Shown here in pieces: positions 1-47,793 of a stretch of 47,793 bases of DNA. Position 1 is the stretch's first letter. The number at the start of each line of letters is the position of its first letter. The translations under genes were made by a program, and so were the position numbers. Source of the stretch: a virus (lineage: Duplodnaviria > Caudoviricetes); IMG/VR virus record IMGVR_UViG_3300044518_000068, positions 1 through 47,793 of that record; one strand, given 5' to 3'. Below the pieces are notes generated by a model. It searched no databases, was not told the origin of the DNA, and saw only the letters and a list, made by a program, of their open reading frames with translations.

Positions 1-1278
1 TCAACTTGTCTCCCAGACCCTCTCCCACTTCAGGTTCGCCATGGCCCGCTCAAAGATGGCCTGGAGGCCGTCGAGCCGCTCCTTGCGCATGGCCGGCGTC
101 GGATGCTGGTACACGGCCTTGATGCCGGCCCGCATGTGCCCGGCCTGCTCGTGCGCCAGGGCGTCCTTCACGCCGATCTGGGCCTGGAGCGTGTCGTGCA
201 GGTGTCGCAGCAGGTCCATGTTAAGCCCTGGCACCAGCGGTTCCCAGGCCTCTCGGGCCTTGTGCCCCTTGGACACCGGCAGCGCCTCACGGCCGTCTGA
301 TCCGGGCCTCATGACCTGTCGGCCGAAGTTGCTGTTGCGCCACCAGCTGCCGGACCGCGTGCAGAACAGGTAGGTGTGCTTGGGCTTCATCCGCTCCTCG
401 TGCTCGTCGAGCAGAGCGTTGAGGAACGGAGGCACGTCGATGTCCCGCAGCGAGCCGTCGGTCTTCACCGACTCCAGGTCGAAGTACATCGGCCCCTTCT
501 TGCCGGTCGCCGGATCCCGGGTCTGGTACTCGGCGACTTCCTGCCGGATCCGGAGGGTTGGGCACATGAAGTAGCCGGTGCCGTAGGGCTCTTTGCGTTC
601 GCCACGGCTCGACCGCTCCAGCGCGATGCCTTCGCCCCACCGCGGCCCGAGGAACGCCGTGGTCAGGATGTGCATACCGTCCAGCGGGCCGACGCGGCGC
701 GCGAGCTGGAGCACGAGCTCCGGCGTGGCGGGGGCGGCCTGCTTGGCTTGCTGCTTGGCCTGGTTCTTCGCCTTGATGGCCGCGGTACGGCTGCGGCGCC
801 GCCCGAAGAGCGGGTTCGCCAAGATCTTCCCCGCGTCCACTGCGCCCGTCATGATCTGGGACATGATGGTGAGGCACTGCGATGCGGTCACGTCATCGTG
901 CGTCTCGCCGACCGAGTTGGCCCAGTTCTCGGCGGCGAACCAGGTCACCGTGTTGAGGGCGATGTGCTCCCACTTCGGCAGGATGTGGGTATCGAGGCGG
1001 TCCCAGCGGGTGGTATTGGTGCGCCCGCGGGGGGACTTTGCCGCCATCCACTCCCGTGCCCACACGCCGAATGTGGTCGCGGCCGCGTTCGGATCGACCC
1101 AGCGGCCGGCGCGAATGGCCGCCTCCTGGCCGGCTCCCCACTCCTTGGCGAGCTTCTGAGTTGCAAACCCGGGCTCGCTACCGGTGGTCCCGTCCGGCTT
1201 CAGGTACCGCGCTCGCCACGTGAACTGCTTCGTCTGCTTGCCGTTGCGGACCCTGTAGACCTTCTCGGCATACGCCAT
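1..1278 (-). CDS. int: Tyrosine integrase
   Basis: N-terminal arm-binding motif (WRARY...GFATQKLAKEW); catalytic-type motifs GPRWGE, VKT, LLRH, AGH, VYQH. ATG at 1278 chosen because GGAGG lies upstream. Confidence 0.93.
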   Translation of the reverse strand: MAYAEKVYRVRNGKQTKQFTWRARYLKPDGTTGSEPGFATQKLAKEWGAGQEAAIRAGRWVDPNAAATTFGVWAREWMAAKSPRGRTNTTRWDRLDTHILPKWEHIALNTVTWFAAENWANSVGETHDDVTASQCLTIMSQIMTGAVDAGKILANPLFGRRRSRTAAIKAKNQAKQQAKQAAPATPELVLQLARRVGPLDGMHILTTAFLGPRWGEGIALERSSRGERKEPYGTGYFMCPTLRIRQEVAEYQTRDPATGKKGPMYFDLESVKTDGSLRDIDVPPFLNALLDEHEERMKPKHTYLFCTRSGSWWRNSNFGRQVMRPGSDGREALPVSKGHKAREAWEPLVPGLNMDLLRHLHDTLQAQIGVKDALAHEQAGHMRAGIKAVYQHPTPAMRKERLDGLQAIFERAMANLKWERVWETS

Positions 1279-1345
1279 TGCGCACACCCCTCCCATGGGC
1301 TGAGCAGGCGGGACCCTCGGGCCCCGCCCAGCTCGACTTGATGTG

Positions 1346-1525
1346 CTACGCGGCGGCGAACTTCCCCATGTTCCCCCCGGGCGCGCTGAGCCGTCTGGCC
1401 AGCTCGGCTGCCTGCTCGTCGCTGACGAGCGCAGCGTCCACCCACAGCACCGGTGCCCCGTCGGGATCGGTGTCCATGTAGGCGAGACCGCCGTGAGGGA
1501 TGTCCGTGACGCGTGTGACCCGCAT
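1346..1525 (-). CDS. Small 59-aa hypothetical protein between repressor and integrase (not in ORF track)
   Basis: Manual translation MRVTRVTDIPHGGLAYMDTDPDGAPVLWVDAALVSDEQAAELARRLSAPGGNMGKFAAA; AGAGGGGG upstream. Confidence 0.65.
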   Translation of the reverse strand: MRVTRVTDIPHGGLAYMDTDPDGAPVLWVDAALVSDEQAAELARRLSAPGGNMGKFAAA

Positions 1526-1657
1526 GAGGCGGTGCCCCCTCTTACCTGTCGGGTTGCCCCCCTCGCAGGTGAGGTCAGTCTGTCACGAAATCGGATGATC
1601 TATCACCGCATTGTGATCATCCAATTGCAAAAGGATCATCAAGTGTCGACTTGGCGA

Positions 1658-2173
1658 TCAGTCCTCGCCGAAGATCTCCCGCGCGGCGCGCTGCAACCTC
1701 GACCACTTCCGCAGGTCGTCGCGCATCTGCTCAGGGCTGACGCCGGGGCGGTCGCCCCGCTTGAGGATCAAGACGGCCACACTGTCCGGGTCATCGGGGG
1801 CGAGGTCGACCACGTCGCCGTCGACAACCCGACCACCAAGGAGCGCCAGGCGCACACGCTCGGACAGCCCGTCCAGCAGATCCTCGGCTGCAGCCTCCGA
1901 CCCACCCGCTGGGGCGCTTGCGACGGCTGGCGAACTCGCTGCGGTCGGCTCACCGCCGGCCAGCACGTCCTCGACGCTGCCCTCGGTCCAGCCAACAAGC
2001 CTGGCGACTGCACGATGCGTAGGCCCGACCTTGGCGTAGGCGTGCCCGGACTCGAGTTTCTGCACGGTGGATCGCTTCACGTCCAGGGCGTCGGCGAACT
2101 CGTCCTGCGTCATGCCGCCGCGCCGGCGCGCATCCGCGATCGCGTGTGAGAGTCGGGCCCAGTCTCGCTCCAT
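1658..2173 (-). CDS. XRE-family HTH immunity repressor (CI-like)
   Basis: GMTQDEFADALDVKRSTVQKLESG HTH; divergent from Cro-like gene, near integrase. Confidence 0.88.
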   Translation of the reverse strand: MERDWARLSHAIADARRRGGMTQDEFADALDVKRSTVQKLESGHAYAKVGPTHRAVARLVGWTEGSVEDVLAGGEPTAASSPAVASAPAGGSEAAAEDLLDGLSERVRLALLGGRVVDGDVVDLAPDDPDSVAVLILKRGDRPGVSPEQMRDDLRKWSRLQRAAREIFGED

Positions 2174-2228
2174 GAGCACATCATGCCTCAACTTCACGCA
2201 ACCACAGAGGCCAGATCTGGCCGCTTGA

Positions 2229-2352
2229 CGTGCATTTAAGGCGTCGAATGGTTGCGCGAGGGCGCGCATGGGGCGCACCAACGTAGCGAAAGCGTGCATT
2301 GAAGGCACGCATAACGGGCCTCTGATGTAGCCATGATGCTTGCAATGCAAGC
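2229..2352. promoter_or_regulatory. Lysis/lysogeny switch operators
   Basis: Related sites CGTGCATTTAAGGC (2229-2242), CGTGCATTGAAGGC (2293-2306) and near-palindrome GCTTGCAATGCAAGC (2338-2352) in the divergent intergenic region. Confidence 0.6.
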
Positions 2353-2374
2353 CGCACCATGGTTCGCTTCTCTC

Positions 2375-2581
2375 GTGACACCGAACGGAACTGCGATCCG
2401 GGCCTTTCGGGCAGCTTGCAATGTGAGCCTCCGCGAGCTGTCCCGGCGGACTGGGCGAGACCGCAGCTTCCTATCCCGGGTCGAACGGGGACTTCACGGC
2501 GCGAGCGAAGCAACGCTCCGTGGGATTGCGTCCGCGCTGGACGTCCCCGTCGCTGCCATCAATCGAGAGGAACAGCCGTGA
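2375..2581 (+). CDS. Cro-like XRE HTH regulator
   Basis: VSLRELSRRTGRDRSFLSRVERG HTH; probable GTG start at 2375. Confidence 0.85.
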   Translation: MTPNGTAIRAFRAACNVSLRELSRRTGRDRSFLSRVERGLHGASEATLRGIASALDVPVAAINREEQP

Positions 2582-2835
2582 CCACGCAGAAGGTCGCGAT
2601 CCCCGAGTGGCTGACCGCCGCCGACCGGCTCCGGCTCTACACGCCGGAGGAGGTCATCGAGATGGGCCTGCTGCCCTACGGGTCCCCGCGGACCCTCAGG
2701 GAAGCCTGCTACTCGCGGAAGATCCCGTTCACGAAGATCGCGGGCAAGATCCGCTTCAACCTGGGCCACGTGTACGCGATCCAGCAGGCCGGTGACGTCG
2801 ACCCGGCCGCCCGTGGGCGCCGTCGCGCCGCCTGA
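2578..2835 (+). CDS. Excisionase-like winged-HTH protein
   Basis: LYTPEEV...SPRTLREACYSRKIPFTKIAGKIRF pattern; GTGA overlap with cro. Confidence 0.72.
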   Translation: MTTQKVAIPEWLTAADRLRLYTPEEVIEMGLLPYGSPRTLREACYSRKIPFTKIAGKIRFNLGHVYAIQQAGDVDPAARGRRRAA

Positions 2836-2930
2836 TCTACCCATCCCTGTGGGTGGGCCGCCCCGGCTTGGACTCCGGGGGCGACCCCAGCCCACCTCAC
2901 CCGAACCAACGAACAAGAGGAGGCAGGCCC

Positions 2931-3287
2931 ATGGAGCCTACCGAACTGACCTTCCAGCCGACGCAGCGCCCGCTGCACACCGGCGCCGGGCCGCTCACCG
3001 CGGCGCTGAGCCTGGCCCGCGAGTTCCCGCACCTGCCCTTCAGCTCGCTGGAGGTGCGCAACGGCAGGCTGTCGATCTCGCTGGGCGACATCGGCGGCGA
3101 CGGCGACCCCGCCCACTTCGCGGAGTGGGTGCAGGTGCTCGGCTTGACGGCCCGGAAGCCGCTGGCGTTCGAGCACCGCTCCCGCTCCGAGCTGGCGCTG
3201 TACGCGTCGGGCAACTGGGCCGAGGTGCCGGTCGACGTCCGGGCGTACGTGCCGGCCGACGACGTCCTGCTGGTGGTGGCCGCGTGA
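2931..3287 (+). CDS. Hypothetical protein
   Basis: GAGGAGG RBS; GC3-biased ORF. Confidence 0.75.
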   Translation: MEPTELTFQPTQRPLHTGAGPLTAALSLAREFPHLPFSSLEVRNGRLSISLGDIGGDGDPAHFAEWVQVLGLTARKPLAFEHRSRSELALYASGNWAEVPVDVRAYVPADDVLLVVAA

Positions 3288-3718
3288 GCCGGGAGCCGAT
3301 CAGCGAGGAGCGGCTGGCCGCGCTCCGCACGATGAGCCTGGCGGTGCTGGTGCCGCAGTCCGTGGCCTGGGCGTCGGAGCTCCGCGAACAGGCCGAGAAG
3401 GTGCTGCCGCAGCTGGCTCCCGTGTTCACGGAGCTGCTGGACGAGATCGACGAGCAGGACGACGCGCTCAACGCCTCCGAGGACGAGGTGGACACGCTGT
3501 CCGCGCGGCTGCGGCTACTGCGGCCGGGGGTGCTGCCGTCGGAGGCGGTGATCGCCGGGGTGCGGTGCGAGCGGGTGAACGGCGGTCGGTGGCGGGTGCG
3601 GTGGCGCGAGGACGGCACGCAGCGCGCCGAGACGTTCGCCGGCCCGGCGGCCGCAGCACGGGCCCGTGACGCCTACGACGACCTGCGAGACCGGCAGCAG
3701 CAGGGCGGTGCCCAGTGA
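3284..3718 (+). CDS. Hypothetical protein with coiled coil and C-terminal integrase-arm-like beta-sheet DNA-binding motif
   Basis: GTGA coupling; GGRWRVRWREDGTQRAETF...AAARAR. Confidence 0.65.
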   Translation: MSREPISEERLAALRTMSLAVLVPQSVAWASELREQAEKVLPQLAPVFTELLDEIDEQDDALNASEDEVDTLSARLRLLRPGVLPSEAVIAGVRCERVNGGRWRVRWREDGTQRAETFAGPAAAARARDAYDDLRDRQQQGGAQ

Positions 3719-4290
3719 ACGCCCGGGAGCCGATGGCGCCGGAGCAGTTGGCGACGGCCGAACGCCTCCTGTCGCGGGTGACGCCGGGTGAGCGGAGCGT
3801 TCGTGTCAAGGCGGATGCTGGCCTCCAGGTGATCGCGACGGGGGCCGGGCTGGTGGTGTCGGGTGTCCGTACCGCTGGTGACGCGGACTTCATCGTGGGG
3901 GCGCCGGAGTTGATGCGGCTGCTGCTGGCCGAGGTTGGCTGGCTGGCCGCTGAACTTGCCGACGTGCGGGGCGTACTGGCGAAGACTCTCGACAACATGA
4001 CCGCGTTGGCCGCCGGTGGCGACCTGACGGTCTACCGGGCCGAGCGTGCCGGCATCCCGCTGGGAACCTACCTGAGCCGGGATGCGGCGCAGGGGCACTG
4101 CCTGGTCGACCTGTTCGAGAACACCGGTGACCCGGTCAGCGAGGTCAGCTGGTGGACGGCTGATCTCGGCGGCCCGACCGTCGCGCCGTACACCCTCTCC
4201 GCTCGCGTCGCGGGCGAGTTCCAGGAGACCACGTGCCGCGTGGTGCCGGTGCACGTGCTGGCCGAGTACGACCCGGACGGTGAGGCGTGA
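3715..4290 (+). CDS. Hypothetical protein
   Basis: Translationally coupled ORF, GC3 bias. Confidence 0.7.
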   Translation: MNAREPMAPEQLATAERLLSRVTPGERSVRVKADAGLQVIATGAGLVVSGVRTAGDADFIVGAPELMRLLLAEVGWLAAELADVRGVLAKTLDNMTALAAGGDLTVYRAERAGIPLGTYLSRDAAQGHCLVDLFENTGDPVSEVSWWTADLGGPTVAPYTLSARVAGEFQETTCRVVPVHVLAEYDPDGEA

Positions 4291-4460
4291 TGGAGACCGT
4301 CACCCTGCTGATCGTGCTGATCGTCGCCGCTGTCTGGGCGGTCGTCTTCGTGGCCGGCTCGGCCTGGGACGACATCGCGGCGTGGTGGCTGCACCGTCAG
4401 GCTCGCGCTGTCCGCCGTCGGCACCGCGCCCCGCACCTGCGGCAGAGGAGCACCCGGTGA
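4290..4460 (+). CDS. Small membrane protein (not in ORF track)
   Basis: METVTLLIVLIVAAVWAVVFVAG...; TGATG overlap. Confidence 0.65.
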   Translation: METVTLLIVLIVAAVWAVVFVAGSAWDDIAAWWLHRQARAVRRRHRAPHLRQRSTR

Positions 4461-4636
4461 ACCGTCTGCGCGCCGTGCTGGCTCTACGGATCCGCCGCGT
4501 CATCTGGCCGTTCCCCGCGCTGGAGCTCCAGTGGCCGGACGGCTCCGGCTGGTTGCTGCTGCCGCTGACCACGGACCTGACGACCCGCCCGCTGGTCGAG
4601 CGCGACGCGAACGCCCCGCGCATCCCGACTGCCTGA
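4457..4636 (+). CDS. Small hypothetical protein
   Basis: GAGGAG RBS, GTGA overlap. Confidence 0.55.
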   Translation: MNRLRAVLALRIRRVIWPFPALELQWPDGSGWLLLPLTTDLTTRPLVERDANAPRIPTA

Positions 4637-4688
4637 CACCCCGACTTCGGCCGGGCGCCCACCGCGCCCGGCCCACCAGGAGAACCTG

Positions 4689-5669
4689 ATGAGCACTGAG
4701 ATCGTGAAGGCGGCACCCATCACCGCCTCGCTGCCGGACATGGTCCGGTACGCCGAGCACCTGGCCGAAGCCGGCCTGCTGCCCACCCAGTACCGCAAGC
4801 AGCCCGCCAACGTGCTGTACGCCATGGAGTACGGCCGGACCCTCGGCATCACCCCGCTCGCCGCAATCACCGGCATCCACGTCATCGAGGGCAAGCCGTC
4901 CGCGAGCGCTGCCCTGATCGGGGCGCTGGTCCGGCAGGCCGGCCACAAGCTGCGGGTCAAGGGCAACGGCCGCACCGCGACCGCGCAGATCATCCGCTCC
5001 GATGACCCGGATTTCGTCTACGAGGTCACCTGGGAGCTGGAGGCGAACTCCAACGGCAACCCCAACGCCGAGGACGCCGGGCTGCTGAGGAAGGACATCT
5101 GGAAGAAGTACGCCGCCGCGATGCTGAAGGCTCGCGCGATCTCGCAGGTGGCTCGGGACGCGTGCGAGGAGGTGCTGTTCGGTCTGCACTGCACGCCGGA
5201 GGAGCTCGGCGCGTACGTCGACCAGGACGGCAATCCGGTGGACGCCCCAGTCCAGCAGCTGCGCGCGGTCGACAGCGGGCGGCGGGGCCGCGACTTCCTG
5301 TACGAGGCGTACAAGGCCACGGATCCGGACACCGTCCGGCGCCTGTGGCAGGAGGCCAAGGCCGACGGCCGACCGGAGGACTACCTTGCGAGCATCGCCG
5401 AGGTCGGCCGCGACCTTGCCGCCGAGGCTGCATCCGCTTCGACCCCGGCGCCCGCACCGACCACGGAGCAGGCGGTGGACGCCGAGATCGTGGGCGAGCA
5501 GGACGAGCGCGCGGCGGCGCTGGACGCCCTGCGGGCCGCCGCGCTCGCTGCCGACATCGCCCCGACCCTCGACACGGACTTCGCCCAGTCGTACGGCGTC
5601 GCCCCGGCCGACGCCACCGTGGAGCAGCTGCGCGAGATGACCGCTCTCCTCCAGGGGGCCGCCGCGTGA
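4689..5669 (+). CDS. RecT/Red-beta-like single-strand annealing protein
   Basis: LLPTQYRKQPANVLYAMEYG...IHVIEGKPS...WKKYAAAMLKARAISQVARDACEEVLFG pattern. Confidence 0.8.
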   Translation: MSTEIVKAAPITASLPDMVRYAEHLAEAGLLPTQYRKQPANVLYAMEYGRTLGITPLAAITGIHVIEGKPSASAALIGALVRQAGHKLRVKGNGRTATAQIIRSDDPDFVYEVTWELEANSNGNPNAEDAGLLRKDIWKKYAAAMLKARAISQVARDACEEVLFGLHCTPEELGAYVDQDGNPVDAPVQQLRAVDSGRRGRDFLYEAYKATDPDTVRRLWQEAKADGRPEDYLASIAEVGRDLAAEAASASTPAPAPTTEQAVDAEIVGEQDERAAALDALRAAALAADIAPTLDTDFAQSYGVAPADATVEQLREMTALLQGAAA

Positions 5670-6193
5670 GCGTCAGCGCTGCCACCCGCGAGGCGATCCT
5701 GAAGACCCTGTACGACGAGATCGGCGGCCGGCTGAAGGCCGCCCGCGCCGAAGTCCAGGCCGAGTTGGACGCGTCGGCCGGAGTACGGCAGGTCGCCGCG
5801 ACCCTGCCGGGCGGCCAGTTGGTCGCGAAGGTCTCCCTGACCGACCCGACTCCCGAGGCCAAGGTCGCCGACGAGGACGTGTACACCGCGTGGGTCCGGG
5901 ACCACCACCCGGCTGGTCCCGCGAACATCGTGCGCCGGTTCGTCACCGAGGTCCGGCCCGCGTTCACCACCGCGCTGCTCGGCGAGCTGACCGCCGCCGG
6001 GGTGCCGCAGTGGTGCGACCCCGAGACAGGCGAGCTGCACACCGTGCCGGGCGTGGAGATCCGCGCGACCCGGGCCCGCACCCACTCGGTGCGGTTCGAC
6101 AAGGGCGGCCGGGACGCGGTGATGGCCGCGTGGCGCGCCGGGCAGCTGACCGCCGAGGTGCTGCCGGAGCTCACCGCTGGGGGTGCCGAGTGA
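5666..6193 (+). CDS. Phage hypothetical protein following the recombinase
   Basis: GTGA coupling; DPETGELHTVPGVEI motif. Confidence 0.75.
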   Translation: MSVSAATREAILKTLYDEIGGRLKAARAEVQAELDASAGVRQVAATLPGGQLVAKVSLTDPTPEAKVADEDVYTAWVRDHHPAGPANIVRRFVTEVRPAFTTALLGELTAAGVPQWCDPETGELHTVPGVEIRATRARTHSVRFDKGGRDAVMAAWRAGQLTAEVLPELTAGGAE

Positions 6194-6912
6194 GCGCCTG
6201 GCACACAGGCCGCATGGCGGCGTTCGACTGCGAGACCACCGGCGTGAATGTAGAGCAAGACCGGATCATCACATCGGCGCTGGTCGAGGTGGACGGCGGC
6301 CAACATGCCGTCACCCGGGCGTGGATGTGCAACCCCGGCATCCCGATCCCGCGCGCCGCCACCAAGATTCACCACATCACCGACGCGCAGGTCCGCGGCG
6401 CCCGCCCGGCCGCTCAGGTGGTCGCAGAGATCGCCGCAGCGGTCGTCGGGTACGCCCGCGCTGGCGTGCCGCTGGTCGTGATGAACGCCCCGTACGACCT
6501 GACGCTGCTGGACCGGGAGCTGGCCCGGCACGGCCTGCCGTCGCTCGCCCAGCAGCTCGGCGACACCGACCTGCACGTCATCGACCCACTGGTGATCGAC
6601 CGGCAGGCCGACCGGTACCGCAAGGGCTCACGCAACCTCGCGTCGCTCGCGCAGCACTACCGCGTGGAGCTGACTCGGGCGCACACCGCTGACGGGGACG
6701 CGCTCGCGGCGGCCCACGTGGTCGAGGCCATCGCGAAGCGCTACCCGAACCTCCGGGGTTGGACGGTGGACCACCTGCACTGGATGCAGATCGAGTGGGC
6801 GGCCGGGCAGGCCTTCGAGCGGCAGCAGTACCTACGCCAGAAGAACCCGGCCGCCGTGGTGAGCGAGCACTGGCCTATGATTCCCCGACCGCGCGCCGGC
6901 GGTGCCCGATGA
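6190..6912 (+). CDS. DEDDh 3'-5' exonuclease (DnaQ-like)
   Basis: AFDCETTG, NAPYDLTLL, AHTADGDA motifs. Confidence 0.92.
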   Translation: MSAWHTGRMAAFDCETTGVNVEQDRIITSALVEVDGGQHAVTRAWMCNPGIPIPRAATKIHHITDAQVRGARPAAQVVAEIAAAVVGYARAGVPLVVMNAPYDLTLLDRELARHGLPSLAQQLGDTDLHVIDPLVIDRQADRYRKGSRNLASLAQHYRVELTRAHTADGDALAAAHVVEAIAKRYPNLRGWTVDHLHWMQIEWAAGQAFERQQYLRQKNPAAVVSEHWPMIPRPRAGGAR

Positions 6913-7772
6913 ACGAGATCAAGCACGGCACCCTGAGCGGCGCCAAGCACCACAAGTGCAAGTGCCTGCCGTGCGCGGTCGCCTCCGCCGAGTGGCAGGC
7001 CAAGAAGCACCGTCAGGTCGCTTACGGCACCTGGCAGCCCTTCGTGGACGCCACCCCGGCGCTCGCCCACATCGAGAGCCTGCACGACCGGGGCATGACC
7101 TGGCAGCAGATCGCCGACGCGGCCGGCGCCTACGAGACCGACCTTCAGAGGCTCCGAGGTGTCGGCTCCCAGCAGCAATCGAACCGGATCCGGCCCGAGA
7201 CCGAACGCAGGCTCCTCGCGGTCGAGTTCACCAGCGCTCCGGCGTCCCCCCTGTCCATGGTCTCGGCGCTGGGGAGCAGACGCCGTCTCCAGGCGCTGCG
7301 GGCGAACGGCTGGCCGGGGCAGCGGTTGGCTGACCAGATGCGCGTGCCCCGGCAGACCGTCGGGATTGTGGTGCAGGGGCGCCAGCAGTTCGTCATGGCA
7401 CGGACCGCGCGGGATATTGCCGAGTTGTACGAGTTCCTGCACGACCAGGACCCGCTGAACGCGGGCGTCAGCCCGACAACGGTGGAGCGCACCGCCCAGG
7501 CCGCCGAGCAGGCGGACTGGGCGCCCCCGCGGGCATGGGTCGGCCTGGACATCGGCGACCCGGCGGCCGAACCGGGACGTGCCCGGGGCCGCGGCGGCTA
7601 CGCCACCGCACCGATGGGCTCACGCCGTAGGGCCCTGGTTGAGGACACCGCTGAGCTGGCCCGGCAAGGCCTGCCCCGCGACGTGATCGCCGCCCGCCTT
7701 GGCGTGACCTGGGATGCCGTGCAACATGCGCATAGCCGGTGCGGCGTCCCGATGCCGGAGCTGGCCGCATGA
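6909..7772 (+). CDS. Multi-HTH DNA-binding protein with N-terminal Cys/His motif
   Basis: HGT...CKCLPC; GMTWQQIADAAG; RRLQALRANGW; C-terminal HTH. Confidence 0.7.
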   Translation: MNEIKHGTLSGAKHHKCKCLPCAVASAEWQAKKHRQVAYGTWQPFVDATPALAHIESLHDRGMTWQQIADAAGAYETDLQRLRGVGSQQQSNRIRPETERRLLAVEFTSAPASPLSMVSALGSRRRLQALRANGWPGQRLADQMRVPRQTVGIVVQGRQQFVMARTARDIAELYEFLHDQDPLNAGVSPTTVERTAQAAEQADWAPPRAWVGLDIGDPAAEPGRARGRGGYATAPMGSRRRALVEDTAELARQGLPRDVIAARLGVTWDAVQHAHSRCGVPMPELAA

Positions 7773-8248
7773 GCGCCAACGACCGCTGGTACGACCGGGC
7801 CAGCTGCCAGGGCCTGGAGGAGCTGTTCTTCCCGACGGCCCGCCGGAAGGGCGCCGAGGCCGCCGCACAGCGCGTCTGCGTCGAATGCCCGGTCCGGGGT
7901 GACTGCCTGGACGACGCGATGCAGGTGGAGGGAACCGCCGAGTCCCGGTATGCGGTCCGCGGCGGCCTGACGTCGACGGAGCGGACAGACCTCCAGAAAG
8001 CTCGCGACGAAGGGCGTCGCGCCGCGACCCGCAGCAACGCGAGCGAGGGACAGCGCACCACGGCGCTCAGCACGCGCCGGCAGCCCGTGGAGCACGGCAC
8101 GCGGCGCGGCTACCAGCGGCACCGCCGCCTCGGTGAGACCGCGTGCGAGCCCTGCCGCATCGCCAACGCGGCGGCCGACCGCCGCCTCCGCAACACCGGC
8201 AGCACGGTGGCCCCCGATTCTGCCCGACCCAACAAGGAGCCAGTGTGA
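7769..8248 (+). CDS. whiB: WhiB-family Fe-S transcription regulator with C-terminal extension
   Basis: WYDRASC...LFFP...CVECPVRGDCL...AVRGGLTSTER. Confidence 0.92.
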   Translation: MSANDRWYDRASCQGLEELFFPTARRKGAEAAAQRVCVECPVRGDCLDDAMQVEGTAESRYAVRGGLTSTERTDLQKARDEGRRAATRSNASEGQRTTALSTRRQPVEHGTRRGYQRHRRLGETACEPCRIANAAADRRLRNTGSTVAPDSARPNKEPV

Positions 8249-8463
8249 GCAGCGCCGACAACATGACCATGACTGCGGTCGACGGCCGCGACGCCCTCGC
8301 CTTCGTCATCATCCGCCCCGGATCCGACGACGAGAACGTCAGCATCGAGGCCGCCGCTAACGGCCTCAGTAAGAAGGCCGCCGCCTACATCCTGCGGCAC
8401 GTCGCCGACCAGTTCGACGCGGCGGGCGACGCCGAGGCCGCCCCGCAGGCACCGACCAACTGA
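8245..8463 (+). CDS. Hypothetical protein
   Basis: AAGGAG RBS, GTGA overlap. Confidence 0.7.
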   Translation: MSSADNMTMTAVDGRDALAFVIIRPGSDDENVSIEAAANGLSKKAAAYILRHVADQFDAAGDAEAAPQAPTN

Positions 8464-8518
8464 CTCGCTTCCCCGCCGCCCGGGCCCGTCCCGGGCGGCC
8501 CCACCCTTGGAGCACACC

Positions 8519-9151
8519 ATGCGCAGCGTCACCACCACCAGGCTCCTCGCCCGGGCGCTCGCCCGCACCGAGCCGCACGTTCGCCGCACCGACGACCGGC
8601 CCGAGCTCGGCGCGGTCCGGCTGGAGGCCGCCGGCGATCACCTGTACGCCGTCACCACCGACCGGCGCACCCTCGCGCTCGACCGGATCGACGCCGACAA
8701 CGCGGGCCCGTGGCACGCCCACTTGCACCGGGCGCACGTCCCGCTCGTCCGCCTGTGGCTGAACGGCATCGACCCGGACGCCCAGGTTCGGATCGGCGCG
8801 GCGCCGAGCGGAGCGGGCACCGCGATAACCCTGCGCGCCGGGCACAACATGCTCCGCATCGTCAACTCCCGGCCCGAGCAGGAGCAGTTCCCCGCCTGGC
8901 GGCGGATCGTGACCGAGCGGATCGGGGCCCCGACCGACATGGTGAATCTGACCGGCTACAACCCTGCCTTCCTGGCGCGGTTCGCTGTGCTCAACCTGCC
9001 TGGCTTGCACGCCTGGCAGGCCGGGCCCGAGAAGCCGCTGATCCTCACCAGCGACGACGGGTTCCTCGGCATGGTGATGCCAGCCAAGCAGGCGCCGGTA
9101 CACCGTGCCGCACTCGTCGCCAGCTGGACCAAGGCGCTCAGCCCGGCCTGA
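8519..9151 (+). CDS. DNA polymerase III beta-clamp-like protein (partial domain set)
   Basis: DDRPELGAVRLE...LYAVTTDRRTLA, FPAWRRIV, YNPAFL, C-terminal GMVMP. Confidence 0.7.
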   Translation: MRSVTTTRLLARALARTEPHVRRTDDRPELGAVRLEAAGDHLYAVTTDRRTLALDRIDADNAGPWHAHLHRAHVPLVRLWLNGIDPDAQVRIGAAPSGAGTAITLRAGHNMLRIVNSRPEQEQFPAWRRIVTERIGAPTDMVNLTGYNPAFLARFAVLNLPGLHAWQAGPEKPLILTSDDGFLGMVMPAKQAPVHRAALVASWTKALSPA

Positions 9152-9241
9152 CCCCCTTGTACGGCCCGTGGCGGGGCCGGCCGCGTGCCCCCCGCCACGG
9201 GCACCCACCACCCGCACCGCCGAACCACCGGAAGGACCCTC

Positions 9242-10126
9242 GTGACCCTGGACGCCATGCACTGGGTGTGGAACCACTCCCAGTCGCGCGGGAACTCGCG
9301 GATCGTGCTGCTCGCGGTCGCGGACCAGGTTCGCACGCCCGAGTGTGAAGTCCGGCTCAGCTGGGCCGACTTGAAGCAAGCGCTCAACGTCACATCGAAG
9401 AGCGTCGTCAGCGCGGCCGTGAAGTCTGCAGTCGCGCTGGGGGAGTTGGAGATCGTCCAGCCCGGCGTGGGTACTCGGGCAACCCTCTATCGACTCACCA
9501 GGGCGGTCGGGTACGTCCGCAGCAATGCGGCTAGTGGTTCGGAATTCGCACCTCTGAGAGGTCCGGAATCTGGACCCCTGGGGAAGGAGGGTGGTCCGGA
9601 ATCCGGACCACTAACCGAAGTTAGAGGTACGGAATCCGGACCTCTGGGATCCGACCAAGATCACGCTAGTGGTCCGGAATCCGTACCAGAGTGGTCCGGA
9701 ATCCGTACCTCTAGTGGTCCGGAATCTGGACCACACTCTCCATCCCCAGTGCCCAAGCACGAGAGAGCGATCGACGCGCCCTCGGCGGACGCTGGCTTCC
9801 CCGCCTTCGCCCGGCCGCTCGCCGACCAACTCCAGCTCGCCGGCGTCAACGTCCGCTGGCCCTTCAACCAGACCGAGTGGTTCAAACTCGACGCCGCGAT
9901 CAAGAAGTCCGGCATCCCGGCCCTCGTCGAGTACGCCCGTCGCACCTGGGAGCGCCAGCACGGTGGCATCGACTCCGCCCGCTACTTCCTCCGCGGCTGG
10001 AGCGAACTCGCCCCGCTGCCCTCCCCGGACGCCGAACGCCCGCCCCTCCGAGCCGTCGGCACCACCGGCTGGCAGCCCTACACCAACCCCACCGATCACT
10101 CCGTGTACCAGAACGGATGGACCTGA
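9242..10126 (+). CDS. Replication initiator (lambda O-like, N-terminal wHTH)
   Basis: Contains iteron array and precedes DnaC-like ATPase; GGAAGGA RBS before GTG 9242 (ORF open from 9185). Confidence 0.8.
   Translation: MTLDAMHWVWNHSQSRGNSRIVLLAVADQVRTPECEVRLSWADLKQALNVTSKSVVSAAVKSAVALGELEIVQPGVGTRATLYRLTRAVGYVRSNAASGSEFAPLRGPESGPLGKEGGPESGPLTEVRGTESGPLGSDQDHASGPESVPEWSGIRTSSGPESGPHSPSPVPKHERAIDAPSADAGFPAFARPLADQLQLAGVNVRWPFNQTEWFKLDAAIKKSGIPALVEYARRTWERQHGGIDSARYFLRGWSELAPLPSPDAERPPLRAVGTTGWQPYTNPTDHSVYQNGWT
9536..9732. repeat. Seven 17-bp pseudo-palindromic iterons, probable phage replication origin
   Basis: Consensus GGTCCGGAATCCGGACC at 9536, 9560, 9593, 9626, 9671, 9693, 9716. Confidence 0.85.
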
Positions 10127-10896
10127 TGCCCGAGCCCCAGAACCTGGACAACACCGCCGCCCTGACCGCCCTTCAGGCCCGGCTCGATGCCCGCGGACTC
10201 GGCCACATCACCGCCGGCGACGTCCAGGACGAGCCCAACCCCGACAACCCGGGCCACCCCGAGTACCACCGCCGACAGCGCGCCGAGTTCGCCCACGCCC
10301 GCTGGCTCACCGCCGTTCCCGCCCGCTACCGCAACGCCGATGCGACCGACCTAACCATCCAGGCCTGGGCCGACCAGGTAGCCGCCGACCCCGACAACAT
10401 CAACTCCCTCCTCATCACGGGCAACACCGGCACCGGCAAGACCCACCAGGCCTGGGGCGCCCTCCGCCGCATCGCCGCCGCCGGCAGCCGCCACCGCTAC
10501 GAGATCACCGCCACCACCGCCGCCGACATGTACGGCAGCCTCCGCCCCGGTGGTAGCCCCCGCGGCACCGAAGTTGAGCTCGACCGGCTCACCGACGTGC
10601 CGATCCTTCTGCTCGACGACCTCGGCTCCGCCAAGGCCAGTGAGTGGGTGGAGGAGATCACCTACCGGCTCATCAACGCCCGCTACAACGCCTGCCGTCC
10701 GACCGTATTCACCAGCAACTACCCCGCCACGGCGCCCCGCGACGACCGCGGCAACGTCCTCGGGCCCGGCCTCGACATCGTCCTCGGCGACCGCATCGTC
10801 AGCCGCCTCGCCGAGATGACCACCGTCGTCGCCATGACCGGCACCGACCGCCGCTGGAGCCGCGCCCAGCACGCCAGCAGCACCAGTAGCCCCTGA
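10126..10896 (+). CDS. DnaC/IstB-like AAA+ ATPase (helicase loader)
   Basis: Walker A GNTGTGKT, Walker B LLLDDLG, FTSN, DRIVSRL. Confidence 0.92.
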   Translation: MPEPQNLDNTAALTALQARLDARGLGHITAGDVQDEPNPDNPGHPEYHRRQRAEFAHARWLTAVPARYRNADATDLTIQAWADQVAADPDNINSLLITGNTGTGKTHQAWGALRRIAAAGSRHRYEITATTAADMYGSLRPGGSPRGTEVELDRLTDVPILLLDDLGSAKASEWVEEITYRLINARYNACRPTVFTSNYPATAPRDDRGNVLGPGLDIVLGDRIVSRLAEMTTVVAMTGTDRRWSRAQHASSTSSP

Positions 10897-10983
10897 CGGG
10901 GCGCCAGCGCCCGGAGACCGGTCCCGCATCCGAACGGGTGCGCGACCCCGCCACAGCCCGCCACACACCCCCTGGAGCTCTCC

Positions 10984-11517
10984 ATGCCCGCACTCCCGCC
11001 GATCCGCCTCGCCAACGACCAGATTGCCGACATCCGCGCACACATCACTGCCGAGGTAGACCGGGCGCTCGCCGAGAACGCCGCGGCCGTTCCCGCCGAC
11101 GTCTACCGCGAGCGGCACCACCTCATCGCCCACCTCGCCGCCCTCTACCCGGCCGTGCTCGACCACAACGCCGACCCCGACAACCCCGGTTGGCCGGTGA
11201 TTTTCATCGGCCTGCCCACCGGACAGGTCTCCTGGCACATCAACCCCGCCGACCTCGACCTGTTCGCCCACGTTCCCGCCCGCACCGCGCACTGGGACGG
11301 CCACACCACGGCCGAGAAGTACCAGCGCCTCGACCAGGCCACCGTCGACCTCGCCGCATCCCACGCCCAACCGCCGGCCTGCTACGCCCCGCACCCCACC
11401 GTGGACTGGGCCCGGTGCGAACTCGACCCGGGCCACGATGGCTGGCACGCGCACACCGCCGGCGCCTGGCCGCCCGTTGCACTCCCGCTCAACACCCCGA
11501 CCACCCAGGAGGCCTGA
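10984..11517 (+). CDS. WDGH-motif phage protein
   Basis: LPTGQVSWHI...WDGHTTAEKYQRL. Confidence 0.75.
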   Translation: MPALPPIRLANDQIADIRAHITAEVDRALAENAAAVPADVYRERHHLIAHLAALYPAVLDHNADPDNPGWPVIFIGLPTGQVSWHINPADLDLFAHVPARTAHWDGHTTAEKYQRLDQATVDLAASHAQPPACYAPHPTVDWARCELDPGHDGWHAHTAGAWPPVALPLNTPTTQEA

Positions 11518-11520
11518 GCC

Positions 11521-11712
11521 ATGACCGTCATCCGCTTCCGCTGCCCCGAGCTGCCGTGCTCCCGCGGGCCCGTCGCCGTGCACATCACCGCACCCGACCA
11601 GACCGCCACCGCGGTCGAGCACGCCGCCTGCCGCCACATCACCTCCGCCGAGCGCGAGCAGCTCGCCACCGGCACCGTCCCCGCCCGACTCACCGTCCGG
11701 GGCGAGCGGTGA
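11521..11712 (+). CDS. Small hypothetical protein
   Basis: AGGAGG RBS; Cys/His residues. Confidence 0.6.
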   Translation: MTVIRFRCPELPCSRGPVAVHITAPDQTATAVEHAACRHITSAEREQLATGTVPARLTVRGER

Positions 11713-12203
11713 CCAACACCCCGCCTACCGCCCGCCTGTTCACCCTGCAGCGCGACGAGGACGTCACCGGCGTCTCCGGCACCGGCACCGTCGCCCACGG
11801 CGTCCAGTGGCCCGACGGCACCGTCGCGATGCGCTGGCTCAGCAACACCGCCTCCACCGTGCTGTGGCACAGCATCGCCGACGCGATTGCCGTACACGGC
11901 CACGACGGCCGCACCCGCGTCGTCTGGGCCGACCAGCAGCAGTCCGACCCGGCGCCCGAGTCCGCCGCGAGCTACCGCCGGGACCTGGAGTACATGCTCC
12001 GCACCATGCTCGCCTCTGGCGACGCCGACGACGCGATCACCGACTTGACCGCCCTTGAGGCCGCCGCCCGGCGCGAGCAGCGCGACCGGACCCTCGCCGA
12101 GAGCGCGGAGTTGCTGTTCGCCGAGGTCCGGAGCCACCGCTACTGCGGGGAGAAGCTGCTCGCCGCCCGCAGCACCACCGACCCGACCACGACGGAGGCC
12201 TGA
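11709..12203 (+). CDS. Actinophage-type hypothetical protein
   Basis: RDEDVTGVSGTGTVAHGVQWPDG...VHGHDGRTRVVW. Confidence 0.75.
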   Translation: MTNTPPTARLFTLQRDEDVTGVSGTGTVAHGVQWPDGTVAMRWLSNTASTVLWHSIADAIAVHGHDGRTRVVWADQQQSDPAPESAASYRRDLEYMLRTMLASGDADDAITDLTALEAAARREQRDRTLAESAELLFAEVRSHRYCGEKLLAARSTTDPTTTEA

Positions 12204-12205
12204 CC

Positions 12206-13033
12206 ATGGCCACAGGCCCGATCACCGACGCCGCCAAGCGGTTCGCCACCGACACCGAGCACCACCAGCTCACCGTCCTGCACGAGGATGGCCTGTATCG
12301 GCACATCCGCGCCCAGCAACCCGGCACCGGGCACTGCTGGTTCGACCTGATCACATGGCCCGGCACCCTGACCGTCAAGGGCGACATGGGCACCTACACC
12401 TTCAGCCGCGCCCAGGACATGCTCGACTTCTTCCGCCGCTCCACTTCGTACGACGGCCCTAACCTCTCGTACTGGGAGGAGAAGCTCGACGCCGTCGACT
12501 CCAGCTCTGGGGTCCGCACCTACTCCGTGGACCTGCTCCGCCAGCACATCGCCGACGACGTGACCGCTGAGGCTGAAGCCGACCTGGACCGGCGCATACG
12601 CGAGCAGGCCGAAGAACTCGACCTCGCCGCCGACCGCCTGCCCGCCGGTGTCGCCGACGCCTGCCGAGCCGCCAGCAGCGCCTACATGGACGGCCTGCGC
12701 GAAGCCCTCGACGACGAGCTCCTCGGCGAGTACCCCACCTGGTGCATCGAGGACGAGGGCGACGCCCTGGCCGGCATCCGGCAGTTCAGCTACCGGCCCG
12801 ACAGCGCCCCATACAGCGAGCAGTCGTTCACGTTCGACCCGACTGAGTGGGACGTCCGCGAGTACGCCTGGCACTACGTCTGGTGCTGCCACGCGATCCT
12901 GTGGGCCATCGCTGCCTACGACCGGGCCCGGGCCGAACAGTCGGCGCCCGAGCTGCAGACCGCCGCCACGCTGGGGCTGCCGGCCGAGCAGCCGGTCCCG
13001 GTCCTCGCCAGCGCCGCGCCCGTGGAGGGCTGA
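12206..13033 (+). CDS. Phage hypothetical protein
   Basis: GGAGG RBS; DGLYRH...FDLITWPG...WCCHAILWAIAAYD. Confidence 0.8.
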   Translation: MATGPITDAAKRFATDTEHHQLTVLHEDGLYRHIRAQQPGTGHCWFDLITWPGTLTVKGDMGTYTFSRAQDMLDFFRRSTSYDGPNLSYWEEKLDAVDSSSGVRTYSVDLLRQHIADDVTAEAEADLDRRIREQAEELDLAADRLPAGVADACRAASSAYMDGLREALDDELLGEYPTWCIEDEGDALAGIRQFSYRPDSAPYSEQSFTFDPTEWDVREYAWHYVWCCHAILWAIAAYDRARAEQSAPELQTAATLGLPAEQPVPVLASAAPVEG

Positions 13034-13036
13034 CTG

Positions 13037-13885
13037 GTGACCGTCCAGCCCACCACCGAGCAGCTGCACGCCCGCCTCGCCCACGCGCTCCGCGCCGCCG
13101 CCCACGACTGCGACGGCACCTGCGGCCTCGACGAGCGCGAATGCCTCGCCGAACACCCGATCCAGGTCGCCTACTACGACGCCAGCGAGATCGGAGGCGT
13201 GGAAGGCACCGTCCACAGCCTCGCCACCGTCACCCTCGCCGCCATCCAGCCCGAACTCGACCGGCTTCGCGAGACGCACCGCCGCGACCTGCTCGCCGCC
13301 GAGACATCCGCCGGCGTCCTCCAGGAACAGATCAACGCCCAGGCCGCTGAGCTCGACCGCCTCCGTGCCGAGCTGGCCGGGCGGGACGAGCGGATCGAGC
13401 AGCTGTCGGCCGGGTGCGGGCAGCTCTCCGCAGCGGTCCGCGACCAGCGGGAGCGCGCCGAACAGGCAACCGCCGGACGGGACCGCTACCGCACCGCGTG
13501 GCACTCCGCCCGCCGCCGCGCCGCCGACCGCACCGGCGAACTGGACACCGCCCGCGAACGGCTGGCGAACTACGGCAGCCCGATCGTCGGGCCCGTGCCC
13601 GTCCCGCAGGTAGACCAGGGCGCCATCAAGCAACTCGCCGTCCGCGACGAGCTGGAGCGCACCGGCACCACTCCCTGGGCGTGGGCTGTCGGCCGCAGCC
13701 TGTGCCCGGAACGCACCGGCTGCCCGTCCGGCCTGCTGGCCCTGTTCGAGCTGACCAAGCGGGGCCGCCTGCCCGTTCACCGCGGCGACTACGGCCCCCG
13801 CTGCGAGGGTTCCGGGAAGCTGCCGGCCGTCGTGCTCCACGCCACCCTCGACGGCCCCGCTGACGGCCCGTCGACCAGCAACTGA
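13037..13885 (+). CDS. Coiled-coil hypothetical protein
   Basis: Long heptad-like region, Cys motifs at both ends. Confidence 0.7.
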   Translation: MTVQPTTEQLHARLAHALRAAAHDCDGTCGLDERECLAEHPIQVAYYDASEIGGVEGTVHSLATVTLAAIQPELDRLRETHRRDLLAAETSAGVLQEQINAQAAELDRLRAELAGRDERIEQLSAGCGQLSAAVRDQRERAEQATAGRDRYRTAWHSARRRAADRTGELDTARERLANYGSPIVGPVPVPQVDQGAIKQLAVRDELERTGTTPWAWAVGRSLCPERTGCPSGLLALFELTKRGRLPVHRGDYGPRCEGSGKLPAVVLHATLDGPADGPSTSN

Positions 13886-13937
13886 CACCCGTCACCACCC
13901 GCCCCACCAACCCGAGCACGAGCACCAGGAGCACGCG

Positions 13938-14474
13938 ATGGCCACCACCCCGCCCCTGATCACCGCCGCGCAGGCCGGCGACCGCGAGGCCATCGCGGCC
14001 CTGTACCAGCAGCACCAGCCTGCCGTCCGCGGCTACCTCGCCCGCCGGTGCCCCGCCGACCTCGCCGACGACCTCGCCCAGGACGTGTGGGTCCGCGCAC
14101 TCCGTGCCCTGCCCGCCTACCGGTGGACTGGCCGGCCGCTCGAGGCCTGGCTGATCACCATCGCCCGCAACCTGCTCGCCGACCACGGCAAGCGGTCCTC
14201 GAGCCAGCGCGAGGTCCCGCTCGGGGACCAGATGCTCGAGGACCCGGCCGGCCCGCTGCTCGAGGACCAGGTGCTCGCCAAGCTCGACGCCGCACCCGTC
14301 CGCGCCGCCGTCGAGCAGCTGCCCGCCGTCCACCGGCAGACCCTGATCCTCACCCACTGGACCGGCCTGACCACCACGCAGATCGCCGCCCACACCGGCC
14401 GCACCCCGGGCGCCGTCCGGTGCAGCCGCCACCGTGCCGGGGCCGCCCTCCGACGCCAGCTGACGGCCGCCTGA
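13938..14474 (+). CDS. ECF-type RNA polymerase sigma factor
   Basis: AQAGDREA, ADDLAQDVW (region 2), AWLITIARN, region-4 HTH. Confidence 0.88.
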   Translation: MATTPPLITAAQAGDREAIAALYQQHQPAVRGYLARRCPADLADDLAQDVWVRALRALPAYRWTGRPLEAWLITIARNLLADHGKRSSSQREVPLGDQMLEDPAGPLLEDQVLAKLDAAPVRAAVEQLPAVHRQTLILTHWTGLTTTQIAAHTGRTPGAVRCSRHRAGAALRRQLTAA

Positions 14475-14530
14475 CGGCCGTCACGACGGCCCTGACCTGC
14501 CAACGAACGCCCACACAACCGGAGGCCACC

Positions 14531-15142
14531 ATGCCCCAACTCACCGCCCGCCAGATCGAGATCATCACCGCGATCGCCAACGGACAGGACACCACCGAGA
14601 TCGCTACCCGGATCGGGATCAGCCCCACCGCGATCCGCGCGCACATCTACCAGGCCGGCCTGAAGCTGGGCGCGCGCGGCAGGGCCGAGGTCGTCGACGC
14701 CGCGATCCGCGTCGGCATCCTGCCCGAACAGCCACGCAGTCGCTGTGACGAGCAGTCGACGGCCGGCGTCGATCCCGCGCAGGTGCCGTCGCTGCAGCCG
14801 CGGCAGCTGAAGCTGCTCGGGATGCTCACGGATGGTTTGACGATCGAGCAGATCGCCCGGCGGCTGGATGCTTCGCCACGGCAGGTGAGGAGCCGGCTCG
14901 GGTCGATCCGCCGGCGGCTGGGAGCACGAACGAACACCCAGCTGGTGCATCGGGCGCACCAGTTGGGGTTTCTGGCGCCTGTGCAGGAGGTCCGGCGCGT
15001 GGTGCGGCTGGTGTCGCCGTCAGCGCCGCGGCCTGGTGCGTTGACACCGAAGCCGCGGTCTGGGCCGGCCGACGCGCGGGCGATCGCGCAGCAACTGGAG
15101 GCCACGTTCGTACGGCCGGCGGGGAAGCAGGACCCGCGGTGA
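14531..15142 (+). CDS. Tandem LuxR-type HTH regulator
   Basis: Two LuxR C-terminal repeats (LTARQIEI...; LQPRQLKLL...LGARTNTQLV). Confidence 0.85.
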   Translation: MPQLTARQIEIITAIANGQDTTEIATRIGISPTAIRAHIYQAGLKLGARGRAEVVDAAIRVGILPEQPRSRCDEQSTAGVDPAQVPSLQPRQLKLLGMLTDGLTIEQIARRLDASPRQVRSRLGSIRRRLGARTNTQLVHRAHQLGFLAPVQEVRRVVRLVSPSAPRPGALTPKPRSGPADARAIAQQLEATFVRPAGKQDPR

Positions 15143-15519
15143 GCGTGGCGGCCAGCAGCCGGTCCGCTCGGCACCTGGAGCTGTTTGTCGAGCACCCCTG
15201 CTGCTACATCGTCCCGGGCGCGGAGGACGTGGTGCAGTGCGGACTGTGGTGCGGCCACGACGGCGCACACCTGCCGTACGTGCCCGGCGCGTACCTGTGG
15301 CTGGCGCCGGAGCTGCACCCGCTGGACGCGCTGCGGCTCCGGCTCGCGCGGTGGCCGTGGCGGATGTTGTGCCCCGTGTGCGCCGGTACCGCGTCCAGCT
15401 GGGAGGCGAAGCAGGCCGGGTTGACGGTGTGGATCCTCGGCGGGGAACAGCGGGCGGGCTACCCGACGGAGTGGCGGTTCGGGCCGTGCGGTTGCGAGGC
15501 GCGGGAGGTGCGGTGGTGA
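15139..15519 (+). CDS. Cys-rich hypothetical protein
   Basis: GTGA overlap; CxxC motifs. Confidence 0.55.
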   Translation: MSVAASSRSARHLELFVEHPCCYIVPGAEDVVQCGLWCGHDGAHLPYVPGAYLWLAPELHPLDALRLRLARWPWRMLCPVCAGTASSWEAKQAGLTVWILGGEQRAGYPTEWRFGPCGCEAREVRW

Positions 15520-15580
15520 TCGGTCCGGGGCAGCGCGAAGGGCCGCACGGCGCACCGGGCGGCTGACGGGGCGGGGGCGG

Positions 15581-15847
15581 CTACTTGGCCGGCAGTGCCT
15601 CGGAGGCCGGCGCCTTCGGGGGTCGGCCGCCCTTGCGGGATCGGCGTTCGGCGACCTCCTGGTCCGCGGCGGCGAGGTCGGCGAGGTCGTGCTGGTCGCC
15701 GTGCTGCTCGATGACGGTGCGGACGTGGGCGACGAGGTCGGTGGTGCGGTCGGTGCCCTGGCGGGCGGTGACGCGCTCGTAGGCCTCCCACATGGTGCGG
15801 GAGCAGCGGAAGCGGGCGGTGAAGGTGTGGTCGACGCTGTCGCTCAT
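15581..15847 (-). CDS. Ribbon-helix-helix-like regulator
   Basis: TFTARFRCSRTMWEAY strand-helix-helix pattern; KGGRPPK tail; divergent orientation. Confidence 0.6.
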   Translation of the reverse strand: MSDSVDHTFTARFRCSRTMWEAYERVTARQGTDRTTDLVAHVRTVIEQHGDQHDLADLAAADQEVAERRSRKGGRPPKAPASEALPAK

Positions 15848-15883
15848 GAGGTCATGTTGCCACAGGGTATTTGGCCAAGGCGC

Positions 15884-15922
15884 TTGTGTAGCCACGCGGT
15901 TTTCAATACTGTGTAGCCACAA
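15884..15922 (+). promoter_or_regulatory. Promoter with overlapping operator repeats
   Basis: TTGTGT-N17-TACTGT; direct repeat TGTGTAGCCAC at 15885-15895 and 15910-15920. Confidence 0.6.
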
Positions 15923-15948
15923 GGTTACCCATGGCCCGGGAGGCCCAC

Positions 15949-16521
15949 ATGCGCTGCACCATCACCGCCCACCGCCGCGTCATCACCGCCGTCCTCACGG
16001 TCACCTACCTCGACCTCAACAACCCCCGCCTCACCACCATCAGCAACTACCTCGCCGACCTCGGCGCCGACGCCCGGCTGATCCGCTCTACCAAGTCCGT
16101 CCTCGGCCGCCGTATCAAGGCCGCGTTCGCCGCCGCCGGCCTCACCCGCGCCACCGTGCTGGCCCGCGTCAAGCCCGCCCGAGGCCGCCGCTCCTGGCTC
16201 ACCCGCACCCCGGCCTACGCGCCCGAGCAACTGGCCACCGTCGCCCAGGTCGTCGCCGACTACCCGCCCACCACCCACCTGGCGCCGACCCCCGCCGACG
16301 ACCCCGAGGCACTGGCCCTCATGACCGCGATCGAGCAGGCCAGCGCGAAGATCGACCGCCTCACCCGCCGCTTCGCTGTCCCCGCCAGCAGCTGGATCGA
16401 GGTCAATAACCTCCGCGCCGACCTGGACGCTGCCTACAACTACCGCGGGCTGCTGGTGGATGCGCTCCTGGACCACTACCGGGCCAAGCTGCGGCCCATG
16501 CAGCACACCACCGCCGCCTGA
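15949..16521 (+). CDS. Hypothetical protein
   Basis: GGGAGG RBS; GC3 bias. Confidence 0.7.
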   Translation: MRCTITAHRRVITAVLTVTYLDLNNPRLTTISNYLADLGADARLIRSTKSVLGRRIKAAFAAAGLTRATVLARVKPARGRRSWLTRTPAYAPEQLATVAQVVADYPPTTHLAPTPADDPEALALMTAIEQASAKIDRLTRRFAVPASSWIEVNNLRADLDAAYNYRGLLVDALLDHYRAKLRPMQHTTAA

Positions 16522-16578
16522 ACAACCCCTGGCGGCGCGTCACACCGCGCCGCCACCCACCCCGCCGAGGAGCGCGCG

Positions 16579-16719
16579 TTGGACGACACCTGCCACGGCT
16601 GCGGGCGCCCCGCCGACGGCCACACCGACCACAACGGCGACCCCGCCTGCACCGACTGCCTCACAACCTGGGCCGGCCAGGACGACGACGCCGAATGGCG
16701 CCACCACGCCTACCACTGA
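16579..16719 (+). CDS. Small Zn-finger-like protein (not in ORF track)
   Basis: GAGGAG RBS, TTG start; CHGC...CTDC. Confidence 0.5.
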   Translation: MDDTCHGCGRPADGHTDHNGDPACTDCLTTWAGQDDDAEWRHHAYH

Positions 16720-16729
16720 GGAGACCACA

Positions 16730-17059
16730 ATGACCGACACCCGCGCCGACTTCACCGCCGCCCTCCGCCAGCTCGCCGACTGGTTCGACGCCAACCCCCA
16801 GTGCCCGACGGGCGGAAACGAGAGGTTCCTCCTCCCGCTCCTCACCAACGACGCGGTGACCGAACTCGCCCAGCAGAACGGGCTGGAGATCGTGGCCAAG
16901 GAGGGCAACCTGTCCGCCGACATCAAGTTCGGCCCGATCACCCTCCATGCCTACGGCTACGCCGACTTCGCGCAGCACCACGCTGCTTCCAAGGAGCGCA
17001 ACGCCCGTGAGTGGGCCGACCAGAACAACCTGGAGCTCGTCCCCCGGGCCGACGCGTGA
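16730..17059 (+). CDS. Hypothetical protein
   Basis: GAGGAG RBS; ALRQLADWFDANP. Confidence 0.75.
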   Translation: MTDTRADFTAALRQLADWFDANPQCPTGGNERFLLPLLTNDAVTELAQQNGLEIVAKEGNLSADIKFGPITLHAYGYADFAQHHAASKERNAREWADQNNLELVPRADA

Positions 17060-17244
17060 CCAGCCCCCGCGCCATCGCCGAGCCGTCCGCCTGCCGACAC
17101 TGCGACCTGCCCTGCCACGGCCACGCCCGCCAGTGGACGCAGGCGGCCGGCTTGCACCCGTGGACCGCCCCGACCGACCAGCAGATCCTTGCCCGCATGC
17201 AGGCCCGCCGTGCCGCCCGCACCACCCCGACCGCCATCACCTGA
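17056..17244 (+). CDS. Small Cys/His phage protein
   Basis: CRHC...H...W...PTDQQILARM. Confidence 0.7.
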   Translation: MTSPRAIAEPSACRHCDLPCHGHARQWTQAAGLHPWTAPTDQQILARMQARRAARTTPTAIT

Positions 17245-17256
17245 CCGGAGAACACC

Positions 17257-17901
17257 ATGCCCGACACCGCTGCTACCGCCATCGAGGCGGCCGAAGCGAT
17301 CCGCACCCTCAACCACCAGACGCTCAGCGCCGGATGGGCCGAACAGCCCGGCGGCGTCGCTGAGGTCGCCGGTGCCCTGCTGCGGCTCGCCGAACGGCTG
17401 CCCCAGGCCCTGCAGCAGGTCTACGACGGGCTCGACCGGCTCGACCAGGCCGGCACGATCCGCATGGACAACGGCACCGACCCGATCGCCGAGGCGGGCC
17501 GCGTGCTGGTCGCCCTGGAGAACGCCCGCTCCCGGGCCCAGCAGCTCGCCTCGGTGCTGGTGACGGCAGCCGACGGCCTGGGCCACATGGGCGGCCACTT
17601 CGAGGACGACGAGCGTGACAGCGCCCAACTCCCGCTCACCGGCGGCCCCGAGCTGCCCCGCACCACCGCCACCGGCCGGCACTACCTCGCCCGCTTCGCC
17701 GCCGCCGAGCGCAACGGCCAGCCGGTGCACGTCTACCGCGACCCGAGCAAGCCCGGCAGTGGCGTCAGCCGGCCCCACCTCGACCGGCTTCGCGGCGACG
17801 GTCTGGTCGACGTAGGCGTGTACCGGCCGCTCCACGGCCGGCCGGTGCTGCTCACCGACCTCGGCCGCCAGGTGCTCGCCGCCCACACCCCGACCACCTG
17901 A
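17257..17901 (+). CDS. Hypothetical protein, possible C-terminal wHTH
   Basis: GGAG RBS; LTDLGRQVL ending. Confidence 0.7.
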   Translation: MPDTAATAIEAAEAIRTLNHQTLSAGWAEQPGGVAEVAGALLRLAERLPQALQQVYDGLDRLDQAGTIRMDNGTDPIAEAGRVLVALENARSRAQQLASVLVTAADGLGHMGGHFEDDERDSAQLPLTGGPELPRTTATGRHYLARFAAAERNGQPVHVYRDPSKPGSGVSRPHLDRLRGDGLVDVGVYRPLHGRPVLLTDLGRQVLAAHTPTT

Positions 17902-17912
17902 GGAGACCCGCC

Positions 17913-18233
17913 ATGCCTACCCACCTCGCCACCGAGACCCGCGTGATCACGCTCACCGTCTCGGACATGCCCGATCTGCCCAGCTGGGACGGCAAGCTCC
18001 ACATCATCCCCGCCACCGTTGAGATCACCTACCGGTGGGAGCACCCCGACCACCGCGACGACTGGTACCAGCCCGGCCAGGTCAGGATCACCGTCACCGG
18101 ACCCCGCCGGCTCAAGTCCGGCGGCGCCGGCCAGCAGATCACCAGCGTGTTCCACGAGCACGGCGGCCGGCCGCGCCCCGACTGGCTGACCGAGCTGGTG
18201 AACCAGCACATGCCGGAGGGTTGGAACCGGTGA
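17913..18233 (+). CDS. Hypothetical protein
   Basis: GAGGAG RBS. Confidence 0.75.
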   Translation: MPTHLATETRVITLTVSDMPDLPSWDGKLHIIPATVEITYRWEHPDHRDDWYQPGQVRITVTGPRRLKSGGAGQQITSVFHEHGGRPRPDWLTELVNQHMPEGWNR

Positions 18234-18433
18234 CCGACGACTTCGGCGACGACACCTGGGGCGACGAAGACGACGTCTCCGAGGACTGGCAGCCAGGCGA
18301 ATGTGACCGCTGCCCCGGCGGCGACGACCGCGGCGTCACCGCCACCAGTCCACTCGGCCCCCTGTACTGCGCCTGCCGCATCGGCCAGGGCGCCGACCCC
18401 GGCGACTGCACCTGCGGGCCGATCAGCGACTGA
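18230..18433 (+). CDS. Small acidic Cys-rich protein
   Basis: GTGA overlap; CDRC...CAC...CTC. Confidence 0.6.
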   Translation: MTDDFGDDTWGDEDDVSEDWQPGECDRCPGGDDRGVTATSPLGPLYCACRIGQGADPGDCTCGPISD

Positions 18434-18459
18434 CGGTCTGCTGACGCCCGTCACCACCA

Positions 18460-18488
18460 GCCGCCCGGCAACCGCCGGGCGGCTTTTC
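18460..18488 (+). terminator. Intrinsic terminator
   Basis: GCCGCCCGGC / GCCGGGCGGC hairpin followed by TTTT. Confidence 0.7.
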
Positions 18489-18533
18489 CGCGCTCCCCAA
18501 CCGCAGGGCCCACCCCAGCGAGAGGATGACCCC

Positions 18534-18770
18534 ATGAACGAACCCGAGACTGATCCCGAGACCCGCGAGTACTGCTGGATGATCACTGGCACCTGGAAAC
18601 CCGTCGGCGCTGAACCCCGGACCGCCACGAAGACCGGCATCATCAGCGTCATCGTCGAAGACGGCCGCCAGGAAGCCCTGGACGGCGCCATCCTCGCGTT
18701 CTGCAACCTGGTTGGCGCCCGGGACGTGCAGGTGTCGTTCCTCTACCTGGAGCCGAACAGCCTCGGCTGA
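18534..18770 (+). CDS. Hypothetical protein
   Basis: GAGGA RBS. Confidence 0.6.
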   Translation: MNEPETDPETREYCWMITGTWKPVGAEPRTATKTGIISVIVEDGRQEALDGAILAFCNLVGARDVQVSFLYLEPNSLG

Positions 18771-18857
18771 CGGGCCCCGTGCAACAGTTCTGCGCTCCGG
18801 CAGTTGAGTAGGGCGGGTGTGCGACGGGCGCACGCCCGCGCCAGCGGAGGCCGCCCC

Positions 18858-19565
18858 TTGCACACCCAGCACGCCCGCCACCACCTGCGCGTCGTCCGGC
18901 AGCACCTCGGCGACCTCGCCGCAGCCGTCCATTGCCCGCCCGCGCCCGTCTGGCCCCCGCGTCAACTCGCCGCCCACCTCCAGGCGCTGGCCGACACTGA
19001 GGCCCGGGCGGAGCGCCTGGAGCGTGGCGGCATCGCCCTCGTCGACACCCGGGCACCGCTCAACCTCGACGCCGCCGAGGCCCTGGACGTCGTCACCGAC
19101 CAGCTGCTCGACCTCGCCGACGAGATCGCCGCCGAGGTGCAGATCCGCTACGACGCAGGCGACCCGCGGCAGTGGCACTGGCGGTACTCCCACCCGCAGG
19201 GCCCGCACTGGGCCGCGGTCTACGTCGACGGCCGCCTGGAGGGCGAGGACCTGGACGGGTTCCTCGGCATGCCCGACTACCTGATCGCGCTCGCCGCGCA
19301 GGTCGCCGAGGACTGCTCGCGCCGCACCCTCACCGTGCTCGGCCTCGACCGCCGGCACACCGTCATCCCCGACCGCGGCTGCCCCAGCTGCGGCCAGGAG
19401 TTGACGCTGCACACCGGCCCGGACGAGCCGCCGTCGGTCACCTGCCCCGCCGGCCCCCACTGCCACGCCACCGTGCCCGTCGACCCGCGTACGGGCCGCC
19501 GCGTCTGGGACTGGCGCCACCTCCCCGCACTCCTCACCGCCCTCAACCAGCAGCACGCTGCCTGA
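18858..19565 (+). CDS. Zn-ribbon-containing phage protein, possible late-gene regulator
   Basis: GGAGG RBS before TTG; CPSC...C...C; position before late region. Confidence 0.65.
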   Translation: MHTQHARHHLRVVRQHLGDLAAAVHCPPAPVWPPRQLAAHLQALADTEARAERLERGGIALVDTRAPLNLDAAEALDVVTDQLLDLADEIAAEVQIRYDAGDPRQWHWRYSHPQGPHWAAVYVDGRLEGEDLDGFLGMPDYLIALAAQVAEDCSRRTLTVLGLDRRHTVIPDRGCPSCGQELTLHTGPDEPPSVTCPAGPHCHATVPVDPRTGRRVWDWRHLPALLTALNQQHAA

Positions 19566-19578
19566 ACCCGGAGCCCCC

Positions 19579-19701
19579 ATGAGCAGCAACACCGCAAGCG
19601 TGTGGATCATCGCGATCCTCGTCGGCGCCCCCGCCATCACCGCCATCTCCCGCCACTGGGCCGCCCGCAGCCAGCAGCAGCCGAAGGACGGCCAGAAGTG
19701 A
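19579..19701 (+). CDS. Small membrane peptide (not in ORF track)
   Basis: MSSNTASVWIIAILVGAPAITAIS...; GGAG RBS. Confidence 0.5.
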   Translation: MSSNTASVWIIAILVGAPAITAISRHWAARSQQQPKDGQK

Positions 19702-20219
19702 CCGACCAGCAGCAGCCCCAGCCCCGTCTCGCGGACGTCGGCCTGGTTCGCGTCAACGGCCCGGTCGGCCGACTCATCAGGATCGGCCAGTGGCTCCTCG
19801 GCGACGGGTTCAGCACCTGGGAGCACGCGTTCCTCGTGCTGCCCGGCGGCATGCTGATCGAGGCCCAGCCCGGCGGCGCCGTCATTTGCCCGCTCAGCGA
19901 GTACGCCGACAGGCACGTCGAGTACATGTCGCCGGCCGGGATGACCGACGGCCAGCGCCTGGCCGTGTCCGCCGCCGCGCTGCACTACGTCGGCGTCGGC
20001 TACTCGGCGCTCGACTACCTCGCCCTCGCCGCCCACCGACTGCACCTGCCGATTCCCGGCCTCCGCCGCTGGGTCGCCTCCTCCCGCCACATGATCTGCT
20101 CGCAGCTGGTCGACCAGGCGTACGCAGACGGCGGGTGCGCCCTGTTCTCCGACGGGCGCTGGCCCAGCTACGTCACCCCCGCCGACCTCTGGCGGCAGCT
20201 CGGAGGTGAGCAACGGTGA
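19698..20219 (+). CDS. Permuted papain-like NlpC/P60 (YiiX-type) enzyme
   Basis: N-terminal His (WEHAFLV), central Tyr, C-terminal Cys (MICSQLVDQAY), VTPADL. Confidence 0.78.
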   Translation: MTDQQQPQPRLADVGLVRVNGPVGRLIRIGQWLLGDGFSTWEHAFLVLPGGMLIEAQPGGAVICPLSEYADRHVEYMSPAGMTDGQRLAVSAAALHYVGVGYSALDYLALAAHRLHLPIPGLRRWVASSRHMICSQLVDQAYADGGCALFSDGRWPSYVTPADLWRQLGGEQR

Positions 20220-20425
20220 GGCGGGTCCTGTGGCTACTCCTGGCGGTGAACGTCGCCGCGGTTCTGGCCGACACGGTGGAGATGTTTGCCCACCACGTGG
20301 TCTGGCTGTGCCCGGCCATGGCCCTGGGCATCGCAGCCGGGATCAGGTGCGTTCGCCTGCTGCTACTCGCCCAGCCCCAGGACCGGAGTGCGGAGGCTAA
20401 CCCGCCTGCACAATCCACTGGTTGA
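20216..20425 (+). CDS. Small two-TM membrane protein
   Basis: Two hydrophobic segments. Confidence 0.5.
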   Translation: MRRVLWLLLAVNVAAVLADTVEMFAHHVVWLCPAMALGIAAGIRCVRLLLLAQPQDRSAEANPPAQSTG

Positions 20426-20521
20426 CACCCGTCACGGTAGGCTGACGCCCAACAATAGAACGGGCCCGCCAAGGAGACTCGAACTCTCCCGGCGGGCCCT
20501 GACCACGGAGGACTCGACTCC

Positions 20522-21280
20522 ATGGCTACCGCCAACCCTACCGTCGGCCTGCCCGACCGCGCCCGCGCCGTCCAGGCGCTCGCCGTCGGCGCCGCCCTCG
20601 TCACCATCGCCCTCACCGCCGCCGCGTTCTGGCTCTCCTACGAGTCACTGCACCAACTCGCCGCAGGGCACCACCTCGCTGGGGCCCGCGCCTGGGCCTG
20701 GCCCGCCGCGATCGATGCGTTCGTCGTCGTCGGTGAACTGCTCGTCCTCCGGAGCGCGTTGCTCGGTCGCCGTGACTGGCTCGCCGTCGTGCTGACCGCC
20801 ACTGGGAGCGCCGGCAGCATCGCGCTCAACGTCGTCTCGGTCGGCGCCCGGGTCGACCTGGTGACCCAGATCGTCGCCGCCGTCCCGCCTGTGGCGTCAC
20901 TGCTCGCGTTCACCGCGCTCATGCGGCAGTTGCACCGCGCGCTCGCCGGCCGCCCCGTGCCGTCCACCCCGGGCCCGGAGCGGCCGACCGCGCGCCGCGC
21001 CGCCGAGCAACTGACGCCCGCCATCCCGCCCCGGCCAAGCACCCCGCCAGCGCTCCCGCCGATCGCCTACGCTCTGCCCGGCTGTGAGACCATCCGCTCC
21101 CTGTACGGCCCATACCGACCCGGCACCGCCACCATGCGGGCCGCACTCCAGGCGGCTGGCTACGCCGGGCCTCTCAGCGATGGCCACCTGCGCGGCAAAA
21201 TGCGCGCCGAGGTTGAGGGCCACGAACCGTGGCTCGCCAGCCTGCCCGCGGAACCCACCCGGCTGACCACCGTTGCCTGA
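20522..21280 (+). CDS. DUF2637-like multi-TM protein
   Basis: AFWLSYESLHQLA...AWAWPAAIDAF...SIALNV...AAVPPV. Confidence 0.8.
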   Translation: MATANPTVGLPDRARAVQALAVGAALVTIALTAAAFWLSYESLHQLAAGHHLAGARAWAWPAAIDAFVVVGELLVLRSALLGRRDWLAVVLTATGSAGSIALNVVSVGARVDLVTQIVAAVPPVASLLAFTALMRQLHRALAGRPVPSTPGPERPTARRAAEQLTPAIPPRPSTPPALPPIAYALPGCETIRSLYGPYRPGTATMRAALQAAGYAGPLSDGHLRGKMRAEVEGHEPWLASLPAEPTRLTTVA

Positions 21281-21507
21281 GGGAGGTGAAATGCCCTACA
21301 GCGTCTGTGAGAAGTGCGGACACAGCCTCCGCATCGAGCCGGCCCGGCCCGGTGTCCCGGCGGTACGCATCCATGTTGACAGTCCAAACGCTGGATCCAC
21401 CGACTGCAAGTAGAAGACAGGCCTGGCGCCCGGGGTGCCCCGGGCGCCGACGGCCCGAGCACCCTGGCAACCGGCCCGAGTGGGCCCCACCACCCGAGGA
21501 ACACGCT

Positions 21508-22059
21508 GTGACGTGGCTCCAGTTCATCGCCGACATCAAGTGGGCAGTCGTGGCCCTGATCGCGCTGGCCGTGGCCAGCCGCAAGCTCCGACGTGTCAGC
21601 CCGGAGACCCGGCAGGCCATGCGGGACTCCCTACTCACCCGCAAGCTGCGCTTCAAGGCCGGCGATCTCGAAGCTGAGCTGGGCGAGAAGCAGCAGCTCG
21701 CCGATGCCGTCTCGGCCGCCGCCGCCAGTGACGAGGAGCTCCAGGTCCAGATCCAGCAGATCACCAATGGGGAGCCGAGCCCTGAGGAGGTGCAGCAGGT
21801 TCGGCGCAGTGCGATCGACGAGATCATTCGCCAGACGGTGCACCTGACATGGGAGCTCAGGGCCTTCGACTTCGCCCTACCTCCGATCCCACATGTCGAG
21901 TGGGAGGAGGACCGCCCTCGGGTCACGTACGGTGCGGACGCCGACCGCACCCGGGCCCTGATGCTGGCGGCGGTCCGGAAGCATCCTCAGCTCAGCGAGC
22001 TGGAGCACAGGTGGATGGAACGCCTGCTGCACTCGAACGGCAGCGGTGGCCAGTCGTGA
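21508..22059 (+). CDS. Membrane-anchored hypothetical protein (moron-like)
   Basis: GAGGA RBS; N-terminal TM; own 230-bp upstream region containing TTGACA. Confidence 0.7.
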   Translation: MTWLQFIADIKWAVVALIALAVASRKLRRVSPETRQAMRDSLLTRKLRFKAGDLEAELGEKQQLADAVSAAAASDEELQVQIQQITNGEPSPEEVQQVRRSAIDEIIRQTVHLTWELRAFDFALPPIPHVEWEEDRPRVTYGADADRTRALMLAAVRKHPQLSELEHRWMERLLHSNGSGGQS

Positions 22060-22088
22060 TCACGGGTGCCGCATCCGGATCCTATGGC

Positions 22089-22118
22089 TTGACCAAATCG
22101 TGATCTGAGCCCCATACT
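22089..22118 (+). promoter_or_regulatory. Putative late promoter
   Basis: TTGACC-N18-CATACT upstream of the packaging operon. Confidence 0.55.
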
Positions 22119-22299
22119 CATCAGCGGGTGTTCAGCGTGCCCAAAAACCGCTGACCCCCGTCGACTTCGGCCCCGCCACCATCCCCCCGGTGCGCGGGGC
22201 CGACTCATGCCCGGGCGCGGAACGCTGGCACGCCTCCCCACCCTCCCTCTGGAGTGCCCGCCCAGTACCCGCGCCCGCACCACCTGAGCGGAGACCCCC

Positions 22300-22488
22300 G
22301 TGACGCTCACTCAGCTCGCCGCCGTCGTTGGCCCGCTCGTCCTGCTCGTCACCCTCGGCGTCCGCGCCGCGCTCTGGCGGGCCCGCGTCGATCAGCGCCT
22401 CATTGAGTACGACCAAGCGCTCCACGACATCGGCACCGCCCTCAATCCGCCCTCACACCATGGAGAAGACCATGTCGAAGATCGTTGA
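22300..22488 (+). CDS. Small membrane protein
   Basis: GGAG RBS; N-terminal TM. Confidence 0.5.
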   Translation: MTLTQLAAVVGPLVLLVTLGVRAALWRARVDQRLIEYDQALHDIGTALNPPSHHGEDHVEDR

Positions 22489-22753
22489 CGAGCTGCACGC
22501 CATCGCCGAGGAGCTGCGTGCCGAGGAGCACCGCCTCGGCGATCGGCTGCACGCTGCTCTCGCGCACCTCGTTGGTGACGGCAATGAGCTGGCCACCGAG
22601 GCTGGTGCTGACGCCCGTCACATCGCGGCCGACGCCGCCCCCGTCGTCACCGAGACCGAGCACGACGCCGAGCACCTCGCCACCGAGGCCGCCGCCGACA
22701 CCACCACCGCCGTCGAGCAGGCCGTCCAGCCCCCGGCGGCCACCACCGCCTGA
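22472..22753 (+). CDS. Acidic Ala/His-rich hypothetical protein
   Basis: GGAGA RBS; coupled to terminase small subunit. Confidence 0.7.
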   Translation: MSKIVDELHAIAEELRAEEHRLGDRLHAALAHLVGDGNELATEAGADARHIAADAAPVVTETEHDAEHLATEAAADTTTAVEQAVQPPAATTA

Positions 22754-23334
22754 TGGGCCGCCGGCCGCCGAACCGGGACATCGCCCACCAGCTGCCGATC
22801 ATCGAACGTCGGCGCCGCGCCGCCGAGATGAAGATCGCCGGGCACACGTGGGAGCACATCTCCGACGAACTCGGCTACGGCGGCCGGGCTAACGCCTACA
22901 ACGACGTGATGCGCGGGCTCCAGAAGGCCGTCGCCGAACTGGCGATCCCGCTGGAGGAGTACCGCCAGCTCGAACTCGACCGGCTGGACGCCGAACTGGT
23001 CCGGCTCGGCCACATCCAGGAGACGATCGAGGCGATCCTGGAGCGCGAGCACGTCACCATCCAGGGCGGCCGCGTGGTGCTGCTGAACGACTGCCCAGTG
23101 CCGGACCCCGGGCCGGTCCTGGCGGCGGCGGACCGGCTGATCCGGCTTGAGGATGCGCGGCGCCGGAACGCTGAGCGTCGCGCGAAGTTGCTCGGCCTGG
23201 ACGCGCCCACCAAGACCGAGGGGGTGCTGACGCTGGATGCGATCGACCAGCAACTCCAGCAGCTCAACGGCGAACTCGCTGCTCTTGAAGCTGAAGATCC
23301 AGAAACTCCAGGAGCTGAAGGACCGGAGGGCTGA
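22753..23334 (+). CDS. terS: Terminase small subunit
   Basis: HTH (GHTWEHISDELGY), LELDRLD, RRAKLLGLDAP; precedes TerL. Confidence 0.8.
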   Translation: MGRRPPNRDIAHQLPIIERRRRAAEMKIAGHTWEHISDELGYGGRANAYNDVMRGLQKAVAELAIPLEEYRQLELDRLDAELVRLGHIQETIEAILEREHVTIQGGRVVLLNDCPVPDPGPVLAAADRLIRLEDARRRNAERRAKLLGLDAPTKTEGVLTLDAIDQQLQQLNGELAALEAEDPETPGAEGPEG

Positions 23335-24838
23335 ACTCCAGGCCCGGCGCGCTGAACAGCTACGCCGGGTCGATGTGTTCGCCCGCCTCGGCTACCACCC
23401 CCATCAGCAGCAACGCGAGTTCCACGGCTCGACCGAGGACGACGTGCTGTACGGCGGGGCGGCCGGCGGGGGAAAATCCGTGGCCATCGTCATGGAAGGC
23501 CTCCGGGCCTGCGTTCGGCATCCCGGGATCCGGGTGCTGCTGATCCGCCGTACGTACGACGAGCTGGCCGAGTCGGTGTTCCCGGTGCTCGCGAAGTTCA
23601 GCTACGCGGGCGAGCTGGGCGCCCGCTGGAACGGCACCGAGCGGGAGTTGAGGTTCCCGAACGGCTCCCTGTTCCGGTTCCGGTACATGGAGAACCTTGC
23701 CGACGCCTCGCGCCGGCAGGGTGGCGAGTACCAGCTGCTGCTCGTGGACGAGACCACGCTCATGCCGCCGGGTGTGGTCGACATTCTCAAGTTCGAGCGG
23801 CTCCGGTCTGGCGGCAACGTGCCGGTCATCGGGACCCGCTCCACCTGCAACCCCGGCGGCCCGTCACACGCGCAGGTGAAGGCCCGCTACATCGACGGCA
23901 CCGCGCACGGTACGGACGTGGTGGCTGACGACCAGGGCCTCACCGTGCGGTTCGTCCAGGCGAAGGCCACCGACAACCCGCACCTGGACGGCTCGTACCA
24001 TCGCCGGCTGAACTCGATCCCGGACCCGCAGCGGCGCGCCGCGATGCGCGACGGCGACTGGGACCAGTTCGCCGGGATGATGTTCCCAGAGTGGCGTCGT
24101 GAACGCCACACGATGGAACCGATCACCTTGCCCGCCGAGTGGCGGCGTTACAACGGCATCGACTGGGGCTTCAGCGCGCCATGGTGCGTGCTGTGGGCCG
24201 CAGTCGACGAGGACAGCCGCGTCTACGTCTACCGGGAGATCTACAAGACCCAGGTCGGCGAGGCAGACCAGGCACGGCAGGTCCTCGCCGCCGAGGCCGA
24301 CGAGCTGATCGGCCCCCGGTACGCTGACGACGCCATGTGGGCCACCCGCGGCGACGCCCGACCGATCGCCTCGATCTACGCAGAGAACGGGGTCCCGCTC
24401 ACGCCGGCTGGCAAGGGCGGCCGGGTGCCGGGCTGGCAGCGGGTGCACTCCTACCTCGGTGAGGCGCCCGCCTGTGCGCACCACCGCGAACTCGGGTGGG
24501 CGACCTGCCCGCTTCTGCACGTGTTCACGACCTGTGTGGAGCTGATCCGCACCTTGCCGGCACTGCCGCACGCGCAGATCGGCGACCCGGAGGACGCGGA
24601 CAGCAAGGCCGAAGACCACGCGCCGGACAGCCTGCGCTACCTGCTGATCAACCTGGGTGGCGGTCCGCGCTTCCCGGACGTCGGCGGCGCGCCGGAGGCC
24701 GAGGTCGAGCAGGAGCTGAAGCAGCCCTTTGTCGGACGCTACGCAGTCGCCGCCAGCCCAGACGATCCCGATCCCGACGACGATGTGCCCGAGCGTGGGG
24801 CGGTGAGGAGGTCACCATGGGCCGTTGGTCCCGACTGA
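23237..24838 (+). CDS. terL: Terminase large subunit (start uncertain)
   Basis: YGGAAGGGKS Walker A, LLVDE Walker B, TCNPGG, GIDWG, DHAPDSLRY. Confidence 0.95.
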   Translation: MRSTSNSSSSTANSLLLKLKIQKLQELKDRRAELQARRAEQLRRVDVFARLGYHPHQQQREFHGSTEDDVLYGGAAGGGKSVAIVMEGLRACVRHPGIRVLLIRRTYDELAESVFPVLAKFSYAGELGARWNGTERELRFPNGSLFRFRYMENLADASRRQGGEYQLLLVDETTLMPPGVVDILKFERLRSGGNVPVIGTRSTCNPGGPSHAQVKARYIDGTAHGTDVVADDQGLTVRFVQAKATDNPHLDGSYHRRLNSIPDPQRRAAMRDGDWDQFAGMMFPEWRRERHTMEPITLPAEWRRYNGIDWGFSAPWCVLWAAVDEDSRVYVYREIYKTQVGEADQARQVLAAEADELIGPRYADDAMWATRGDARPIASIYAENGVPLTPAGKGGRVPGWQRVHSYLGEAPACAHHRELGWATCPLLHVFTTCVELIRTLPALPHAQIGDPEDADSKAEDHAPDSLRYLLINLGGGPRFPDVGGAPEAEVEQELKQPFVGRYAVAASPDDPDPDDDVPERGAVRRSPWAVGPD

Positions 24839-26406
24839 CCCGCCGCCAGAAGTCCATCATCGAGGCCGTCATCCCCGTCACGACGGCCCCCGCCGGGCCG
24901 ACACCGGCTCAGGCCGCGCGCCGTGGCTACGAGTACGGCATCCCGCGCGGCGGCACCACCGAGTACAACCAGGGCGGCGGCGACCTCGGGTCCGACCGGC
25001 GCGAACTCCTTGAGCAGCTCTACCAGGTGTACGCCACCTGCACCTGGGCCAGCGCCTGCGTGGACGCCATCGCCCGCACGGTAACGGCCGGCGGCTTGTA
25101 CATCGACTGGTCGCAGGACGACCAGGAGGGCGATCGCAAGGCGCCGGCCCGGCCGCCGGAGGTCGTCCGGCTGCAGCAGCTGATCGACTACTGCAACCCC
25201 TACGAGGACATGCAGCAGCTGTTGCGCGGCCTAGTGACGGACTTGCAGGTCGCGGCCGACGCGTACCTGGAAGTCGTTTGGTTCCTCGGCGAGCCGATCG
25301 CGCTCTACTCGCTGGACGCGGCGAGCATGCGGATCATCTCCGACCCGCACGGTGTGGTGACCAAGTACGTCCAGATCACGGACGACGGGCAGCGGGCCGA
25401 GTTCGAGCCGGACGAGATCATCCACATCAGCATGGACACCCCGAGGTCGGGCTTGCATGGCACCTCGCCGACCGAGAAGGCGTTGCTGCCGATCACCACG
25501 TGGCTTTACGCATCCGGCCTGCTGAAAGAGACCCTGCGCAAGGGCGATCCGCCCACGTTGCACGTGGACTTCCCCGAGTCCATGAGCGAGGGCGCGATCA
25601 AACGGTGGCTCAGCCAGTTTCGGGTGCGGTTCCTCGGGCCGAAGAACAAGGGCGAGCCGGTCGTCACGGTCGGCGGCGGCAAGGTCACCGAGTTGCAGCC
25701 GTCCAAGATTCCCGACCTGCACGCCAGCAAGAGCGTGTCCCGGGACGAGATCCTGTCCGAGTACGGCGTCCCGCCGGCCCTCGTCGGCGTGATCGAGTCC
25801 GGGAACCTCGGCGGGGGCACCGGCGACAGCCAGCGCAAGACGTTCCTGTCCAACACGTGCGCGCCGGTCGCCGCACTGATCCTGGAAAAGCTCAACTTCC
25901 ACCTCACCCGCCGCGGCTTCGGCATCGACGGGTGGACGCTGAAGCTCCGCGAGATCGACATGCGCGACAGCCTGACGATCGAGCAGATCCGGGACCTACG
26001 GATCCGCAACGGCCTCTGGCTCCTCAATCGCGGCCGGGCCGACATCGGCGAGCCTCCGGTGGACGGCGGCGACGACGCGGTGCTGATCGACCGCCAGAAC
26101 CTGGTCCTCTGGAAGGACATCGCGATCATGTCGAAGGCGATGCTGGCCAAGACCGCCGCGCCAGGACTCAGCGCGGGCGCCCAGATCGACGGAATCGACA
26201 TGAAACCGGAGCCCGAGCCAGCCCCTGTGCCGCCGGAGTTGGCCGCGCACGCCGCCGCGATGGCCGCCGGTCAACAGCCGCCGGCACCGCCCGGGAAGAC
26301 CGCTGAGGCCTACGACTGGCGGACCTACTACGAGGACGACCCGGACGGGGAGGACGAGCCGAATGACTTCGCCGCCCGACTCCGGGCTGCCCTCGCAGCC
26401 GCCTGA
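24817..26406 (+). CDS. Portal protein
   Basis: ACVDAIARTV, DEIIHI...HGTSP, EILSEYGVPPALVG; follows TerL. Confidence 0.92.
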   Translation: MGRWSRLTRRQKSIIEAVIPVTTAPAGPTPAQAARRGYEYGIPRGGTTEYNQGGGDLGSDRRELLEQLYQVYATCTWASACVDAIARTVTAGGLYIDWSQDDQEGDRKAPARPPEVVRLQQLIDYCNPYEDMQQLLRGLVTDLQVAADAYLEVVWFLGEPIALYSLDAASMRIISDPHGVVTKYVQITDDGQRAEFEPDEIIHISMDTPRSGLHGTSPTEKALLPITTWLYASGLLKETLRKGDPPTLHVDFPESMSEGAIKRWLSQFRVRFLGPKNKGEPVVTVGGGKVTELQPSKIPDLHASKSVSRDEILSEYGVPPALVGVIESGNLGGGTGDSQRKTFLSNTCAPVAALILEKLNFHLTRRGFGIDGWTLKLREIDMRDSLTIEQIRDLRIRNGLWLLNRGRADIGEPPVDGGDDAVLIDRQNLVLWKDIAIMSKAMLAKTAAPGLSAGAQIDGIDMKPEPEPAPVPPELAAHAAAMAAGQQPPAPPGKTAEAYDWRTYYEDDPDGEDEPNDFAARLRAALAAA

Positions 26407-26532
26407 CCCGCCGGGGCCGACCGGCGACCAGCCGGAGCCGCCCCGCGAAGGACCCAAGCACGCCCCAGGCGGCGCGCTTACCACGGCCGGCGCGTGGCCG
26501 CTCATCCGCAAGCAGATCTTCTGAGGAGCACC

Positions 26533-26793
26533 ATGCAGCCCACCATCGGACGCATCGTTCACTACCGGCTCAGCGACGACGACGTGGCCCGGGCCCGTGC
26601 CCTGCCGACGATCCACATCAACCCGGTGACCGCCGGCAACACCTACGCGGCCGTGGTGGTGCGCGTCTTCGACACTGCCACCAACGGCGAGGTCAACCTC
26701 CAGGTGCTCCTCGACGGACAGGCCCAGCTCTGGGCCACCAGCGCCAAGCCCGGCGACGGCCCGGGCACCTGGTCGTGGCCGCCCCGGGTGTGA
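26533..26793 (+). CDS. Phage hypothetical protein
   Basis: GAGGAG RBS; PTIGRIVHY...VNLQVLLDG...GTWSWPPRV. Confidence 0.8.
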   Translation: MQPTIGRIVHYRLSDDDVARARALPTIHINPVTAGNTYAAVVVRVFDTATNGEVNLQVLLDGQAQLWATSAKPGDGPGTWSWPPRV

Positions 26794-27581
26794 CCGGCCG
26801 GGCGCCGACCCTCCAACTCGGCCGGCTCACCGGCGTCTGGGCGGCCGTCTACCGGCGCCGGGACCAGCTGGAGCGGCAGGCGGCCGACCAGGTGCTCGCC
26901 GTGTGGCAAGAGTTGGCCGCCGACCTGGACCTGACGGCCGTCATGACGGCCCTGCGGCAGCAGGTCGCCCCGGCTGAGAGAAGCCCGGCGGCTGACCGGC
27001 GCCGGCACGTGCTGCAGGCCACCGGCGCCGCTGTGCTCGCCCAACTGTCCCGGCTGACCAGCCGTCTGGCGTGGCCCCGGCTGATTGCCGCGCTCACCGC
27101 CGCGATGGGCCGAGGCCGCTCGGCCGGCGCCCGGGCGGGGCACGCGGTCGCCACCGACGACGGGGGTGAACTCGGCGACGACGAGGACGACGTTGGTGAC
27201 GTGGACGTGGACCTCGCCGCCGCCTATACCGTCACCGCCGCCGCCCTACGCGGCACCGCACAGACCATCGCCCGAGCCCTGCTCACTGCGGCCGAGCGGG
27301 GCGACGATGAGCGGGCGATGCTCGACCAGGTCGCGGCCGTCATCGCCGACGGCGCGGCCTGGTCCACGAGCATCGTCACCGCAGTGGGCGCCGCCTGGAC
27401 CGACGGCATGGCGGACGCCTACCAGCAGCGCAACGTACAGCAATTGAGCGTCGTGACCGTCGGCGACGGCCGCGTCTGCCCGGTCTGCGTCAACGCGGAG
27501 GACGCCAGTCCCTACCCGGCCGCGACCGCGCCCCGGCCACCCCTACACCCTCTCTGCCGCTGCACGTTGCAGCCCGCCTGA
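26790..27581 (+). CDS. Minor head protein (Mu gpF/SPP1 gp7-like)
   Basis: DGRVCPVC...PPLHPLCRC C-terminal motif. Confidence 0.85.
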   Translation: MTGRAPTLQLGRLTGVWAAVYRRRDQLERQAADQVLAVWQELAADLDLTAVMTALRQQVAPAERSPAADRRRHVLQATGAAVLAQLSRLTSRLAWPRLIAALTAAMGRGRSAGARAGHAVATDDGGELGDDEDDVGDVDVDLAAAYTVTAAALRGTAQTIARALLTAAERGDDERAMLDQVAAVIADGAAWSTSIVTAVGAAWTDGMADAYQQRNVQQLSVVTVGDGRVCPVCVNAEDASPYPAATAPRPPLHPLCRCTLQPA

Positions 27582-27593
27582 TCGGAGGCCGAG

Positions 27594-28010
27594 TTGGCTA
27601 AAGCACCGCTCGTCACGCTTGCCGACGACAGCGGCAACTCGATCCCGACCCTGCGGGCCAGCGCCGGGGCAGCCGCCTACGGGCAGACGCTGTACCAGCC
27701 GACCGGCAACCCGACGCTGTCCACCACGGCCGCGACCACGGTGGCGCTCTTCACCGTGCCGGCCGGGCAGACCTTCTACCTCACCGACCTGTACGTCGGT
27801 TCCAGTTCGGCCTCGCCCTTTCTAGTCACCGTGGCCGCGAACGGCACGCCGATCTTCTACGGCTACTGCAAGGGCGACACCGGCCCGATCGACCTGGCGG
27901 GGCTGGAGACTCAACCCCAGGCACCTGGCGGCTCGCAGGTCTCCATCGTCCTCGGTCAGGTCGCAGCCGCTACGACCGGCGCCTACTACCTCGGCGGGTT
28001 CAGCCAGTAA
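27594..28010 (+). CDS. Beta-rich putative virion protein
   Basis: GGAGG RBS; Thr/Gly/Ala-rich; within head module. Confidence 0.65.
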   Translation: MAKAPLVTLADDSGNSIPTLRASAGAAAYGQTLYQPTGNPTLSTTAATTVALFTVPAGQTFYLTDLYVGSSSASPFLVTVAANGTPIFYGYCKGDTGPIDLAGLETQPQAPGGSQVSIVLGQVAAATTGAYYLGGFSQ

Positions 28011-28020
28011 GGAGGGCCTG

Positions 28021-29679
28021 ATGGCAGGGATTGCCACGATCCGAGGTACCGCGATTGCCCCCGGGGTGTCGCGGAACCGCAGGCTGTACACGCGGGAGAT
28101 GCTCGGCCGGGCCGCCGAGCGGGCCAATGAGGCCATCGCCCGCGGCGAGCCGCACACCATGCTGACCCACCACGGTGCCGAGGACGACTCCACCCGGATC
28201 GTCGGACGGGTCACGCGGCTTGAGCAGCAGGACGACGGCCGGGTCACCTTCGAGGCGCAGATCGCCGACACCGCGCACGGCCGCGACATCGCCGCCCTGG
28301 TAACCGGCGACCAGCCGTTCCTCGATGGGGTGTCGATCCGCGGCGCCTGGCGCGGCCCGGTTCGCCGAGTCGAGCACGACGGCCAGATGGTCGAGACCGC
28401 GGACGGCCTCGACCTGTTCGGCCTCGACTTCACGAAGACGCCCGGGGTCGTCGGTGCGCGGATCGAGCCCGGTGCCTCGCCGGCCGAAACCGCCGAGTCC
28501 GGCCACCTGGTGTACGAGTCCGTCACCGAGGCCACCGCCGCCGCCACACCATCCAGGGCGCCGGACACCCTGCTCCACGCGGATCCCGGCTACTTGCCAG
28601 ACAAGCAGAAGCGGCACCCGCTCGATACCGCCCGTCGGGCCAGGACTGCGTGGTCGTACATCAACGAGGCCGACAACTCCCGCCAGTACACGGCGAACCA
28701 GCTGAAGCGGGTCAAGGGCCGCATCAAGAAGGCCTTGCGCCAGTTCGGAGTGACCGTGACTGCAGAGACTGCACCGCTTGTGCCGCCGGCCGAGGATGCC
28801 GCCTGGGGCCCCGTCGCCGAGTGCCTCGCGGTAGACGACCGAGGCGCCGGGTTCTCGATCTCGGCGCACAACGGGCCGATCACCGTCAACATTTCGGCCT
28901 ACGAGGGCATCGAACCGGCGGAGCTGGAGGTCATCGCCAAGGCTGCGATGTGTGCCGCCTGCGACGCGCTGAGAGCGATGGACCCGGACATGGACGCCGA
29001 CATCGACGTGCCCGGCGTGCCGGACGCCGACACGGACGGCTCCATGGAGGCCACCGACCGGCGCCCGGACGACGACCAGATGGAGACCGCGCCCCACTAC
29101 GTCGTCGCCGGTGAGGAATGCACCGCCGAGCACTGGGACCTGGTGCGCCGCGCGGGCATCCCCACGCCGCCCGGCACGCGCCTGACGGCCGCCATGGTCA
29201 ACCAGGCCATCGACGCCCTCGTCGAGACCACCCCGAGCCGACCGGCCGGGGACCCCACACCCACCACGGAGGTGCCCGCCGTGAGCGAGTCCACCCCGGC
29301 CGCCGAGACGGCCAACACCCCCGCGCCCGCAGTCATCCAGCTGACGGCGGACCAGTTCCAGCAGCTGCTCGGCACCCGCCCCGCGCCGGCGCCGGCCACC
29401 GAGTCCGCGCCCGCCGCCCCGGCGGCTCCGGTCGCCGAGACCGAGGACCAGCGCATCGACCGCATCGTCGCCGAGCGCCTGGCCACCGAGCGAACCGCCA
29501 TGGAGGAGAGCCTGCGCGCCGAGGTTCGCCACCAGGGCCCCGCCCGCAAGGGCCTGCGCCCCGCCGGCACCGTGGCCGAGTCCGGCTACGAGGACCCCAA
29601 CGCCGTTCGCCGGGCCGGCAACGACGCCCTCCTCTCCTGGGTGTCGAACGGCCGCTACACCAACGAGTACGACGACTGA
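28021..29679 (+). CDS. Prohead protease/scaffold fusion with DUF6582-like central domain
   Basis: VSRNRRLY, LTHH, GVSIRG, LDFTKTPGV protease motifs; ADPGY...KRHPLDT...AWSYIN domain; APA-rich C-terminus. Confidence 0.85.
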   Translation: MAGIATIRGTAIAPGVSRNRRLYTREMLGRAAERANEAIARGEPHTMLTHHGAEDDSTRIVGRVTRLEQQDDGRVTFEAQIADTAHGRDIAALVTGDQPFLDGVSIRGAWRGPVRRVEHDGQMVETADGLDLFGLDFTKTPGVVGARIEPGASPAETAESGHLVYESVTEATAAATPSRAPDTLLHADPGYLPDKQKRHPLDTARRARTAWSYINEADNSRQYTANQLKRVKGRIKKALRQFGVTVTAETAPLVPPAEDAAWGPVAECLAVDDRGAGFSISAHNGPITVNISAYEGIEPAELEVIAKAAMCAACDALRAMDPDMDADIDVPGVPDADTDGSMEATDRRPDDDQMETAPHYVVAGEECTAEHWDLVRRAGIPTPPGTRLTAAMVNQAIDALVETTPSRPAGDPTPTTEVPAVSESTPAAETANTPAPAVIQLTADQFQQLLGTRPAPAPATESAPAAPAAPVAETEDQRIDRIVAERLATERTAMEESLRAEVRHQGPARKGLRPAGTVAESGYEDPNAVRRAGNDALLSWVSNGRYTNEYDD

Positions 29680-29819
29680 CGGCCCCAGCCGACAGCTGAG
29701 CTGACTGACCGCCACCCGCGAGTCGGGTGGTGCCGGACACGGCAGGAATGGTCGCCCGCCCCCGCAGCGCAACGCGCCGGGGGCTTTTCCACGCCCATCT
29801 CCCGCCCCCGGAGGCACCC

Positions 29820-31193
29820 TTGTCTCGCGAACTCGCCGAGGCGCTCAACGCCGCGGGCGCATCCGCGCTCGTCCCCAAGGTCATCGACCCGAACCTCTTC
29901 GAACAGCTGCGGCGCTACAGCCCGCTGATCGAGGCCATCCCCAGCCAGAAGATCCGCAGCACCGACTACTACTTCAACACCCGCAACGGCCTCGCCTCCG
30001 GCGGCGCCGTCACCGACGGCGGCGCCCGCCAGGTGAGCACCAGCTCGTACTTCCAGAGCAAGTTCACCATCAAGAACCTCCAGGTCGTCGGCGCCGTCAC
30101 CGGCTACGCCGAGGAGGTCACCGCCGACGTCATCGGTGACCTGCGCGCCCGAGAGATCATGGGCGGCATCCGCGGCCTGCGCTGGGACACCGAGCAGATG
30201 CTGGTCTCCGGCAACTCCGGCGCGACGCAGTTCGGCCCCTACCCGCAGTTCGACGGCCTCGCCTCGCTGATCAACACCTTCAGCGGCACCAGCAACAACG
30301 GCCAGAACGCGATCGACGCGGCCGGCTCGAACATCTCCTTCAGCCTGCTGAACCAGCTGATCGACATGGTCGAGTCCTACACCGCCGAGCAGGTCACCAA
30401 CACCGACTGGATGCTCGTCATGAGCTCCACCTCCGAGGGCGCACTGGCGTCGCTGTTCACGAACCAGCAGCGGTTCGTGAACGACACCGAGGTCGTGCCC
30501 GGCCTGATCGTGCCCAGCTACCGCAACATCCCGATCGTCCGGTCGTCGTACCTGGCGACCAAGGGCACCTCGATGGGCACCGTCACCGCCACCCCGGCCA
30601 CCACCGGCGGCACCCTCGCAGCCGGGACCTACTACTACAAGGTCGCCCCGGTGATGACCCGGCAGGGCGAGGCGATCGCCTGCGCTGAGGTCACGGCCAC
30701 CACCACCGGCTCCACCAGCATGGTCACGCTCGCGTTCTCCACGCCGTCCGGCTTCCAGGCCAGCACGCCGCAGCACTACATGGTCTACCGATCCACGGCC
30801 ACCGGGCAGGAGACGCTGCTCGGCGTCGTGGACGCGACCGTCGGCCTAGCGGCGGACAACATCACCCCGATCCTGACCACGTCGATCGTGGACACGGGCG
30901 CGAACCTGGTCCCGCAGAACGGCGCGACCGTCCCGGCTCAGACCCCGGCCGCCTACATCGGCACCAACACCGGTCTGAAGCCGCGTTCGGCCGGCTACGA
31001 GGACATCTACCTGATGAGCCGCGACCGCGACAACGTCGTTCGGCCGTTCGTCCGCGACATCCAGCCCAAGGACGTCTTCCCGACGACCAATTCCCCGGAC
31101 GCGATGCCGTTCGCGATCGTCTCGGACACGACGTTGGCGGTGCGCGGCCCTCAGTGGATCGGTCGCCTGGCCCGGGTCGCCCCGACGCTGTAA
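29820..31193 (+). CDS. Major capsid protein with inserted beta-sandwich domain
   Basis: GGAGG RBS before TTG; position after protease; QFDGL motif; TYYYKV...YMVYRS insert. Confidence 0.88.
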   Translation: MSRELAEALNAAGASALVPKVIDPNLFEQLRRYSPLIEAIPSQKIRSTDYYFNTRNGLASGGAVTDGGARQVSTSSYFQSKFTIKNLQVVGAVTGYAEEVTADVIGDLRAREIMGGIRGLRWDTEQMLVSGNSGATQFGPYPQFDGLASLINTFSGTSNNGQNAIDAAGSNISFSLLNQLIDMVESYTAEQVTNTDWMLVMSSTSEGALASLFTNQQRFVNDTEVVPGLIVPSYRNIPIVRSSYLATKGTSMGTVTATPATTGGTLAAGTYYYKVAPVMTRQGEAIACAEVTATTTGSTSMVTLAFSTPSGFQASTPQHYMVYRSTATGQETLLGVVDATVGLAADNITPILTTSIVDTGANLVPQNGATVPAQTPAAYIGTNTGLKPRSAGYEDIYLMSRDRDNVVRPFVRDIQPKDVFPTTNSPDAMPFAIVSDTTLAVRGPQWIGRLARVAPTL

Positions 31194-31263
31194 CCCCCTC
31201 CAGCTGGCGGCCCGTGGCGACTGCTCCGCGCCACGGACCGCCCAACCCCACCGGGAGAACCGC

Positions 31264-31473
31264 ATGTTCGTCAAGAAGCAGCACCCGGGCGGCAGCTCGC
31301 ACGGCTACCAGTGGCCGCAGGGCGGCGAGTGGCTGGAGATGCCCGCCGACCACGCCCACGAGCTCGTCACCATCGCGCCCGGCGAGTTCGAGGCCCAGCC
31401 CGAACTCCCCAAGGGCGTGAAGGCGTACGCCCCGCCGGCCGCGCCGGCTTCCGGCGCACCGGTCGAGGAGTAG
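31264..31473 (+). CDS. Small head-associated hypothetical protein
   Basis: GGGAGA RBS; follows capsid gene. Confidence 0.7.
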   Translation: MFVKKQHPGGSSHGYQWPQGGEWLEMPADHAHELVTIAPGEFEAQPELPKGVKAYAPPAAPASGAPVEE

Positions 31474-31476
31474 CCG

Positions 31477-32145
31477 GTGGCCGCCGACTCGCCGGTGCCG
31501 CTGGCGACGGCGGCACAGCTCCAAGAGGGCCCGTACGCGGACCTGGTGAGGTCGTACAGTCCGCAAGCGCTGTCGGACCTGATGATCGAGTCAACGCGGA
31601 TGTGCGAGGGCGCCGCCGGGCGCCGACTCGCCCCGTTCGCCAGCCTGGTGGAGACCGAGCGGTCGACCGGCATCGACCCGGACGAATACATCGACGCCGG
31701 CAACGTCCCGCTCGACCTCGCCGGGACGCTCGGGCAGTCCTACGCCTACGCCATGGGCACGACCTCGCTGGTGCGGCACGGCTGGCTGACCGAGTTCGCG
31801 CCCAAGTACCCGGAGATGTGGGCCTACAGCCTGCAGAGCATCACCATCCACCGCTCGTACGGAGGAGACCAGCAGGTCACCCTGTCTACGGTGCGCGGCC
31901 CCGATCCGGACACCGGCCACATCTGGTACCCGATCGGCGAGTTCCTCCCGGTCGGCAGCCTGGTCACCTACGTCTACGGCGGCGGCTACCAGACCATCCC
32001 GGCCGACCTGGTGCGCGCCGGCAAGTACATGGCTGCCTCGATCGCCGTCCGGGAGCTCGACCCGGCCGGGACGGCCCACGGCCACGACCCGGACGTGTTG
32101 GCAGCGGATGCCGAGGCGATCTGCGCGGGCTACGGCCGCGGCTGA
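31477..32145 (+). CDS. Head-tail adaptor
   Basis: Synteny; VTYVYGGGYQTIPADLVRA motif. Confidence 0.78.
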   Translation: MAADSPVPLATAAQLQEGPYADLVRSYSPQALSDLMIESTRMCEGAAGRRLAPFASLVETERSTGIDPDEYIDAGNVPLDLAGTLGQSYAYAMGTTSLVRHGWLTEFAPKYPEMWAYSLQSITIHRSYGGDQQVTLSTVRGPDPDTGHIWYPIGEFLPVGSLVTYVYGGGYQTIPADLVRAGKYMAASIAVRELDPAGTAHGHDPDVLAADAEAICAGYGRG

Positions 32146-32843
32146 TGTCCTGGGGCACGCCGCAGCCGCCGGCCGCCGCCCGGCAGACGGTGAAGCGGCA
32201 CCTCAGCGCGGCGGCCCGGCAGCGGATCAGTGCCCGCATGAAGGGCAGGCCGCACCCACACCGCGGGCACCCGCTCAGCGCGGCCACCCGGGCGAAGATC
32301 TCGGCAGCGCTCCGCGGCCGCCACCATGCCGGGCACCGGATGAGCGCGGCGACCCGCGCCAAGATCTCTGCCGCGCTGAAGGGCCGGCACCACCCGGGTG
32401 CGAAGGGCAAGCACCACAAGGGCCACAAGCTCAGCGCCTCGACCCGCGCGAAGTTGAGCGCCAAGCTGAAGGGCCGCAAGCACAAGCCCTTGAGCGCTGC
32501 CGCGAAGGCGAAGCTGCGGGCCAAGCTCCGCGGCCGGAAGCACAAGCCCCTGTCCGCTGCGGCGAAGGCCAAGCTCAGGGCGAAGCTCAAGGGCCGCCAC
32601 CACAAGATGTCCGCGGCCGCCCGGGCCAAGCTGAGCGCCCGCATGAAGGGGCGTCACCACAAGCCCGGCCACCGCAAGCCGATGTCGGCCGCGGCCAGAG
32701 CGAAGCTCTCAGCCCGAATGAAGGGCCGCCACCACCGCGGTGGTCACCACAAGGGCCACAAGATGTCGGCCGCCGCGAGGGCGAAGGCGGCCGCGACCCG
32801 CCGCGCTCACCCCCGCAAGCAGCAGAGGAGGCGCCGCCGTTGA
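32145..32843 (+). CDS. Extremely basic tandem-repeat protein (NUMOD3-like repeats)
   Basis: 232 aa, no Asp/Glu; nine (L/M)SAAxRAK(I/L)SAxxKGR-type units; coupled to both neighbours. Confidence 0.8.
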   Translation: MSWGTPQPPAAARQTVKRHLSAAARQRISARMKGRPHPHRGHPLSAATRAKISAALRGRHHAGHRMSAATRAKISAALKGRHHPGAKGKHHKGHKLSASTRAKLSAKLKGRKHKPLSAAAKAKLRAKLRGRKHKPLSAAAKAKLRAKLKGRHHKMSAAARAKLSARMKGRHHKPGHRKPMSAAARAKLSARMKGRHHRGGHHKGHKMSAAARAKAAATRRAHPRKQQRRRRR

Positions 32844-33340
32844 GCACCACCGCTGACGCTGTGACCCGCGAGGCCGCGTGGCTGATCACCAGCGGCGACG
32901 GCCTGCCCGCGCTGCTCAAGGCGGCTGGCGGCTCGTGGGACATCATCCAGGCGTACGCGACGCGCAGTCCGGCCCAGCAGAAGACGCAGTTGTACGTGAT
33001 GCGTCGTCGCCTCCAGACCGCGCGGTTCGCCAACACCCGGCGCCTGCCCACTTACCACTTCCACCTGGCGGCCGTGTGGCCGATCGGGGCGACCGCTGCC
33101 GGGCCGCAGATCGCCGAGCTGGAGCAGGCCGCGTTCGACGCGGCGCTCGACCTGCTGATTCAGCGGATCGAGGGCTGGCCTGGCGACAAGTCGCACGGCG
33201 GCCGGTTCCTGTCGGTCGCGGAGGCCCCGACCGGCTCCACGATCGACGTTGAGGTTGGCGATCCAGTGCAGGGAATTGCCAGCGGCCAGCTGACGGCCGC
33301 GATCACCTACAGCGCCGATGACCAGGACTACACGGCTTGA
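32840..33340 (+). CDS. Neck/tail-terminator-like protein
   Basis: GAGGAGG RBS; position before tail tube. Confidence 0.65.
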   Translation: MSTTADAVTREAAWLITSGDGLPALLKAAGGSWDIIQAYATRSPAQQKTQLYVMRRRLQTARFANTRRLPTYHFHLAAVWPIGATAAGPQIAELEQAAFDAALDLLIQRIEGWPGDKSHGGRFLSVAEAPTGSTIDVEVGDPVQGIASGQLTAAITYSADDQDYTA

Positions 33341-33366
33341 TCTGACACCCGTCAACTACCCGTCAC

Positions 33367-33391
33367 GGCCCCCGTCACCACGGGGGCCTTC
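33367..33391 (+). terminator. Hairpin, possible terminator
   Basis: GGCCCCCGT / ACGGGGGCC inverted repeat. Confidence 0.45.
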
Positions 33392-33410
33392 GTACTTCCC
33401 GGAGGCCTCC

Positions 33411-33617
33411 GTGCCCGACCCCTACCCGCAGCGCAACCCCGGGGCGGACCCGGTGGACGTCCCTGCGATCCCGGCCACCGTTCTGCCCGGCGAAGTTGTG
33501 CTGTGGCCGCACCCGATCGCTGGGTTCGAGCGCGTCGCCCCCGCCCCTGATCCCGCGCCGGAGCCGCCGGCCAAGCCCAAGGCCCGCGCCGCGGCGCCGG
33601 AAGGGACTGACCAGTGA
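33411..33617 (+). CDS. Pro-rich hypothetical protein
   Basis: GGAGG RBS; coupled to tail tube. Confidence 0.6.
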   Translation: MPDPYPQRNPGADPVDVPAIPATVLPGEVVLWPHPIAGFERVAPAPDPAPEPPAKPKARAAAPEGTDQ

Positions 33618-34795
33618 CGCTCCTCGCACGCAACGGCACGCTCGGCATCGGCAAGGAGTCGGGCGGCACGCCGGGCACCTACGTGCCGCCGACGGTCGGC
33701 ATCCCGTATACCGGCAGCAGCGGCTTCGAGGACCTGATCGCCCAGATCAAGGACGAGTCGGTCAGGGGCGATGACTCGATCCTGCACGGCTCGCTCCAGG
33801 GCCCCGGCCATGCCGAGTGGTCGATCGACTGCCTCGCCTACCCGGACCTGATCGGGTACATGCTGGTTGGCATGATCGGCCCGGACACGGTCACCGCAGG
33901 CATCAGCACCACCCTCTCGGCGGCAACCACCGTAGGTGCCACGGCGATTCAGACCCCGGTGTCCCTCGCGGCTGGCACTGTCGTCAAGGTCGGCACAGGG
34001 GCGGCGGTCGAGTACGCCATCACCGATGGTGCTGCGACGGGCGCCGGCCCGTACACCAGCAACGTCACCACGGTGGCGGGCAGGACCGGTGTCAACCGGG
34101 TCGGGCTGGCCAACGCGCACAACGCGGCGGACCCGATGCTGACGCCGACCCAGCACACCTTCAAGCAGAACCCGGCCGCTGGCCTGCCAACGTGGAGCTT
34201 CACCTACTTCGACACCTACCAGTACGTGTCGTGCAGCTACGGCCGGCTTGCCGAGCTCCAGCTGAAGATCGACCCCAAGGGCGCGGTCAGCCTGAGCGCG
34301 AAGGCGACCTCGTTCATGTCGGTCCCGGCCACCACAACCAGCGAGACGTACAGCACGTACGACCCGCTGCTCGGCTGGAGTTGGCAGTTGACCAGCGGCG
34401 GTGCGGCGTCGAGCCGCGGCCTGACCTGCGACCTGACGCTGAAGCGGGCCGTGGACGCCATCGCGAGCTCGGACGGCACGCAGAACCCGCGCGAGGTCTT
34501 CGCCGGCGCGCTGGAGGCGGACGGCACGTTGAAGGCGATCTTCGAGTCAAATGCCGACTTGGGCCTGTTCACCGGCAACGTGCAGTTGCCGATGACGGTG
34601 GCGCTGCAGCAGCCGATCAGCCGCGGCGGCCAGTCCCTGTCGCTGACCATGTCCAGGTCGGCCTGGTACAAGGGCAAACGGGACCTCAGCCAGGCCTACT
34701 CCCAGGTCGACTTCAGCGTCAGTGGCGTGGCCAACACCACCGATGGCGGCGTCGTCCAGGCGACGTTGCTGAACTGGGTCACCACCGCCTACTGA
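33614..34795 (+). CDS. Major tail tube protein
   Basis: LGIGKES...PGTYVPPT N-terminus; synteny before chaperones and tape measure. Confidence 0.85.
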   Translation: MTLLARNGTLGIGKESGGTPGTYVPPTVGIPYTGSSGFEDLIAQIKDESVRGDDSILHGSLQGPGHAEWSIDCLAYPDLIGYMLVGMIGPDTVTAGISTTLSAATTVGATAIQTPVSLAAGTVVKVGTGAAVEYAITDGAATGAGPYTSNVTTVAGRTGVNRVGLANAHNAADPMLTPTQHTFKQNPAAGLPTWSFTYFDTYQYVSCSYGRLAELQLKIDPKGAVSLSAKATSFMSVPATTTSETYSTYDPLLGWSWQLTSGGAASSRGLTCDLTLKRAVDAIASSDGTQNPREVFAGALEADGTLKAIFESNADLGLFTGNVQLPMTVALQQPISRGGQSLSLTMSRSAWYKGKRDLSQAYSQVDFSVSGVANTTDGGVVQATLLNWVTTAY

Positions 34796-34913
34796 CGACG
34801 GTCCACAGTCTCCCGGCGCGGTCGGCCGCGCGCGAGCGTTGAGGGCGCGGGGACGCGCCGCCACCGCGCCGGGCCCCTTCAACTCCCCACCCCTCACCAG
34901 CAAGGAGGCCTTC

Positions 34914-35270
34914 GTGCCTGGTTACGCCAACCGCACCGTCATGCTGTCGTTCCCGGAGCTCACCGAGGACGGCGACGACCCGATCCACGTCGTCATGCGG
35001 AACCCCAAGATGGTCCCGTCGACCGAGCTGCTGCCGCCGGAACTCCCCGCGCGCGACGGCGAGTCCGAGACTGAGCGGGACTACCGCGCGGGCTGCACCG
35101 TCCTGGCCCGCCTGGTCAAGGCCTGGCGTGTCTACGATGCCACCGACGAGGCCGACGACCAGGCCCTGCTCGGGCTGCCGGCCACGGCCGTGCTGGTCGC
35201 GAAGCTGCCGCTGGAGATCCAGACGGCCATGGGCGAGGTCATCAAGGCGGTCCGCGCCCCGGGGAACTAG
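34914..35270 (+). CDS. Tail assembly chaperone (gpG-like)
   Basis: AAGGAGG RBS; ends at slippery CCCGGGGAAC. Confidence 0.8.
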   Translation: MPGYANRTVMLSFPELTEDGDDPIHVVMRNPKMVPSTELLPPELPARDGESETERDYRAGCTVLARLVKAWRVYDATDEADDQALLGLPATAVLVAKLPLEIQTAMGEVIKAVRAPGN

Positions 35271-35509
35271 GGCCGGACGACCCGTACCTCACGGATGTGC
35301 TCTGGCCTGCAGAGAGCATCTACGAGGGCACGTGGTCGTCTGGCCCGCCACCCGCAGAGTTGGTGGATTTCGAGATCATGCGCGAGATGAAGTGGTCCTG
35401 GGAGCAGTTGGAGGCCACCCCGCTCTATGTACGCCGCTACACCTGGGACCTGATTCTGACTCGCCGCCGGATCCAGCAGGAGAAGCAAGGCGAGGCCGAC
35501 CGCCGATGA
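35261..35509 (+). CDS. Tail assembly chaperone -1 frameshift extension (gpT-like)
   Basis: -1 frame open across the gpG stop; REMKWSWEQLEATP motif. Confidence 0.75.
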   Translation, partial: GELGPDDPYLTDVLWPAESIYEGTWSSGPPPAELVDFEIMREMKWSWEQLEATPLYVRRYTWDLILTRRRIQQEKQGEADRR

Positions 35510-35518
35510 GGGGGTGCC

Positions 35519-35965
35519 GTGCTGAACGTGCGTGGGGCGGAGGAACTCCTGGCCGCGCTGGAGGAGATGGTGGTCCGGCTTCAGGCGGCGACACCGCGCG
35601 CCGTCGAGGCTGGCGCGGACCAGCTGCAGGCCGCGACCCAGGCCAAGTTGGGGCTGAAGTCGCACGCCTACGGCACGCCGACACCATCGGCGCCGGGCGA
35701 GCCGCCCGCGCGGATCTCCGGTGCGCTCCGGGACAGCGTCCGCTACGACCCGCCGCGGCAGACAGGCCCCGGACTGTGGATGACCACGCTCGGCGCCACC
35801 ACGGTGTACGCCCGGATCCAGGAGCTTGGCGGCTGGGCTGGACGCGGCCACGCCTCGTACCTGCCGCCGCGTCCCTACCTACGGCCGGCGGCCGAGGAGA
35901 CGATGCGGGACCCGCGGTTCCGCGAGGCGCTCGCGGGGTTATGGGCCGAGGCGATCCGGCCGTGA
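35519..35965 (+). CDS. HK97 gp10-like tail component
   Basis: SAPGEPPARISGALRDSV, YARIQELGG, PPRPYLRPA. Confidence 0.85.
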   Translation: MLNVRGAEELLAALEEMVVRLQAATPRAVEAGADQLQAATQAKLGLKSHAYGTPTPSAPGEPPARISGALRDSVRYDPPRQTGPGLWMTTLGATTVYARIQELGGWAGRGHASYLPPRPYLRPAAEETMRDPRFREALAGLWAEAIRP

Positions 35966-36016
35966 CCTTCACCGAATCACCACCGTCGCGGGCCCGGCGG
36001 AGCTAGGTTCCATGGC

Positions 36017-36493
36017 ATGACGACACCGCAGTTTCCGATCACCGTCAGGGGCTCCTCGGGGGCCAGCATCTCCTTCGACGGCTGGACCGTGACTGTCCAC
36101 CACCGGGGCGGCGGCCGGGGCCTGGGCGACGCCTCCGTGCCGATCAGCCAGGTGTCCGGCGTCGAACTCCGCCGGGCCGGCTGGATGTCGGCTGGCTTGT
36201 TCACCGTGCTGACCGCAGGCGCCGTTGCTCCGAAGCGTGCTGGCATGGTGAACCGGAACCCGCTGTCGGTGTGGCTGACGAGGGGGCGGAACCGGGAGTT
36301 CGGGGCTCTGCGGGACACGATTCTGCGGGCAGTCGCAGCCCAGCATGCCGCACCGCCACAGCACTACCCGCCGGCCGCGCCGTCCATCACCGACGAGCTC
36401 CAGCGACTCGGGCAGATGGCCCAGCAAGGTCTGCTGAGCCCGCAGCAGTTCGAGCAAGCCAAGCAGCAGTTGCTCGGCGGCCCGAGGTACTGA
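36017..36493 (+). CDS. DUF4429-like domain plus SHOCT domain protein
   Basis: ISFDGWTVTV...VPISQVSGVE; C-terminal DELQRLGQMAQQGLLSPQQFEQAKQQLL. Confidence 0.75.
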   Translation: MTTPQFPITVRGSSGASISFDGWTVTVHHRGGGRGLGDASVPISQVSGVELRRAGWMSAGLFTVLTAGAVAPKRAGMVNRNPLSVWLTRGRNREFGALRDTILRAVAAQHAAPPQHYPPAAPSITDELQRLGQMAQQGLLSPQQFEQAKQQLLGGPRY

Positions 36494-36550
36494 CCTGATC
36501 TGATCACGTGGCCACTGGCCACCCCTTCGAAGTTCGGAAGGTGGTGGCCA

Positions 36551-39298
36551 GTGGCTGAGTCGTTCCTGCCCCCGGTCGTTGTTGAGCTCGGCGCCGAGGA
36601 CACGGGTGCCGTCCGGGCGATCGAGCAGTTGATCGCCGCGCTCGCGCGCGTGCCGGAGGCCGCGCAGGCGGCCGCCGATGCGTTCAAGTTGGTCGCCGAC
36701 TCGGCCGTTGAGATGGCCGACGGCATCCTGGAGCCCCTGGATGCCGCGAAGGTCAGCATCCGCGGTGTCTCGGCGGCGATGCGGGCGATGGGCACTGCCG
36801 CGGCCGGCATGGACGAGGCGGCGGCGCCCGCGATGGACGGTGTCGCGGCGGCGGTTGAGGAGATGGCAGCCGCGGTCGAGGCATCCGCAGGCGCTGCCGC
36901 CAGCTCGATCGCGGCGCTGGGCACAGAGTTGGGCGCGCTCGGCACCGAAGCGAGGGCTGCCGCAGTGGAAGTCACTGCGTCGGCGGAGGAGTCTGCGGCT
37001 GCGTCCAAGGGGGCTGCGGACGCCGCCGAGGCCTCTGCCGGGCGGCAGGATGCGGCGCTGGGCGAGACTGCCGGGGCGTTGGGCAAGTACGCTGCCGGGC
37101 TGGCGGCGGCCGGGTTCGGCGTGTTCGAGGCGATCAAGGGCGCGGTGGGCTTCAACGCCGAGCTCGCCAAGATGAACACCCAGGCCGGGGTGTCGAAAAG
37201 CGAGCTCGGCTCTCTTGGGCAGGGCGTGCTCAGCCTCGCGGGGCAGGTGGGACAGTCGCCCGACTCGCTGGCCGAGGCGCTGTACCACGTCGAGTCGTCG
37301 TTCGCGAGCACCGGGATCACCGGGGCCAATGCCCTGAACATCCTCAAGACCGCGGCCGAGGGCGCCAGCATCGGCCACGCCAACCTCGTTGACGTCCAGA
37401 ACGCGCTGGATGCGGCGATCGCGTCCGGCATCCCAGGAGTCCAGAACTACTCCCAGGCCATGGGCGCGCTGAACTCCATCGTCGGCGCCGGCGACATGCA
37501 GATGCAGGACCTGGCGAACGCGCTGGGCACCGGTGTCCTGGCGGTGGTCAAGGGGTACGGCCTCACCCTGAACGACGTCGGCGCCGCACTCGCGACCTTC
37601 GGCGACAACAACATCAGGGGCGCCGGCGCGGCAACCGACCTCCGCATGGCGGTACAAGCACTCGCAGTGCCCGCCAAAAACGGTCAACTCCAGCTCCAGG
37701 CATGGGGGCTGAGCGCTGACTCGCTGTCGGAAGACATGCAGAGCCACGGCCTGGTGTGGACCCTCAACGCGTTGCACGACCTGTTCGTCAAGAACGGCGT
37801 GACGGCGACCGAGCAGGGTGCCGTGATCACCGACATGTTCGGCAAGAAGGCCGGCAGCGGGCTGGCTGTGCTGATGGGCCAGTTGGACCGGGTCAACTCG
37901 AAGGTTCCGGATATCGCGAAGGGCGCGAGTGGCTTCACCGATGCCTGGCAGACGACTTCGCACACCGTCGGCCAGGAGTTCGCGGACCTGAAGGCGGGCT
38001 TGGAGTCCCTGGCGATCAAGCTCGGAACGGCGCTGCTGCCGGCCCTGTCGAAGGTGCTCGGCTGGGTCCGGGACGGTGTCGCCTGGATCACCCAGCACAA
38101 GACGGCGGTGGCTGTACTGGCGTCGGTGATCGGCGGGGTACTGGTTGCCGCGCTGTGGGGGGTAGTTGGGGCGCTGTCGGCGATGGAGATCAACCCGGTG
38201 ATGCTCGGGATCACCGCCCTCGCGGCTGCGGCGATCTACGCCTGGACGCATTTCAAGGCGTTCCGCACAGCCGTGGCGGACGTGGCGAGTTTCCTGAAGA
38301 CGGTGCTGGTCGGCGCGTTCCACATCGCGCAGATGGCGGTCGCGGCCCTGGTCAGCTGGGTCAAGGGGCACAGCAAGGAGTTCAGCGCGGCCTGGTCGGC
38401 CACGGTCCACGAGGTCGAGGGCTGGGCAAAGTGGTTCGACAAGAACGTGTTGTCGTGGATCCGGGCTCGGATCGCTGATCTGGTCGGCTGGTGGAAGGAC
38501 CACAGCGCGGAGATCTCCACCGTCTGGCAGCACGTCTGGACACTCATCTCGACGGCCGTAAAGGTCGCCTGGGACGCGGAGATCAAGCCGCTGCTGACGA
38601 ACCTGATGTCCACCTGGCGGGTCGTCTGGGGCGTCGTGCGCGACACGGCCAAGTTGGCCTGGTCGATCATCTCTGGTGTGATCACGACAGCGATGCATCT
38701 GATCATGAACATCATCGGGGTCGCGCTCGATCTGCTGACCGGCCACTGGGGCAAGGCCTGGCAGGACGTCAAGAAGCTGGTCTCGCAAGGCCTCGGTGAC
38801 ATCGTCCACTTGATCGTCTCGGTGGCATCCGGCTTCGGCACGCTGCTCTACGACGCGGGCGCGAACATCATCAAGGGTTTGATCAACGGCGTGAAGTCGA
38901 TGGCTGGCGGGATCAAAAACGCGATCGGTGACGTGGCTCACACCATCCGGTCGTTCCTGCCGTTCAGCCCGGCGAAGCAGGGCCCGCTGAGCGGTTCTGG
39001 GTCGCCGGACATCGCTGGTCGGAAGATCGGTGAGATGGTCGCCTCGGGCATCAGCGGCTCAGTCGCTGGAGTCTCTCGCGCGACCCGCGGCCTGGCTGGG
39101 GCTGCCTCGCTCGCTCTTGGTGGTCAGGGTCTGTCCGGCCTGGCGCTCACCGCGAGCGCGGCGGCCGGCAGCGGATCCGCTGGCGAGTACCCGCCGATCA
39201 TCGTGCAGGTCGACGGTAGGCAACTGTTCAAGATCCTCCAGGTCCAGGCGTTGCAAAACGGGCGCCGCAACCAGACCACCGGACTCGTCTACACATAG
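36551..39298 (+). CDS. Tape measure protein
   Basis: 915 aa Ala-rich, TP901-type core, periodic Trp repeats, LPFSPAKQGPLSG. Confidence 0.95.
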   Translation: MAESFLPPVVVELGAEDTGAVRAIEQLIAALARVPEAAQAAADAFKLVADSAVEMADGILEPLDAAKVSIRGVSAAMRAMGTAAAGMDEAAAPAMDGVAAAVEEMAAAVEASAGAAASSIAALGTELGALGTEARAAAVEVTASAEESAAASKGAADAAEASAGRQDAALGETAGALGKYAAGLAAAGFGVFEAIKGAVGFNAELAKMNTQAGVSKSELGSLGQGVLSLAGQVGQSPDSLAEALYHVESSFASTGITGANALNILKTAAEGASIGHANLVDVQNALDAAIASGIPGVQNYSQAMGALNSIVGAGDMQMQDLANALGTGVLAVVKGYGLTLNDVGAALATFGDNNIRGAGAATDLRMAVQALAVPAKNGQLQLQAWGLSADSLSEDMQSHGLVWTLNALHDLFVKNGVTATEQGAVITDMFGKKAGSGLAVLMGQLDRVNSKVPDIAKGASGFTDAWQTTSHTVGQEFADLKAGLESLAIKLGTALLPALSKVLGWVRDGVAWITQHKTAVAVLASVIGGVLVAALWGVVGALSAMEINPVMLGITALAAAAIYAWTHFKAFRTAVADVASFLKTVLVGAFHIAQMAVAALVSWVKGHSKEFSAAWSATVHEVEGWAKWFDKNVLSWIRARIADLVGWWKDHSAEISTVWQHVWTLISTAVKVAWDAEIKPLLTNLMSTWRVVWGVVRDTAKLAWSIISGVITTAMHLIMNIIGVALDLLTGHWGKAWQDVKKLVSQGLGDIVHLIVSVASGFGTLLYDAGANIIKGLINGVKSMAGGIKNAIGDVAHTIRSFLPFSPAKQGPLSGSGSPDIAGRKIGEMVASGISGSVAGVSRATRGLAGAASLALGGQGLSGLALTASAAAGSGSAGEYPPIIVQVDGRQLFKILQVQALQNGRRNQTTGLVYT

Positions 39299-39301
39299 GA
39301 G

Positions 39302-42300
39302 GTGGCCGTGTCGAATCCCCTACTTGGGAGCCTAGTTGACGCGTTCACCGAACCCACGCTGAACACCGCCATCTGGAACTCCAGTACCCCGGGCTCGGTC
39401 GGGATCGCGGCGCCCGGCCGTGCGTACGTCCAAGTCGCACCGGGTTTCCCGCATCTGGGGGCGATCGGCGCCAGCGGCTACAGCGCGGCTGGCCAGGCGG
39501 TCTATGCTCGCGTCACCCCGGCCCCGGCCGGGGCTGGCAGCGCGCAGGTCACGACGTTCTTCCAGATCACGGCCGACTCCGGTGACCTGGTGCAGTTCAT
39601 CTGCACGCCGGGTACCGCCTACCAGGCGCAGGTGCTGAACGCCGGCGTGGCTACCACGGTGGCGTTGCCCACGTACGATCCAACGCAGCATGCGTGGTGG
39701 CGTCTGCGGGAGACGGGCGGCAGTTGGGCGTTCGACGTGAGCGCGGACGGGTCGTCTTGGGCAACGCTCACGACGCTGGCCTACAGCTGGTCACCAGCAT
39801 CGGTCGGTGTGTACGTGCTCGCGCACACCAGCGACGGCACAACCGGCGGCAGCGCGTATGTCGAGCACGTCAACACGCCTACGGGCGCGGGTACGTTGAT
39901 GCCCAGCTGGCCGCAGATCCGGTTCGGCGTCGCGTTCAACGCTGGCGGTTCCCAGGCGACGCAGCCGGCCTACGTCGACCTGTCCTCGCGGCTGCGCGGC
40001 AGCTGGAGCGCAGAGTTGGCCGGCCGCCAGTACGAGTTGGACCAGATCCAGTCCGGCCAGCTGACGGTGTCGTTGTGGAATCTGGACGGCGCGCTCGACC
40101 CGATCAACACCGCGAGCCCGTACGCGCCGAACGTCGTGCCGATGCGGTCCTGTCGGTTGCAGGCGGTGTGGCCGCCGAGTCGAAACCTGATGCCGCAGAA
40201 CGTGAGCTCGGGTACCAGTACCGCGGGCCTGGGTGCCAGCGCGGGCAGTGTCGCCCCGGCATCCGGACTGCCAGCCGCGCCAACTGGGCACGCCACGGCG
40301 CATGCGTGGTCGGTCCCGGCGGCCGCAGCTGCCGCGAGTGTCATGGGGCTGATCGCGCTGGGGAGCCCAGGCTGGCCGGTCGCAGATGCCTCGGCGGTTC
40401 CCGTAGTGGCGGGCCAGCAGTACACGTTCAGCTGCTGGGTGGCCCAGGGTGCGGGTGGCGATGCGACGCTGCAGGCGGCACACCGGGTTAGCTGGTACCC
40501 CGTGTCCGGGTCCCGGATCACGGTGGGTATCGGCTCTGCCGTCACCGTGCCGGTGCTGGGGACGAGTTGGGCACTGGTGACGTACACAGTGACGGCACCG
40601 GCGGGTGCGGTCAGCTGCCGGCCGGGAGTGCAGATCAGCAGCAGCCCGGCGGTGGCGTCCACGGTGTACGTCACTGCGTGGCAAGTGGAGCAGGCTGCTA
40701 CTGCGTCGCCATGGACACCGGGTGGGGTGGTCTACCCGCTGTGGGCCGGGTTCGTGGAGAGGTGGCCTCAGCGCTGGTCCCAGCAGGGCACCTACGGGAC
40801 CGTCGATCTGACCTGCGTCGACGTGCTGGCTGGGCTGAGTCAGTTCACCCTGCAGCCCAACCTCCAGGCCCAACTAGCGTCGCTCCGGCCGAGTTTCATG
40901 TACCCGTTCAACGAGCCGACGGGCTCCAGCTCGTTCGCGGACGCGACGGGGCAGTGGCGGCCACGTGCGGTGGCGAACTCGGTGCGCGGTCAGGGGTCCG
41001 CCTCGATCACCGCGGGGAACAGCGTGCAGGGCTCCGGATCGGTTGGGTCGGCCGGTCCGGTCGTCACCCTGGTGAACCCCAGCTACGGCCAGAACAACCC
41101 TGCCCAGGGGCAGTTCATCGACTCGCCGGCTCTCCAGGCGCCGCCCACCAGCGGGGGCTGGACGAGGATCATCGCCTACCGCACCACCACCGTGCCGCCC
41201 ACCGGCTCCGCGATGTGCCTATGGGCTGCCAGCGGCCCAGGCGCGTTCACCGCCGGGACCGGCTCTCGGGCGTTGGTCGGCATCTACCTGGATTCCAGCC
41301 AGCATCTGTACGGGGCGATCTCGGATCCAACGGGGACCTACACCGCAACGGTGCCTGTTCCCGACGTCCTCAGCTGCGACGGCAACTGGCACATGGCCAT
41401 CATCCAACTCTCCAGCGATGGCACGACGTTCACCGTCGCGAACGACGAGCACGGCTACGTGGCAACTACGACCGGGGCCTACACGCCGTCCGGTTGCACG
41501 GCTGACACGATCGGTGCGGTGGCCAACCGCCCCGTGGGCGCGACGAACTATTTGTACCAGGGGGATTTAGCGTTCGCGGCGCAGGTTCCGTACCCAATCG
41601 GCAACTCAGCTGCCTACGACCTGGGTTCGGGGTTCTCGACCGGCTGGGCGGGGGAGACCTCGGCGGCCCGGGCTCAGCGGATCTTGATGATGTGTGGCTA
41701 CGGCGGCACGATCACGACGCAGGACGCCAGCATGGCGATGGGCGGCGCCAACCTGGCTGGCGTAGACCCGATGACGGCGCTGGAGACGGTGGCCGACACC
41801 GAGGCCGGGCAGGTCGTCGTTGATGGCGCGGGGACGCTGTGGCTGACGGGCCGCCTGTGGCGATACCTTCAGTCCACCGCGACGGTGACGTTCGGGGAGA
41901 ACCAGGCCAGTGGCGAAGTCCCGTACCTCGGCGACGTGACGGTGGAGCTGGACCCGACGCACGTCTACAACGTGGCCCAGGTCACGAACCAGGCCGCACC
42001 CGGGGCGGCCACGCAACCGGCGCAGACCGTCAACAACCCGGCGTCGCAGGCGGCTTACCTGCCGCGGACGCTCCAGCGGACCATCAACGCGCAGGACCCG
42101 ACGATGGCGCTGCAGGCCGGCCAGTACCTGGTGAGCCAGTACGGGCAGCCACAGCCACGGCTGTCGGCGCTGACGGTGGATGGGGCGAGCAACCCGGCAC
42201 TCTGGTCAACGATCCTCGGGCTCGGGTTCGGCACGCGGGCGCAGGTGAACCGGCGGCCGCCGAGCTGGCCCGGTGCTCCTGAGATCAGCGTGCAGCAGTT

Positions 42301-42769
42301 CGTGGAGCATGTGGCGTGGGAGGGCGACGACCAGGGCAACCTCAAGGTGCGGTTGCAGCTCACCCCTGCCGGTCCGTATCTGGGCTGGTGGGTCGCGGCG
42401 CCGCTGCACACCACGATGGCGGTCGCCTCGACTGCTGGCACGACCACGGTCACGCTCGCCGCGTTGACCGGCTCGGCGAGTAACCCGGCGTCCTCCGTGC
42501 TGACACCGGGCACGGTGCTGACGCTCGGGTACGGCACCGCCGCGGCTGAACAGCTGACGGTGCAGAGCGTGGCAGCCACGACAGCGGGTTACTCATCCGT
42601 CGCAGTGACCTTTACCAGTGGCACCGCTCACAACCACGCCGTCGGCGACGTCGTGTGCCAGCCACTCCCCAGCGGCTACCAGTTGCCGACCACGACTGCC
42701 ACGGGGTTCCCGGCGTCGCTGGACAGCGGGGCCACCCTCTCGGCGACCGGTCCGCGCGCCGCCTACTGA
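39302..42769 (+). CDS. Large minor tail/hub protein with lectin/LamG-like domains
   Basis: Follows tape measure; GRQYELDQIQSG...LDPINTASPY motif; CDGNWHMA LamG-like segment. Confidence 0.85.
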   Translation: MAVSNPLLGSLVDAFTEPTLNTAIWNSSTPGSVGIAAPGRAYVQVAPGFPHLGAIGASGYSAAGQAVYARVTPAPAGAGSAQVTTFFQITADSGDLVQFICTPGTAYQAQVLNAGVATTVALPTYDPTQHAWWRLRETGGSWAFDVSADGSSWATLTTLAYSWSPASVGVYVLAHTSDGTTGGSAYVEHVNTPTGAGTLMPSWPQIRFGVAFNAGGSQATQPAYVDLSSRLRGSWSAELAGRQYELDQIQSGQLTVSLWNLDGALDPINTASPYAPNVVPMRSCRLQAVWPPSRNLMPQNVSSGTSTAGLGASAGSVAPASGLPAAPTGHATAHAWSVPAAAAAASVMGLIALGSPGWPVADASAVPVVAGQQYTFSCWVAQGAGGDATLQAAHRVSWYPVSGSRITVGIGSAVTVPVLGTSWALVTYTVTAPAGAVSCRPGVQISSSPAVASTVYVTAWQVEQAATASPWTPGGVVYPLWAGFVERWPQRWSQQGTYGTVDLTCVDVLAGLSQFTLQPNLQAQLASLRPSFMYPFNEPTGSSSFADATGQWRPRAVANSVRGQGSASITAGNSVQGSGSVGSAGPVVTLVNPSYGQNNPAQGQFIDSPALQAPPTSGGWTRIIAYRTTTVPPTGSAMCLWAASGPGAFTAGTGSRALVGIYLDSSQHLYGAISDPTGTYTATVPVPDVLSCDGNWHMAIIQLSSDGTTFTVANDEHGYVATTTGAYTPSGCTADTIGAVANRPVGATNYLYQGDLAFAAQVPYPIGNSAAYDLGSGFSTGWAGETSAARAQRILMMCGYGGTITTQDASMAMGGANLAGVDPMTALETVADTEAGQVVVDGAGTLWLTGRLWRYLQSTATVTFGENQASGEVPYLGDVTVELDPTHVYNVAQVTNQAAPGAATQPAQTVNNPASQAAYLPRTLQRTINAQDPTMALQAGQYLVSQYGQPQPRLSALTVDGASNPALWSTILGLGFGTRAQVNRRPPSWPGAPEISVQQFVEHVAWEGDDQGNLKVRLQLTPAGPYLGWWVAAPLHTTMAVASTAGTTTVTLAALTGSASNPASSVLTPGTVLTLGYGTAAAEQLTVQSVAATTAGYSSVAVTFTSGTAHNHAVGDVVCQPLPSGYQLPTTTATGFPASLDSGATLSATGPRAAY

Positions 42770-42834
42770 CCATCTCGTCCCCCACGGCCGTCCGCTGTTG
42801 CGCGGGCGGCCAGTCCACGTGCCTGGAGGCGCCC

Positions 42835-43389
42835 GTGACTGGCATCTCGCCGCCTGTCCCGTATCAGTGGTCTGTCGGCGATGTCGCCACCGCCGCACTG
42901 CTCAACGCTCAACTCTTCACTGGACTCAGCTTCTTGCTGAATCCGCCGATGTTCGAGGCCGTTCAGGCCACGACGAAGACCACTGTCGCGAGCGGCACGT
43001 CCTGGACCGCGCTGAACTTCTCGGACGCGGCGGGCATCCTCTCCGACACGTACGGGGGCTGGTCCTCCAGTTCGCCGACGCGCTACACCGCGCAGGTCCC
43101 GGGTTGGTACTGGGTGTCTGGGGGCGCCTGCTTCGTCACCAACTCCACGGGAAACCGCGGGGTGCGGATCGCGAAGAACGGGACCGGCTACCAGGGCGGC
43201 GGCACGATCATCGGCGGCGCGGCCGTCTCGCAGGACACCGCAATCGCGACCCCAGTCCGCAAGGTCTACCTCAACGGGACCACGGACTACGTCGAGATCC
43301 ACTGCCTGCAGACCTCGGGCGCGAACCTGTCCACCGACATTACTGGCGACGTGTGCTCGTACGTCTCTGTCTTCTTCGCCCACCTCTGA
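42835..43389 (+). CDS. Minor tail protein (C1q/TNF-like beta fold)
   Basis: WSVGDVATAALLN; TRYTAQVPGWY; YLNGTTDYVEI. Confidence 0.75.
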   Translation: MTGISPPVPYQWSVGDVATAALLNAQLFTGLSFLLNPPMFEAVQATTKTTVASGTSWTALNFSDAAGILSDTYGGWSSSSPTRYTAQVPGWYWVSGGACFVTNSTGNRGVRIAKNGTGYQGGGTIIGGAAVSQDTAIATPVRKVYLNGTTDYVEIHCLQTSGANLSTDITGDVCSYVSVFFAHL

Positions 43390-43400
43390 ATAGGACCCTG

Positions 43401-43658
43401 ATGAGCACTGCGTCGTCCATCACCCAGTACGCGATCCAGTTCAACATCACGCACTCGCCTGACAACGCATATGACACTGCCAACTTCAACCTCACGCTCC
43501 CGGGGTGGACCGACGCCGAGGTGTCCTCGTTCGTCCAGGGCATCCAGGCGCTGCCGATCCCGGCCGGATGCTCCATGCAGCTCTGGGTGAACAAGAGCTC
43601 GCAGCTGTCGACGATCTACACAACGAACACCGCGACGAACCCGATCTCGTTTACCTGA
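43401..43658 (+). CDS. Hypothetical tail-associated protein
   Basis: AGGA RBS; position. Confidence 0.65.
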
Positions 43659-43725
43659 CCAGCCCGCACCTTCCCATTTTGATGCCCCGCCAGCGCGCGG
43701 GGCTCTCGCATGCCCGGAGGCACCC

Positions 43726-44265
43726 ATGGCGCTGGCCGACCTTGCCGCGCTCGACCGCCACAAGCCGGGGGGCTTCCCGCCTGGCTACCGCGCCGACGTA
43801 CGCACCTTCTACTCGCCCGTGGACGACGTCCACGGAGCGCTGCTCGACCTCGTCCGGTCAGCGACGTCCTCACTGGTCGTCGCCATGTACGGCTTCGACG
43901 ACGACGAGCTGGCCGAGGCGATCCGAGAGAAACTCGCCGACGAGCGGGTGTTCGTCCAGCTCACCCTCGACTCCAGCCAGGCCGCTGGCGTGCACGAGCG
44001 GCAGATCCTCGCCACCGAGTCGTATCCGGCGTCCAGCGTCGCGATCGGCAGGAGCGAGCACGGCGCGATCATGCACATGAAGGTGCTGATCGTGGACGGC
44101 GTCTACCGGGTCAGCGGCTCGACCAACTGGAGCCACAGCGGCGAGGCGCTCCAAGACAACGAGCTGACGGTCATCTGCGATCCGGTGCTGGCCGCGGAAG
44201 CCCGCGCACGGGTCGACGCCATCCACCACCACATGCTCAACAGCGCGCGGGCGGGCGCCCGGTGA
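43726..44265 (+). CDS. Single-domain phospholipase D/Nuc-family (HKD) protein
   Basis: HMKVLIVD (HxKxxxxD), GSTNWS, DNE. Confidence 0.9.
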
Positions 44266-44594
44266 GCCGGGCCGACAGGTTCAACGAGCACCTGGCGGTC
44301 CGGGCAACGAAGGCGTTCGGCACGATGTGGGCCTTCTACGTCTTCACCGCGTACGGCTTGTTGCCGCTGCTGTTCCCGCAGGCGATCAACACGCTCCTGT
44401 ACTGGAGCAACGTCGTACAGCTCGTGGCACTGCCCCTGCTAGCCGTCGGCCAGGCCGTCCTCGGCCGCGCTGCGGAGCGCCAGGCGAAGGAGACTCACGA
44501 CGCCGTGCTGGAGGAGCTCCAGCTACTGCGCGCCCAGCGAGCTGACGCTGCCGCACCCACCGACACCACTCCCGACACCGAGGAGACTTCCTGA
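44262..44594 (+). CDS. Two-TM membrane protein, holin candidate
   Basis: Two hydrophobic segments; directly upstream of endolysin. Confidence 0.65.
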
Positions 44595-45472
44595 TGGGCA
44601 TCTACGGTCAGGACTGGGCGAGCTACCAGTCCGCTACCCCGAGCACCGCCGGGCTGAGCTTCGCGTTCATCAAGGTCAGCCAGGGGATGACGTACGTCAA
44701 TCCGGAGTGGTCCGCGCAGCGCGACCACGCCCGGGCGGCCGGCCTGGTGGTGGGGTACTACCACTACCCGAACATGGCGAACTCGCCACAGGCCGAGGCG
44801 GACCGTTTCCTGGCCCTGGCGCAGCCGCGGGCCGGGGAGCTGCTGTGCCTGGACTGGGAGGGCTACGACCAGGCGAACTCGGGTGTCCCGCACGCCACCC
44901 AGCTCGCGTACAAGGAGGGCTTCCTCAAGCGCCTCAAGGCGCAGGCCCCGCACCAGGCGGTCGGGCTGTATTGCAACACCGACTACTGGAACACCATCGA
45001 CAACACCGGCTACTTCCAGGACTTCCTGTGGATCGCCACCGCGGGCCTGCCGGCGGGGCAACCGGGGGTGAACGCCAACTGGATGTTCCACCAGTACAGC
45101 AGTGCCAGCGGCACGGACCAGGACTACTGCCACCTCGGGAGCGCCGCCGAGTTGCACGCCTGGGCCCTGTCGTTCGCGCCCGCGCCGACGCCGGCCCCGG
45201 CGCCGCATCCGGCTGGCGGCCCGGCCTGGCCTGGCTACGACTTCCGGCTCCAGGCGAGCGTGATGCACGATGGCAACATCTTCAACTGGCAGCAGCGAAT
45301 GCACGAGCGCGGCTGGCAGATCGTCGTGGACGGGTGGTACGGCCCCGCGTCGGCGAGTATCTGTCGGCAGTTCCAGCAGGACAGCACTGCGCACGGTTGG
45401 CCGTTGGCGGTGGACGGCATCGTTGGCGAGCAGACCTGGAACGCTGCCTGGCAGCGGCCGGTCAGCCGCTGA
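44594..45472 (+). CDS. GH25 endolysin with C-terminal peptidoglycan-binding domain
   Basis: GQDWASYQ, FAFIKVSQG, GYYHY, LDWE; VDGWYGP...FQ...LAVDGIVGEQTW. Confidence 0.93.
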   Translation: MGIYGQDWASYQSATPSTAGLSFAFIKVSQGMTYVNPEWSAQRDHARAAGLVVGYYHYPNMANSPQAEADRFLALAQPRAGELLCLDWEGYDQANSGVPHATQLAYKEGFLKRLKAQAPHQAVGLYCNTDYWNTIDNTGYFQDFLWIATAGLPAGQPGVNANWMFHQYSSASGTDQDYCHLGSAAELHAWALSFAPAPTPAPAPHPAGGPAWPGYDFRLQASVMHDGNIFNWQQRMHERGWQIVVDGWYGPASASICRQFQQDSTAHGWPLAVDGIVGEQTWNAAWQRPVSR

Positions 45473-45486
45473 TCGGAGGGTGTGCG

Positions 45487-45831
45487 TTGAGCTCTCCGAT
45501 GCCGGAGGACCCGGCGACAGCCCTGGCGCTGGAGCGGCTGCGCGGCGTGGTCGGGGAGTCCTTTGCCGAGATCAAGGGTTCGCTGGCGCTGTTGGTGCAG
45601 CGCAACGACCAGAACGATCGGGAGCTCGGCCAGCACCGCATCGAGCTGGTCGATCACGATCGACGGCTCGGTGAGGTGGAGCGGGCCCTGGCTGTCCTGA
45701 CCCAGCGCGAGGTCGTACAGGAGCAGCACGAGACCAAGTCGACCGAGTTGAAGCGCTGGCTGATTGGAACTGCGGCCGCGTTCCTGTTGGTGGCCGTGAC
45801 TGCGGCTGCATCGCTGCTGACTGCCCACTGA
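45487..45831 (+). CDS. Coiled-coil protein with C-terminal TM, lysis accessory/holin-like
   Basis: ALERLRG...DHDRRLGEVE; C-terminal TM. Confidence 0.7.
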   Translation: MSSPMPEDPATALALERLRGVVGESFAEIKGSLALLVQRNDQNDRELGQHRIELVDHDRRLGEVERALAVLTQREVVQEQHETKSTELKRWLIGTAAAFLLVAVTAAASLLTAH

Positions 45832-45835
45832 ACTA

Positions 45836-45873
45836 CCGCCCCCGTCCCGGCCTTCAGGTCGGGGCGGGGGCGG
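45836..45873. terminator. Bidirectional terminator hairpin
   Basis: 17-bp GC stem between convergent genes. Confidence 0.8.
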
Positions 45874-45884
45874 CTTCGTCACGT

Positions 45885-46106
45885 CTAGCGCAGGTCGGTG
45901 CGGGCGCCCTGTCCCGGGCGGCCGACTTGGGCGGCGCGAACCTCGGCCGCACGGTAGCGAGCACGAGGCCGGCTGCTGGTGGGATGGGGCTGAAAGTCGT
46001 GGGCCTGAACCTTCCAGCGGGAGAGGGTGCGTCGCGCGGAGCCGGAGCTCGCGGCTCCCAGGTACTCGACCACCTGGTCGATGGTCCAGAGTTCGGGTTC
46101 GGCCAT
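45885..46106 (-). CDS. Small MerR/Xis-like HTH regulator (Aca-like position)
   Basis: LWTIDQVVEYLG...SARRTLSRW...RPGQGARTDL; TGATG-coupled to upstream gene. Confidence 0.78.
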   Translation of the reverse strand: MAEPELWTIDQVVEYLGAASSGSARRTLSRWKVQAHDFQPHPTSSRPRARYRAAEVRAAQVGRPGQGARTDLR

Positions 46107-46405
46107 CAGGTGGTCTCGTGGCTGGTGATGATGGCCTCGCGAATCTCGGCGGCGGTGTCGTCGCTGATGGTGATCCAGGAGTCGACGTCGCGGTCGTCCG
46201 GGTTGCTGCGGAGGAGCTTGGGGCGCACGGGCTGGGTGTTGAGGATGATGTCGTCGCCGTCGATGTCGACGAGCTGGGCCAGCGTGGCGTGGATGGCGGC
46301 GTGCGCGTCGGCGCGGGGGAGGCCAGTCAGCTCCTGGATGTTGTCGAGAAGGTCGTAGCCGCCGATGGTGCGGCCGGGGCGGAGGCTGTAGATCGTGGTG
46401 CTCAC
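46106..46405 (-). CDS. Small acidic hypothetical protein, anti-CRISPR candidate
   Basis: 99 aa, about 17 D/E versus 8 K/R; AGGAG RBS before GTG 46405; function inferred from context only. Confidence 0.65.
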   Translation of the reverse strand: MSTTIYSLRPGRTIGGYDLLDNIQELTGLPRADAHAAIHATLAQLVDIDGDDIILNTQPVRPKLLRSNPDDRDVDSWITISDDTAAEIREAIITSHETT

Positions 46406-46444
46406 GGAGGTCTCCTGTCGCTGCGATTGGTGGACTCGGACATA

Positions 46445-46468
46445 ACCTTGCCTCACGTGAGGCAAGGT
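46445..46468. promoter_or_regulatory. Perfect 24-bp palindromic operator
   Basis: ACCTTGCCTCAC|GTGAGGCAAGGT between the HTH operon and the mini-array. Confidence 0.8.
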
Positions 46469-46557
46469 CTCAAGGGTGCCAGCAGTATGACTATTTGGAG
46501 CTCCTGGCGTCGGCCGGATTCGTATGACAGAGTGTCAGTTGTCCGCGTGAGCGGGCA

Positions 46558-46743
46558 CCGTTCCCCGCACCGGCGGGGTTGCCCTGCGATCTGCTGAACG
46601 CTGATGTGACAGCAGGGGTTGGCCCCGCGTTCGCGGGGATGGCCCATGGCCCTGTTTCGCATGATCGTTGGTCCCGCGCTCGCGGGCCTGGCCCACGGCC
46701 CTGTTTCACATACTCGTTGGGCCCGCGCTCGCGGGTGGCAGAC
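46558..46743 (+). CRISPR. Cas-less mini-array of four degenerate type I-E-like repeats
   Basis: Repeats at 46558 CCGTTCCCCGCACCGGCGGGGTTGCCCT, 46618 GTTGGCCCCGCGTTCGCGGGGATGGCCC, 46667 GTTGGTCCCGCGCTCGCGGGCCTGGCCC, 46716 GTTGGGCCCGCGCTCGCGGGTGGCAGAC; periods 60, 49, 49. Confidence 0.8.
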
Positions 46744-46776
46744 CGCCCCGCTCGGCTTCGGCCGGGCGGGGCGGTC
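46741..46776. terminator. Terminator hairpin closing the mini-array
   Basis: GACCGCCCCGCTCGGC-TTCG-GCCGGGCGGGGCGGTC. Confidence 0.8.
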
Positions 46777-46800
46777 TCGTCGTGCCGGGCCCGTCGGCGG

Positions 46801-46998
46801 TCAGCTCGGGCTGATGCCGGCACGGCGGAGGGCCTCCCACAGCTGGGCGATGTGCTCGGAGGTGGGCTCGACCTGGACAGCGGCGGCCGCGGCCTCGACC
46901 TCGGCGCGCGCGCCGGGTGGCGCGTCGCGCCAGACCGCGGCGAGTTGGTCGAGCGCGGCGGTGTGCCCGGGCGGCGGGTCGGGCAGGGGGCTCGTCAT
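46801..46998 (-). CDS. Small hypothetical protein
   Basis: GGAG RBS before ATG 46998. Confidence 0.6.
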   Translation of the reverse strand: MTSPLPDPPPGHTAALDQLAAVWRDAPPGARAEVEAAAAAVQVEPTSEHIAQLWEALRRAGISPS

Positions 46999-47011
46999 GG
47001 GCCCAGGGTAG

Positions 47012-47353
47012 TCACTCCGCCTGCTGCCGGACTGCACCCTGGAGTGCGTCCCAGGTGGGCCAGAAGGTGCCCTCTTCGCGAGCCTGGACCATGACCGGGT
47101 GCTGCCGGACTTCCCGGCCGAGCCGGTCGCGCGCGGTCCTCAGCCGCGCCAGCTCGGCGGACTCGTCCGCGCTCCAGGTGCCGCGTTCCAGGGACTGCTC
47201 GGGCGCCGGGTACTCCTCGCGGCGGCGGGCCTCCATCTCGGTGATGTATGCGGCGACGGCGGTCTCGGCGGCGATGCGACGGCGCTGGAGGTGGACCAGG
47301 CCATCGGGGATGGGCAGCGGGTCGGGCACGTTCCGCCAGCGGTCCCCCTGCAT
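47012..47353 (-). CDS. Hypothetical protein
   Basis: LPIPDGLVHLQR...WSADESAELARLR...HPVM; start uncertain. Confidence 0.65.
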   Translation of the reverse strand: MQGDRWRNVPDPLPIPDGLVHLQRRRIAAETAVAAYITEMEARRREEYPAPEQSLERGTWSADESAELARLRTARDRLGREVRQHPVMVQAREEGTFWPTWDALQGAVRQQAE

Positions 47354-47418
47354 GGGCAGAACCGACAAGGCCGCCCTGCCCGCCGGGCGCGTGCTCGGCG
47401 GGCAGGGCGGCCTCTTGT

Positions 47419-47637
47419 CTACGCCTTGAGCCGCTGTTCCTCTAGCTCGCGGCGCCGCTTCCTCTGCGCGGCTTCGACCCGGAGCATCCGTTCTCTCCGG
47501 GCGTCTTTCCGCCGTTGCTCCTCGCCCGGCGGCTCCATGACGTGGAAGCAGAGCGGGCAGACGTAGCCGCCCTCCGGCCCCTCTCTGACGGGGCTACCGC
47601 ACCGTGCGCAGTGGAGGGTGTGTCGATCCTGGACCAT
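47419..47637 (-). CDS. Small Zn-ribbon protein
   Basis: CARC...CPLC plus basic tail. Confidence 0.6.
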   Translation of the reverse strand: MVQDRHTLHCARCGSPVREGPEGGYVCPLCFHVMEPPGEEQRRKDARRERMLRVEAAQRKRRRELEEQRLKA

Positions 47638-47646
47638 GCGACCAGG

Positions 47647-47793
47647 CTACTCGGCGAACGGCACCACGGTCAGCGGGATGGTGGCCACGAACTGGCCACC
47701 GCCCGCGTTCGGGTTCGCGATGACCGTGCCGCACTGGCAAACCAGCTGCGGCCCCTGGTCGTTCATCTGACTGCCGCACGAAGGACAGGGCAT
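47647..47793 (-). CDS. Small Zn-ribbon protein (48 aa, not in ORF track)
   Basis: MPCPSCGSQMNDQGPQLVCQCG...; ATG at window end. Confidence 0.55.
   Translation of the reverse strand: MPCPSCGSQMNDQGPQLVCQCGTVIANPNAGGGQFVATIPLTVVPFAE

Follow-up and report, generated by a model that had tools for sequence, protein, structure and literature searches.

Downstream of the lysis genes of a temperate soil actinophage, a gene for a small acidic protein (99 aa; hereafter ORF99) is coupled to a helix-turn-helix (HTH) gene and lies back-to-back with a type I-E-like CRISPR mini-array. By analogy with AcrIF24/Cracr, we put at roughly 0.5 the probability that ORF99 is an anti-CRISPR protein (Acr) coupled to the short guides of this array, with the HTH protein predicted to repress the operon at an upstream palindrome; that ORF99 is an Acr of either kind, coupled to the array or not, appears likely. 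The coupled-Acr reading draws on the linkage between ORF99 and arrays, the short spacers, the acidity of the protein, its fusions to HTH domains, the covariation of the HTH recognition helix with the operator, the prevalence of type I-E systems among the hosts and the AcrIF24/Cracr precedent. As a whole, the cassette is best read as a type I-E parallel of AcrIF24/Cracr, combining a candidate Acr with putative short-guide RNAs.

The window, i.e., the whole 47,793-nt stretch analysed here (a 47.8 kb virus record, GC 70.6%), contains genes for an integrase, RecT, terminase, portal, capsid and tape measure proteins, and a GH25 endolysin, which identifies it as a temperate actinophage. Between the tail and lysis genes lies a 179-aa phospholipase D-like gene (43726-44265, + strand; PLDc_2, E 2e-13). 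Spacers from Streptomycetaceae arrays match parts of the window (23/23, 20/20 and 22/23 nt), and this phage lineage is thus targeted by related hosts. Run X1, which may be where the window came from, has one contig identical to the window over 45500-46895, and positions 46545-46761 are identical in a contig from a second study.

ORF99 (46106..46405, − strand) starts with GTG behind a ribosome-binding site and encodes a protein of pI 4.4 with 17 D/E versus 8 K/R residues. An alternative start, a TTG at 46465 that would lengthen the frame to 119 aa, lies within the palindrome; the homologues start at the position of 46405. The 73-aa HTH gene (45885..46106, − strand) overlaps the ORF99 stop codon by one base (TGATG), which bears out the coupling of the two genes proposed in a sequence-only reading of this DNA, as does the perfect 24-bp palindrome at 46445..46468, located 39 nt before ORF99, for the upstream inverted repeat. 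The array occupies 46558-46739 on the + strand, and is divergent from the operon on the − strand, as had been stated. It consists of four repeats and three spacers of 31, 20 and 20 nt: repeat 1 (46558..46586), spacer 1 (31 nt; 46587..46617), repeat 2 (46618..46646), which is 22/28 identical to the nearest host type I-E repeats, spacer 2 (20 nt; 46647..46666), the degenerate repeat 3 (46667..46695), spacer 3 (20 nt; 46696..46715) and the degenerate repeat 4 (46716..46739), which runs into a 17-bp hairpin at the array end (46740..46777, + strand). The array region folds better than 200/200 shuffled sequences (z −4.4). On the other side, a GC-rich hairpin (45836..45873) separates the HTH gene from a convergent lysis-region gene. 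Both hairpins, which had been taken for terminators bounding the unit, are present and likely terminate transcription, but neither is followed by a T-run or passes a strict terminator scan that requires one; the sole site in the window that passes it is a strong 21-bp hairpin with a T-tail at 47368-47413.

The HTH protein is basic (pI 11.1) and carries a C-terminal RPGQGARTD motif. It matches excisionase/regulator (E 6e-4) and DNA-binding (E 8e-4) profiles in PHROG and, weakly, CarH and Gp37 (E 0.3-0.9), with leads to MerR_1/HTH_17 in Atlas; at the sequence level, it weakly resembles the winged helices of the MerR/Xis (HTH_17) type. A survey of its homologues' neighbourhoods, suggested in the sequence-only reading, proved productive: HTH relatives drawn from viral and genome collections sit behind many unrelated acidic genes, encoding proteins of 59, 79, 84, 99, 124 and 138 aa, among others, often with a palindrome. 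No known Acr was recognized among these neighbours, which were compared without Acr profiles. The same HTH/operator type accompanies acidic families of 84 aa (L027, L029 and L059), 59 aa (L052, L054 and L060) and 79 aa (L062), as well as further small acidic genes in L032, L037, L061 and L065. These families, mostly without arrays, are candidates for additional anti-defence genes.

The palindrome is the longest in the window, and its 18-bp core occurs there only once, even with up to 3 mismatches allowed. Because a length of 24 bp is also reached in 2 of 30 Markov shuffles and is thus only modestly beyond chance, the case for an operator comes from position and conservation, a similar palindromic site preceding the homologous operons. 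By eye, the palindrome spans the spacer between −35-like (46468-46473) and −10-like (46445-46450) hexamers on the − strand, and the L050 homologue displays a clearer promoter, TTGACA-17 nt-CATAGT, again by eye; a strict promoter scan called none. The recognition helix covaries with the half-site: HTH proteins with SAR[RK]T helices are associated with GCCTCAC in 8 of the 9 called sites (called in 9/12 loci), and those with SARG helices with GCATCAC in 5/5 (called in 5/10 loci). Given this covariation and the varied acidic genes upstream, the HTH protein behaves like an Aca and is predicted to repress the operon via the palindrome. In five loci (L001, L030, L033, L036 and L063), a conserved short inverted repeat of the TCAC-N8-GTGA type, which is absent from the window, lies between the operator and the first repeat, and is possibly an array promoter or a second regulator site.

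As in the acr-aca operons of Aca1-Aca10 described in the available text of PMC9410906, a small gene precedes the HTH gene and an inverted repeat falls within the core promoter, where Aca inverted repeats are located; here too, the coupled pair resides in a mobile element, with a promoter palindrome (by eye) and an HTH found behind diverse genes. Unlike Aca1-Aca10, the HTH is MerR/Xis-like with an RPGQGARTD tail, has no named-Aca match in Pfam, NCBIfam or PDB sequences, and follows no validated acr gene. The earlier description of the cassette as acr-aca-like thus gains partial support from the varied acidic genes before the HTH, the helix-operator covariation and the association of ORF99 with type I-E repeats across three layouts (see below). 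Its extension to a single operator for the protein and RNA halves is conjectural: the only operator lies across the promoter predicted for the two protein genes, and the ORF99-array pair also occurs without the HTH (L080, L251 and L253).

Both protein families are unnamed, as had been anticipated. A single-sequence search with ORF99 retrieved 4 proteins, whereas a 12-sequence profile search yielded 154 clusters at 90% identity, all hypothetical (50 representatives at 50%), with names from Streptomyces, Kitasatospora, Embleya, Thermomonospora and Microbispora. The family was found in 9 of 401 family-level genomes and 4 of 401 genus-level genomes, and phage ZL12 has an unannotated member. Acidity is uniform across 102 members (median pI 4.3, net charge −13), and forms of ~170 aa are fused to an N-terminal HTH domain. 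Conserved residues include G11, R12, Y17, H35, D73, W77 and R89, along with many acidic positions. Scans of ORF99 against Pfam, PHROGs and NCBIfam gave no significant match, and neither ORF99 nor the HTH protein matched named Acr or Aca families in the general libraries Pfam, PHROGs, NCBIfam and PDB sequences; within these libraries, ORF99 shows no homology to a known Acr. An AlphaFold model built from 102 sequences (pLDDT 93) predicts a strand-helix-helix-strand-strand-helix topology. Neither this nor the first, lower-confidence model had a match in the PDB by Foldseek. A viral fold library produced none either, nor did a VIA wide search with the first model (best Z 5.8, with MerR-like winged helices reaching Z 4-4.6), and Atlas gave no usable match, but a weak fold match is no proof of a new fold. 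A helix pair with PqqD-like sequence in 61/102 members at E ≤ 0.1 (best 6.5e-5) might offer a weak lead, and 7/102 show a weak HU-like resemblance, while HU-likeness of the family came out at E 0.36-1.1 only in another comparison; PqqD/RRE and HU/IHF are absent among the fold matches, and the resemblance is limited to the sequence of the helix pair. A relationship between ORF99 and its own HTH protein was rejected (profile comparison probability 0.2%).

Among characterized inhibitors, AcrIE10 resembles the ORF99 family in acting on type I-E systems, for which ORF99 is a candidate, and in its fusion to a repressor domain, comparable to the N-terminal HTH fusions here; AcrIF24 also carries a fused repressor domain. 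However, as described in the available text of PMC13530269, AcrIE10 has an RHH repressor, is found on Klebsiella plasmids and has no array, and it shares no sequence match with ORF99.

To assess the linkage of ORF99 to arrays, we collapsed duplicates and compared 24 distinct loci containing ORF99 with 43 that have the HTH alone; three ORF99 loci with a partial first match were dropped, namely, L031, a truncated remnant without an array, and L250 and L257, both with arrays. A repeat unit was found beside ORF99 in 17 of 21 loci versus 1 of 43 HTH-only loci, with short flanks included, and in 16/17 versus 1/40 where flanks are complete (Fisher p 5e-12, a value inflated by relatedness, the loci being related prophages rather than independent). 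Among the HTH-only controls are distant HTHs (29-45% identity) from hosts in which this repeat type may be absent, and two of the controls, L037 and L067, have repeats by eye that the detector missed. An array is visible by eye in L251, the sole ORF99 miss with full flanks, and the remaining misses fall on short contigs. Three layouts are observed: the array is upstream and divergent, with the HTH, in 13 loci and L252; downstream and co-oriented in L080 and L251 (without the HTH) and L250 (fused); and downstream and convergent in L253 (ORF99 alone) and L090 (fused). The array tracks the acidic gene through all three, with or without the HTH, which argues for a functional tie rather than hitch-hiking or a toxin-antitoxin pair. 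In L031 (3367-3500), the HTH gene accompanying the ORF99 remnant is intact, and another gene stands in place of the promoter and array; in L035 (3760-3900), short-period repeats follow a gene in which the HTH is fused to some other domain, and ORF99 was not detected; and in L090 (2192-3271, − strand), a gene that looks TROVE/Ro60-like converges on the array of the fused ORF99 homologue.

Of the 46 repeat periods beside ORF99, some of them counted on both strands, 28 fall at 48-51, 4 at 54-56 and 14 at 60-62, whereas in 80 host loci 1545 of 1615 periods are 60-62 and none is 48-50. Among 40 phage spacers cut out directly, a count that includes one array twice, 24 are 19-22 nt long, 2 are 25-26 nt and 14 are 30-33 nt; most are thus ~12 nt shorter than host spacers. 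Steps of ~6 nt fit the Cas7 stoichiometry. Some arrays, of the L034 type, contain full-length spacers only, so that length discrimination is insufficient as the whole explanation. The 5′ seed of spacer 2 recurs in spacer 3 and in the terminal spacers of three other phages (L001, L087 and L091), and L091 and L092 have a near-identical long spacer in common. The repeats of the phage arrays best match one clade of hosts, to which L145, L147 and L155 belong.

Type I-E cse1 is present in 180 of 401 Streptomycetaceae genomes (~45%). No target of the guides emerged. The short spacers had no match in the cas3 or cse1 promoters of the 80 host type I-E loci, which may exclude the phage's own host (PAM ANN, at least 10 PAM-proximal positions), and the window spacers against the same cas loci gave noise only; in several hosts, a PAM-flanked match of 9 nt near cse1 turned out to lie within the host's own CreR spacer and was discarded. 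Together with its PAM, the shared seed occurs 28 times across 22 of 201 genomes versus 8 for a reversed control; 9 of the 28 belong to two coding contexts that are conserved, and a regulatory site common to the matches was not found. A viral scan for guide targets returned 44 stretches, of which the 9 with GC of at least 60% were inspected, none being convincing, and neither spacer 1 nor the 14 long spacers (the latter against the fetched phage loci) matched a phage in these limited databases. CreR-like self-targeting is seen in 9 of 56 other host loci, 8 of them at the cse1 promoter, but in 0 of 24 loci of the repeat-matching clade, which makes plain CreR mimicry by the phage array doubtful; the guides may instead match their target only weakly, or act on a site away from the cas locus. 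The host units are antisense, lie in the cas3-cse1 intergenic region ~80-270 nt before cse1 (L106, L111, L114, L115, L117, L118, L119 and L122) and carry seeds of 12-14 nt that match, with an AAG PAM, the cse1 promoter of the same locus, an apparent case of Cascade autoregulation in Streptomycetaceae judging from sequence. In the L131-L155 region of the cas set, cse1 shares one open frame with an upstream cas3-sized region (14/80 host loci), an apparent Cas3-Cse1 fusion.

Phage mini-arrays beside acr genes are a known kind (10.1101/2023.03.03.530964, PMC10651486 and PMC11656645, in their available text), as is a bifunctional inhibitor such as AcrIE10. The closest parallel is AcrIF24/Cracr (10.1101/2024.10.29.618823), where, in the text available, an Acr-like gene is likewise tied to arrays of short guides (17-21 nt), under HTH regulation and in hosts with longer spacers; as in Cracr arrays, host-like repeats, shortened spacers and a likely terminator hairpin occur here within a phage. 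AcrIF24/Cracr belongs, however, to type I-F and Proteobacteria rather than to type I-E and Streptomycetaceae, and the protein families are unrelated; moreover, the repressor here is usually a separate gene, and the search for cas/creT promoter targets was null. CracrIE of a Salmonella prophage, from the same preprint, is also a type I-E multi-spacer phage array with 21-24 nt spacers and a degenerate last repeat, but it matches the host CreR and the casA promoter, whereas no such match was found for the window array, and the available text mentions no Acr partner for it. The word Streptomyces is absent from the main text of that preprint. Literature searches yielded nothing on the ORF99 family or on a native Streptomyces type I-E inhibitor; preprint supplementary tables might still list such arrays.

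Under the coupled-Acr reading, the acidic protein would be made in a burst from the unrepressed promoter on incoming DNA, ending once the HTH protein accumulates, and host Cas6 would cut the array transcript. The 20-nt guides would then give rise to Cascade that is short of about two Cas7 subunits. ORF99 would block host Cascade of full length, or its Cas3 step, and leave the short complexes untouched; the latter would sequester Cas proteins and silence some promoter, as AcrIF24 and Cracr RNAs do in type I-F. Four-subunit complexes formed on Cracr guides of 17-21 nt escape binding by AcrIF24 (Liu et al., 10.1101/2024.10.29.618823, available text). A bolder version, in which the ORF99 family, with a new fold and a new Aca, would be the first of the type I-E inhibitors to read the length of Cascade, blocking host complexes with six Cas7 subunits and sparing or licensing those with four on phage guides, so that Streptomyces Cascade becomes a phage-programmed repressor of genes outside the cas locus, is rather unlikely.

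Alternatively, ORF99 might be an ordinary Acr stacked next to, rather than coupled with, an array that supplies Racr-like decoy RNAs sequestering Cas6/Cas7, with no spacer-directed targets. The null target searches and the degenerate repeats speak for such decoys, and Racrs, including RacrIE1/2, are phage repeat mimics known to adjoin acr genes (PMC10651486, available text). Racrs are, however, solitary repeat units, whereas the window carries four repeats with three defined spacers; a seed common to the terminal spacers of four phages and spacer lengths in ~6-nt steps are likewise at odds with decoys, and arrays are mostly missing from the other acidic families linked to the HTH. We regard this explanation as unlikely. 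So, too, and with somewhat less to recommend it, is a cofactor role in which ORF99 puts host Cascade to use with phage guides, for example by helping to load short guides from degenerate repeats or by turning Cascade into a non-cutting repressor of rival phages or defence genes. The near-obligate linkage, including the co-oriented layouts without an HTH, the mixture of 20- and 32-nt spacers and the near-identical long spacer of L091 and L092 would suit such a cofactor, and viral mini-arrays that target rivals are known (PMC11656645, available text). Yet the search for rival-phage protospacers was null in the limited databases used. Inhibitors are typically strongly acidic and made in an Aca-type autorepressed burst, and both the predicted burst and the strong acidity of ORF99 point in that direction.

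It is improbable that ORF99 counters another defence or host process and merely travels with arrays in an anti-defence island: the same HTH does serve many unrelated acidic genes without arrays, and the weak PqqD- and HU-like helix-pair resemblances might fit this reading, but through rearrangements the array stays with the ORF99 gene and not with the HTH. A toxin-antitoxin module, which the small coupled bicistron and its autoregulatory palindrome might recall, is highly improbable, given that ORF99 occurs without the HTH (in the three loci named above), the HTH pairs with unrelated partners and the scans revealed no toxin domain.

Overall, ORF99 is a sharply defined inhibitor candidate for the type I-E systems of ~45% of the sampled Streptomycetaceae (180/401), and the coupled-Acr reading makes a testable prediction, namely, a difference between 20-nt and 32-nt guides. 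The HTH protein can serve as bait, and several further acidic families have already been obtained with it. If the coupled-Acr reading is true, the synergy between protein and RNA inhibitors would reach beyond type I-F, and such cassettes could switch the endogenous Cascade of Streptomyces from cutting to silencing.

Follow-up and report, generated by a model that had tools for sequence, protein, structure and literature searches.

Spacer S2 of a four-repeat prophage array lacking cas genes is predicted with good confidence to load the Cascade complex of the host and to block the transcription of the Cascade genes without cutting by Cas3. The array lies in the IMG/VR record IMGVR_UViG_3300044518_000068, which was analysed over its whole length of 47,793 nt and is referred to as the window. 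Judged by its sequence, the array is likely to be a Cracr array (phage Cas-repressing RNA) and would represent an additional case of a class that is already described, including a type I-F complex shorter by two subunits, in the preprint by Liu et al. (bioRxiv 10.1101/2024.10.29.618823). A preliminary description of the window had proposed a phage-directed CRISPRi of the host cas operon, and this proposal is supported by an AAC-flanked putative target of S2 upstream of cas8e and by the seed that S2 has in common with the host CreR. The idea is less new than assumed there, since it matches the described Cracr arrays.

Organisation of the array

The array region (window 46,525-46,776; Table 1) comprises four type I-E-like repeats with periods of 60, 49 and 49 nt. 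The double period of 49 nt noted in the preliminary description was confirmed by the sequence, in which repeats start at 46618 and 46667 and an incomplete one follows at 46716, and by TRF (period 49, 2.4 copies, score 173), as were the two spacers of about 20 nt, which are identical at 16 of 20 positions; the two 49-nt units are identical at 41 of 49. Its outline of the array was correct for these two units and missed a fourth repeat, R1, together with the 31-nt spacer S1. A hairpin motif of the I-E type occurs four times in the window (46564, 46624, 46673 and 46722), all copies being located within 46564-46735, while shuffled sequences contained 0.83 ± 0.92 copies and in none of 100 shuffles at least four. 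Furthermore, the predicted fold of the 246-nt array region was better than that of all 200 shuffled sequences (z -4.57). A scan for the sigma-70 consensus revealed no promoter for the array, and Rfam gave no matches across the window.

Table 1. Predicted features of the array region in the window.
Feature	Position	Strand	Basis or remark
Possible extended -10 box of the array	46525..46533	+	Inferred; sole TGn-YAnnnT match on the + strand within 46401-46620
Small hairpin directly next to R1; may be a degenerate repeat or a stem of the 5' leader	46540..46556	+	Minimum-energy and centroid folds
R1, type I-E-like repeat	46558..46586	+	Hairpin motif
S1, self-folding 31-nt spacer	46587..46617	+	Fold
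R2, repeat, 6-bp stem intact	46618..46646	+	23/29 to canonical repeat of the target clade
S2, 20-nt guide; its AAC-flanked match precedes cas8e in one Kitasatospora I-E clade	46647..46666	+	
R3, degenerate repeat (stem base and handle start altered)	46667..46695	+	25/29 to R2, 22/29 to host repeat
S3, 20-nt diverged copy of S2	46696..46715	+	
R4, terminal repeat, hairpin retained	46716..46744	+	18 of first 21 bases as in host repeat
Long GC stem-loop without U-run, likely transcription terminator	46741..46776	+	Fold; not flagged by T-run scan

The repeats differ in their affinities. R2 scored highest in the comparison with three repeat types, two of them from the clade targeted by S2 (23-25/28), and its last 8 nt, the predicted 5' handle, deviate by one base from the commonest handle of the host CreR. 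The resemblance of the repeat-like units to the host repeat and to the CreR handle that is expected of a Cracr array was thus found in R2. R1 resembles another I-E repeat type (21-22/28 to the repeats at L376, L377, L389 and L491) more than that of the target clade (15/29). The 3' end of R4 merges into the terminator-like stem.

Prophage context and likely host

The window is a provirus record with genes predicted to encode an integrase, a terminase, a capsid protein, a tape measure protein and an endolysin. The array is located about 1.1 kb after the endolysin gene, behind the lysis genes, in a gap between small leftward genes. No Cse1 match was detected in the record, which is estimated to be 54% complete, and the array is encoded on the virus, outside any CRISPR-cas locus. 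Since the top three full-length endolysin matches among 55 genomic loci belong to Kitasatospora (64-73%), this genus was taken as the likely host. The host search was based on 167 genomes of the genus to which G001 (the genome of L034) belongs, with one genome per species; cas8e was present in 87 of them. A comparison of 767 extracted host spacers with the provirus gave no convincing match.

Several further elements of the provirus were observed. A perfect 22-bp palindrome (46446-46467) precedes an orphan gene for an acidic protein of 99 amino acids (46106-46405, - strand), which is followed by a small gene putatively encoding a DNA-binding protein (45885-46106, - strand); the pair is divergent from the array and its layout recalls an acr-aca pair. 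For the 99-aa protein one homologue besides itself was detected, and there was no match in Pfam, PHROG or the Atlas. A 22-bp repeat present in three tandem copies in the early region (9666-9733) possibly represents origin iterons, and tandem coding repeats of 60 and 66 bp, rich in Lys, Ala and Arg, are found in the head-tail region (32264-32606).

Predicted target of S2 upstream of cas8e

S2 was initially compared with 30 cas8e loci in a scan that left every sixth position out of account and used no PAM filter. Its two best matches corresponded to a site flanked by AAC, positions 6 and 12 being mismatched. The site is located on the template strand after a predicted -10 box and directly upstream of the ribosome-binding site of cas8e. 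In each of the six genomes compared, 13 nt separate the end of the PAM from the start codon. A predicted extended -10 box is located 7 nt before the 20-nt site in five of them, so that the site would span about +1 to +20.

A whole-genome search with the PAM and a 14-nt seed, a pattern chosen after the matches of the first scan had been seen, yielded seven exact matches in 7 of the 167 genomes. Six of these were at the cas8e site and the seventh had no cas3 or cas8e match nearby; the reversed-pattern control gave three matches. A search of 160 cas loci with no PAM filter gave 23 rows that contain an 11-nt run. All of them corresponded either to the cas8e site (8 rows, 7 genomes) or to the spacer of the host CreR (15 rows, 14 genomes), and registers shifted by one base gave 1 and 3 rows, none of them at either place. 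When an AAN PAM was required together with a minimum of 9 matching seed bases out of 10, 18 rows resulted, all of which were the cas8e site.

A run of 14 was reached by shuffled S2 in 19 of 20000 trials (130 loci) and by 589 of 95546 arbitrary 20-mers of the window somewhere in the cas loci. Because arbitrary 20-mers also attain such runs, it is the position of the match and not its length alone that carries the argument. The best match of S2 comprises 15 of 17 scored positions; position 15 matches none of the 22 alleles and position 20 only two. A perfect 10/10 seed was present in only 8 of the 22 alleles (seven among the rows selected by AAN PAM and at least 9 seed bases). The PAM is AAC in all 22 sites. 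AAG has been reported as the PAM of S. avermitilis (PMC4762764), and host spacer matches gave no confirmation of the PAM of the clade. S2 thus has the PAM-flanked target at a cas promoter by which Cracr guides are recognised.

In the preliminary description the spacers were regarded as 12 nt short, which agrees with the period of 61 nt in the immune array of the target clade. They were also interpreted as alleles of a -10 promoter element. The -10-like hexamers are indeed present at spacer position 14, but constitute weak evidence by themselves, since 8-11% of shuffled sequences (1587 of 20000 for S2 and 2241 for S3) also hold such a hexamer. Moreover, the guide has the sequence of the template strand in the interval from the predicted -10 box to the ribosome-binding site. 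The hexamer is read on this strand and includes positions 15 and 18, neither of which agrees with any of the 22 targets. The interpretation of the spacers as -10 promoter alleles is therefore not supported, and the feature matched is not the hexamer.

Other searches gave candidates that were not accepted. The full-length pattern of S2/S3 matched 18 times in 17 of the 167 genomes (control: 10), none of the matches being an AAN-flanked cas site. One family of coding genes, present in several genomes (L099, L101, L104, L106, L108, L114 and L115), matches S2 at 16-18 of 20 positions but shows no conservation of the PAM and was treated as a chance match. A metagenome scan gave 79 matches, none with a tblastn match to cas8e. 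In the family sample 18 matches were obtained in 401 genomes, of which the 10 at cas8e all fell within the 167-genome set. A close Cas8e was encoded in 35 of the 401 genomes of the Streptomyces sample, and none of the 30 Streptomyces loci inspected contained the seed of S2 or S3 near the start.

The host CreR and the promoter alleles

The gap between a cas3-like gene (read in L395) and cas8e holds a mini-array on the reverse strand which consists of a degenerate repeat, a 32-nt spacer and a repeat. Conserved mini-arrays of this kind were observed in the Kitasatospora I-E clade (L261-L286, L316-L318), and several related Streptomyces loci carry CreR-like units with other seeds. These Kitasatospora loci share the layout of the type I-E CreR described by Liu et al. 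(bioRxiv 10.1101/2023.03.10.532045) and of the crRNA-like mini-arrays of Shmakov et al. (PMC10120712), namely a degenerate mini-array whose RNA would guide Cascade to a PAM-flanked site by cas8e.

From 29 loci 22 target sites could be parsed (seven were not parsed), 19 of them with a CreR unit; the remaining three retain the target site without CreR. Pairing between the CreR and its own target extends over positions 1-11, position 6 being the exception, and CreR and target covary at positions 4 (2 cases), 5 (5 cases) and 10 (3 cases). CreR and S2 aim at one site with a common 11-nt seed. In 14 genomes the CreR spacer has the same bases as S2 at positions 1-5 and 7-11, and the selection of Cracr arrays was reportedly based on at least 9 PAM-proximal bases in common with a CreR (bioRxiv 10.1101/2024.10.29.618823).

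Past this seed S2 pairs further than CreR and follows the promoter: its positions 13, 14, 17 and 19 match 17, 17, 20 and 16 of the 22 targets, while CreR matches its own target there in 3, 4, 1 and 1 of 19 cases. Random distal bases did as well in 1817 of 100000 trials; as the targets are related and the counts not independent, this evidence is suggestive only. It bears on a decoy function similar to that of Racr, according to which the array RNAs would soak up Cas6 and Cas7 and the match of S2 would be a leftover of the capture of a CreR. Such a function would be in line with the CreR seed and handle of S2, with S1 and S3 having no target found, and with the report that the tested Salmonella Cracr array brought casA mRNA down by about 30% only, with a fall in crRNA levels as well (bioRxiv 10.1101/2024.10.29.618823). 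However, the four distal positions follow the promoter and equal CreR in 4, 4, 0 and 1 of 19 units, and the guide of a related prophage in genome G068 carries at position 2 an A which is found in 8 of the 22 promoters and in none of the 19 CreRs. A function as decoy only is therefore considered improbable.

Spacers S3 and S1

S3 deviates from S2 at positions 1, 13, 17 and 18, and the first three of these differences remove matches to the target (0/22, 3/22 and 1/22 alleles, respectively). Nine of the 10 seed bases of S3 match, whereas position 1 fails in all 22 alleles, which were sampled from one genome per species. In the cas loci searched, no PAM-flanked site starting with C, as needed for S3, was found. 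The assumption that the two guides cover two alleles of one promoter is thus not shown by the sampled alleles, and of the PAM-flanked target upstream of a cas gene suggested for both spacers only that of S2 was recovered, at the AAC site upstream of cas8e. Searches with S3 gave a single match in the 167 genomes, which was not at a cas gene, and, in a set of 23 genomes from the G005 genus, 10 matches (control: 11), which include sites in housekeeping promoters and were rejected as chance. S3 is likely a tandem duplicate which is either decaying or aimed at an unsampled allele, the latter being conceivable because the sample comprises one genome per species.

The state of S3 raises the question whether the whole array is a non-functional relic, i.e. 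one captured CreR unit that was truncated, tandemly duplicated and is now decaying. The identity of 41/49 between the units, the loss of target matches by three of the four differences in S3 and the degenerate R3 would fit this explanation, which probably describes S3. For the array as a whole it seems very unlikely, since all four hairpins are intact and a 20- or 21-nt spacer of the S2 seed family recurs in the G068 prophage, in the viral contig L125 and in contigs of the runs X1 and X2.

Neither the cas loci nor the phage itself nor one IMG/VR scan yielded an accepted target for S1. The PAM with 13 nt of S1 gave 29 matches in the 167 genomes (control: 0), which were not accepted as the matches end at 13-15 nt; many of them are located in a near-palindromic intergenic motif, and the sole match in a cas locus is an overlap with a repeat. 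The first 20 positions of S1 had 38 viral matches, none of which extends to a full match.

These searches also concern a role of the guides against other viruses or in self-regulation, whereby the host Cascade would be aimed at competing phages or at promoters of the phage itself. Besides the truncated viral matches of S1, the 10 matches of the full-length S2/S3 pattern in IMG/VR were rejected, all of them being located in contigs of 46-54% GC without repeat or AAN PAM, and no self-target exceeded a run of 8. An anti-phage viral mini-array would be expected to have full-length spacers with a PAM-flanked viral match; S2 and S3 comprise 20 nt, and S1 had no such match in one IMG/VR scan. It therefore appears highly improbable that the array acts on viral targets.

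Related arrays in other phages

In G068, one of the 167 genomes, the same handle occurs in two places, succeeded by a homologous 20-nt spacer and a repeat. The prophage concerned encodes an endolysin with 70% identity to that of the window, and its array is situated behind the lysis genes. The guide of this array matches AAC-flanked alleles of the cas8e site at 9 of 10 seed bases in three loci. Likewise, the 20-nt spacer of viral contig L125 has 9/10 seed matches to the cas8e site family. Another contig of run X1, which is possibly the sample of origin of the window, carries a repeat, the first 12 nt of S2, seven other bases and a repeat at a period of 49, and a further contig of the same run an S3-like unit with terminator. 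Run X2, from a second study, provided a 217-nt contig identical to 46545-46761 (depth 2.6) plus a further 20-nt unit; the contigs of both runs are of low depth and were compared over part of their sequence.

Searching IMG/VR for pairs of hairpins that recur at a short period gave 120 loci, many with 49-50 nt and including unsorted REP-like false matches. Many viral contigs (L117-L236) show I-E-like repeats at a period of 48-50 nt, among them L134, L160, L168, L189 and L207 with two to four short spacers, which suggests that 20-nt guides are common in actinophages. Scans of IMG/VR with handle and seed gave one chance match and no matches, respectively, and a BLAST search of the array region against GenBank phages and plasmids only fragments of repeats or of the terminator.

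Composite prophage arrays with spacers of about 32 nt and another repeat type were observed in the G068 prophage (L580/L581, its two places) and in L014 (8470-8680). The seeds of these longer spacers agree at 9 of 10 bases with sites that carry an AAG flank and lie upstream of cas8e in another I-E clade (L332, L336, L337), and in G068 the array is fused to the 20-nt module without a spacer. Furthermore, the Streptomyces phage Cumberbatch (L032, 1495-1800) contains an unannotated six-repeat I-E-like array with periods of 61, 60, 58, 49 and 51, and similar BLAST matches were obtained in several related phages. The short spacers of Cumberbatch had no cas target in 30 Streptomyces loci.

Comparison with described Cracr, CreR and Racr systems

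The Cracr survey lists 219 candidates, among whose hosts are Actinomycetota, and 20 of the arrays are of type I-E; a Salmonella prophage array, CracrIE, was reported to reduce casA mRNA by about 30% and to restore phage growth, and Cracr complexes of type I-F were shown to lack two of the backbone subunits (bioRxiv 10.1101/2024.10.29.618823). Kitasatospora is not mentioned in the main text of this preprint, the supplements of which may list the array.

According to that account, the array of the window resembles CracrIE in being prophage-borne, without cas genes and composed of degenerate I-E repeats with spacers of about 20 nt, in its PAM-proximal CreR seed and target at the promoter of cas8e (casA), and in having several spacers, some without known target. 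It differs in its likely Kitasatospora host and AAC PAM. In contrast to the CracrIE system, the host CreR retains a 32-nt spacer and pairs up to position 11, whereas the phage guide has 20 nt and pairs further, and the two short guides are duplicates instead of guides for two distinct CreRs.

A host CreR is located inside the cas locus which it regulates, while the array of the window lies in a prophage without Cse1 match and outside such a locus. Phage arrays of this kind had been predicted by Shmakov et al. (PMC10120712). As with Racr, repeat-like phage RNAs would compete for Cas proteins, and S1 and S3 may act in this way; Racr, however, is described as having no spacer match to CreR or promoter, and S2 matches both.

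Proposed mechanism and implications

The array is presumably transcribed on the + strand and would be cut by the host Cas6e at the hairpins, so that a 49-nt RNA is released from R2-S2-R3. This RNA may form a Cascade with two fewer Cas7 subunits which would occupy roughly positions +1 to +20 of the cas8e transcript, and R-loop locking would be absent, hence no Cas3. It has been reported that one Cas7 is lost per 6 nt and that R-loop locking is absent in complexes shortened by 6, 12 and 18 nt (PMC6859484), that seed pairing suffices for binding with an affinity that peaks by 18 bp, and that interference requires at least 18-25 bp (bioRxiv 10.1101/169011). The complex shorter by two Cas7 subunits that was proposed in the preliminary description agrees with the first of these reports. 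Based on these reports on short guides, S2, a guide of 20 nt whose matches do not exceed 15 of the 17 positions scored, would bind where transcription starts and would not license Cas3. Its pairing, which is longer than that of CreR, would let S2 dominate the site, and competition for Cas proteins would be the least effect of S3 and S1.

Taken jointly, the arrays might tentatively be read as modular Cracr arrays built by Kitasatospora prophages, with guides tuned to the cas8e promoter itself and not copied from CreR. These guides would cover +1 to +20 with 20 nt, outpair and outcompete CreR and track the promoter alleles from phage to phage, while longer guides in the same arrays would be aimed at other I-E clades. 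If this reading is true, it would present a legible arms race between guide and promoter.

The window provides an actinobacterial example in which guide, host CreR and target are all identified across many genomes and in which, to judge from these sequences, a silencing of cas is likely. The allele series of 22 promoter sites, 19 CreRs and three phage guides makes the competition between guide and CreR by longer pairing directly testable. The array could furthermore account for a weak activity of the native I-E systems in lysogenised antibiotic producers.
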